Below, one piece after another: positions 1 to 64,000 of a stretch of DNA of 64,000 bases (within the stretch, counting starts at the first letter, position 1; every line of letters begins with the position of its first letter). Source of the stretch: Eledone cirrhosa (lineage: Eukaryota); contig OZ024740.1 of NCBI GenBank assembly GCA_964016885.1, forward strand, positions 88,660,001 through 88,724,000. Direction: 5' to 3'. Below the pieces are notes generated by a model that was not told the DNA's origin, did not search any database, and was given only the letters and a program-made list of their open reading frames with translations. Both the position numbers and the translations under genes were made by a program.

Positions 1-1
1 C

Positions 2-112
<111 letters not shown>

Positions 113-468
113 CAATATTTGTTTCGACACACGATTTCATATAAAAAAAACCCAGCAAAACTAATATATATATATATATATATATATCAATGGGAATTTC
201 ATGTTCGAATTTATATGCGTAAACTTTTCTATCCGCTAAATTGGGGTGATTGAAAAGGATAGTTTGTGTGGTTGAAAAGGATGATTTGACTCTGTTTTTA
301 TTTATGCCACTATTATACATGTTGAGTGTGGGAAAGTTTTTTCTAGTAATTAAAAGATGGAGGATTAAACGAAATACATCTTACTGCCTATATTTCATTT
401 AGTTAAATAATTGAATCATCGACCAATAAGACACTATAGTTTCGAGTATATAATTGCGGATTATTGAC

Positions 469-3000
469 GTAATTATTATTATTATGATTTGAAACTTTAA
501 GTTCTGCTTCTTTCCAAATCATGCCTAGTGTCAACCTGGCACCCGAGGCAAAATTTGATAATACACACCTTTTACAATCAATTGTCACACAAATGATGCC
601 ACAAAGGCAAAAACAACAATAAATGTCCTTGCAAAGTTTTTAAATTGATAATGCCTTTCTTGGGACATGGGCAGTACCAGTCAGCATTGTTTTCTGTACC
701 TCTTGCAGCGATGCCTTTCCAGGTTTCCGGTCGAAATATTTTTCAGTACCTTCTTTTATCACTCCATGTGCACCGACTATCACTGATATTGTACAGGCCT
801 TAGGATGTCACATTGTCTCAGTTTCAATTTGATATATCTTTATACTTACTAAGCTTCCCGAACTCTTTCGAGATGTTACAATCTCATGTCAATTACGAAA
901 CATGTTTTCTCTTTATGTTCCTTCACAATTATATCAGGTCTGTTGGCCTTGGTTATTCTGTCACTATTCATAGGGAAGTCCCAGAGGACTGTCGCATTCT
1001 CGCCTCCTGTAACTGCATCTGAGTGATGGTTGTACCCTTTTCCCTCCGATTTCAGACCATACAAACTGCACATTCCCCAGTATAAGTATTGCCTCATTCT
1101 ATCATGACTCGATTTATATTCCTGGGTAGCTAAAGCTTGCAGCTTGAAACCAGGTGGTTTATCATCTTAACATGCTCATTAGAGACTCGAAAACATTTGG
1201 TCAGTTCCGTTTCTGACCACATTGGCTTGAAAGGTTGGGAGACATACGTCTTGTGGAGCCAAAATGAAGCCTTCAGTCTATGCATTTAGCCCACAACTCC
1301 GCGGCCACTGATGCGTAAGAACTTGCTCTATACCAGGTTCTGTGCTATGGAGAATTTACTGCCCATGCAGAGGTTCTGATCACATTTAGTGCACAGTCTC
1401 TGTTGACCTTCATATTTTGCCAACACTTTGATATTCTTTGCGACTTTGATTGCAGAATTGTCATTATTATTTTCAAACTGTATTCCAAGTTCTTACGCAA
1501 ACTTCTTACTTTCCTTTGTGACTGAATGTAACCTCTTTCTTGCTTCGTAAACAGCGACAATTTTCCTCATCTAGTCATCTTTTGTTTTACGGTACTGGTT
1601 GAGTCCAATGGTCGATATCCTGTATGAAAGCTCTAGCTGGATCATTCATCTACCCCCATTTTATCTAGAGGGAGAGAGGCGTTCCACATCTGCTTTTGGG
1701 TGATGCATTCTATTACAGGTTAAACATCCCCTGATGTTGGTGTCCATTCTCTTAATTACGTTAACGTCCCAATTTATGATATTAAAACTATAGGTGACAA
1801 CAGGGATTGCAAGTGCATTTATGGCAGATAATTAATTTCTCGAGTTAAGCTCTGTTTTCATTACAACACGTACTCTCCGGTAACAGTCCTTCCTGATTCT
1901 CTCTTTCATGCTAGTGTGGTGAATGCATTGGCCTTCATTGATCCCTAGATATCTGTAAGCTTGATCTTGTTCCAGTTCCATAATGACTGTCTTCACATCT
2001 ATTTCCATCGAGTTTGTGCTTGTCATTCTGCCTATCTTCAATGTAGCTTCAGTATATTTTTCCAGGCCAAACTCCATACTCACATCATCGCTGAACACAT
2101 TGACTGTCTTCAGCTGACTTTCTAGTTCGTTGTCATTTTTGGCATACAGCTTCAAGTCATCCATATAAAACAGTTGATTTATTGTTTTGCTCTCTATTTT
2201 ATAACCACGTCTTGCTTTGTTGAGCGCCAAAGACAGCGGTGTAAATGCAAGGCAAAATATGAGCGAAGAAAACGGATCTCCTTGAAAAATACCACAGTTA
2301 ATACTTATGCTGCTGAAATTTATAATTCCATCACTGTGTGACATTGATACGTTTGTATTCCTTAGAGATATGTTGCATTTCAGGATGTTTGATATTACTG
2401 GGGAAATTTTCAGAACATCGAAACGTTTCGAAATACATATTTGGGTAACACAGTCGAATCCAACCAGTACTCAGATTTCTATATTGTTTATGACAGCTTT
2501 CCAGAATCATACTGTTAATGAGTAGTTGGTCGTTGTAGGTTGTGTGAATTTTGTATGATGAGGGAAGGCAAGTGATAGGGAGATTATTTCTTGGAGCATT
2601 TGTTTCTGTCGAATTTGGCAAGAGATAAGTTCTACCTTGTGCAAACCAATCAAAAGAATTTTCAGGATTGTGCTTAATTTCGTTATATTATTTTGCAAAC
2701 ATATCATGGGTAGACGATAGAAAAGACAACCAGAAGTTTGGCATTTTAGCAATGCCAAGGGATTTCCATTTGTTGGCTTTCGTTAGTGCCAACCTCAGTT
2801 TTCCACAGTTATGTCATTCTAAATTATCGTATGTTTCTTCCATGTTCCTTGTCTATTCTGCATTCGGATTGTAGGATTTTTCTGTAATCCGTTTTGTTCT
2901 TCAGAATTCTTCAATTTCATGAATTGAAGGAGGTTCCATTACTTGAATCGTCTGTTTTCCAATATCCCGATAGAATCTTTTTGCGCCAGACATAAACAGG
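469..3000 (-). mobile_element. Decayed, 5'-truncated R4/Dong-like non-LTR retrotransposon (RT + restriction-like endonuclease)
   Basis: ORF pieces contain GIFQGDPFSSLIFCLA, LFYMDDLKLYAK, YRYLG and ANRPDIIV (RLE PD motif). Multiple frameshifts. (AAT)n tail at about 469-485. Confidence 0.88.
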
Positions 3001-3039
3001 TGTCGAAATATATTTACGTGCAATGTTATTAATAGCTAA

Positions 3040-3720
3040 CTTTTAGTAGGGTAAACTTTCCCGGTACATACTGATTTAGCTAGAGCTACGATATAGCATT
3101 GGGCATTCTTCTCAAAATTTCCTTAGTTAGGAGAGATTCTAGGTATACGTTGTTAATAATATATTTGATTTTATATTTAGTGTGTTTCAAATTCTTAAGT
3201 ACATACACAATTCTTGCATTTCACCTGGTTTATGGGAGAGTCTAAATATTTCAGTATTCAAATCCAGTGTAACATCTATGAAATTAACTACATTTTTGTT
3301 AGCTTTGATGGTTATTGCTAAGTCATAGTTTTTAAAGACATTGTAGAAACATTCTCAAAGCAGCTCAAGCAGGGAAAATTTTCGAAATGTAAACAGAGCA
3401 TCAACTCTGTAAATGCCTCCTCCCATACAAGGGAATTCAAAATTTAATTTATTAATGAGTAATAACGCAAAAAGGTCAATGACTTCGGAAGTTTCATTCG
3501 AAGCTGATACAAATATTACAACACATTCAGTCATCGATTATCAAACTTCCCTATTCGATTAGACATGTCAGGAAAAGCTCTGGCCTTGGCTATCCTACGG
3601 TCTTCGTGCTGTACGGGAGTCCAAAATCTAACGTGTTTTTTATAAATATGATGATTTGTGATTCAATAGAATGTTCACCGTTATTCATGAAATCCTAACA
3701 GTTTGAGCGACCACGTAGTT
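3040..3720 (-). pseudogene. Heavily decayed Penelope-like RT fragment
   Basis: Minus strand near 3265-3290 reads VNFIDVTLD, matching VNFLDVTLN of the PLE at 50.6 kb. Confidence 0.6.
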
Positions 3721-3741
3721 TCAATCATTGAATCCTTGTCT

Positions 3742-3772
<31 letters not shown>

Positions 3773-4821
3773 ACGAAGGAAATGTGGTAAGGAACCAGGT
3801 GGACCATAACGGCTAATTCAGTCCAGAATTAGCCGTCGGGGTCCTACTCATTCCTATATATATATAACGAAGGAAATGTGGTTAGGAACCAGATGAACCA
3901 TAACGCACCAAAGTACTCAATACTTAGGGTAGTAGAGTGGGTAATAGGAACAAGTAGGATCCCGGCGGTTGAGCTCAAGCTTATATATATATATATATAT
4001 CAGATGTATGATGGCCCGAATTGAATGATTGATACATCAGGGATCATTAATAGTCTCTTTTATGTTCTTGAGTGCACCTCTAGTGAGTGTTATATGGTTG
4101 CTGTTGAGTAATCGAGTTTGTAACTTGCCATTTAAAACACTAGCTATACTGCCATGACATATCGAACTTGCCCACCGAAAGGAAGGACGTGATCCTGCTG
4201 GGCTAGGATCTTTCCCCTTACGGTGACTTGGGCCACGCCTTATTCGTGGTGAAATGAAACTTATCTGATAAACATTCTAATATTGACTATTGTGATGTCC
4301 CTAGGCCCTGTGATTTCCCCTATGAACCCATAGTTAGGGCAGATGCGACCTATGACTCTAAGTCATGTGAAAATTAAATTGCCTTACCTGCCTCCTATGG
4401 TGCATAGTGCATGTATCATTTAATTGCTTCTGTGTGCATTCTCTTGCCTCTGTTTCTCGTTTGATACTCTATGACTCTAAGTCATGGAAGACTAACTCAC
4501 CTGTCTTCTATAGTGACCAATGCATAACTTCTTTTGTTGCTTTTGTGTGCCTTCACATGCCTCAATTTCTTTTTCTCTCTTTTTTTAATAATCTTTAATT
4601 GCTTTTATTTGCTTTTGTGTACCTTCACATGCCTCAGTTTCTTGTGAGAAAATCTGCTTGTATTCACATATTTTGCTATAATGTTGACTAACAACCCCAT
4701 TACGCACTCTCTCCATCCTTCTCATCTCCAATCTCCCTCTTATTATCCCGTACCGTATCTCTACTGTTCTGGTGACTAAGCTTGGTAGCGCATATATTCA
4801 AACATATATTTTTGTTTATAA

Positions 4822-4868
4822 CGCTCTGATGATTCCTGCCCCACGGTATGGATGAAACATTGTCAGCG
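4822..4868 (+). ncRNA. Type I minimal hammerhead ribozyme
   Basis: cgct-CTGATGA-stem II (tcc/tgcc...ggta/gga)-GAAA-c att g-TC-agcg. Stem I is cgct/agcg and the cleavage triplet is GUC. Confidence 0.8.
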
Positions 4869-5033
4869 AATAAAGATTGTTTGAGTATATAGGCGTTCTT
4901 TGATTTCTTTTATCTATAACGGCTCTGTTATTGTACATTGAGGTAATGCGATACTGTCACAAACATGACACTGTGCAGGTGTGTTTGTGCACATATGCTC
5001 CGTTGTTTACGTAAATTATATATGTATACATGC

Positions 5034-5115
<82 letters not shown>

Positions 5116-5122
<7 letters not shown>

Positions 5123-5283
5123 TATATATATTTATTTGGTTCCTTTACCGGTTTCGCAGTTCTTCTGCTTTTCAAAAGTAGAGTTGAGATGGAGGGTCTG
5201 TGGTTTTTCATCTCAACTCTACTTTTGAAAAGCAAAAGAACTGCGAAACCGGTAAAGGAACCAAATAAATATATATATTTTTT
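5116..5283. repeat. Near-perfect hairpin (about 75 bp arms, 17 nt spacer), each arm carrying an HHR-like motif with a UUGAAAA core
   Basis: Arms 5116-5191 and 5209-5283 are reverse complements. Right arm 5222-5257 reads ctt-TTGAAAA-gca..tgc-GAAA-ccggta-aag. Confidence 0.9.
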
Positions 5284-5396
5284 TAAAAATAAGACTCCAG
5301 TTGCATTTTCGATTTCATCTTTTTTTCTTTATACTTTCACTCGTGTAGGACATCTCGGTTATTTTTCCTTTTTGTAAAAAAAAACCTCACTTTCTA

Positions 5397-5440
<44 letters not shown>

Positions 5441-5450
5441 CTGTGTGTGT

Positions 5451-5487
<37 letters not shown>

Positions 5488-6001
5488 CGTGTGTGTCTGT
5501 GTCTGTGTGTGTGCGTGTGTGACAGAGTGTATGTGTATATATATGTATATATGTGTGGATCTATATGTGTGCGTGTGAGTGTGTATACACCTATATGCAT
5601 GCGCGGGATCCTATGTCTGGGTGTATGTATAGGTATGTACATGTCTGTGTACATACGTGTCTGTACGTCTATGCCTGCCTGTCTATCTCTGTCGAATTTC
5701 AACGTCCTACAATTATTTCTTCCTCTCAATATTATCCACTACCAGACAATGCCTTTTTAAAATTCTTTGACAAAAACATGGAATGTCTTTACCGACACGA
5801 TAAACTAGCACTGGGTCGTCCAAGCGTGTCACACCCTACAAACTCCTGCTTTCTGTTTACACAAAGCACACACGAAACCTTAATTGCTCGCGCGCTCACG
5901 TACACCAAAATACATACATGCGACCAGACACAAACCGATGTCTGTATATATATACCTTCTCGGCGCACACACTACAACAAAAACATCTTGTATCGCATCA
6001 C

Positions 6002-6089
6002 CTCTCTGAGGAGCAGATCGATACTGGAGTCCGGTCCATAACTCCTATGGGCTACTTTGATCCAATCCTCTGCGAAACGCGCGTAACAG
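6002..6089 (+). ncRNA. Type I hammerhead ribozyme with extended stem II
   Basis: CTGAGGA-gcaga...(51 nt)...tctgc-GAAA-cgcgcg-TA. Stem III is palindromic (acgcgcgt), as in PLE HHRs. Stem I is imperfect. Confidence 0.7.
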
Positions 6090-6454
6090 ATGGATACACA
6101 ATAAATATTCTTCATATGTAAACGAAACTTCCTCGTTTTATATATATATTTATATATATATATATATATATAAGCAAAGGGATATTTAATTTGTTGGTAA
6201 TTCAACAAATATATATATATTTATAACTGATTCGAAGCACTCGACAAGTTTTCCGGAGTATAATATCAATGATATTAATAAATGGATACTATATTTATTC
6301 AGCCCAAGCCTCAGCCACATTTGCATATTCATCTTAATAATTTGAAACATTTGTTTTTTCCTCTCTTCCCCCCTTTTCCTTTTACTATCCAGGTAAAACT
6401 TGAACCGTTAAGGTCTCATTCCTGGATATGTCAATATTTTAAAAACACTCTTTG

Positions 6455-6514
6455 TATTTTACCTGATGAAAGCGTACCAAAGTTTTGGTACCTTGAAATA
6501 TATATAATGGAATA
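6455..6514 (+). ncRNA. Type I hammerhead ribozyme, diverged relative of 9199-9264
   Basis: tattttac-CTGATGA-aa g(c)gtacca..tggtac c tt-GAAA-tatatata-atggaata. The downstream flank is shared with the 9.2 kb copy. Confidence 0.72.
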
Positions 6515-6557
6515 AATATGGTTTTATAAATATAGTTTCCATTTATTAATATCATTG

Positions 6558-6590
<33 letters not shown>

Positions 6591-6772
6591 AGTGGTTACA
6601 CAATAGTTAGTTCACCATACCGAGAACAATTGTTTCACCTTAGCGGATGCTAACTCGTCCCATGGACTGAGTGCTCTACCACTACGGATATTACCTTCCA
6701 GTGTTCTACCACCATATGTATATGTTTCTGAAAGGGAATAAACATAGTTTCCGAAGAAACGTACGGAGAAGC

Positions 6773-6872
<100 letters not shown>

Positions 6873-6912
6873 GATATTAAACAAATGGAAACTATATTTA
6901 TAAAACCATATT

Positions 6913-6978
6913 TATTTCATTATACATATTTCAGGGATACCATATTAAAAATATGGCATGCCTTCTTCAGATAAAATA
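6913..6978 (-). ncRNA. Type I hammerhead ribozyme in the left arm of the inverted repeat
   Basis: Reverse complement of 9199-9264. Confidence 0.8.
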
Positions 6979-8893
6979 CAATATATAAGCAGTTTTATAA
7001 ATAAATTTGACGTACCATAAATATTGATCAACTTTTATGTAAGAAGTTGGTTTGGTAGTGAGATGTTTATAAATATTTAGTGTTAAGCACAGTTAGAAAG
7101 AAAGACGGAGAAAAGGAAGAAATGTATGTAAAGAAAAACAGAGAGAGATAGAGAGAGATAGGGGAGAGAGAAATTGTGAGGAGGTGACAAATGAGAGGCA
7201 GCTGAGGCAACAGATGAATAATAATAATTCATCATACAAATTGAGAGATTTAGGAGGGAGTACTGTAATTATTTATTTATTTATTTATTTAGTTATAGTG
7301 TTAAGGAGACGGAGAGAAATAAAAAATAAATAAAGAGAAAACAGAGAGGTAGAGAAAGATAGAGGTGGGTGGAAAAAGAGGTAGATCAAATAATAATAAT
7401 TATATATGGGGAGGTGAGAGAAATAGGAGAGAAGTAAGAGAGAAAACAAGAGAGAAGCTCGACAGGCAAAGTTAAAATAACCGATACTTAAATTTCATCA
7501 TGTATAAAGAGGGAGGAGAAGAGAGAGCTATATCTAGAGAGAAGGATGATAGATTTACAACTTTACGTTATGTCCTATCAATTTGAATTATCAATTCATA
7601 TGAATTGGGTATTATAATGTAAATATCAATATTCATGAATGAGACATAAATATATAATGTGTGAAAAATAATGACCATATGTTTAGTTTAAAAATTCTTA
7701 GGTCGATGTACCAAAAACTGAGATAAAACTTCAAAAAATACGGAAATACATAAGTATATATGTACTTTCCGGAAAAGGAAAGAAAGAGAAAAAGAGAAGG
7801 TCATCTCAAGTTCTAGTTGACACTATAGACATACCCGTGATCTTACCTGATCAACTCTGTAATTTCTTATTTCACAAGAAAAAAAGGGTAGATTTCTGTG
7901 GTTGATATGGGGGGCATACTGCGTTTTTTACGGCCCTAGATACTCTGGGGAGTGATGAAAATATTCTTAACGTTTTGATATCTCTGTGCCGATATATTAA
8001 TATCTGTTGTCTCTGTGCAAAGGCCATATGTATTAATATGAATATGGAATGATTACAGAGTATATTCTATTTTATCTGTTTATTTTATCTGTCCATGTAC
8101 ATATATGTGCACACGCATATATATATATATATGTATGTGTGGCTATAGTTCTGGATATGTTACAGATATGCATACTATTCTATACATGAACGATAATCAT
8201 GTATGTGAGGGCAGGAATGTTAATATTAATATATATTTTTATGTATATATATGTATGTATATATATATATAGTAAAATCTTTTATAACACAAGGGAACAT
8301 TTTTTTTCCTGTGAAATAAGAAATTACAGAGTTGATCAGGTAAGATCACGGGTATGTCTATAGTGTCAACTAGAACTTGAGATGACCTTCTCTTTTTCTC
8401 TTTCTTTCCTTTTCCGGAAAGTACATATATACTTATGTATTTCCGTATTTTTTGAAGTTTTATCTCAGTTTTTGGTACATCGACCTAATAATTTTTAAAC
8501 TAAACATATGGTCATTATTTTTCCCACATTATATATCTATGTCTCATTCATGAATATTGATATTTACATTATAATACCCAATTCATATGAATTGATAATT
8601 AAAATTGATAGGACATAACGTAAAGTTGTAAATCTATCATCCTTCTCTCTAGATATAGCTCTCTCTTCTCCTCCCTCTTTATACATGATGAAATTTAAGT
8701 ATCGGTTATTTTAACTTTGCCTCTCGAGCTTCTCTCTTGTTTTCTCTCTTACTTCTCTCCTATTTCTCTCACCTCCCCATATATAATTATTATTATTTGA
8801 TCTACCTCTTTTTCCCCCCACCTCTATCTTTCTCTACCTCTCTGTTTTCTCTTTATTTATTTTTATTTCTCTCCGTCTCCTTAACACTATAAC

Positions 8894-8929
<36 letters not shown>

Positions 8930-9198
8930 CTCTCAATTTGTATGATGAATTATTATTATTCATCTGTTGCCTCAGCTGCCTCTCATTTGTCACCTCCTCA
9001 CTATTTCTCTCTCCCCTATCTCTCTCTACCTCTCTCTGTTTTTCTTTACATACATTTCTTCCTTTTCTCCGTCTTTCTTTCTAACTGTGCTTAACACTAA
9101 ACATTTATAAACATCTCACTACCAAACCAACTTCTTACATAAAAGTTGATCAATATTTATGGTACGTTAAATTTATTTATAAAACTGCTTATATATTG

Positions 9199-9264
9199 TA
9201 TTTTATCTGAAGAAGGCATGCCATATTTTTAATATGGTATCCCTGAAATATGTATAATGAAATA
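9199..9264 (+). ncRNA. Type I hammerhead ribozyme in the right arm of the inverted repeat
   Basis: tattttat-CTGAAGA-agg c atgccatatt ttt aatatggtat c cct-GAAA-tatgta-TA-atgaaata. 8 bp stem I, long stem II, AUA triplet. Confidence 0.82.
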
Positions 9265-9391
9265 AATATGGTTTTATAAATATAGTTTCCATTTGTTTAA
9301 TATCGTATATCTACTCCAAAACTTGTTGAATGCTTTATATCAGTTATAAAATATTTACTTGTTGTAACCCAACAATTTTAAATAAAACTTT

Positions 9392-9514
<123 letters not shown>

Positions 9515-10138
9515 GCTTCTCCGTACGTTTCTTCGGAAACTATGTTTATTCCCTTTCAGAAACTAATTAGTTGGAGTGAAATTTTAGTAAGAAAGTTAAT
9601 TTTATAATTTTTTTATTTTACGTCTCTCATATTATTGTTCTGCATCCCCACAAAGTTATTAAGACAAAACCTATATATTTGCTAGCATAAGTATGCATCT
9701 GTGTATATATATGTTACTAGATATATTAATTCTTTATAATTATCTCCAAATTATTTTGTCGAGCAAAAATTGGCATACACTGCTACTATAGTAACGGGCC
9801 GGCTGCTGTCTTCTTAACAAACCACTCTTCACTGATTAACCTCGATGTCACGTGACTGATTCTTTTGAATTTGCCACCGACGCAGTAGGCAGTGATTTTT
9901 TCAATGGCTTGGAATTTAGTCCACGCTTTGCTTTTTTCCATCCACTGAATTATTTTTGTATAAGTTTCCTGTGTCCACGTATTGCCTGGAAACTTAGCTG
10001 ATAATAGACTTCCCTGATGACGAAAGGCTTCTCCGTACGTTTCTTCGGAAATTATGTTTTTTTCCCTTTCAGAAACTAATTAGTTGGAGTGAAATTTTAT
10101 TAAGTAAGTTAATTTTATAATTTGCTTATTTTACGTCC

Positions 10139-10248
<110 letters not shown>

Positions 10249-11264
10249 GTGTGTGTGTGTGTGTGTGTGTGGGTGTGTGTGTGTGGGTGTGTGTGTGTGT
10301 GTGTGTGTGTGTCTGTGTCTGTGTGTCTGTGTGTCTGTGTTTGTGTGGGGGTATGTGTGTGTATGTCTCTGTGTGAACTCAGAATGCAGAGACCCGGAAA
10401 ATAACGCTTGGCAAGTAATCAGATGCTCTGACGAGTAATTCATTGCTTTTATGTGAAACCGAAAATTAAAAGTATTTATCATCTTACCTTATTTTGCTAC
10501 GATTAAGCGAATAAAGTCATTGTCATGTTTTTCTTACTGGTCATCCTTGTTCGACTATATCAATGCTATGTGAACAAATGAAGAAAGCTTATGAGAATAA
10601 ATAGTAATGACATTTCATAACAAAAGCATTGAAGTTATCAATTTAAGTTAGAAGAGTTCACCATCTTCCCAGTCGCAGAGAAGCCTAAGGCAATGTTTTT
10701 GAATTAATAACTCTTGCATATATATATACACTTTTTTGACGTGTTTATGGTTCAGTATTATATTTATATCTATGATTTCGATTTATTTAAATGATTGCAA
10801 TACAAGTATGATCACAAAATGATGAAATTCTATGATAAATTTAGAGTTTGCATCTCCTATTCTATATTAACACTATTTTTCTCAAGGGGGCGAACATTGC
10901 CTGCCGGCAATAGATTCTGTTCGATATGACAAGAAGGTTTGCAAGAACATTTCGATTAGCTCTGTTTTAAATTTAATATATTTAATATATAGCAATGTAG
11001 CTGGGAACATTAAAAAAATACTGACTGGTTGTACAATGGATACTTCATGACAATATATTTGATAAGTAATTAAGGAAATATCATTCATTGGACTTTTGTT
11101 TTGTTTAAATATGTAGGCAGACATCACTTCCGTAAAGTGTTTGATGTTAGAAAGGGCATTAGTTAAGCCATTCCAAAATGAAACATATGAACTATACTGA
11201 AAATTCCTGTCTAACCTATGTAAGCATGGAAATAAACGTAAAACGCTGATGATATATATATATG

Positions 11265-11314
<50 letters not shown>

Positions 11315-11404
11315 CACACACACACACACACACTTATACACACACGCTTACCCACACACATACACACACACACACAGACACATATATATGTAGAGAGAAA
11401 GATA

Positions 11405-11458
<54 letters not shown>

Positions 11459-11538
11459 TATCTCTCAACACGCACACAGAAACAAAATGGCGTAGGACAG
11501 AACAAAGGAGAGGCACAGAAACAAAGGAAGGAATCCCC

Positions 11539-11583
11539 AGTCACTGAAGAGGTCACAGAGTGTGTGACGAAAGAACTATGACT
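11539..11583 (+). ncRNA. Type I minimal hammerhead ribozyme
   Basis: agtca-CTGAAGA-g-gtcaca gagtg tgtgac-GAAA-g aa c-TA-tgact. Stems I and II are perfect. Confidence 0.8.
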
Positions 11584-11979
11584 ATATATAAACAACTATC
11601 TGGTTGTGGAACCAACCAGAAATTTATAAATTTATAAATTTATAAATATATAATAAATTGAAGTGAAACAACTGGTGCGTGTGTTTCTTATTGGCAACAT
11701 GACCCTCCCAAAGTATAACAATATCGGTTTCAACACACGATTTCAGATAAAGAATCTTGCTAAACAATTTCAGAAACGAAATATATATAAATATATCTTG
11801 CTCCAATACTGTTGAGCGCTTTATATTATAACTGTATAAATATATATATATATATATATATATACATATTTCTATACATATATATTTGTATATATATATA
11901 TATATATATATATACAAATACTTTTATTTATAAAACTATGTGTATGTGTTTGTATATTTGTATATTTGTATGCATGGTC

Positions 11980-12050
<71 letters not shown>

Positions 12051-13348
12051 ATTTAAGAAATGATTTGCCCTCATTCCAGAAGGAAGATTATATTTTCTGT
12101 ACTACTGCTGATCAAACATCTCAAAAGACTGCCGGTAAAATATTGATAATTCAAAAGTAAGTCACTGATGAATAGCCTGTTTCTGTATTTACATAATTTA
12201 ATATATTATCTTCTATATGTTTTATGTTCACCGGAAAACTGTCAAGAATTGTATATAAATGTGAAAATAACACATATACATTGAAGCTGATAGACATAGA
12301 TGTATTCACCTCTTCATATATTCTTGTTATTTAAACAAAGCATTTCTAAAAGTTGAAAAATACCAAAATTGTTTTCTTCACCCTAAGTGTTGCTTTCAAA
12401 TACGAGATGGCTACGTTTGTGTTACAACATTCAGGATTCAATACAATAAGTATAATTTACATCAGTTGACGCTGATCATGGCCCTTGTTTAACCTTAGAC
12501 CAGAATTAATTGAGCACAGATATTATGGAAGATTTTCCAGCTGTGACTATCCCATATTTTATTTTGTCATAGAGCATTCAGGATGACACCATCCTCCGTG
12601 TTCTCTCTCTTATTGAAGATGGAGATTAGTCAACTATTTCTTGAGTGACTTTCGATCGTGTAGTTGTTCCCATTTGAAGAGTCTTTTTGTTGATCAAATC
12701 TACTATTAATATATTCATATTTATCAACCTTGAAGAAAAGCAAATACAAAACCAGTGGTATATACATTTAAACCGTAGAAGGATCTACGTAAATGTTATA
12801 AGTTATTTTTCTCCGGCATTTTAACAAGTGTGCCAGTGTGTCACTCTACACAGTACCTAGACCTTCACATTCAGAGAATTATTAAAAGCCTTCTCATGTA
12901 AATGAAACAATGCTGGTGCTCATACACACGTCTTATAACGTGATATCTAAACGAAAGGATGATTGTAAAGAAGTTACCAACATGCCACATGTTTGTTCTC
13001 TTCCTTCTTTAATCTCTGCCATAAACACCCACTCATCCTGATCTAACTATCTATGTACTTACCCTCTCCACCAAGGGGATCCAATTAGCTCCGAAAATAG
13101 ATTAAAGATGCTTATTATCTTCTCAATTCATTGGAAAATTCCTTTATTCTGACATGTTTATAGGCCTACATATATTCATACACTTTCATGCAGTCTCGGT
13201 TGTAACTCTGCATTTATACAGATATAACTTTATCATACATATATAAATAAATATATATATATATGAAATAGTTCTAGTCCTGTAGAATCTCATCTATATA
13301 TATATATATATACACATACACACACACACACACACACATACACACACA

Positions 13349-13388
<40 letters not shown>

Positions 13389-13400
13389 GACACATATGTA

Positions 13401-13454
<54 letters not shown>

Positions 13455-13483
13455 CACATATATATACATATACATACATACAC

Positions 13484-13521
<38 letters not shown>

Positions 13522-14449
13522 GGATTAACAAATAATAGTTAAATGCAGTCCATTAGGTGAAGTCCAGTTATGGTATTCCAGGTAGTGGATGATATTAACG
13601 CTTGGCTTGGTTTGACTCAACAAGGCGTTTTCATAGTGATGCTGCGGGTATGCTGTAATTCCTATGTTGTAAACACTTGGAGTAATAATAAATCAGGAAA
13701 GAAGGTTTACATGGTTTGCTATACAAAAAAGTTTTTAATCACATAGCTTACATTTGTTTCACTGAACTGGTATGTCTAGAGATCGCTATCCGCTTAATTT
13801 TGCGTTACTCGATCGCCAATACAGAATTATAACCAGTCAGATCTTCGGAGCATGCGAGAATGAAGAAAATACACAGGCAAGAAAAGAAAAGAAAATACAG
13901 GCTACTATATGGAGTAGTATGGCATTCAATTAGAACAATAACAACAATTACAACAATGCTATCAATAAACTATTTAAGGAGACCCTGACATTACTTAGGT
14001 GGGGGGGTATATAATGTATCTAATGTTACGGCGTGAAAACCAGCTGTCATAAGGCAAAAAGTATCGTAGTGTGTATCAATTTTAAATTATAAAGATAAGC
14101 TAGTTTTTACAGTCTTTCTCTTCATCTTCTACAGTATACATGAGTGGGACCACTGTCAAAGCTCAATAGTTGTAGAGTTAATACAGAGGTTAACGAATTA
14201 ATATACGCATATATCTACGCACACACACACACACATATACACATACACACACACACACATATATATATATATAAATATATATACACATATATACACATGC
14301 ATGTGTACATAGACACACACATACACATCAATATACACTCGTACAGAAATATACATACATGCAAAGAGAAAAGCGTGCTAATTGTAATTATGGCAAAGAG
14401 AAGGTAAAGTAACATTGTAATAGTGAAATGAGAAAAACTAGGATCTAGG

Positions 14450-15440
14450 ATCAAATGATTGCAGCAGCTGAGAAGGAGTAAGATTGTTGGTAGATGAGGT
14501 ACTTACAGACAGCTGTGTGGTATAGACTTGTGAAGGATATAGTATACTTAATGAATATATTTCTGTGGGTAGTAGGTATCCTAATTTAAAGCTATGTTAT
14601 GTTGGTTCGATTCACGGAGGTTTGAATCTTATGAATTTAGTGGCTATTCTATGTCTGCAGACGATAGATCTTTCTAACTTATTATTAAGTAGCTTTTTAA
14701 CATTTCTAAGGATATATAATAGCTCAAGATCACACAGCCCGCAATAGGACATCCCTGTACTATAGGTTTTAGCAGCCGAGAACTTCGACCAGTTGATAGT
14801 GTCAATTCCCATTCTGGCGAGGGTGGTCTGTTCGCTAATGGGCACCTATCTGGGAGGTGACAGTTGCAGTTTGAGGCGCTATTTTGTGCAGCTTTTACAT
14901 TCCTATTTAGTACCCTGTTAAGTGGGTTGTGATATATGCCCAATGGGGTTTTGCTGCTGCGCGTTTGTATGCGCTTGTGGTTGTGATGTTGTGATAAGTT
15001 TGTGCTTATGTATAGGTGCAATTGATTTACTTGAGATATTTCTGTGGTTGATCTTGCGTATGTGTGATTCTATGTTAGCTGCTGTTGAGAAAGAGAGTTT
15101 TATAGTAGATCTATTGAGTATTTTGTGATATCTATGCGAGATAGGGAAGTGTTTATCTATTAGTTTAAAGAATGTAGAGGGCAGTCTAGTTTTTATAGAG
15201 GAGTTGAATATTGGGTTGAACCATAGGTATTTTCTTTGTCTGTTTCTTCTATTGTTTCTAGGGTTTATGTTATTAGTGTTTTGGCCGTTTACTCTAGGTG
15301 TTACATGTCTAACCCTATGTCTAGTCAAGCTATTCCTATTATTATGTGAGCGGTTGGAATAGAAATTACTAGGATTGTTTATGTTGTCCTTATTCACTAT
15401 ATACTGTAGTTTATCTTTATGACCGGCCCTACTTAAGCGG
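14450..15440 (-). mobile_element. 5'-truncated Penelope-like element (linker + partial GIY-YIG)
   Basis: RKYLWFNPIFNSSIKT, TIKLSFST, CNCHLPDRCPL and CGLCDLE..CRHR. Homologous to ORF 50625-51791. Confidence 0.9.
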
Positions 15441-16700
15441 AGGTTTATACCGAAATGACGGCCTCTTCGCCCTGCACAAGGTTAACCCCCAAACCACCGA
15501 TGGGTTTCGGAGAAACTTAAACTTGTTCTTCTGTAATCTAGGATTTAGTATAACTATAGAATCAAATATGACTAGGACCAACTTCTTAGATGTCACTCTC
15601 GACCTAGATACTTCCCTCTATTACCCGTACCACAAACCTAACGTTTCCTTTAGATATATTAATGTTAATTCTAACCACCCCTCAAAAATCACTGATAACT
15701 TAGTAAAAAGCGTCTCTATTAGAATCTCTGGCCTCTCTGCCAATGAAGATATGTTTAACGCCTCTGCCTCCTACTACAATGAGCCCCCGCCCGCAGCGGA
15801 TTTAAAGAAAAGATAACCTACCTAGAAATCACCGCCATACTGCAGAGGAGGAATAGGCATAGGCAGATAAGCTGGTACAACCCTCCCTTCAATAGAGACA
15901 TCTCTACACCTATAGCTAGGATTTTCTTCACTCTGCTGAACACACACTTCCCCATACAACATAGGTACTACATCATCTTTAATAAGAACACAATAAGACT
16001 CTCCTACTCCACCACACCTGACCTAGCTAGGAATATAGCCAATCACAATCTAAAAAGTTAAATAAGGCAACCACCTCCGAACCCAATCCCCGGACTGGGG
16101 CCTTGTGTAATTGCCTAAATCAGGAAGCTTGCGCACTTGAAAACAAATGCCTGTCAAATGATATCGTATACAAATGCGATGTATCTCAGGCACCGATGAT
16201 TGCAACAACAAAAAGACTTACATCAGCATGACTTCCAATAATTTTAAGACCCGTTGGTATGCCCATACCTACTCCTTCAGAAGACCGGACAAATCAAACC
16301 AGACAACACTCGCCTCCTATGTTTGGGACCTCAAAAGGAACTCCGCTCCCTTCACGCTTATATAGAAAATACTCCAGGAAGCGCGCTCTTACAACGGAGG
16401 ACACAAGTGCTGCGACCTTTTTATCTCAGAGAGCTACGAAATTTTATTCGCCAAGGGCCAGCTACTGAACAAACTATCTAAACACTGCCCGAACTGCATG
16501 CACAAAAACTTTGCAACTTTCAAACACCTTAAGCCAATGTTAATGACCGATGGTTAAAAACCACTTCCTCCTTTTAGCCCCTCTACCTCTTTCCCACACC
16601 ACCCCTACTCCTCCTCAACCTGAAACACGGCCACTATGGTTATGTGAGTACCTCTTACCTACCTGCATTTTCTGCCTGTAAAGCTGTTTTTATGTGCATG
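15438..16700 (+). mobile_element. 5'-truncated Penelope-like element (RT C-terminus + GIY-YIG), frameshifted
   Basis: GGLYRNDGL (decayed YRDD), TNFLDVTLDL, SNHP, WYNPPFN, CNC..C..C and TYISMTSNNFKTRWYAH. Confidence 0.9.
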
Positions 16701-16809
16701 TGTATATGCGTATATTTATGAGTACTTATTTGTATGTATTTGACTGAATCACCGTACCTTTGTATGCATATCGCTGTGTGTAGGTGCGTTCACATGTCTT
16801 CTATGTGTG

Positions 16810-17806
<997 letters not shown>

Positions 17807-17958
17807 CAAGTTATCAATAATGTAGTGATAATATATCGTCACTTTAGAGATGAACAGCGTACGTGTAGGTTTGTTCAACGAGTATAAATTATATTCCGGA
17901 GAAAATATAGAAAAGATGAATATAAAATGAAAGTGCTTTTATAAAGGAATTCATTAGG

Positions 17959-18076
17959 TATTGACATATGTTTCTGTAACAGACGGAATACCTATGTATC
18001 GTTGCTTGCGTAATCATATAATGTTAGCCAGTATTCGATAGCAAATGTATAATCAGTTGTCACTTCTTCAGAGATA
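17959..18076 (-). ncRNA. Possible hammerhead with very long stem II
   Basis: CTGAAGA-a gtgaca...tgttac a-GAAA-catatg-TC. Stem I is weak. Confidence 0.4.
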
Positions 18077-18449
18077 TTGCATTAATTGGAAAAAATCAGA
18101 AAAATCAAAGTATTTATATTCTATATGATGGTCATCATGCATTGCTGGAGGTTATATTTTTTGACTCAAGCAGGGTGATAGCCATTGAATGTGTGTGTTG
18201 CTGTTGGCAGTATTTTAGTGTGTTAATTTTTTTGTTTGTTCTTTTTATTTTTCTGATAATTGTTTATATATATATATATGTATATGTATGCATGTATATA
18301 TATATAATACTCTGGTATAACACCTGCAACCCTGATGATATCCAATGATGTTGACTTGTTCTTCTTTTTGGTAAATATCATCTTGGTTAAGAGAGTCGGA
18401 CTGGCTTTGTGCAGTGCCTTTGCTCACTACAAAAGCTTCACGGCACAGG

Positions 18450-19303
18450 CATTGCTTATCCCAGTTTCCTGAGTTGTCTTCTCCTGGAAGAATGCCCTGA
18501 CAAGGGCTCAGTAGTTACCGATGATGTTGATCTTTTCTTCTTTTCGAGTTATAGCTACTGTCGCTTAGTGCAGCCTTGCCTCACTTTAAAAAGAATTTTC
18601 ACACACAGGCATTGCACGATGGAATTAGTTAATAATTATTAATAATGTTATATCGTGCAGTGGGCAGACTCGATAACGAGGGGGCAGCCATCATGTATAT
18701 ATATGTGTGTATGTATGTATATGTGTATATGTGTATATGTATGTATGTATATGTATGTGTATATATGTATGTATGTATATATGTATATATGTGTGTATGT
18801 ATGTATGTATATATGTATATATGTATGTATGTATGTATATGTGTATGTATGTATGCATGTTAATGCATACATATGTATATGTGTATGTATGTATGCATGT
18901 TAATGCATACATACATACACATATACATACATACATACATACATATATACATATATACATACATACATACACACATATATACATATATACATACATACAT
19001 ATATACACATACATATACATACATACATATACACATATACACATATACATACATACACATGATGGCTGCCCCCTCGTTATCGAGTATGCCCACTGCACGA
19101 TATAACATTATTAATAATTATTAACTAATTCCATCGTGCAATGCCTGTGTGTGAAAATTCTTTTTAAAGTGAGGCAAGGCTGCACTGAGCGACAGTAGCT
19201 ATAACTCGAAAAGAAGAAAAGATCAACATCATCGGTAACTACTGAGCCCTTGTCAGGGCATTCTTCCAGGAGAAGACAACTCAGGAAACTGGGATAAGCA
19301 ATG
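18450..19303. repeat. About 850 bp near-perfect palindrome centred on a (TATG)n to (CATA)n switch
   Basis: Unique arms 18450-18696 and 19056-19303 are reverse complements, and the inner microsatellite is itself inverted. Confidence 0.95.
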
Positions 19304-19530
19304 TCTTCCTCCGGTTGCAACGTTTTTTGAAATATCCAGTTCTGCGTTTACAGATTGACTTTGTTAGTTTCAGAAGATCCCGTTAACGTTGAAAGCAGCG
19401 ATTCTTTGCTTAAACTTTAATCTGTTATTTTAATAAATATTTGCTCTACGGTTCTTATATATTTGATATATATTTTCCTTATCGAGCCCTCTTTGGATTT
19501 TAGTCTTCAATTTTATTATTATTACTATGT
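19304..19530 (+). repeat. Solo fragment of the pseudo-LTR of the 30.6-33.5 kb PLE, with an HHR-like motif at 19366-19416
   Basis: Matches 33218-33440 and the reverse complement of 31310-31446. Confidence 0.85.
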
Positions 19531-19569
19531 ATATATATATATATATATGTGTGTATATATATGTGTATT

Positions 19570-19644
<75 letters not shown>

Positions 19645-19647
<3 letters not shown>

Positions 19648-20009
19648 TTCGGCAAATCACTGATGAGGGACTTATTTTATTACATGTTACCCATGTGCTA
19701 CCTGCAGTATTTTTCTCTATATTTTAATACATATATTTACCACTGCGATTCTGTGTTTTTTCTCTCTCTCTTACTGTTCCCCCATTCTCTCTGTTTCTCC
19801 CCTACGGTATGCTATATTTTCTGTTGTTCTCCTGTCTCACTCGCTTTACGCGTTTTAATTGTCCTAATAACTTATTTTGGTTATTATTGCACCGAAGTGA
19901 GATATATGATTTTTAATGCAATGAAATATCTATGATCTTCGGCAAATCACTGATGAGGGACTTATTTTATTACATGTTACCCATGTGCTACCTGCAGTAC
20001 TTTTCTCTA

Positions 20010-20010
<1 letters not shown>
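19645..20010 (+). repeat. Partial tandem with a 290 bp period, each unit carrying CTGATGA near its start
   Basis: 19645-19720 is repeated at 19935-20010. Confidence 0.85.
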
Positions 20011-20079
<69 letters not shown>

Positions 20080-20152
20080 CGTGTGTGTGTGCATGTGAAT
20101 GTGTCTGTCGACACCTGGAATATAGCCGAAGAGAAATTTGAAGATAATGATA

Positions 20153-20455
20153 GGCACCCATTATTTTGAACTTGTTTATAGAATTCTCTTGGCCTTTGTC
20201 ACTCTAAGTAGAACTTTAAAAAAATAGCTTTTAAAGAATTCCCCTTTCTTTAAATCCATCAACCATGACCGACCCCCAACGATCTTACTGACACCTGAAA
20301 TATAGGCATTGTTAGCTTAAGAGAAACTTATAAATAAGGAGTGGCACGCTATTCTGAACTTGTTTAAAGAATTCTTCATGCCTTTGTCACTCTAAATATA
20401 AATTATAGCTTTAAAGAATTAGCTTTTAATGAATTCCCTTTCTATAACCAATCAC
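20153..20455. repeat. Diverged tandem duplication, period about 189 bp
   Basis: ggcac..att.tgaacttgttta.agaattc occurs at 20153 and 20342. Confidence 0.75.
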
Positions 20456-20807
20456 CTCTACCCATTCCACTCCCCACCCTCTCCTACCACCTGAAAAGAG
20501 GTGTAAATACATTTATTTTTGGAAAGCCAGATTCCTGCTGATTTCTAAAGAATGAAACAGTTCTAGTCTTGTAGAATCTCATCTATATTAAAACTTTTAT
20601 ACTCTACTATGTATTGAGTGCCTTACTTACTGTGGTTACCTCCGATTCAACCCGGAATAACGCACGTCTATATATATAGGACCCCGACGGCAGAGCTCAA
20701 CACGTTTCGACGGCTATTTCTGGACGCCTATTACCCACCCTACTACCCAAAGTATCGAGTACTCTGGTGCGTTATGGTCCACACGGTTCCTTACCACACT
20801 TCATTCG

Positions 20808-20869
<62 letters not shown>

Positions 20870-21069
20870 CTGATGGTAGCTAAGATGCTTCCATAGGCGG
20901 TATGCCGGCTGAGCACTCTATCCTCTTACTGAGCAGAGTATGGTATAATATAAAACGAAAAATCAGTGATGCATCTGAAATCAATCACACCCATATATAT
21001 ATATATATATATATATACGCAAATAGGATATATACACAAGGCCATATAAGGATACACAATCGGTCATAC

Positions 21070-22190
21070 AATTGGTCATGCATGAATGATGCATTTTGTT
21101 ATAAGCATGCACATATATAAACAATACAATCATACCTATATATACACACACACATATATCTATATATACACATCCATATATACACATACGTATATACACA
21201 TATATAAACAATAAACATGCAATATATTAAAGGTGTAGGTATAACGTCCCATGGAGATATATAAACAGAATGAGGAATGTGTATAGTATAAGATAGTAAA
21301 CAGGAGAAGCATGAGATATACAGAAAATATACAGACAATATAATATGTGTTACAAGATGGGATACGTGGAGTGTATGGACTCTCTATTGAAAAGATACAC
21401 ATGCATGGGGGTGCGTGGACCGGCCATACTGGAGTATGTCACTGTGGTTGAGGTATATTGTCCTATAGGTGTAATGCATTTGACTGGAAGTCAGTGGAAT
21501 CAGGGTCGGCCTGCACCGGCTCGGGCTATGTTCTTTCCTAGGGTGACGTGCAGAGTCGGGTATGCATCCCGGGTTATTTCGGTTTACCCACGTGGCATAT
21601 ATAGTCAACAGGGTATGTTGTCTGATCCCTAGAACCCGTTTCGCCGCTCTGGTCGGCGCACGCTCCGCCGCATGCCTTTAGCCTAGGCTTCCCGGTGGAT
21701 TCCATGCGTAGAGTGTACACATTCTCTGGTGTCTGCAGGTCATGATTATTTCCGATTTCAGGTTGACCGCATCATTCATCAGTCTGACTATCTCCATGGC
21801 CTCGTATAGGCATAGCCTACACTTTCTGTTTCCAGCCGAGTATGCATTCAGTGCCGGACGATACTCCAGTCAAGGGCATACGGGGTGCCCTTGTCCCTCA
21901 ACAGGTCCGCCAGCCTAGTAGAGTGTCTCTTATTCCGGTCCTTGTGTACTATCTTATACGCATACACATTCCCCATTCTTTTTATATATCTCTATGGGAC
22001 GTTATATCTTCACCTTTAATATGTTGCATATTTATTTTTTATATATGTGTATATACGTTTGTATATATATGAATGTGTATATATATACATGTATATATAT
22101 GTGTGTGTATATATGGGCATATGTGTATGATTATATTGTTTATATATGTGGATGTTTATAACAAAATGCATCATTCATGCATGACCCATT
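21070..22190. repeat. Diverged inverted repeat (about 230 bp arms) around a GC-richer spacer
   Basis: 21070-21298 matches the reverse complement of 21947-22190. Confidence 0.8.
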
Positions 22191-22301
22191 GTGTATCCTT
22201 ATACACTTTATGCTTAATTAAAAGCATTTTGAAGACCGTATGCTATTGTTTTAGAGTAGTGACAAATTCACTTACTTTAATCTCAGCAAACAGGGGAGAT
22301 A

Positions 22302-22347
22302 AGCCCACAAGGGCCTTGTTTCGCTTTTGTTGAAGCTTATCAAGGCT
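22302..22347 (-). ncRNA. Hammerhead fold with UUGAUAA core, inside a 318 bp direct-repeat unit (22201-22565)
   Basis: agcc-TTGATAA-gctt caacaa aagc-GAAA-caag gcc cttg-TG-ggct. All three stems are perfect. The triplet is GUG, which is normally not cleavable. Confidence 0.7.
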
Positions 22348-22721
22348 AACTACCGCTCCTGTCTACTGAGATTACTGATGTTATATTCTTATAGAATTCT
22401 AGTAAATAATCAGGAGCTGATTATACAGAGCGATTGTTGGTCAGGCAGAAATTAAAAATTAGAATTGGAGCTCTGAAATAGCAATATATATATGGATGTA
22501 TATATAATGTATTTTGCAATACACTTTATGCTTAATTAAAAGCATTTTGAAGACCGTATGCTATTATTGCGTGCGCCTATATGTGAATATGCGCATATTT
22601 GTATGCGCGTATATGAGCCAGTGTGTGTGTGTGTGTTTACAAGCACATAATGTAGCGAAAGGGCTTGTTGGTGTGTATATATGTATGTGTGTATGTGAGT
22701 ATAGATATGTGTGTATATATA

Positions 22722-22797
<76 letters not shown>

Positions 22798-22964
22798 TGG
22801 GTGAGTGTATATATATATAGATATATATGTGTGTGTGTGTATGTGTGTGTATATATATGTGTGTATGTATATGTATATATATATATATATATATAAGGTA
22901 ATGAATTTTTCTTTTGCAATATATATACAGATGTGTTGGTATCTGTGTTTCATTACATACATAT

Positions 22965-23017
<53 letters not shown>

Positions 23018-23462
23018 TGTATATATGTGTGTGTGTATATGTGTATATATATGTGTGTGTTTCCGAGCGAGTCTGTATCTGTGTCTGTATATGGGCATGT
23101 AGGCAGGCGTCTGTGTATGTGTAGATCTATAGTTTTTTTTTTTATATGTCCACCTTAAGTGTGTGTGTGCGTGTGTGTGTGTATATAGCGGGATTCTATG
23201 CGTACGGATGTTGTTTTCTTTTGGATTGTGTGTGTGTTCGTGTGTGTGTGTATATATGTGTGTGTGAGTGCGCGCGTGGACGTGTGAACTACCAAACCCA
23301 GTAGTAACTCATCGAAGTGTGGCAGAATGGCCAGTCGAATTGGCACCTGTTGGTCAGATTTATGATGACGTAGAAAAGCAGCACCCAATAACGCGATGCG
23401 CGAAGAAGACGTTTTTTGACGCCAACACCCCAGTGAAAGAATTTTCTCCGAATGCATTAGAC

Positions 23463-23550
23463 GTGTTCGACGAGCTCGCAGGTCCAGAGTCAGACAGATC
23501 CATGCAATGATCGTGCCTCGAGCTGTCCGCCAGCGAAACAGTTGTAACAC
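23463..23550 (+). ncRNA. Hammerhead-like motif with long stem II, related to the 59.3-59.6 kb family
   Basis: gtgt-TCGACGA-gct...agc-GAAA-cagttg-TA-acac. The insert resembles 59472-59531. Confidence 0.55.
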
Positions 23551-23591
23551 ACAATAAATTGATTTCAGATGCATCATTGATATTTCGTTTC

Positions 23592-23681
<90 letters not shown>

Positions 23682-24182
23682 CACTCACCTTCGTATGGTA
23701 GTATATTGAATTCGATATTAACCACCATTTTCTGTTCTGGATCATCCAGTCATTGGGGAACAGATTTACACGCAGAGACGATATGTAAATATTTTGTTAG
23801 AACTATCAGATCTAACTCTGCCTTCATGCATATATTATCGCTTTTCCTGTAAATGCTAGGTTATTTCCTCCTGCATATTTTCACTGAGCATTTAAATTTG
23901 AGTCTGCAAAAATGAAAAGTGGGTATCAATGTTTTCCCTTTCTTAAATGTTGATGCTGTTCGAATTTAAACTCTGTTTTAAGTTGAGTGTTTAACTGCTA
24001 GTCAATATGCTGATCTTAGAGAGTTTCCTAAGTGTGGTGGCGTGTCATTCCTGAATACAATTTTTTACTCTCTCTATAATACGGTTATATGTACCAGTGT
24101 TTGTTATGCGGAGGATTTCTCTCATGGGCGCTGCTCTTCCTCTTCTTACTAAGACACGTATACAATGCATATATATATATGC

Positions 24183-25181
<999 letters not shown>

Positions 25182-26179
25182 TGTGCGCTTGACTGTCTAA
25201 GTTTTTGTGTGTCTCTGTCGGTGAATGTCCTTACATAACTATATATATGTTTTTCTACTTAGTAACAAGTTCCTATTATTAGTTTTATAAAACATATTCT
25301 CCCTTCCCAAAGAAACATATACATCGTTCGTGTCCCTTCATTCATTGTACAACATAAGGCAAAAGTGAACCGGACTGCCAATGCATTTCTATTGCAAGGT
25401 TCATAGAAAATCTTTGAACGTCCACTTATTTGTGTGTTATCAGCCGTGATTATATATGTTTTACTCCCTTGTTTGGTGTATTTATAATTTCGTAAAGTAT
25501 CATCTGAAATTTAGTAAATACTATTTGGAGTATGAATGTTTGTACTGACTCACTCTTTTCATTCACCAGAATTCGCAGATAAATATTTTGACTATCATTG
25601 TAATTCTCTAGTGATATTTGGTTCTAAAGTTTGTTCCTTTCCAATAAAACCTTTTGGTATAATTATCAATTGCGCCTGGAACACAGTTATATTATAATCA
25701 TTATCTTTCTTTTGCCCTGTTCACTCATTTTAATACTTCGGTGCTTTCATTTATAGTAGATGTATAATTTATTACCTGTTTGTTGAATACGTAAGATGAT
25801 TTACATCTGTTAATAAGCGAGTGAATCGTGAGCTCTTATTTCCAGAGCAGCACTTAGTTCTCTACATTTTTGCATTATATTAGCCAATTAGACTGAAAAG
25901 TTTTCAGACAGGTTGTGCGTTGCTCTCCTTTATAATACCACATCACTGACTAATACCAATTATAAGCATGGCTGCAAAATACACCTTTGGAGTAGTGTGA
26001 ATGAGATGCTTCAAGAATGTCAACAATGTAAGAAGAGAAAATGAACTGAAGTGACTGACTGATGTTTGAAACCACACCAGAATCTGGGTTTTCATCCTTG
26101 ACTTAACTAGTGCTATACACCATTTTTTGGTTATTGGACTGCAGAAAGCAGGATGGTAATATACATTGATATGTATTTA

Positions 26180-26860
26180 GATAGATAAATAGATAGATAG
26201 ATAAATAGATAGATAGATAGATAAATTGATAGATAGATAGATATATTTCTTTATTAGCCACAGGGGCACAAAAGAAGGGGACAAATACAAAGGGGGAAGT
26301 TTACATACAATAAAAACGTGTAAAATGTTATCACAGATGGAATTTAAAAGTTAGTCGATTTTCCCCAATAGAGGGAGACAGTTTATATGGGTAACACATA
26401 CCCCCGAAAAAAAATGTGCAACCCTCATCTCCAGGAGTACGAAGAGCTTGTACTCATTTCCTCTCCTCCTCCTTTTCCTCAACCTACAGGCTGATATAGA
26501 GAGAAGGCCCATTCACTCGGGCCATTCTCGCCACTTTCACCCACCTTTCATAAAACTTGCTGGGGTACAGCACCTCTCTCTCCATCCTGATTCTTCTTCC
26601 AAAGTGGTATTTGAAAAAAAGAATCAGTTGTTGGCCGGAGAGAAAGGTGTCTGACCTCAGCCCTTTCAACCTTGTCCACCATACAACATCTTTCGCCATA
26701 GCTATCACACAGAGGAAAACCGCCTCTCCTTCGTTTTTGAAGGAGGGTGGCGGTTTTATCATGACAATGGACTCGGTGGTCAACTGGATTGGTCCCACCC
26801 GCGACAATAGTCGTTCTACATAGCCCCACAGGTCAGTGACGCCCGGGCAGTGTATGAATT
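26180..26860 (-). mobile_element. Tx1/L1-clade LINE 3' fragment with (TATC)n tail
   Basis: Encodes the ORF2 C-terminus shared with 27225-27713. AATAAA is followed by (TATC)n. Confidence 0.85.
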
Positions 26861-26899
<39 letters not shown>

Positions 26900-28920
26900 C
26901 AATTTTCTATTTATTTGCCACCAGGGTATCAAAGATTGGGACAAATACAAGGGGGGGGGGGGGTTACATACATTTCAAAGACGTGAAAAACATATAAGAA
27001 ATCAAATTCAACAATCGAAGTCCTCAATAGGGAGGGGGCGTTGACGTGGGTCGCACACACCCCCTAAAAAAATGTGCAACCCTCCTCCTCATGAGCACAA
27101 AGAGCGAGTGCTCCCTTCCTCTCCTCCTTCTTCTCCTCTCTCACCTACAGGCTGATATAGAGAGAAGGCCCATTCTCTCCACTTTCACCCACCTTTTATA
27201 AAACTTGCTGGGGTAGAGCACCTCTCACTCCATTCTGATCCTTCTTCTAAAATGGTACTTGAAAAAAAGGACCAGTTGTTGGCCGGACTCAAAGGTGTCT
27301 GACCTCAGACCTTTCAACCTCGTCCACCATACAACTTCTTTCGCCATAGCTATCACACAGAGGAAAACCGCCTCTCCTTCGTTTTTGAAGGGGGGAGGCG
27401 GTTTGATCGTGACAATGTACTCGGTGGTCAACCGGATTGGTCCCACCCGCGACAGTAGTCGTTCCACATAGCCCCACAGGTTAGCAACGCCCGAGCAGTG
27501 TACGAATGCGTGCGCGAGGGTTTCCTCCTCACGCACGCATCTCGGACAGATCTTCTTCGAGGGGCCCCTACCCGGGCGCCCGTGTCTGTAGAGCTTGTCC
27601 CGAACGGGTAGAGCTCCTCGGTAGCACTGCCAAGCCAGGGACTTTTGGAAGTTGTCCATCGGTCCCGGGCCAAACGTCCTAGCGAACGGACTGGCTAGCT
27701 CGTCTTCCTCCATGCCCAGAGCCTCTCCGAGAGCGTCGTCGCACTTGCTGCGCCCAACCCTCTATAGAATCTTGAGGTTGAGTCTCCACTGATTGCCGGA
27801 TACGCTTGCCAAAGGGCCGTGCGCGCCTGGGCACATTCAATGTGCCAGTCGCCCACTTTTCTCGGTCTTTGCTTGACCTCGGATTGTAGCTCGGTGAGTG
27901 AGACGAGTCTCGGAAAGGCTCGCCTCACAAAAGGGGCCCACACCGGCTGACCGGTGAGGAATACCTGGAGGTGCCGTAGCCTTAATGCGTGTCTACGCAT
28001 CGTCAGCCACGGCATCTCCAGCCCTCCGTTCGAAGGGTGTTGACAGCAGATGGATCTTCTCACCAAAGGAGCCCGCTTCTTCCAAAGGAATCGGAAGAGC
28101 GCGCGCTCCATTTTGGCGAGCCTTTTCGCTGAGCAAGGCACGACCGTCAAGCGGAAGTAGATGACGGACGCTATATGAGTGTTCGCTACTTCCGCTCGAC
28201 CTTTCAGGGATAGCTTGCACTCGGCCCACTTCTGGGCGAGTGCAAACACCCTTCCCGTTACCTCGTCTCAGATTTTCTCCACCTGGAGGTCCGGTCCGAA
28301 CCAGACCCCGAGCAGCTTCACCGGTCTCTCCGTCCAGCGTCCGACGACGCCGTCGGAGGGCATCGGTTTGCCTCTCCACGTTCCGAGTTGCAAACCGACG
28401 GACTTGTCCCGATTCAGCTTGCCGCCGCGAGCACCACATCCAGGTACCGATGGTCGGCACTATCGAACGCCTTAGATTGATCCAAGTTGATCAGGGCCCC
28501 ACCAAAGCCGCGTTTGTTCCCTACCCTCTCTACGGTGTATCGCATGAGGTGGAGGTTGTCGTGCATGGATCTGGACGAGATTGCGCATGTCTGCGCTTCT
28601 CCCACCAGGTTCCCGTGGACAAGCGCCAACCTCTTCGCTAACACCTTGGCCAACATCTTTAACTCTGTGTTTAGCAGAGTTATGGGCTTGAAGTTATCTA
28701 TGTCATGCCCCTTGTTCTCGTCCTTTCTCACCAGCGTGGCTACGCCCTTGGTCACAGAACTGGGAATTCTCCCGTTCTGTTGCCAGTTGCAGTAGACCGC
28801 CTCGAGGAGATCGGAGAACAAGTCCGGCATCGCTACATAAATTCGTATGGTAGACCATCGAGACCGGGATATTTGCGTTTGCCGCATTGGCTCAGCGCTT
28901 CCCCTATTTCAGCGGCTGGT
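26861..28920 (-). mobile_element. Tx1/L1-clade LINE, 5'-truncated, with RT core internally deleted
   Basis: NFKPITLLNTELKMLAK, INLDQSKAFD, LSLKGR, HPSNGG, zf-RVT-like GALPVRDKL..CPRC..ETLAHAFVHC. (TATC)n tail. Confidence 0.9.
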
Positions 28921-29544
28921 TAAACACAACAAATAACAAGTTACTTAAACAAACCTACCGCTTCTCGTAAAAAATTTCCGACAAAATGCAGGAGCGAAAC
29001 AAAAACACGTCTGTCTTCTTCGAGATAGATATGTTTCTTTACTTCGAGATAGATAGATAGATAGATAGATAGATAAACTTTAATGATCATTAGACAATGT
29101 TTAACGAAGTATTCAATGCAAGTGTCACAAGATTTCAAATAGTGTAGAATGTTTCTTACGTGTTAAAGAAAATTACATTTTATCATTTACAGGATGATAG
29201 GAAACCCGACGATCTATTCACTGTGTAATATGTTTCAAAAATATTGTAAAACAATTCTTAATTATGAAATTACGACAGTATGGGCTGATAGGATTATACA
29301 ACGTCTGATTCAATAAGAAAAGCAGTTGATTACGAACTGCGTACTAGTTACACTTGTAATTCATAACTAACGTCTACAATTTCCTTTTTAGATGTATAAC
29401 AGGTAAATAATATTCAGCTTTTATTCTATCTCATCTTTATCGAGTGAATGTAAATATGACATCGTAAAATATTTATGGCTATTTATCACATAGTATGTCT
29501 TGATTAATAAATAGAAAAATAAACAGATATGAATATCCCCTCCT

Positions 29545-29577
<33 letters not shown>

Positions 29578-29580
29578 CTA

Positions 29581-30536
29581 TATATTTAACAGAAGGTTAT
29601 CGCTCTACATGGCTGAATACAATAAATATAATCTGGGTTTTTTCGAATATTAATAATAATATTCGATTCGTTTGCAATTATGCAAAGAAGCCTCTTTTTA
29701 AAACCATGGCAGTAGAATGAGCCCCTCATTCTTGCTCTTGTGTTGGCATGTAAGCAGAACTGCAGAGACTAATGTTTACTGGGTGATTACTCTTCATCGG
29801 TGCAGTTTACTGTTCACCTGCCAACTGTCAGACCTAGTGAAAATATATGATATTTTCTAAAATATAGTGTGACTGATCGGCCTGATTTGCATATTAGAAA
29901 ACCGGCTGATCAGTCAGATCTGCATATTAGCAGATCTACTGATCAGCCCGATTTCCATATCAGCAGAGAGGGCAGGCAGCTTCATGTATACGAGCGATTA
30001 ATTGCTGGCTTGGGCTCATTCTACTGCCATGGCTTTAAAATAAAGAGGCTTGTTTGCATAATTACAAACGAATCGAATATTATTATTATTATTCGAAAAA
30101 CCTAGATTACATGTATTGCATTTAGTCATGTAGAGCGATAACTTTTTGTTAGTTATTTGAATATGTAAAAGCCGGCCATTAATAGGTGGTATACATGAAA
30201 TCTGCTGATATGTAAATCTGGCTGATCATTGGGTGTGCTAATATGCAGATCTGACTGATCAGCCAGTTTGCTAATATGCAAATCAGGCCGACCAGTCACA
30301 CTATATTTTAGAAAATATCATATATTTTCACTACCTCTGACAGATGGCAGGTGTACAGTAAGCTGTACTGATGAAGGGTGATCACCCAGAAATATTAGTG
30401 TCTGCTGTTCTGTTTACATGCCAACACAGGAGCAGGAATAAGGGTTTGTTTGCATAAGAGGCAGGAATAAGAGTCTTGTTTGCATAATTGCAAACGAATC
30501 GTATATTATTAATAATATTCGAAAAACCCAGATTAC

Positions 30537-30540
<4 letters not shown>
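29581..30540. mobile_element. ORF-less HHR repeat of about 427 bp: inverted copy followed by a partial tandem
   Basis: 29581-29965 is inverted relative to 30010-30540. HHRs lie at 29758-29807 (-) and 30361-30409 (+). Confidence 0.85.
30361..30409 (+). ncRNA. Type I hammerhead ribozyme
   Basis: agctgta-CTGATGA-a gggt gatc accc a-GAAA-ta ttag tg-TC-tgctgtt. The inverted copy has a perfect aactgca/tgcagtt stem I. Confidence 0.78.
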
Positions 30541-30604
<64 letters not shown>

Positions 30605-30607
<3 letters not shown>

Positions 30608-33426
30608 TTTTCTTAAAATAAAAGATTAAAGTTTAAGCAAAGAATCGCTGCTTTCACCCTTAACGGGATCTTCTGAAACTAAAAAAGTCAATCTATGAAC
30701 ACAGAAGTGAATATTTCAAAAAAAGTTGCAACTGAAGGAAGACAGGACGACGCTACTTTGGTTCGTGGAAACGTTCCCTGGCAAAGAACGAAAAAAAAAA
30801 CGAAGATAATACGTCATTATTTGGAGCGGTGAAAACAATTACGCGCAAAGACAAAACCACGTTTATGGTATAAATGAAGTAGTAGACTAATATTCTATTA
30901 GGTACAGGCTTTCATGGAGGCATTCTCTGGCAATGAATGGAAAAAATGAAGATAATACGTCATAATGTGGAGCGGTGAGAACAATTACAGGCAAAGACAA
31001 AACCACGTAAATGGTATAACTGAAGTCGTAGACTAAAATTCTATCTACGAAACCGTATGATTCTCGGCTTCAGAGTTAAGAATAAAGTAAATAGAATACA
31101 GAGGTAATCGAAATTAAATATATACATACACGCATCCATATACGTACATACACAAGCATACACGAAAACACTCGCCATGGGTATACAAATACGAGCACGT
31201 ACAAAAAACCCCCCAAAAAACTTGCGCCCATACCAAACCCACGCAACGCCTGTACCCGCACACATACGAACGTATACACCAAATACACATAAAATATATA
31301 TAAAATAAATATTTATTAAAATAACAGATTAAAGTTTAAGCAAAGAATCGCTGCTTTCACCCTTAATGGGATCTTCTGAAACTAACAAAGTCAATCTGTA
31401 AACGCAGAAGTGGATATTTCAAAAAACGTTGCAACCGGAGGAAGACAGGAAGACGATGCTTTGGTTCGTGGAAACGTTCGCTGGCAAAGAACGGGAAAAA
31501 ACGAATATAATACGTCATTAATAGGAGCGGTGAAAAACAATTACGCGCAAAGAAAGAACCACGTTTATGGTATAAAAGAGGTCGTAGACTAATGTTCTCT
31601 TAGGTGGTTCATAGAGATGTTCTCTGGCAATGAACGAACAAAAACGAAGATAATACGTCATATGTGGAGCGTGGAGAACAATAGCACGCAAAGACAAAAC
31701 CACGTAAATGGTATAGCAGAAGTCGTAGACTAAAATTCTAACTAGGAGACCGAATGAATCTCCGCTACAGAGTTAAGAACAAAGTAAATAAATACAATAC
31801 AGAAGTAATGGAAATAAATAAATACATACCCGCAAACAAATACGTACTTACACACGCATACGCAAAACACTTACCATAGGTATACAAAACCATGCACATA
31901 TAAATATGTGTGTGTGTGTGTGTGTGTGTGTATGCGTGTATACAAATAAATAAATAATTATATAAACGTATATAAATAAATAAATACGTATATAACAAGC
32001 GCACACACATACCTACATGTAAATACACGAATGTACGGAGACGTAAGTCAACCAAAACATGAAGTACACATATACACACACCCTACATACGTACGAACCA
32101 GCATACTCACACAGACGCAAAACTCCCGTATACACATAGCCAAACCATATGTACCAGAATATATAAAAATTATACGCCATCACGTAGACAATCAAATATA
32201 CGTACGAGAAGGTATATGTACCTTCACAAAACATACGGGTAATATATACTTACCTATGCAAATAGGTAATGGTATAAACAAAACATATACTTAGCTCCCA
32301 CATCAAGACGTAAAATATCCACGTATAGATCGTACTATCCGTTAGGGTATAACATGGGGCTCTAATACAGGAAAGTTTTGTGCAATTTATGTTTACAAGC
32401 CGAAATTGCCTCAGATGTTTTGTTTAGGATGTTGTTTTTAGCGCAGAGTATTTCCAGGGCCTCAGCGGCGCAGAGGTCACATGGTCTTTTATTTCCGTTA
32501 TACAATCTAGCCCTAGCTAGGATCTGCCAGTGTAACTTATATTGGTTGGGTTGTCTTTTAGACTCCAGATATAAGCTGAAAGTGACATCATATTCCTTTT
32601 AAAGGGTAACGAAAAGAATGGGTATGCATGTAAAGAAGCTGCATGAATCTATTGGCGGTTAACCCTATGTAGGCTCTACGGGACGTGGGTGTGTCAACCT
32701 TACATTTGTAGACAATGTTACTTGAGAGGCATTTCCCGGATAGGGGGCAGTCAACCCGGTTCCTACAATTACAGTTAGTATTAGCTACAGGGTTGCACGT
32801 ACTCCTACGGCTAGGTAATTTAGCTAAATTTGAAGCTGTGATGTTATGTGCAAGGTTAGGAGTCGTAGAGTAAGACATTTTAATGGTATTTCTATGAAAA
32901 ATGTTATTATATTTACGTGCTTGGGAGGAAATGCTTCATAATAAGGGAGAGAAAGATCTTAGCTAATGGTGTGACCACTTCGATATTATATGGTGGGTTA
33001 TACCACATAATGCGTCGGGATCTATTTTTCCTAGGTCTATTATCGTACTCTGTGTAGGCTACCTTATTGAATATTAGTCTACGATTCATATATACCATAA
33101 AAGTGGTTTTGTCTTTGCGCGTAATTGTTATCCCTGCTCCTAATAATGACGTATTATCTTCGGTTCTTTCCGTTCTTTGCCAGGAAACGTTTCCACGAAC
33201 CAAAGTATCGTTTTCTAGTCTTCCTTCGGTTGCAACGATTTTTGAAATATTCACGTCTGCGTTCACAGATTGACTTTTTTAGTTTCAGAAGATCCCGTTT
33301 AGGGGGAAAGCAGCGATTCTTTGCTTAATCTTTAATTTGTTATTTTAATAAATATTTGCCCTACGGTTCTTCTATATTTGATATATATTTATCCTTCTCG
33401 AGCCTTCTTTGGGTTTTAGTCTTCAA

Positions 33427-33466
<40 letters not shown>

Positions 33467-33467
33467 G
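30605..33467 (-). mobile_element. 5'-truncated Penelope-like element with an inverted 5' pLTR (33070-33467), a GIY-YIG remnant (32370-33070) and tandem 3' pLTRs (703 bp period)
   Basis: RRIMWYNPPYN, CNCRNRVDCPLSGKC..NIVYKC..AYIGLT. pLTR copies start near 30615 and 31318, with an inverted copy at 33070-33440. HHR-like motifs at 30630-30680 (-), 31333-31383 (-) and 33281-33331 (+). Confidence 0.85.
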
Positions 33468-33655
33468 ACGGGGGTGAATTGGCAGTAACGGTAGAGTGTT
33501 GGATGCCATGCTTTCTAGCATAGTTACATCCATTTAGAGTCTGAGTTCAAATCCCACTGAGGTTAACTTTGCCTTTCATCCTTACGGGGTCGATAAAATA
33601 AAGTATCAGTAATGTACTGGGTAATAGCTGACCTTGTGCCAAACGTAGAAACAAT
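33467..33655 (+). mobile_element. tRNA-derived SINE with Meta-SINE-like central domain
   Basis: B box gagttcaaatccc followed by tttgcctttcatccttacggggtcgataaa. Related copies at 57340-57495 and 58180-58332. Confidence 0.75.
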
Positions 33656-34021
33656 TATTATTATTGTTCTTTGAGTCTCAGTCATTGATGTTAGTTAACT
33701 GGAAAGTTTGTTGAAATGAATATCAAGTCACTACCTGCAGCCTCAGATATTCAGGACGTATCGGAGGGTTCTTGCTGTTCCCAGCAAGCATGCCTTTTGA
33801 AGCGTTCAAAATGCGTGGCGGGGCCAATTTTCTTTAACCATCCCTGGAAACTTTTTGAGATAGTACCTAGGGCGCCTATGACAATCGGGACCACTTTGAC
33901 TTCATGGCAGTTCAAAATCCTTTTTACCTCTTACTTTAAGTCCTGGTATCGGTTAATTTTCTCCCTCTCCTTCTCTTGCACTCTTGTGTCGAATGGACAG
34001 GCCACATCCACAATCAGGCAC
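33655..34021 (-). mobile_element. R4/Dong-like LINE 3' fragment with (AAT)n tail
   Basis: Near-copy of 34620-34983 (VDVACPFD..EKEREKINRYQDLK). Confidence 0.9.
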
Positions 34022-34600
34022 GAACACCTGCTGTCACGGGTAGGACCTATCCAGCTATCAGCTGAGTCCATCGTGAGGATTGCCCCGCCCCCTTCCTTTA
34101 GCCTGGAAGGGCAGGCAGTTTTTATCTGTCTGGTGGCCATGGCGAAAGAGATAGTATGGTGGACACGTTTGAAAGGGCTGAAGACGAGCACTTACCTCTT
34201 CGGTGATGCCCTGATTAACTTTTTCAAATTTCATTTGAAAAGGAAAATCAGGGCAGAGAGGGAAGTGCGCTCTTCCCAGCATTTTGTTGAAAGATGGGTG
34301 AGAGAAGCAAGTATGGCCCGAATGAATGGGCCTTCTCTGAGTATGTGTCTGTAAATTAAAGGTGGAAAACTGGGAGAGGGCACTTGCCCTGGTGGTCAGG
34401 GCCACTGTGGTCTTTTAATGGGCTTTCTCCACAAATGTCCCTTGGAAGTCTCCCCCCTATTGGGGAATTTTTCTTTGTTATTTTATTTCAACCTCTGTTT
34501 TTTTACACGCAGAAATGCCCATTTGTACCGTCCTGTATTGTCCTGTACTGTCCTTAATGTCTACTTTATGTGAACCCTTGTGGTTAATAAAGAAAACATT
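34022..34600 (+). mobile_element. Tx1/L1-clade LINE 3' fragment
   Basis: LLSRVGPIQLS..MAKEIVWWTRLKGL is homologous to 27225-27713. AATAAA at about 34586. Confidence 0.88.
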
Positions 34601-37025
34601 ATTATTATTATTATTATTATTATTGTTTTTTGAGTCTCAGTCATTGATGATATTTAACTGGAAAGTTTGTTGAAATGAATATCAAGCTGCTACCTGCAGC
34701 CTCAGATATTCAGGACGTATCGGAGGGTTCTTGCTGTTCCCAGCAAGCATGCCTTTTGAAGTTTTCGAAAAAGCGGGGCTGGACTAATCTTCTTTAACCA
34801 TCCCTGGAAACTACTTGATATAGTACCTAGTGCGCCTATGACAATCGGGACCACTTTGACTTCATGGCTGTTCCAAATCCTTTTTACCTCCCACTTTAAG
34901 TCCTGGTATCGGTTAATTTTTTCCCTCTCCTTCTCTTGCACTTTCGTGTCGAAAGGGCAGGCCACATCCAAAATCAGGCACGATCTTTTTTCCTTGTCCA
35001 AAACCACCAGGTCAGGTCTATTGTGTTCCAGTTTCTTGTCCCTCTGTATCCTAACAGCTCCTTCACCTGATCGTTTTCTATCACCGACTCTGGCTGATGC
35101 TCATACCACTTCTCAGAATGTGGTAAATTGTTTACTTTGCATAGGTGCCAGTGGATCACCCTGCCCATCACATCATATCTCCAGCCTTTATAGTGAGTCT
35201 GGGCTAGGTGTTTACACTCGGATACAATGTGAACCACAGTCTCCTCTCTCTCTCCACAGATCCTGCACAGTGGGCTAGCCTCCTCCTTGTAAATATGGTG
35301 TTTCAGCCACTTTGTTTTGAGGGCCTGCTCTTGCGCAGCCAAAAGCATTCCTTCTGTAGCCTCTTTAAGGTCTCCTCTTTTCAATCAGTTCCATGTCTGT
35401 GGATCTCTGAATTCAGTTTTCTCAAAGAAGGTACTATGAAGGGATTTTTCCTGAAGGCTGCTCTTTTTCCTTGTTGTTATTTCCTCCTTGGACATCCCCT
35501 GGTCTATTGTCCTCTCCTTCAGTACAATTCTGAGCATTGGATCCTTACTATCGGTCACGTATTTGTGTAGGTTGTTTTTCTCCATCTGAACACAGTCCTC
35601 TATGCTGATAAAACCTCTTCCACCTTCAGATCTCCTTAAGTAGTCTATCCACATCACTCCTCTTGTGGAACATGTTGTAGACAGTCAATAGCTTCCTAGT
35701 CTTCCTATCCATTTCTTTTTGTTCAGCAACATTCCATCTCAGAATTCCCGCATTGCACCTAGTAATAGACACGGCTCTGGAATTTACTGCACTTATGGCA
35801 TTCCTACTGTTCAGATGTGATTTTAATACGCTCCTTATTCTCCGAATGTATTCAGATCTTATCAATTCCTTCATTCTTTTGTTCTTGATGTCATCAGCCT
35901 CCAGAACACCCACATACTTGTATCCTTATTCAGTGTCAATTTGTTTAATCATCTCACCTGTTGGTACCTGGATTCCGTTGCTTTTGCTCAATTTACGCCT
36001 CTTCATTACAAGGACTCCACACTTACTAATACCAAATTGCATACATAAATCATTGATGACAATACGGACAGTGTCAACAAGCACATCCAACTCCTTCTCA
36101 CTCTTCCCGAAGAGCTTAAGATCGTTCATGAAGAGGAGGTGATTGATGTAAGCTCTCCCTTTCCCAACTTGTGTCCTGCTCTCACTTTTCACAGTATAAT
36201 GGTCAGGGGGATCATGGAAAGGACAAACAACAGAGTGGACAGACTATCTCCCTGGAAGATAGCTCTCTTGATCTTCACGCCTCCCAAGGATTCTCCAGCT
36301 GATGTTAACTCTGTTTTCCAGGACTTTATACTTTTGCTCAACAACTGTCTGATGTTATCTACCACCCTGAAGATCTCTAGGCTTTTGGTGATCCAAGAAT
36401 GAGGCACCATGTCAAATGCCTTTTTGTCGTCTATCCATCCCATGGCAAGACCAGTGTGTCTCCTCTTGCAATTTCTCATTACCATCTTATCAATAAGTAA
36501 CTGGTCCTTTGTACCACAGGACTTCGTTCGGCATCCTTTCTGTTCGTCCGGTAACAAGTTGTTTGTGTGCAGATGATGGTAGATTTCCTCAGACACAATG
36601 CTTTTCAACAGTTTCCACATTACGGACAGAAATGTGATAGGTCTATATTTGGTAACATCATTACCCTTGATTCGGTCTTTCATAACCAGAACTGTGGTAC
36701 CTTTTGTCAACCACTCTGGTACCTCACCTGACATCAAGCAGTCATTGAACATGGTTGTCAGTTTCGGGTGGAGGGATGTTATATTTTTAATCCAATACCC
36801 CTGCACACCATCTGGGCCTGGTGATTTCCAGTTGGTTAGTTTTTTGGCCTACCCCTTAAGAGTTTCAACTGTGATACTGAAATCAGTTTGTTGGTGTGCC
36901 TGTTCACTAATCTCCTTTTGTACTGTCTCAATCCACACTGCCTGGTCATTATGTTTAACATCCTGCTCCCATATTCCTCTCCAGAATGTCTTACTTTGTT
37001 CCGCCTCAGGGATCAAGTCGTTGCC
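34600..37025 (-). mobile_element. R4/Dong-like non-LTR retrotransposon, 5'-truncated and frameshifted
   Basis: PGPDGVQGYW, YRPIT, EQKGCR, KKAFDMVPH, AIFQGDSLS, LFMNDLKL, CRIC..ETVVHIVSEC zinc finger, RPD endonuclease. (AAT)n tail. Confidence 0.93.
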
Positions 37026-39590
37026 TCATTTTTCGAAACACAACAGCACTGTACGGTCACGTACCATGCAGTAAGCACAACATCTCGTAGGGTTGAAAGA
37101 GCCACAGAGGCTCAAATACAAAAAGTCTTAGGGTCTGTGTGGCAGCAGAAAACGCATATCACCCGAAGCAAAAAAATATGCCACCGTGGACGTGCTTTTT
37201 GCCACACCCCAGGAGGCAAAGGTTCAATACTTAGTGACCCTAAGGAGCGAGGAAATGGTGTTGGTGCCCTCCTACTGCGGACAAAAAATTATGAGGGTCA
37301 AACTGACCCACTTCCCCCCCGGGATGGCCCTTCTTGGCTGGTCGCGTCCGTCCTCGTCGGAATCGAGGACAAAACAACTCTACTGCAAGTACAGAAAAAA
37401 GTACGAGAAGATTGGGTCGGCACCTCCATTGAGATGTTAATCCAAACCAACCAAGAGTGCATCGAAGTTATCCTGGATTTGATAGACTTCGATAACGGCA
37501 CTCAACTGGCCATAAGTGTTGAGGGCAAATGCCCGAAATGCTTTCGCTGTGGATCGAAGACTCACCACAGGGCCTTCTTCAATGAGAATACCCTGTGAAA
37601 GGAGAACCCCCCCTCCATCCTTCCGAAACCGGCTCCACTGCTACCAGCAACAAGACAGGCGGCAACCAGGAAGGATAGGTCCGTGGTACCCATACCCACG
37701 CCACGGAAATCAAGAACATCAGCAGCAGTGGAAGTATTAACAACAACAACAGCAATACCAGCTGCAGCTGCAACAGAGACTCCACTGCAAACATCACCAA
37801 CAACAACAGGTGAAAGAGTGGAGCTGGTACCCGTCCCCGACCTCACAGAATCGCACATCGAGTTGGAGGTGGGAGAGGGATGGCAAAAGGTCGCAAGAAG
37901 GCACAAACGCAGAAGTAGCGCATCGTCACCTTCGAAAAGAGAGGAAAGAAATGAAAAAAGGGTAAAGCCTACTGCAAAGAGAGTTACAGCAGCAACACCA
38001 ACAACACCATCACCACCCACACTAGCACCACCAACACCACCGGCGGCAACCACCTCCACCCCCAACCCCAGAAAAACAAATGCACAGCAATAAATACACA
38101 CAACAAGAAACTAATGACTTACATAATTGAACACACAGACATTTCACAGCACGACTACATAATACCAGCACCAATCAAAACACCAACGAACATAGGACTG
38201 GTAAGAATAGCACAGAAGCAATAGACAAACATTAAAACGAAATTCCCCAACGCAGTTGGTGATTTCAGAGACCTAGGAGGGACACTCAACCGGAGAGTAT
38301 ATTCGGATATACTCACAGAAGAGCCGACGACCAGCCGAAGGGACGATTCAACGGTCCCTTCACCAGACGATCAAGTGAAAAGGGATGGAGAAACCATCCT
38401 TCCTCTACGAGAAGTAAGGTAAGTAGTCTTTCCCATCTTTTCCACTCCATTTCAACTTGACCTCACTCAGAATAGGCAACATAAATGCGCGTAGCTTGGG
38501 GTCGTCATGGAAGCTGGGCCACCTACTCAACGACCTCAGGACACTAAACATAGATGTAGTGGCCATCAGCGAGACCAGAATCTCCGAAGCACGGGCCTTC
38601 GCACCGATCTTCGGCGGCTACGATGTGTACGCATCTCCCAGCCGTCCTGGATCGGGGGGAAGGAATTGCTGTGCTTTTTCGGAGAGGTTTGGATCTCGCC
38701 ATACGGACCATCTTCCTGGACCCAGAAGGTAAATTGGTGGTGCTGGACGTGACCAGCAGAGACGGGGAAGCTTTCAGGCTAGAGGCCGTCTATGCCCTGA
38801 CAGGAGCAGGGCGGCCTGATTTCTTCCGGCGTCTGGAGAACTTTCTAGCAACATCCAGCTCTTTAGTGTTAGTGGGTGACTGGAACGGGATCTTAGATGA
38901 ACGCTGGGACTGTGTGGGATTAGCGGATAGGGGAGGAGGGTGCAAAAGTCTCACCAACCTGCTCACGTTTTGAACTCTCTGACAGATACCGATTGGATTT
39001 CCCTAGTGTGCCAATGGGTCAACCGCATAGGGTCATCCAGATCATATCTATATAGAGTATTTTGTAGTGAAATAGATAGGTCTAGCATAGGCTGTCCACA
39101 ATTCAAGATAGTCAGCTACACGGACCACAAATTCTTGTTCTGTGTGCTTGACTTAGATAGTTTTCATAGACGAGGACCCGGCTACTGGAAGCTAAACTCG
39201 TCCTTACCAGCGCACAAGGCCTACAGAGACCGGATTAGCGAACTAGTTAAGCGGGCGTTGACGGGGGTCATCGTCAACAACAAGTGGTGGTTTGCTCTGA
39301 AAAGAGCAATTAGAATAGAGTCCATTAGGTTTAGTAAGACTTTAGCAATAGAGAAAAATAGAGCAGAGGGAGAACTAGTCAGAAAATTAGACGAGGCGCT
39401 TTGTAAAGGCATCGCGAACGACGTACTTGCGGCGAAATTGGCCCTTGACCAATTCTTCAATGCGAAGCACGAAGGCTGCGTTGTCAGAGCTAGGGTGCGT
39501 GCTCTCAGACACGAGGGGACGAAAGCCGTTCAATGGGCCCGAGTGGCGGAGGCGCGTCGTGGCAACAAAGCCACGATCCGGTCTTTGGTG
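37026..39590 (+). mobile_element. Tx1/L1-clade LINE 5' half: ORF1 (zinc knuckle) and ORF2 APE endonuclease, truncated before RT
   Basis: ORF1 has CFRCGSKTH followed by a Thr/Pro-rich tract. ORF2 from 38457 has LRIGNINARSL, ISETR, VGDWN, YTDHK and GPGYWKLN. Confidence 0.9.
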
Positions 39591-40075
39591 TTGAACAAAA
39601 GGGCAACGATGGTTGCTAAACACTGTACGGCTTAATTCGGGATGTTTGTTTACAAACAAACCGAGCATTATAATAAATATTTGGTAAACCCATACGTACA
39701 TATATATATGTGTGCATGTATGTATATACATACTACTGTACGTCTGTATACATATATGTATATATATAAGTATGTATACGTACATACATATATGTATACA
39801 GACGTACAGTAGTATGTATATACATACATGCACACATATATATATGTACGTATGGGTTTACCAAATATTTATTATAATGCTCGGTTTGTTTGTAAACAAA
39901 CATTCCGAATTAAGCCGTACAGTGTTTAGCAACCATCGTTGCCCTTTTGTTCAACACTGACAAAGGAACGATGTACTAGTTCCAAGCTTATTTGCTATCG
40001 TCAGCATCGTATACCTTCCTAAGTAACAGCCGTACTAAGAGTTAGAAATGAAATTCGTTTAATTTTTTCCACTTA
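39588..40075. mobile_element. 440 bp HHR repeat family member with a 370 bp palindrome
   Basis: Arms 39588-39761 and 39785-39958. HHR at 39968-40010 (-) with GAAA changed to GGAA. Confidence 0.9.
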
Positions 40076-40087
40076 TCGATTGCGAGT

Positions 40088-40138
<51 letters not shown>

Positions 40139-40601
40139 GTGTATTATATATATATGTATATATATATCAACTCGCATATAAATATACATATATTTTTGAT
40201 AACAACGAATATACTAACGTTTTGTTAGTATAGAGTGAAAAGAAACATAGACAATATACAACGATTGACACAAGCAATTTCAGAGCGCGAAGAGGTTTTA
40301 CATTTTCATAATACTGTCTTGTTGATTGATTACTGAGCTCTTATTGCTATTTTAAAATTGTAATTCGCATTTATATTTGGTTGCTATCGATGTATCCTAA
40401 TTCAATGAATACAACCTAATTATGGCTGCATTACCATTATCAAAGTGTCGTCTGACTCTACCGTTGTTTTTGCATTTATACAGACAGATAATTATGCTAG
40501 CTTTGCTCATATTTTTTGACTTGTCAATATCTAACCTATAGTAAAAAGTTAACAAGATTTAGTATTTTATTTTATTATGATATAAAAAAAAAATCAACAA
40601 C

Positions 40602-41576
40602 AGCAACATCTACAACAACGACGAAACAGTTTGAGTTTTCTGATGTGAAGTATATGAAGTATAATAAGATGAAATTAACTAACGAAATCATTTGCAATAC
40701 AGTTGTTATTGTTGTATTTATCAAGGCAGAAATGCTAGTGAGTTACACAGACAAGTAAAACAAGTAAAACAAGTAAACGCCCGGTGTTATTTGCTTCTTT
40801 TTGTGTATATTCTGACTGTCAACAGTACACTTTTTGACATTACCTTTCATCTTTCGAAGCTTGATATATTTAGAAATAATACACAATAATATATACCAGT
40901 TGAATATTGTATTCTGTGAATCACGTACATCCTCTAATGTTTTGTAAAAATATAGGAATTATTTATGAATGCATCCAATAGATTAATGGTATTTGTTTGA
41001 ATTTGTTACAGCCCAATCATATATATATATATATATATGATTGTGCTGTAACAAATTCAAACAAATACCAGTAATCTATTGGATGCATTCATAAATAATT
41101 CCTATATATGATTGGGCTGTAACAAATTCAAACAAATACCAGTAATCTATTGGATGAATTCATAAATAATTCCTATATATGATTGGGCTGTAACAAATTC
41201 AAACAAATACCAGTAATCTATTGGATGCATTCATAAATAATTGCTATATTTGTTACAACACATTAAAGGATGTACGTGATTCACAGAATACAATATTCAA
41301 CTGGTATATATTATTGTGTATTATTTCTAAATATATCAAGCTTCGAAAGATGAAAGGTAATGTCAACAAGTGAACTGTTGACAGTCAGAAAGAAGCAAAT
41401 AACACCGGGCGTTTACTTGTTTTACTTGTCTGTGTGACTCACCAGCATTTCTGCCTTGATAAATACAACAATAACAACTGTATTGCAATTGATTTCGTTA
41501 GTTAATTTCATCTTATTATACTTCATATACTTCACATCAGAAAACTCAAACTGTTTCGTCGTTGTTGTAGATGTTG

Positions 41577-41579
<3 letters not shown>
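40602..41579. repeat. Inverted repeat (about 420 bp arms) centred on (TA)n, with a 71 bp unit triplicated in the right arm
   Basis: 40602-41022 versus 41033-41579. Units start at 41037, 41108 and 41179. Confidence 0.93.
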
Positions 41580-41611
<32 letters not shown>

Positions 41612-42257
41612 TATAGATAGGTAGATATACACGGGTGTGTATGATTGTGTATAGAAGATTATATTAATAAGAGGAATTCCAACTTTGTCTGATTTACTCG
41701 TTTTATTTACAATCCTTTAAAATATATAATGGTATTATAATGAAATAGTATGATAGAGTATTAAATTCTAAGTGTTAATTGAACAAGTACTTTCATGCTT
41801 TCGCAATCTTCAGGTTCATAATATTCAGGTTCATAATATGTGGTGACAGTCGAGTTTGCAATTTTCAACTGTAATGAGATGGGTAAATTTCCTACCTTTT
41901 ATACATTTTATACAGAGAAAAGTGGCTCCAGAATGCTAAGCCCTGTAAACTGTATTTCGACCAATGTGTAGTTTCGATCAGTGTGTAGTTTCACTGAATT
42001 ACTAAAGCTGATTGGTTTAAGCGTCACGGCTGGTTGAGCATGCTAAAGACCAATGATCATATCCAAAGCATCAATTGTTTTGCTATGTTTAGAAATGAAG
42101 AAAATAGCATTTTCTATTAATCATCACCATCAACATCACTTTTATTATTATTATTATTATTGTTGTTGTTGTTGTTGTTAGTGGTCGTGGTCATAGTGGT
42201 AGTAGAAGTAGTACCCCTAAGCGTTATTATTGTTCATTTAGCTTGGGTTTGAATTTA

Positions 42258-42518
42258 TCAATACATTCTTTTCTTTGATTTTTCTCTTGGGCTGTGTAAT
42301 TTGTAGAATGGGAATATTATAAATATTCCCTGACCACATGTTGCCAGGTGGCCGCTTAGGGGTATCTGACGGACATTTGGGTCTCTGATTTGTTGATGGT
42401 GTACCCGTGCACGTTCCGATAGTGCATTTCCAGTTTGACCGACATATAGTTCTTCACAATTCGGGCATTTAATGCAGTAAATTAGATTTCTGCTTTTGCA
42501 GTTCATATTTGCATTTGG

Positions 42519-42520
<2 letters not shown>
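42258..42520 (-). pseudogene. GIY-YIG endonuclease fragment of a different PLE lineage (Neptune/Poseidon-like)
   Basis: [34 protein letters not shown]. Confidence 0.8.
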
Positions 42521-42616
<96 letters not shown>

Positions 42617-42623
42617 ATATATG

Positions 42624-42676
<53 letters not shown>

Positions 42677-42678
<2 letters not shown>

Positions 42679-43272
42679 AATAGAATGAAGCGAAATTTCA
42701 TTTCTCACTCTTAGTACGGCACTTACTTAAATGTAAGTATGTACACGTACATACATATATGTATACAGACGTACAGTAGTATGTATATATATATACATAC
42801 ATGCACACATATATATATGCACGTATCGGTTTACCGAACATTTATTATAATGATGCTCGGTTTGTTTGTAAACAAACAAACAGCCCGAATTACGCCGTAC
42901 AGTGTTTAGGCATCCACGTCATCTTTTTGTTCAACACTGACACAGGAACGATGTACTAGTTTCAAGCTTATTAGCTATCGTCGGCATCCTATACCTTCCT
43001 GCCAGATGGCTGAACGTCTGAAAGTATATACTTTCCTTATGCATATTAACGGCTCGGCAGCCTAATTTGCATATCGAGTCAGTTCAGTCGGCCGGGCGCA
43101 CCGAAAACGATAAATGGAATAGAATGAAGCGAAATTTCATTTCTCACTCTTCGTACGACACTTACTTAAATGTAAGTATGTATGTATACGTACATACATA
43201 TATGTATACAGACGTACAGACGTACAGTAGTATGTATATATATATATACATGCACACATATATATATGCACG
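42677..43272 (-). mobile_element. 440 bp HHR repeat family, 1.3-unit tandem
   Basis: ggaatagaatgaagcgaaatt at 42677 and 43116. HHR at 42948-42990 (-) with a CCGACGA core. Confidence 0.88.
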
Positions 43273-43309
43273 TATACATATATATATATGCCTTAGTTTG
43301 GCGATTTGT

Positions 43310-43460
43310 GAAGGTGCATGGCTTAGTGGTTTGAGCATTGAGCTTGCAATCGAAAGGTTGTGAGTTCAATTCTCGGACCGGGTGATGTGTTGTTTCCTTG
43401 AGCAAGACACTTTATTTCATGTTGCTCAAGTTTACTAAGCTGTAGAAATGAGTACCAGCC
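43310..43460 (+). mobile_element. tRNA-derived SINE with CORE/V-type domain
   Basis: A box tggcttagtgg, B box gagttcaattc, then tccttgagcaagacactt. Confidence 0.75.
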
Positions 43461-43638
43461 TGTCCGGCCAGCCAGTAGGATGGCGTTATCTTATGGCTAA
43501 AACAGCACGACGTGCTGTGACCAGTGGCGCCGAATGGACGCCAGACAGACTGGTCGGTCAAGGTGATCAAGGTGATATATATATATATATATGACTCATC
43601 ACATCCATTCTGCTTTCATAACACAACTAGTCGATAAA

Positions 43639-43832
43639 TACGAGGGTGGGCTGAATAGTTTATAGGGTAACTATGAATGAGTGATGCTAGAGCCGTGAAA
43701 TCTTGCATGCATTAATTTCAACTTCTTTTTATTAATAACTGCATGTTACTTTCAAGGGCTATTTTGAAACATAAATCTCACTTGGTCATTCCATGAGACA
43801 ATCCTGGTCAGCGTATGGACTTTTCAGCCTAA
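43639..43832. mobile_element. Possible mariner-like MITE relic
   Basis: TA-cgagggtgggctgaatagtt at the left and a partial reverse match acttttcagcc at the right. Confidence 0.4.
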
Positions 43833-45719
43833 GAACCTTTCAGCCGAATGTCGAATTGTCATCAGTGTGTTCAATTGAACCACGAAAAAGCTGTTAGAGT
43901 ATAACTAGAGTATAAACCTGTATAACAGCTATTTTCTTCGAAAAGTGATTCATTGGAAGAAACACTACCGTGCTGGAGACACACATTGCATTCTACGTTA
44001 TCAGAACATATACTCTCGGATCCGATTTCAAGTTCTAGATGTTCGGGGACAACGAAACAATCAAAGGTATTAGATTTTTAAAGAATGGCTTTTTACTCAT
44101 AGTTAATTGAGTAAAGATACTGTCAGATTTCATATTGTTTTCGTGTGACCAAAAGAGTAGCAAATTCAAATTAATGGAAGCGTATAAACATAATTCTTGA
44201 AACTGATTGAAATACGTGTCAAATCTCCGTCCTAAGATCCTCTCTGTGTAAAGGAAAACATTTTGGACAATATTTTCCTTGAGGTATAAATATATATAAT
44301 GTTCCTGTGTAGAAAGACTTTGATCATTTGACTGCTTGATAAGAGCTGCCTTGTGGCTAGACAACAGCCGTAAAATAAAAGATAACAACCAAGAAGAACA
44401 GCTGCTAGCTTTTGCACAAAGTATTTGTATGCTATTTTATAGTTATGAGACATCAACAAACCAACGTAAACAACAACAACAACAAACTCTAAACATTCTT
44501 CTAAATACCATAAGATTTGTGGGAGTATGAATCAGCAGATCTGCAGCTGGACATTTTGCATTGAAGGCACAGGCTCACACAAGGTATTTGGAGAACACTA
44601 CTTTTCATCTATCATTCAAGTATCACCTCTCCATGCCATCACTCTTGTATAATTAACGAAAGTAGAAATACCGATGAGGCTGACAAAATTTACGTCACGA
44701 GTGAGTTCAGAAGACAACACAAATGACAAAAAAGTGATACTGCAAGACACCTTGCTCGACATTTTACCAATATCACCCAACCTCCTTTCTGGTATGAACA
44801 TTTATTTATTGATTCCGAAATTATAGAAAGCAAAGTTGTCCTCCTCGATAGTATTTGAACGCAAGGATTCAAGAGCGGGAACAAATACAGCAAGTTATTT
44901 AACCCGAATCAATGTATTTCTGTGCTGAGATGAAATCTCACGATAATCGACTTCGTAATTAGGAATTGATAGATGGATTAAATAACATCATACATCATTC
45001 ACATTATTGTGATATATAGTTAGCGTGCTCGGTTCTCGGATTTACATATGTGGCATTCATGAATGTACCACCTATTAATACTCCTTTAGGCGACCTTTTG
45101 ATTGATATTAAAAACTCATAATGTACAAGAAACAAAAACAATAACAAAAATGAAAATATTTTTTGCTGCTTGAGTATTCAGAAGACTTTGCAACTGAGAG
45201 ATTTCCATCGTTTCATCACACCATGACGAGTAATATAAATGGCAGTAATATATTAGCAGGATTCAATCAACTATATCCTATCTCAATGACAACAAACACA
45301 ACCTTGTGTATAGTCAATGTACATTATGATGCTACAACTTTTCGCTCGAGTATTATTGTTAGTAACGCTATTCCCGATAGTAATTTGTTCTGTAATCTCT
45401 GTCATATTATTCTGTTATTCACCAGACCATTGAATTAAATTATTTACTGAGCTACTTAATAACAAATCTATTATTAATATTATTATCATTATTGCTTGTT
45501 GAACTAAGAAGACGTGATTTGTGAGCTCGTGAGGTTTGTCATTATTTGTAAGGTTAAACTGTTTTAATCTGAACATTTTTTATTCTTTTGGAGATAAAGG
45601 TTTCTGCTTCCGTGTGAGATGGTGCTTCTTTCCATATTTGCAGCTCTTCGGGGCTAAATTGTTACCTCTGTTACCCCCCCCCCCCTAAAAAATTTCGAAA
45701 AAAACAAAACAAAAACAAA

Positions 45720-47640
45720 AAGAAACATGGCAGACGCCAACATTTCTTCCGCCAAGCAGTTTGTTTAATCAGGAAGACAGCGATATTTCGGTCAGCAGCA
45801 GTAATAGCACCAGCCGTGTTAAACGGTTAACTAGCAGCAGCCATGCACGGATTTTCTTTTTCAACGAAAAGACAATAGAAAACTAGTCGTAAACACACCC
45901 ACCACCACACACGCTATAACCAACACTAGTTCAAATACTACCACCAGCGCCACCACCACCACTACCACCAACACCATCAACGCCACTATCAGCAGTAGCA
46001 ACAAAGATGGAGAGTTCGCAAAGCCGACATGAGTCGCCCTAGCTACCACATCTTTTGCGAGGGTGGACAAAAATGTTGAAAGAATCTACGTTGCTACAAG
46101 GAGAAGAGGGAGGCCAAGCTTTTGACCAAGAAGGGCAGCCACAGGGTCAGCAACCAGTTGTGCTGGACGTGACCAAAAGAGAAGGCTATGTGAACTTTAT
46201 TAAGAATGTTGCGATCTTTAGTTATAGTGGGTGACTGGAACTGTATCTTAGGCGCACTCTAGGACGTTGTGGGGCTAGCAGACGAGGCAGTAGTGTGTAA
46301 AATCGTAGGAAACTAGCTTAGACATTGCCAACTGTGTGACAGGTAGCGATTGGATATCTCAGATGTGTCAAAGTGGATATGGACAAAACGCATCATTTCT
46401 AGATTGCGTATTCTGTATCAAAGAAGATAAGGTTTGCTTCGGCTCTCCATAATTCAAAGCAGTCGATTCCACAAACCACCCAATTTATTTTATAGAGTTG
46501 ATTTAGAAAGGCTTTATAGGCTTGGATCCGGTAACTAGCACCCTTAAGGTGCGCAAAGCCTGGAAGTCGGATTTGTGAATTATTTATGCGGGTGTTGACC
46601 GAGACAGTCATCAACTACAAACAGTTGTTTGACTTGAAAATAGCAATTTGTGTACAATCGATCAGGTTTATTGAAGGAGCAGTGGGAGAGAGAATTAGAC
46701 TAAGGAAGAGTTACTTATAAAGTTTGAATATCCGTTAAGGAAAGGCAACGCACACTAACACGCCTTAGGCGAGATAGACTCGAGATCGATTCTTCAACGC
46801 AAAGTGCGATCGTTGCGTATTCAGAGATAGGTCACGTGCTTTTAAACACGAAAGGACGAAGGCCATTTCTTGGCATTAATGTTGGACCACCACGACGGAC
46901 GCATGTCACTTGATCTCAGCAGATGTGCGCGGCTTTTCAACAATACTTCCCTCAAATGTTCCACAACAATGGTGGGCCGGATCTTGGAATGGATTTCAGG
47001 GCCTATCACGATTGCCAGCCACGGCTCTCAGAGAGAGATGCGGAGTAATACGAAAAAAAATATTAAAAGCCACATAAATACGGGAGGCAATAACTAACTG
47101 CACGAGGGTTTAGTCACCTGGTATGGATGGTCGTTCTTATATGCTTTACGTTTGCTTGCCACACTTATTAAGTGATATCCTGGCAGATGTCTACTGCATC
47201 TGGTAGCAGAAAGGCAGAACCGAGCATCGGTGGCGCTGCTGAGAAACGGACAGAACAAGTGGGACTATATTGATAATGTTTAGGCCCATAATTTTGCTCA
47301 ATGCAGAGTTTAAAGCTTTGGCGATGTTGTTGGCAATGATGTTGGCGCTTGTCATCCGTGGTCTGTGAGAGCAAGCACAAATATGAGCCATCCCAAATAG
47401 ATCCATCCAAGACACCCACTAGCTCATGTGATAAATCATAGAGGAGGTGGCTAAGGAACCTGTCGAAGGTATATCCCTGGTCAACTTAGATCAATCAAAA
47501 TTGTTCAATAGGGATGACCATCGGTACCAGAAGACTGACTTCAGGTCAGCCAGCTTCGGGCCCGTTTTGAGATAGCAACAATTCACAGCGACATCTCTTT
47601 GGCGGTAAGATCCGTGTTAGTATATGTCGACGGCGCCAAC
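45720..47640 (+). pseudogene. Old, heavily decayed Tx1/L1-clade LINE
   Basis: Remnants of VVLDVT, VGDWN, FFNAK, LLNAELK and VNLDQSK, colinear with the 38.5-39.6 kb and 28.4-28.9 kb copies. Confidence 0.8.
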
Positions 47641-48567
47641 GTAGTATTGTTAAACTCGTTAATGTGATAAAGATGTAAACATTAACTCTTCTGCCCGTAT
47701 GTATTATATTCATATTATTTATATTTGACTACCATGTTCAAAGTGTGTTTACAATAACGTACACTCACGTAAGAAGGTATACCCAAACATGGAGATATCA
47801 TCTTGTAGTCTTGTAACTGGTTGGACAACGCTAAACGCAGTCAAGGACGCAGTAGTGTTGTTAGATCGGAGCACCAGTTAAATCTGCCAATCACGACAGC
47901 CGGATATATTTTTATCCGTGTTGTGTATACGATAAATAACTATAAGTTACTGTTCTCTTTTAGGTAAAAATGTCTTTAAATGTACAACTGATCGGTGATG
48001 AAGTGATAACAAAGGCTGGAACTAATCAGATCGATTTGTCTGGCCACAGACAGGAAATCATGTAGTTTAGGTATAGTATCTATTTTTATAGCAAAGTTAA
48101 ATATGTGTTTACTAAAATCATTCGCTCATAAATTTCCGTTGTATCACCTTTTATCCTATCACCACGTACTGTTCCGTTCTTTAATCTATAAAGGCGGGGT
48201 GTTGGTGGGATCATTTGTGTTCCAGACAAAAAGCATTGTAGCATTCAGTTGCGGCTCATAATATCTTGAGTTCAAGTATAGCCGACGTCATCTTTGCCGA
48301 TCATCAGGGTCGATTAAATAAAGTGCCCGTCACATACTGTAGTCGATGTAATCAACAAACACTCTCCATAAATTGTTGGCATTATACCAAAATTAGAAAC
48401 CAAATTAGAAACTGGGGTCGGATTGGCAGAATTGAATTTGGTTTATGATATTTCTTCTTATCATTTATGGTGTTAGTTCAAATACCGCCAATATCGACTT
48501 TGATGTTTAGTTCCTCTCAACATTTCTGGGCCTGGATCTATCTATGTAAGCTAAAATGTACTTAATA

Positions 48568-48792
48568 TACAGAGTATCATAAATAAACGGGTAGTTCAGC
48601 ACTTATAATTCAAATAATATTTCTTAAGATTCTGGCCATAGAGTACAAAATCATAAATACATCAAATAAAACTAATTAAAATAGATAACTCTGGTTGATC
48701 ACACACAAATAAGCGGATGTTCAAAAAAGGTTATCTGTGAACCATGCAATGAAAATATATTGACTACCCGGTTACTTATGATTTATCGTGTA
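48568..48792. mobile_element. Tc1/mariner-like MITE
   Basis: TIR atcataaataaacgggtagt matches the reverse complement of actacccggttacttatgat with 2 mismatches. TA flanks. Confidence 0.6.
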
Positions 48793-49452
48793 TATTAATA
48801 TATAAATGCACGCAATCATAGGAGAACAATACAATGCATTACAATGGTGGTATATACGTTTAACGCTTAATGTAGTTGGAAAAGAATCTTAAAGTTTCTG
48901 ACAAAAACAAAGACAGAAGAGAGTAAATAAAATATGGAAGAGAGAAATTACGTAATATTGTTCGTGGAAAAAGGAATATGTATATCGTCAGAAACGTTAA
49001 GACCCTCTTCCTGTTATATCAAGCGTTAACCTAATATATCCCTTCCATATACTGTACTGATTGTGTTGTTATTTCTGTTTACCTTTTACATATATATATA
49101 TATATATATATGTTGCTTTTGAATTTGTTTTGCGAGATTTCTTATCTGTTCCCAGGCAAATCCGTTTACCACTATTTAACGTACTGAGTCCACTCTGATA
49201 TGCAAATTCATACTTACAACATTCGATTTTTGTAAAATCATTGAGTGAGTAGAAAATGGCGATCCTAGACGACATCTAATTGCTTGGCTCGTTATAATCA
49301 CACATATATATATATATATAGTTAGAGAAGCAAACAATTGCTTATTGTGATCCAGTTTTTGGTTAAGAAAGCCAGTTTCATGGATGGTCTCAACGTACGG
49401 TTAGGGGTAACTCCACAAGTTTGTAAGAATTCCGTTCAATCTTGGAGTATAA

Positions 49453-52050
49453 AGTATAAAAGAGAAAACACAGGTAAGCATTAAGAGAAGGATTTAATCC
49501 AGGTATTTACGACCGTTTCATTGGTAAGTGCAACCTTATATTGCTATACTGCAAATAGCAGCCACTGGAATATAACAGCACTGTGGATTATAACAAGGAA
49601 ACATACGGCTTCAAATCGTGTAAAAACCCACCTACCAACCCTCAACTGGATGCCTTTGAACAGGACTTACTGAAGATGATTATGAATATCAAATTAAAAA
49701 AGCGGAGGAATAATAAACTCCAGAATGTCATAAATACATTCATAAAAAAGCTGCGAACCACCAATGGAATTATTGTCAAAGCGGACAACACATCAAATGT
49801 GTATACGATGGATGTTAATACATACAATAGCTTCATACGGAAAGAATTACATAGGAAATACAAAAAAAAAAACAAATGAGGCGGCACTGATAAACATCAA
49901 CAACGAAGCACACAATATAGTCAAACACCTAGGAATAGACGACAGAACGGAGTCACTTAAGCCATGTACCCCCACATTTAACCTCAAAGACCACAAGGTA
50001 AATTTTGATTATAACCCCACTATTAGACTTATATGTCCATCCAAATCGGACATCGGGAAAATTAGTAAACATATATTAGAGAGAGTGATAGCACAAATGA
50101 AGAATAAACTAGTGATTAAACTATGGGGTAACGCTACCGAAACAATTAAATGGTTTAACAATATAGCTAACAAAGAAGTATCTAAATTTATACAATTTGA
50201 CATTAACGATTATTACTCATCTATATCCCCCAACACCTTGGATGAAGCCTTAGCATTCGCCAAAGCCAATTCTGACATAACAGACGACGAGATAAAAATC
50301 ATATTAGCTGCTAGGAAAACAATAATTAAATTTGAAAACGCCTATTGGGAACGTAAGGATAGATTAAATAACTTTGACATCACGATGGGGGCTAACGACT
50401 CGGTTCAAGTCACAGACTTAGTAGGTATTTACATAGCCCATAGTATACAAAGCGAGTTTAGCGACCTTCACGATGGAATCTACAGAGACGACGCCCTTCT
50501 CCTAGTTAAGAACCTAAATAACCAGAGCATAGAAAGACTCCGTAAGAATATTAGAAATACTCTCAGAAAACTAGACCTTAGCATAACGTAAGAGTATAGC
50601 ACTAAAACAGTTAACTTTCTAGATGTGACGCTTAACCTAAATACAGGATTTATAAGACCTTTTCACAAGATTAATGAAAACTTAGCATACATCAACTGTA
50701 ACTCAAACCACCCACTATCAATAATTAAATCCATTCCACGCAGCATATCCCTTAGGATCTCCAGCCTCTCATCTAACCGGCAAGTCTTCGAAGAACATGC
50801 AGAATACTACAATACCGCATTAGACAAGGCAGGCCACTTAGATAGAGTAGAATATATAGATGAAAGCCTCTGTGAAGCACACACGAACACGCATAACACA
50901 AACTCCAGAAACACACGCATACACACATTTACGCATAGAACTGCAAAGTATACGGCAAATAGAAATACAACATCGAAATCAAACAAGTCACGCAGTAGAA
51001 AATATATTTGGTATAACCCCATATTTAACACCTCTATTAGTACTAACCTACCCTCTACTTTCTTTAGAATAATAAATAGGCATTTTCCAGATTCACATAG
51101 ATACAGCAAAATCCTTAACACTAAATCTATTAGACTATCCTACTCCACGGCACCAAATATAGAAGCACACATTAAGATGCTTAACGCTAAAAAGATACAT
51201 AACAACACCAAAACACAAATTTACAACAATAACAATACAATTACCACCGAACACAAGAGAATATCTAATACACAACCACCCGCTAATAGGCAAACAAAAC
51301 GTAACACACTTGTTCAGGCATCGCAGCCCACAAATAATGCCAAAGTTGCCCATAACAAGAAATGTAACTGCCACCTACCTGAAACCTGTCCATTACAAAA
51401 TGAATGTATGCAGTCTAACCTGATTTACCAATGCACAGTGGAATCAGACAACGAGAAATGGTATTACATCGGAGCGACTGGGAATACTTTTAAAGCTCGT
51501 TGGTATACACACCGTTACGCAATGAAACATTCCCAGCACCGTTATGTAACTACCCTTGCAAACAAGACCTGGCAACTGAGGGAAAGTAACCATCAATACA
51601 CCCTGAAGTGGAAACAATTATCGAACGCGCCCCCATATCGGAGTGGTATGAGAAGCTGTCGATTATACGACCTTGAGCTGTTCCACATCTTAAGTTCGAA
51701 GAATAGGTTACTCAACAATAAAATTGAGAGATCAATTTATTGTAACCATAGACTCAAAGAGAAATTTTCGCACTACAAATCGAACCCTTAATCTCTTACT
51801 ACCAACTGACAAACTGCATATACTTAGACTTTATACCCTCTTATATCTAGACCCTTTAATTACCCACAAAACCAATACATATATCCCCCCTTCTCCCTCA
51901 TTCCTCTTCTATTTCTTCGTTTTCTCCCTTCCTTCCCCCTTCTTGGCTATCTTTTCTTTTTTTCCTTCTCAACCCCTTCTTTGCTTTTATTTATGTCATT
52001 ATTATCTTTATTTTTATTTTTTTATATATATATATATATATGTGTGTATG

Positions 52051-52086
<36 letters not shown>

Positions 52087-52116
52087 TGTATATGTGTATG
52101 TGTATGTATATATATC

Positions 52117-52173
<57 letters not shown>

Positions 52174-52635
52174 CTCTTTATATCTCTCCCCCCCTCTCTC
52201 TCCCTCTCTATCGATCCCTCCCACTATTATCTATTTAATTCTCTTTAACTCACTACACTCCACGACATGATGTCTGCTATCAAAACTGACCAAAGAATCC
52301 TTCCACCTCTACCCCTACCTCCACCTCAGTTTGTCATTCTACTTCCTACCTCTTCCCCCTTCCGCTCTCTCTATACTATGCCGTCTGTCCCCTCACCTCC
52401 TGATTCCTCTCTCTCTATACTACTAAATACAATTCCAAATAAATGTTTTTCTCTATATTTTAAGAATTATTTCAAGAGTAACTCACTATTTTGAAAATTT
52501 GGACTGTGAACAACAATTATAATTGAGTGGCTGCTATTTGCAGTATAGCAATATAAGGTTGCACTTACCAATGAAACGGTCGTAAATACCTGGATTAAAT
52601 CCTTCTCTTAATGCTTACCTGTGTTTTCTCTTTTA

Positions 52636-52640
<5 letters not shown>
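49453..52640 (+). mobile_element. Nearly complete Penelope-like element (Naiad-like RT + GIY-YIG) with inverted termini of about 114 bp
   Basis: 49453-49566 is the reverse complement of 52526-52640, and the two enclose the RT-endonuclease ORF. Confidence 0.93.
49583..51791 (+). pseudogene. PLE reverse transcriptase / GIY-YIG endonuclease polyprotein with one frameshift and one stop
   Basis: YGFKS, VKADNT, LKDHK, FDINDYYSSI, TMGA, IYRDD, NFLDVT, SNHP, WYNP, LIYQC..YYIGATG..FKARW. Frameshift in the A-run at about 49862-49872 and TAA at 50589-50591. Confidence 0.93.
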
Positions 52641-52695
<55 letters not shown>

Positions 52696-52984
52696 CCATA
52701 GATGTGTGTGTGTTTGTGTGTGTGTGAGCATACATATGTGTGTGTTTGTGTGTGTGTGAATGCTTTCGTTCTCGCGTAGCGACACATAAGATACCAGCAG
52801 TGTACATTAAATATTTACAATCCCTAACAACTTTTCTCTCGTTGAGAATAAATGGAAACCATATCACACACACGCGCGTGCACACATACACACACATGTA
52901 TATATATACATATATATATGTGTGTATACAAATGAACCACCATAATGGACTTGCTGTTTCTGCTGTTGTTGATGCTGCAGATGC

Positions 52985-53017
52985 TGCTACTGCTGCTGCT
53001 ACTACTACTACTACTAT

Positions 53018-53056
<39 letters not shown>

Positions 53057-53130
53057 CACTACTACTGCTACTACTACTACTACTACTACTACTGTTACTA
53101 CTGCAGCTGCTGCTACTACTACTATTATTA
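52985..53130. repeat. (CTA)n/(CTG)n trinucleotide repeat
   Basis: Direct reading. Confidence 0.95.
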
Positions 53131-54890
53131 TTAACAACCAAGCAACAGATATGCTCTTCTGTGTAATTAGAGGAGAAAACAGATTTCCATCTTTCGAATC
53201 AGCAAAGGAGAGAACTGGTCCAGCTGGGCTCTAATTAAGTAACTAATCCATATTTCAGCGAACTTGTTGAAGTAGAACACGAAAGTACAAAACGATGCCG
53301 AATCAAATAGTAGCTTAAAGAATTCGTTTATAAATCAAATCTCACGGGAAAATAATCTGGAATGCTAAAAAGGGGGGGATAACGTTGGTCATGTGATACT
53401 TTAAAAATAATAAGAACCCCCCCCCCCCCACATATATATATATAAATCGCAATAGAAACAACAAACTGCTGCAATAAAAGCAAGACATGCTACATGAAAT
53501 TTAATGAATTTTTCTCTCTATTACTACGGTGCCATAAATCTTTAGAGGAGAAATGGATGAAGCTTAATGAACTCTTACTAGTAATGCCCAAGGTCTATGT
53601 GTTATAATATTCAACGAATTGAGTGCAGGGATCAATAAAATGACACAAAAATAATTATGCTGTGATGCATAAACAATCATTTTATTTCAATTATTTTGCA
53701 AAATGGAGACAACTCCAGAATTATTTTGGCATTTCATGTTTATCAGTAAAACATAGACTTCACCAAATCTGCTGCACTAGTGATAAAATATTAAATAATA
53801 AATATTTCAGAGTGTATAATGTTTGGTGCAGAAAACTCCAATTTTTCGGAGAAATATATACCTACGAGACTCCATCTGCATAAAAGGAAATAATAAAAAC
53901 AGTATTTATGTTAGTTTTAACATATATAATGCATCGAACATAAAAATGCCCTCACTTCTAGTTCCGTCGCATCGCCGGATGCATAGAGCTGTTAAGATCT
54001 CACACCACATTAGTTTTATGAGCTCTCTGGAGTGTTGGAGGTTAACCGGAAATAATTACGCAGTTAATCAATAACTAATATTATTATTTTATCTCTTACT
54101 ACGGGAGACACATACGAAGTTTATTATATCGACCTCAAAGATTAAAAGTTACATGCATACGTATAATAACGAACAAATATATGCAGTAATTATGTATGAC
54201 TTTAAACAGTTAATCATCGAATTATCATTGTAAAAAGCAAATCCATATCACCTAGATATATTTTAGATTACAATTTACAACTTTGGCAAATCGGAAACTG
54301 AATCACTCATGATTTTTGCAGAACCTCATAGATTTATGATTTATAATAAGATCGGAAACCCCAGTTTTCCTTTTATACTCAACCATCTTTAAGAGCTTCA
54401 TTATAATCCCTTTCGTCTATCGTTCGTGTGACACTACCTAATTCTTTAGAGTGGAATTGAACAGATTGAACATTTATCTATAGAAGGGATATCTATTTCC
54501 ATCCCTGGTTTATTTGTTGCTGATAGTTCGTATTGAATGGATACCAGATACAAAGACTGCTGGAAATGGTATATAACCTAGTCTCATTCTGTTGGTGATT
54601 TGAAACACCTCACGTATGTTTAGAGGAGACACTATTGTTGAATCATACCTTAAATTATTATTATACATGTCGCTTCAAGCCTTGCGAGTGTGATCGAGTA
54701 GACTGATTCTGCTTGAAGACACATCGGAATGGAATTATATTGTAATTAAATACATTGTCACACTGGATGAAGTGTTGGATCACTCCTTATCAAGGGATGT
54801 CAACATGAATGGACCTGTTACTCTTATCTAAAGACATTTTATCCAATTCCATCCCGCCCGTCCCCTCAATCTATTGTATTTCTCATTCTT

Positions 54891-54926
54891 TCTTCTGATG
54901 AAGGAGTAGCGTCCGAAACGTTAAGA
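54891..54926 (+). ncRNA. Minimal (36 nt) type I hammerhead ribozyme
   Basis: tctt-CTGATGA-a gga gtagcg tcc-GAAA-cg-TT-aaga. Palindromic stem III (aacgtt). The 3' half and tail recur at 48987-49090. Confidence 0.78.
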
Positions 54927-55560
54927 CCCTCTTCCTGCTATATCAAGCGTTAACCTAATATATACCTTCCATATACTGTACCGATTGTGTTGTTATTTAT
55001 GTTTACCTTTTACATACATATACACACACACACACACACCACGCAATAAGAGAGACAAAGTTGCTCATACATATATTTTCCTTTTTTTAAATTTCCCACC
55101 ATACGGGGATCTGTGACAGACAGTCTGAAGCACCCCCCCTACACACACACATGTGTGAATCTTTTTATATATACACTCTCACACGTAGACGCTCACACCC
55201 TCTAAAACAATTTACCCAAAATAGAATTTCTTTTACAATTCTTCCGTTGCCAATCCCATAGAATTTGGCTCTAGCTTAGAATTTCCCTCCTTCGCCATCC
55301 CTATCTGAAATCTTGACCAATACACAAACACAATTGAAATACACACATATTTACAGAATATTTCACTTGTCCCTAAATACAATTTTGCTCTATGTGTAGA
55401 AACACAACTACTAACACTGCTGCTACTACCACCTCTCACTCTATACACAAGAGTTAATTTTACAGTCTCCTTCTCAGCAAGGAAGATGAACAAACTTACC
55501 TCAACATTTAATTTAAAATCTTGAATTTTTAGTTTTTAATCCTTATTAATTCAATGCTCA

Positions 55561-55600
55561 ACATTTGATAAGATGAATTTTACATCGAAACCGGTAATAC
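55561..55600 (+). ncRNA. Hammerhead-like motif with UUGAUAA core
   Basis: TTGATAA-gatg aatttta catc-GAAA-ccgg-TA, with a weak stem I. An inverted relative of the surrounding repeat (55470-55620) lies at 60910-61085. Confidence 0.6.
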
Positions 55601-55722
55601 TTTATATACTTTATATACATTATAGCACTCTTTTTAAAAAGAATTGTCCCTCTCATTCTTTTCAATAATGCTACTTTAACTAATCAAAGAAAGGAAAACG
55701 AAGACAAGCAGACCCTTCCCCC

Positions 55723-55826
<104 letters not shown>

Positions 55827-56170
55827 GTATGTTGTGTGTGTGTGTATGTGTGTGTGTGTGTGTGTGAAATGTAAACGGATTAACAACACAGGAAAATCGA
55901 AGCAATACAATATCATTTTTAGTTTGATATATTACGAGAAATGTCTGAAAGTTTCGGGCGTTAGTCATTCATCAGAATATATAATGTAATAAAAGAAGAA
56001 ATAGAAAGATAGAAAAGAGTGAGTAGAGGAAGAAAAGGCAAAAAGAAAACAACTTAAAGAGAAAGCACTTGTGTGCCTAGTTAGACAAACGTCTTCGGTC
56101 AGACGTGATCGACGAGAGCTATTATATCTTCGGAAATGTACATCGTTGATATCATTAATATATCCTTAGC

Positions 56171-56222
<52 letters not shown>

Positions 56223-56937
56223 TTGTTTGTGCAGGTGTGTGTGGGCTCAGTATATATTAATGATATCAACAATATTGGTAAAACGTGCGCTATAGAATAT
56301 GTTATCTGGGTGAAAATGTCCTAAGACCATACAAAATTCATAGTAGTTCTGTATATGAAATCATATGGCAGCCTAACTATCAAAGAAAAAAAATATTTGT
56401 CTTAACTAAACAAAATATTTTTATTTGTGAACACGTCACACATTTGGTAATAGCGGTGGACAATGCTAGGCAGTTCATTGGTAACATTCGCAAAACCAGC
56501 ACTATTATTGAAATAAACTAGATTCCGTGTGATGAACATTTGCTGGAGAGGATGCATGTATATATCAAATTCGCTTTTCCAGTAAATATTTGAGTATATG
56601 ACGCAAAAAGACTCCCAAGTCTCCATTTATAGAATATGCTACTCTCTGTAATTCCTGTCAGCATTTACTCCGTTTTCGCATACAGTTTGAAACAGTTTAG
56701 ACCATTACTAACCAGAGTAATAGATATTTAGGGTAGTAGAGTATACAGAGATTTGCGCCGTGCAATGCCTTTCCTCTTCTTCAAGTACAGACCGCTTGAT
56801 ATATGACATTTTTTGCGATGCATGGAACTGCTGGCCATAGACAAGTCCCTAGCAAGAGAACAAAGTCACATCCATGATGCTCATGCTTAAGTATAAAGCG
56901 ATGGCATTCCTCGAAATTGAGTTGCAACCATCATCAG

Positions 56938-56973
<36 letters not shown>

Positions 56974-57339
56974 ATACATAATTGTGGCCATGTATGCATA
57001 ATACACTACATAATCCTCCATAAGAATGTTTTAAGCCTGTTATCATGTCACAGGTATCACAGTAACCACATGAGAAGCCAGGCACGTGTTTCTGGATTCT
57101 TATTCATCGTCAGTGTCGTTTACTCACGCGGTACTGAGATAAGCTTATGCTATAGCACATATAGTGTTAGCGTTTGAAACATATCTGAAGAAGTCCGTCT
57201 GCATGCAGCGCGAATTTGGCCGGCTAGGGTTAATTAACAGTAATTCTAACACAGACTGATTCATAACAGAATTTTATATGAGGGCTTATACCATATTTTT
57301 ATATATAATTGTTTCTACTTTTTGGCACAAAGCCAGAAA

Positions 57340-57495
57340 TTACCCAGTGCATTACTGGTACTTTATTCTATGGACCCCGTAAGGATGAAAGGCAAAGTTA
57401 ACCTCGGCGGAATTTGAACTCAGAATGGCAAGGGCAATAACTCTATGCGTCAAAGCATGGCGTCAGACACTCTACAGATACTGCCAATCCACCTT
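57340..57495 (-). mobile_element. tRNA-derived SINE, same family as 33467
   Basis: Reverse complement contains gagttcaaattcc and actttgcctttcatccttacggggtc. Confidence 0.75.
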
Positions 57496-58179
57496 ATATA
57501 TAATAAACATACATAAGCGGTGCTATGAATGTTTTAAGCCCTGACCATGTCACAGCTATCTCAGTAGCCCAGTGTAACCTTAGTAGCATAACAAGCGTTT
57601 ACAGAATTTTACATTTATATCATTAAACATAAATAAAACAGTAAGCACACATTAACATGAATAAGTAGAAGCAATGCGTTAACAACACTAGAGAGACAAC
57701 ATATTAACAATAAGAATAAAGAAAATGTTAACAAAGCTAAACATAAACTCTGCATTAAGACCTCAAACACACAAAAAAACACTTCATCAAGAAATAATAA
57801 AACATTAGAATTACTAAAACTTAAAAATGATTACCCAATGAACTATATATAGAATATAAAACTCATTTATAAACATATCAAACTCCAAGAGGGACATCGC
57901 ATATGGTTTGTTAACCGGTTAGATAATCCTACTCGGAGAAGCTCAGACTGTATTCAAATGAGAAACGTCAGTAGATATTTTGTTCGCTACAGTTTATTCT
58001 TGTTTCTGTCTCGAGTGAGTAAACGACATCGATGTCGGATAAAACTCCCCAAAGTTGTTTGGCGTTCTCGTATAGCTACTAACATTAGGCTGAAACATTC
58101 ATATCAAGGCTTATATATATATAGTACATATAAACATCTCGTATATACCTTCATGTATATAACATATATACCTTCATAT

Positions 58180-58332
58180 TCAAAGAGGCAGCGAACCGAC
58201 AGAGTTGTCAGAGCGTCGAATATAATGTTTTGCAGTATTCATTTCGACTCTTTGCTCAGATCAAATCCCGCCGTGCATTACCTCCATTCCACGTCAATAC
58301 AAAACGTACCAATCAAGTACCGGGGTCGATTC
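58180..58332 (+). mobile_element. Decayed SINE of the same family
   Basis: agatcaaatcccgccg ... gtaccaatcaagtaccggggtcgatt. Confidence 0.5.
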
Positions 58333-58528
58333 TTCTCCTATATCTCTTTCTCAATTCCATTCTCTTAATTTCTATCCTTCACTGGAAGAAATCCTCTATA
58401 TTCAAACCTGGAGAGGGATGGACTCCGTTGGTTTTAGAAAATGCGCTAGAAACGTCGTATGTCTTTACGGGGCCCCAACGCGCTTGCGCATGATGCATAC
58501 ACACACACACACACACATACACACACAC

Positions 58529-58584
<56 letters not shown>

Positions 58585-59280
58585 CATATATATTTGTTAA
58601 TATACTATCGGAGCTTCGAATGAATAGAAATTCTTTGAAAATATAGCAAAATTTCAACTCTGAACACTGTTTGAATGTTATGGATAAATATCGGGTAAAA
58701 TACTAGGCTGAGGAAAAAAAAAGTGCCGAGCAGTTGCCGCTACAGAGAATCGAATTCTGTAACTTTCGTATTCTTGCTGAGCGCACTGTACCCTGTGCCT
58801 AACAACTGCTGATGACAATTAACTTGTAAATATATGGTAAATTAGTATCTTTAAATGTAACGCCATTTGTAAAAACCATCGGATCGTCGAACGGATTGAA
58901 ATTTTCGGTAAATGTAGAAAATCTCGAACGCAGAAAATAACTGTGAGGACAGTTGATTGTTATAAATATTAGATTAGAAAAAATCGGGTAAAATACTCCT
59001 GTAGACGAAAAGAAGTAGCTAGTAGACGCGACAGATTATGAAATTCTGTGGTTGTTTTTTTTAATAATGGGACAGATGGCATACCTGGAATTTAAGAGGT
59101 TCAGTATTCGAGTCTCTACAGCGATTGCTGGCCACATCTCCCTTCTATACTAAGCTATTATATATAAAAATCAACTGTGTTAACAGTTATTCACTTTGTT
59201 CGAAATTGTTTATAATTTCTAAGAATATATATGAATATAAATATATTCTTAGAAATATACATATATACACATATATAATA

Positions 59281-59595
59281 ATAATAATACAAGGACGATT
59301 TGTTAATTCTTCATTACGTCTATTTGATTGGTGACGCGCGTTTCGCTATTGATCAGCTCAAGGTTCTATCTGTATCGATCTGGCCCGACTCTGAAATCAA
59401 AAGCTCATCGGACCTCTGCTGTTGTAATGACAGAATGACAGAATGTCATTACAACAATAGAAGTCCGACGAGCTTTTGAATTCAGAGTCGGGCCAGATCG
59501 ATACAGATCGAACCTTGAGCTGATCAATAGCGAAACGCGCGTCACCAATCAGTAAACGTAATGAAGGGTTAACAAATCGACGTCGTATTATTATT
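59281..59595. repeat. Hairpin (about 150 bp arms, 11 nt spacer), each arm carrying a long-stem-II hammerhead
   Basis: HHRs at 59330-59414 (-, CCGATGA) and 59462-59546 (+, CCGACGA), both ending GAAA-cgcgcg-TC-acc. Confidence 0.92.
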
Positions 59596-59700
59596 ATATT
59601 ACACTCTGTTTAGCTCTACACCTCGCCACTGACATGAACCTAAACATCGAGTGACCACCTCCAGGGTGAGGCAACAGTAACTTCACGTTACACTCCCTGG

Positions 59701-59737
<37 letters not shown>

Positions 59738-60721
59738 CATGTATGTATGTATGTATGTATGTATGTATGTATGTATGTATGTATGTATGTATGTATGTAT
59801 GTGTATGTGTATGTGTGTGTGTGTATACACACGGAGATAAACCAATCAAGCAAGAAAGAAATATATAAATGAATCGTTATTAAATTCGTGTATAGTTGAA
59901 GCTGTTCATGACAGATAACTCATATAGTAGCTTCAAGGAAATATTGAAGTTTTCTGCAATGGCTTTCATTTCGATTTACATTTACTTCACCTACCGGAAT
60001 TAAGTAGAAGCTATATAGATATAAAACAATCATTTCCCACTCGTTCAATTCTTTTTCTAGAAGGCGTTATGTTTTGAAGATTGTCCCCATAATCATTAAT
60101 ATCCATACTATCGCTATTATCATCTGCATTAACAAAATAAACATCAGCATCAACTATTTCCTCTTTCTACATTGGTGTTGTCATGCATCTGTCACTTCCC
60201 AGAGTGCTGACTAAAATAAAGATTTATAATAGTTATCAATGTATCAAGTATCCTCATGTCACGCCTCCGATATAGATTTGTAAATTTGTCGTCGCAGTCG
60301 ATATCATAATGAGTAGCATCGGAACAAATAGAGCAATACCAGCTCCCTAACAATACTATAAATCTCAGTCTTAGGACTGGTACGTTATTTTATCAACCCT
60401 GATGTCATATATATGTTATATTAATATACATTCATTTTATATCTCGTCACTTACTCCACTGGGCAGCGTTCGGCTTATATCAGACGCTGTGGCCCGGGTC
60501 GAACAGCTGTACCGTTGGTTGGGGCGAAACTACCTAAGTCCATCTCTACGACCGACGAACCTGGAGTTTTATGTACTTATTTGAAAAAAACAATTTTTTT
60601 AGGTTTCCCCTTAAAAAAAATGATTTTCGTCTTGCCGTGTCCTGCTTTCTTTGTCTTGTCTTCTCTCTCCCTCCCAGATACATCCCATATGTGAAAACAA
60701 TAGGTTCATTCTTCCTTTGTA

Positions 60722-60760
<39 letters not shown>

Positions 60761-62645
60761 AGGTGAAGTTGGAAATAGCACAGAAAATATATTTTAGTGT
60801 CTGTTTTTCTTTTTTTTTCTTTTCTTTGATTCGTCAAAGTGACATTATTGAAAAGATGACGTTATTGAAAAAATCAGAGGGACAATTCTTTTAAAAAAGA
60901 GATTTATAATGTATATTAAGTATATAAAGTATTACTGTTTTCGATGTATTATTAAAATTCATCGTATCAAATGTTGAGTATCACAATTAAAAAGAATTAA
61001 TAAGAATTAAAAACTAAAAAATTAAAGATTTAAGATTAAGTGTTGGAGTAAGTTTTTTCCCATCTTCCTTCCTCAGAAGAATAAGCTTATTGTTTTGAGA
61101 TATGGGATGCATCTGGTTGGTCCCACAGAATACATTTATATATATATATGCACTCAAATTCATTTCAAACCAACGAGAAATGTTTCATATCTCAAGACAA
61201 TATGTTCATTCTTGACTTTCAATATGTTCCCGGCTCGTGTCGAAAACTCCTATCTGAATTCTTACATTTCTGTCACGTTTTACAGCACTTCATAACCCTT
61301 TGCTTCTATTGGCATCATTTATAAACACGCATAGGCAAACTACCTGGTGTCAATAAATGTCGAAAGCTCTGGATGTTGAATCTTGAGTTAGCCATGAAAA
61401 TCACCTAAATGGCCAAACCATTCACAGCAAAAAACGGCTTTCAACTTCCACTCAGACATATGTTTAAATATAAGCTTGGATATACCTTGTTCTTAGAAAT
61501 CTATTCGAAAAGCCCACCGGAAAACATCCCTGAAATTTCTACATCTACGGCGAATGCTAAATACTCGTTCCACAAATTTTGGATTCATCCGTTCTTTTGA
61601 TAGTAGTTTATCTCAGAGTGTTATTGAGAACCCTCCTCATTAAGCTAATTTGGATGTCTTTGAGAACCGAGTATGCAGCAGGTTACATTAAATTGCATGT
61701 TATCAGTAACACTCTTGAGCGAGTTGGCACGCACTCACCACTCACTTCCTCACACACACACATACAAATATATACGTATATATATGTATGGTTAATTATT
61801 CATTTACATATATAGCGAGACGAACTTGATATTCTTGAAGTTAAATTAATAGAAGTAAATTGAGTCGAAGTGGTTTTCTCACATTATTAATGTTCTCTTC
61901 ATAAACAATATTGTTTTAAGGTGCTTAAAATCACCTCATTAAGTTAAAGAATAGATATCAATTCAGAGTCACCATTTGCATTATATGCAACAGTTAAGTT
62001 TGTGATGATATATATTTATTCACTAAATCATACATTATTAAAAAAGTTATTTCTAGTTAGATTTTCATTGTATTAAGTATGTTAACATTGCATGCTTTTA
62101 ACTGTGCCGAGTCTGTTAAATGCAAACATTCAGTCTTGGAATTTGGTTTGAGGATACTGTCCTTTCGTCCTCTATCAATCTTGTGTCTTTGACATGGGTC
62201 ATTGACATTGCTTTTCACGCCTTAACTAACAGTATTAAAGTTCTTGGTTTATACGTAAGGCTGGTATTTCATTAAAATATTGACACATGTGCCCACGCAT
62301 ACATGTGCACGCTCACCTCCACACAACCAAAATCCACTAAATCTAATGCTTATAGACGGGTGTAGGCATAGAGGTTCGGTTAGAATATTCACTTTACGTT
62401 CTGATGATTTATATATTGATCGAACTGTTCTGCAATTAATGTTGATGATGTCTAATCTAGCTTTGAGTATACCATAGAACTCGAGTTTACTTGGATATTT
62501 ACAGAAGCTGTACGGGTGGATTGTACCAGATTAATCATGGTTTCGTCTCCAATTGACACTACCCCACTAGAGGAATTCTTTCAGCCTTTGACTAATCCAT
62601 AATCCATTCACACACAAAACGAAAGCTGAAATAAACTCATACGTA

Positions 62646-62966
62646 CAGAGATCAATTCACAAAACTTAATTAATCATTTGAATATTAAGGAAATATGTCA
62701 TAAAAATACACACTCACAAAGAGTGACTACTTTGATGCTCGACTTGCTAGACGTAGCAGTCAAATCTCTTCTGAACAACACGATATCATTTAAGAAAAGT
62801 CGAACACATGCGTGCACAGATCAATTCACAAAAGTTAATTACTCATTTGAATGTTTAGGAAATATGCCATAAATTATGATATGCACACATATACACACGT
62901 GAACAACAAATAGTGACTTCTTTGTTGCTCGTCTTACTAGGAGTAGCAGTCAAATATCTTCTGAAT
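62646..62966. repeat. Diverged tandem duplication of about 170-190 bp
   Basis: gatcaattcacaaaa..taatt and gtagcagtcaaat..cttctgaa each occur twice. Confidence 0.75.
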
Positions 62967-63766
62967 TACACCACATCATTTAATAAAAGCAGAACACATA
63001 CGATAACATTTGTCTTGGATCTAGTATGACAGAAAAATACCTGATAGTTCCTACTACAGTATTTTTGATTATAGATTTCTCGGATCAGGTTTTGCATGAT
63101 GTGAGTATACAGCAATTTACGTTGGCCACAATGGGCAGATTTTAGTAGAATTAATATATCTGAAGGTGTCGACAGTAACACGGTATTAATTTCTAACACA
63201 AACATTTACCTCAGTAGTTATTGAGAGAACAGTCGATTACATATATCTTATAGACCTGTCAAATCTCCCCGACGGACGGGTAGATTTTCCACCCACTTTG
63301 GGTTTGGTGAGAGATGTCTTCTCTTCTAAAAATGGATATAGCTTTCATTATGTAAAATCTACACATTTTGATCATTTCTCCCCATTTTGGGGCATTTTTT
63401 TTTCATGACACTCCCCATTTGGGGTTTTAGAGGTTGGCATGGTCTGATCTTATAAATTCGCTGGTATATTGTTTTCTTCATGACTGTGGATTGTTTGGAT
63501 TGTCATTCAAACCAGAAAGAAACGAAATAAATACACAGTATTTTCCCCACACTCTAATAACATTGCTAATGTTCTGCAATTTACATTGAAATAATCATTG
63601 CAAAAAGCATATATGACGAGCTTGAAGTAGCGAACGAATTTCCACCTAATAATTCTTTTCTATTTTTTCTTTCTTAATCTCTAACTATTCATGGATTCGT
63701 GGGGCCAAAGTCCGTATGGTGCTGTTTGTGCATTTATTTATATACACATTTATTTATATACACATA

Positions 63767-64000
63767 CGTTGGTATGCCCATACCCACTCCTTCAGAAGAC
63801 CGGACAAATCAAACCAGACAGCACTCGCCTCCTATGTTTGGGACCTCAAAAAGAACTCTACCCCCTTCACGCTTGAATGGAAAATACTCCAGAAAGCGCG
63901 CTCTTACAACGGAGGACACAAGGGCTACGACCTTTGTATCTCAGAGAGCTATGACATTTTATTCGTCAAGGGGAAGCTATTGAACAAACTCTCTGAACAC
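63767..64000 (+). mobile_element. PLE GIY-YIG fragment, close relative of 16252-16480, running off the window
   Basis: cgttggtatgcccatac..ccttcagaagaccggacaaatcaaaccagaca is shared with the 16.3 kb copy. Confidence 0.88.

What the first reader, a model, noticed from the sequence alone, without database searches (positions are those of the whole stretch)
22201..22565. 318 bp repeat unit with a fully paired U3-A8 hammerhead
Seen: a direct repeat of about 47 bp at 22201 and 22519 brackets a minus-strand fold with three perfect 4 bp stems and a UUGAUAA core. The triplet is GUG in this copy. Together with 5222 and 55561, this makes three unrelated families with the same double substitution. Inference: recurrent use of the rare U3-A8 core in this genome.
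Basis: partly seen in the sequence, partly recalled or inferred. Interest (0 to 1): 0.7.

Follow-up and report, generated by a model that had tools for sequence, protein, structure and literature searches.

The report
Retrozyme with repeatedly swapped hammerhead pair
This is one slightly damaged copy of a young, non-coding 318-base jumping repeat of a known kind (a retrozyme) whose predicted self-cutting RNA carries an already published swap in its core; the added point is that this swap likely arose more than once among the repeat's relatives in this animal genome.

Summary
In detail: an exact 47-bp direct repeat 318 bp apart and a minus-strand type I hammerhead with U3-A8 core (stems 4/4/5 bp). 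The 'repeat' is only the overlap of 1.16 tandem units. GUG is private to this copy; 37 of 37 other copies read GUC. The family has at least 469 copies, 1.4% diverged, 465 with U3-A8. Copies end at two fixed points in (TA)n, are 5'-truncated and often two-armed: the Penelope footprint. So it is a non-LTR retrozyme, likely mobilised by a Penelope-like element; no partner element and no RNA data were found. U3-A8 is published in nature (PMC3088659; about 1,300 in Schistosoma, PMC4209133) and is not rare here: about 9,700 versus 45,500 C3-G8 descriptor hits above control, single mutants 1,100-1,500. Folding predicts an inactive rival helix in the monomer and cleavage as a double hammerhead. The scan noted this kind of element at least eight times before in this genome. 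Activity is untested.

The parts
22201..22568 (-). Retrozyme insertion, 1.16 units of a 318-bp tandem repeat (family A); single arm; 3' end lacks the family's usual fixed end and (TA)n
22201..22247 (-). 47-bp overlap, second copy of the unit start
22519..22565 (-). 47-bp overlap, first copy
22302..22347 (-). Type I hammerhead motif: stem I 22347-22344 with 22305-22302; stem II 22336-22323; stem III 22319-22307
22337..22343 (-). Core with U3 (22343) and A8 (22338)
22306..22306 (-). N17: G in this copy, C in the family; private change at the predicted cleavage site
22278..22374 (-). Long hairpin extending stem I (z -5.7 against shuffles); carries a second private change at 22355
22458..22484 (-). 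Stretch between the family's two fixed 3' ends (unit positions about 82 and 108); holds the short hairpin motif shared by the whole superfamily; Penelope-type 'tail'
5139..5264 (.). Unrelated family C: two inverted copies of a minimal U3-A8 hammerhead (cores 5175 minus, 5225 plus)
55561..55605 (+). Unrelated family D: minimal U3-A8 motif, stem I only 2 bp

Best explanation
The stretch is one copy of a young, non-coding 318-bp tandem repeat with a type I hammerhead motif (U3-A8 core), likely a non-LTR retrozyme copied by the enzyme of a Penelope-like retrotransposon. Shown: copy number, tandem and two-armed layout, fixed 3' ends in (TA)n, covariation of all three stems and of the 3-8 pair, at least two changes of that pair in the superfamily. 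Inferred cycle: tandem loci are transcribed; two neighbouring units form a double hammerhead through their near-palindromic stem III and cut after GUC; the 318-nt monomer may circularise and folds with the core locked in a rival helix, so it would not cut again; a borrowed Penelope RT/GIY-YIG protein nicks (TA)n and starts reverse transcription at two internal sites about 26 nt apart, giving more-than-unit, 5'-truncated, often two-armed copies. U3-A8 keeps the 3-8 Watson-Crick pair. This copy took a private C17G change, predicted to slow cleavage strongly, and holds one ribozyme only, so it is likely a dead end.
For: At least 469 copies of the ribozyme context, control 0; 98-99% identity among the best 44; 1.4% mean divergence. 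Longest stop-free frame 50 codons. 3' ends: 36 of 44 arms end at unit position 80-83 or 108-113, mostly running into (TA)n, while 5' ends fall at 43 different positions; 13 of 15 classifiable two-armed insertions pair the two different ends (p 0.004). These match the described Penelope footprint (PMC8557442 passages) and the two internal RT starts of the anole element (PMC11167929 main text). Covariation over 14 picked rows: 98.3% of cells paired, 9 of 14 pairs with both-sided change, slid controls at most 43%. Genome-wide descriptor, match/control: C3-G8 47,003/1,541; U3-A8 10,706/1,050; U3-G8 2,317/776; C3-A8 1,838/766. Tree of 30 units, positions 3 and 8 masked: one U3-A8 clade rejected (p-AU 0.0002; backbone only 2e-5; hairpin only 0.006), one reversion clade rejected (0.0003). 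Double hammerhead cheaper than two single ones in 5 of 6 tandem pairs. Circular monomer folds at z -6.1. U3-A8 reported active in vitro (PMC3088659 section 8, citing a paper I could not open); G17 slows cleavage 8- to 100-fold (PMC3884650 section 8).
Against: No cleavage, transcript or circle is shown. No autonomous element sharing this backbone was found among 50 Penelope-like loci of one clade (one hit is a neighbouring retrozyme insertion). Private variants within insertions are mostly single (123) and rarely shared by all units (3; 8 partial), which gives no support for error-prone copying of one circle. 2 of 15 two-armed insertions have the same end twice. In the anole element the ribozyme is not needed for insertion in vitro. 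No hammerhead family among the 150 of 220 Rfam hits listed. Folding ignores tertiary contacts and proteins; the rival helix is weak or absent in subfamilies A3, I and part of B'. Genome-wide counts check no stems and include overlapping duplicates.
Confidence: 0.8

Rival explanations
1. The units are orphan terminal repeats (pLTRs) of an autonomous Penelope-like element, left by heavy 5' truncation, with no RNA cycle of their own.
For: Same end signature as Penelope elements; retrozymes are reported to derive from pLTRs (10.64898/2026.07.22.740005, part 1 and passages); an autonomous element here carries a U3-A8 hammerhead.
Against: Units follow each other head to tail with no ORF between, up to about 5 units in family A and 11 in family I; upstream of every arm lies another unit, an inverted arm or unrelated flank; no backbone match in the Penelope-like loci examined.
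Confidence: 0.1
2. The ribozyme is a passenger: U3-A8 lineages cut poorly or not at all and spread only because the enzyme recognises the 3' hairpin.
For: Predicted active fold is a minor species in monomers; ribozyme mutants of the anole element still insert in vitro; minimal Penelope hammerheads cut weakly (PMC4209133).
Against: All three stems, the core and GUH are kept across 25-30% divergence with compensatory changes; amplified lineages carry paired 3-8 states, and single mutants are at the level of decay.
Confidence: 0.07
3. U3-A8 arose once and was spread among families by recombination of the ribozyme module, so the recurrence is only apparent.
For: Template switching between co-packaged RNAs is plausible (inference); one gain with two reversions (3 changes) is not excluded; the hairpin-only tree needs 3 changes and is less resolved.
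Against: The hairpin alone also rejects one U3-A8 clade (p-AU 0.006), and in each U3-A8 lineage the stems resemble those of its own C3-G8 sister, not those of other U3-A8 lineages.
Confidence: 0.15

Closest known systems
Animal non-LTR retrozymes (Cervera and de la Pena 2020, PMC7229834, passages and section 14 read; Li et al. 2026, 10.64898/2026.07.22.740005, part 1 of 5 and passages read)
   Same: 150-400 bp AT-rich non-coding tandem units, one type I hammerhead each, dispersed monomers to multimers, strongly self-paired monomer, co-occurrence with Penelope-like elements.
   Different: U3-A8 core; 5-6 bp near-palindromic stem III; two-armed insertions with two fixed ends in (TA)n were not in the passages I read; circular RNA not shown here.
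U3-A8 hammerheads of Schistosoma Cercyon Penelope elements (PMC4209133, parts 1-2 of 4 read) and natural U3/A8 examples (PMC3088659, section 8 read)
   Same: Same compensated swap of the 3-8 pair, over a thousand copies in one animal genome.
   Different: Those are minimal motifs in terminal repeats; here it sits in a full three-stem motif of a tandem non-coding unit, with homologous C3-G8 sisters that allow the change to be placed on a tree.
Penelope-like element PAc of Anolis (PMC11167929, main text read) and PLE insertion structure (PMC8557442, passages)
   Same: Two internal RT start sites bounding a 'tail', AT-rich targets, partial tandems, inverted 5'-truncated arm, hammerhead upstream of the start sites.
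   Different: No ORF; ends about 26 nt apart; partner protein unidentified.

Membership tests
Type I hammerhead ribozyme | Three stems around the conserved core, open stem I | tested here: met
Type I hammerhead ribozyme | Watson-Crick pair between positions 3 and 8 | tested here: met
   U3-A8 in 465 of 469 copies; C3-G8 in sisters
Type I hammerhead ribozyme | NUH cleavage triplet | tested here: met
   Met by the family (GUC, 37 of 37); not met by this copy (GUG)
Type I hammerhead ribozyme | Self-cleavage | not testable with these tools
   needs an in vitro assay
Type I hammerhead ribozyme | Rfam hammerhead model match | tested here: inconclusive
   none among 150 of 220 listed hits, which were almost all microRNA models on simple repeats
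Non-LTR retrozyme | Short non-coding tandem unit with a type I hammerhead in each unit | tested here: met
   318 bp, no ORF over 50 codons, tandem copies
Non-LTR retrozyme | Dispersed, recent copies | tested here: met
   many chromosomes, 1.4% divergence
Non-LTR retrozyme | Expressed as linear and circular monomer RNA | not testable with these tools
   no RNA holder listed
Penelope-mobilised element | Fixed 3' ends with a tail, 5' truncation, inverted arm, microsatellite target | tested here: met
Penelope-mobilised element | Sequence shared with an autonomous partner | tested here: inconclusive
   none in 50 loci of one clade; only a short hairpin motif beside the ends looks alike; other clades not searched
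Autonomous Penelope-like element | RT and GIY-YIG ORF | tested here: not met
   unit is non-coding

The most novel reading that the evidence does not exclude
The hammerhead's 3-8 core pair has flipped from C-G to U-A several times independently in this one genome (twice in this retrozyme superfamily, again in an autonomous Penelope-like lineage), and position 3 does double duty: it also pairs with position 15.4 in a conserved rival helix that switches the monomer off, evolving C-G to U.G to U-A. The genome would be a natural experiment in how a catalytic RNA crosses a two-step fitness valley, and in how retrozymes cut only as dimers.
Probability: 0.3. Interest if true: 0.55.

Novelty: new member of a known kind. 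Interest (0 to 1): 0.33.

Why it matters
The element class and the core variant are both published, so the locus itself is ordinary. What is useful: descriptors that demand C3-G8 miss roughly a sixth of GUC-type hammerheads in this genome and a family of some 15,000 minimal ones; and pairs of sister lineages that differ at 3-8 give ready natural controls for how a compensatory change in a catalytic core is fixed and how Penelope enzymes copy non-coding RNAs.

Tried and rejected
Rfam scan: no hammerhead among listed hits. Expression: no RNA holder listed, no evidence either way. Empty-site allele: one contig of run X1 joined 22203 to 22580 at 85% likeness but was not seen at 93% in X1-X3 or X21; the left flank is itself a repeat, so not used. 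Single-circle template test by shared private variants: 3 shared, 8 partial, 123 single, no support. First tree (20 units) showed one U3-A8 clade; this was overturned once B-like U3-A8 and E-like C3-G8 units were added. Idea that U3-A8 goes with a longer stem III: rejected, B' shares B's stem III and E' has a long one with C3-G8. A3-A8 hits in L120 are a degenerate short satellite. Search for the partner element: 50 loci of one Penelope-like clade, no shared backbone. That clade's protein got no RT hit in Pfam, only GIY-YIG at E 0.39 below cut-off, and nothing in PDB, so its naming rests on recalled motifs. Window ORFs with RT hits were not linked to the unit. The in vitro paper on 3-8 exchanges (PMC1986816) is not held. 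Paper searches found no report of repeated 3-8 switching or of the rival helix; the library lacks most subscription journals, and supplements of PMC4209133, PMC3088659 and PMC7229834, which I did not open, may list such families.

Full report
Observation. The 47-bp direct repeat at 22201 and 22519 is exact. On the minus strand lies a type I hammerhead motif with stems of 4, 4 and 5 bp, core U3 to A9 at 22343-22337 and G17 at 22306. Thirty composition-matched resamples of the window gave no strict U3-A8 hit. The sites near 5222 and 55561 are minimal U3-A8 motifs of two other families with no detectable homology to this one.

The family. The window lies in a 3.0-Gb animal genome; I did not determine the taxon. 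The unit has at least 469 copies by an exact 35-letter context, control 0. Of these 3 differ at position 3, 1 at position 8, none is C3-G8. That rate equals ordinary decay at 1.4% divergence and so does not itself show selection. The family triplet is GUC (37 of 37 other full copies); GUG and a second change at 22355 are private. The insertion spans 22201-22568, 1.16 units, so the direct repeat is tandem overlap. Its 3' end stops at unit position 47 and abuts the arm of another repeat at a 3-letter microhomology, likely a later deletion (inference).

Insertion footprint. In 26 loci, 36 of 44 arms end at unit position 80-83 or 108-113, mostly into (TA)n; 5' ends are scattered. In 34 loci, 13 of 15 two-armed insertions with classifiable ends pair the two different ends; L008 and L030 do not, and one three-armed locus was left out. 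This matches the Penelope pattern of partial tandems, an inverted arm, a tail and microsatellite targets (PMC8557442) and the two internal RT starts shown for the anole element (PMC11167929). The first fixed end lies about 140 nt downstream of the predicted cut, yet most arms run through the cut site, so the template was a circle or an uncut multimer (inference); shared private variants did not decide between them.

Superfamily and covariation. An 18-letter backbone motif has 23,834 matches, control 0. Sister families share the backbone at 70-86%: A, A2, A3, E and B' with U3-A8; B, E' and I with C3-G8. Over 14 hand-picked rows, 98.3% of cells pair and 9 of 14 pairs change on both sides, in all three stems and at 3-8; the rows are related and the structure was drawn from one of them, so the shuffle values are not probabilities.

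Is U3-A8 recurrent? Genome-wide, sequence-only descriptor ending in GUC, match/control: C3-G8 47,003/1,541; U3-A8 10,706/1,050; U3-G8 2,317/776; C3-A8 1,838/766. Independent single changes would give about 36 U3-A8; about 9,700 are seen. A minimal descriptor gives 15,855 against 43, and 98 of the first 100 listed have A8; 14 of 15 family-C motifs held have U3-A8. In 790 kb of evenly spaced sample with stems required: 34 C3-G8 (11 from one array), 6 U3-A8 in 5 families, no U3-G8 or C3-A8, 18 others. On a tree of 30 units with 3 and 8 masked, rooted on family I, two changes are needed; one U3-A8 clade is rejected on all columns, backbone only and hairpin only, also without four partial rows, and a single reversion clade is rejected too. 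Three of 13 new superfamily rows were left out as too short or redundant. Simplest reading: two gains. Separately, an autonomous Penelope-like family with 877-aa ORFs shows a U3-A8 hammerhead in 17 of 30 loci, all U3-A8, while a sister family at 72% protein identity shows C3-G8 in 4 of 7 loci at the like position. Calling these Neptune-type rests on recalled motifs; Pfam gave only a weak GIY-YIG hit.

Fold. The drawn monomer is predicted to be rare. A rival helix pairs G5, U4, N3 and stem I with the 5' strand of stem III; it is 4-6 bp in 21 of 28 units and shows C-G in B and E', U.G in E and B', U-A in A at 3:15.4, but is short in A3, I and two others. In tandem pairs the double hammerhead costs 1-6 kcal/mol over the minimum against 6-17 for two single ones in 5 of 6 cases; the exception has a truncated first unit. 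Dimer cleavage is the described mode for animal type I hammerheads (PMC4209133). These are predictions without tertiary contacts.

Known and new. U3-A8 in nature is in PMC3088659 and, about 1,300 times, in Schistosoma Penelope elements. Retrozymes and their link to Penelope elements are described. The scan's own notes list at least eight like findings in this genome; look-ups by sequence and nearby place were empty. I found no paper on repeated 3-8 switching or the rival helix in six searches.

Verdict. Real, and a new member of a known kind; this copy is likely inactive. Interest 0.33, carried by the tree evidence for repeated compensatory change and a testable off-switch.

Noticed in passing
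window 6864-9313: Two-armed insertion (99% inverted arms) with C3-G8 hammerheads at 6970(-) and 9207(+); the same family flanks a Penelope-like RT fragment in L061.
   Followed up: partly
window 21040-22200: Another element with 86% inverted arms (21068-21302 and 21943-22192) and a GC-richer middle, directly abutting the finding; no hammerhead found in it.
   Followed up: partly
window 60796-61079: Second, decayed copy of family D (76% to 55470-55716), also U3-A8 but with A9 changed.
   Followed up: partly
L056:6249-9990; L250; L252: Young autonomous Penelope-like family with intact 877-aa ORFs and a three-stem U3-A8 hammerhead 239 nt upstream of the frame; two fixed ends about 107 nt apart, each followed by a short hairpin motif like the one after family A's first end.
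   Followed up: partly
L084, L136, L157, L164, L173, L179: Family I (310 bp, C3-G8, minimal palindromic stem III) forms long, nearly identical two-armed arrays of 6-17 units, whereas family A rarely exceeds 2-5 units.
   Followed up: no
G000:C1:47998771-47999127: Two tandem A2 units both carry U3-G8, so a mismatch variant was copied at least once.
   Followed up: no
L193 versus L194, L195: A U3-A8 copy within a family otherwise C3-G8 (78% identity), a possible further switch; single copy seen.
   Followed up: partly
L196-L198, L201, L202: Several U3-A8 families have C at position 7; a C7-G8 CpG would give a fast mutational route to A8 (speculation).
   Followed up: no
window 6463, 10014, about 19658: Further C3-G8 core motifs; hammerheads occur about once per 8-20 kb in this genome.
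   Followed up: no
window 49746-51791: Two long frames (281 and 399 codons) with no Pfam match.
   Followed up: no
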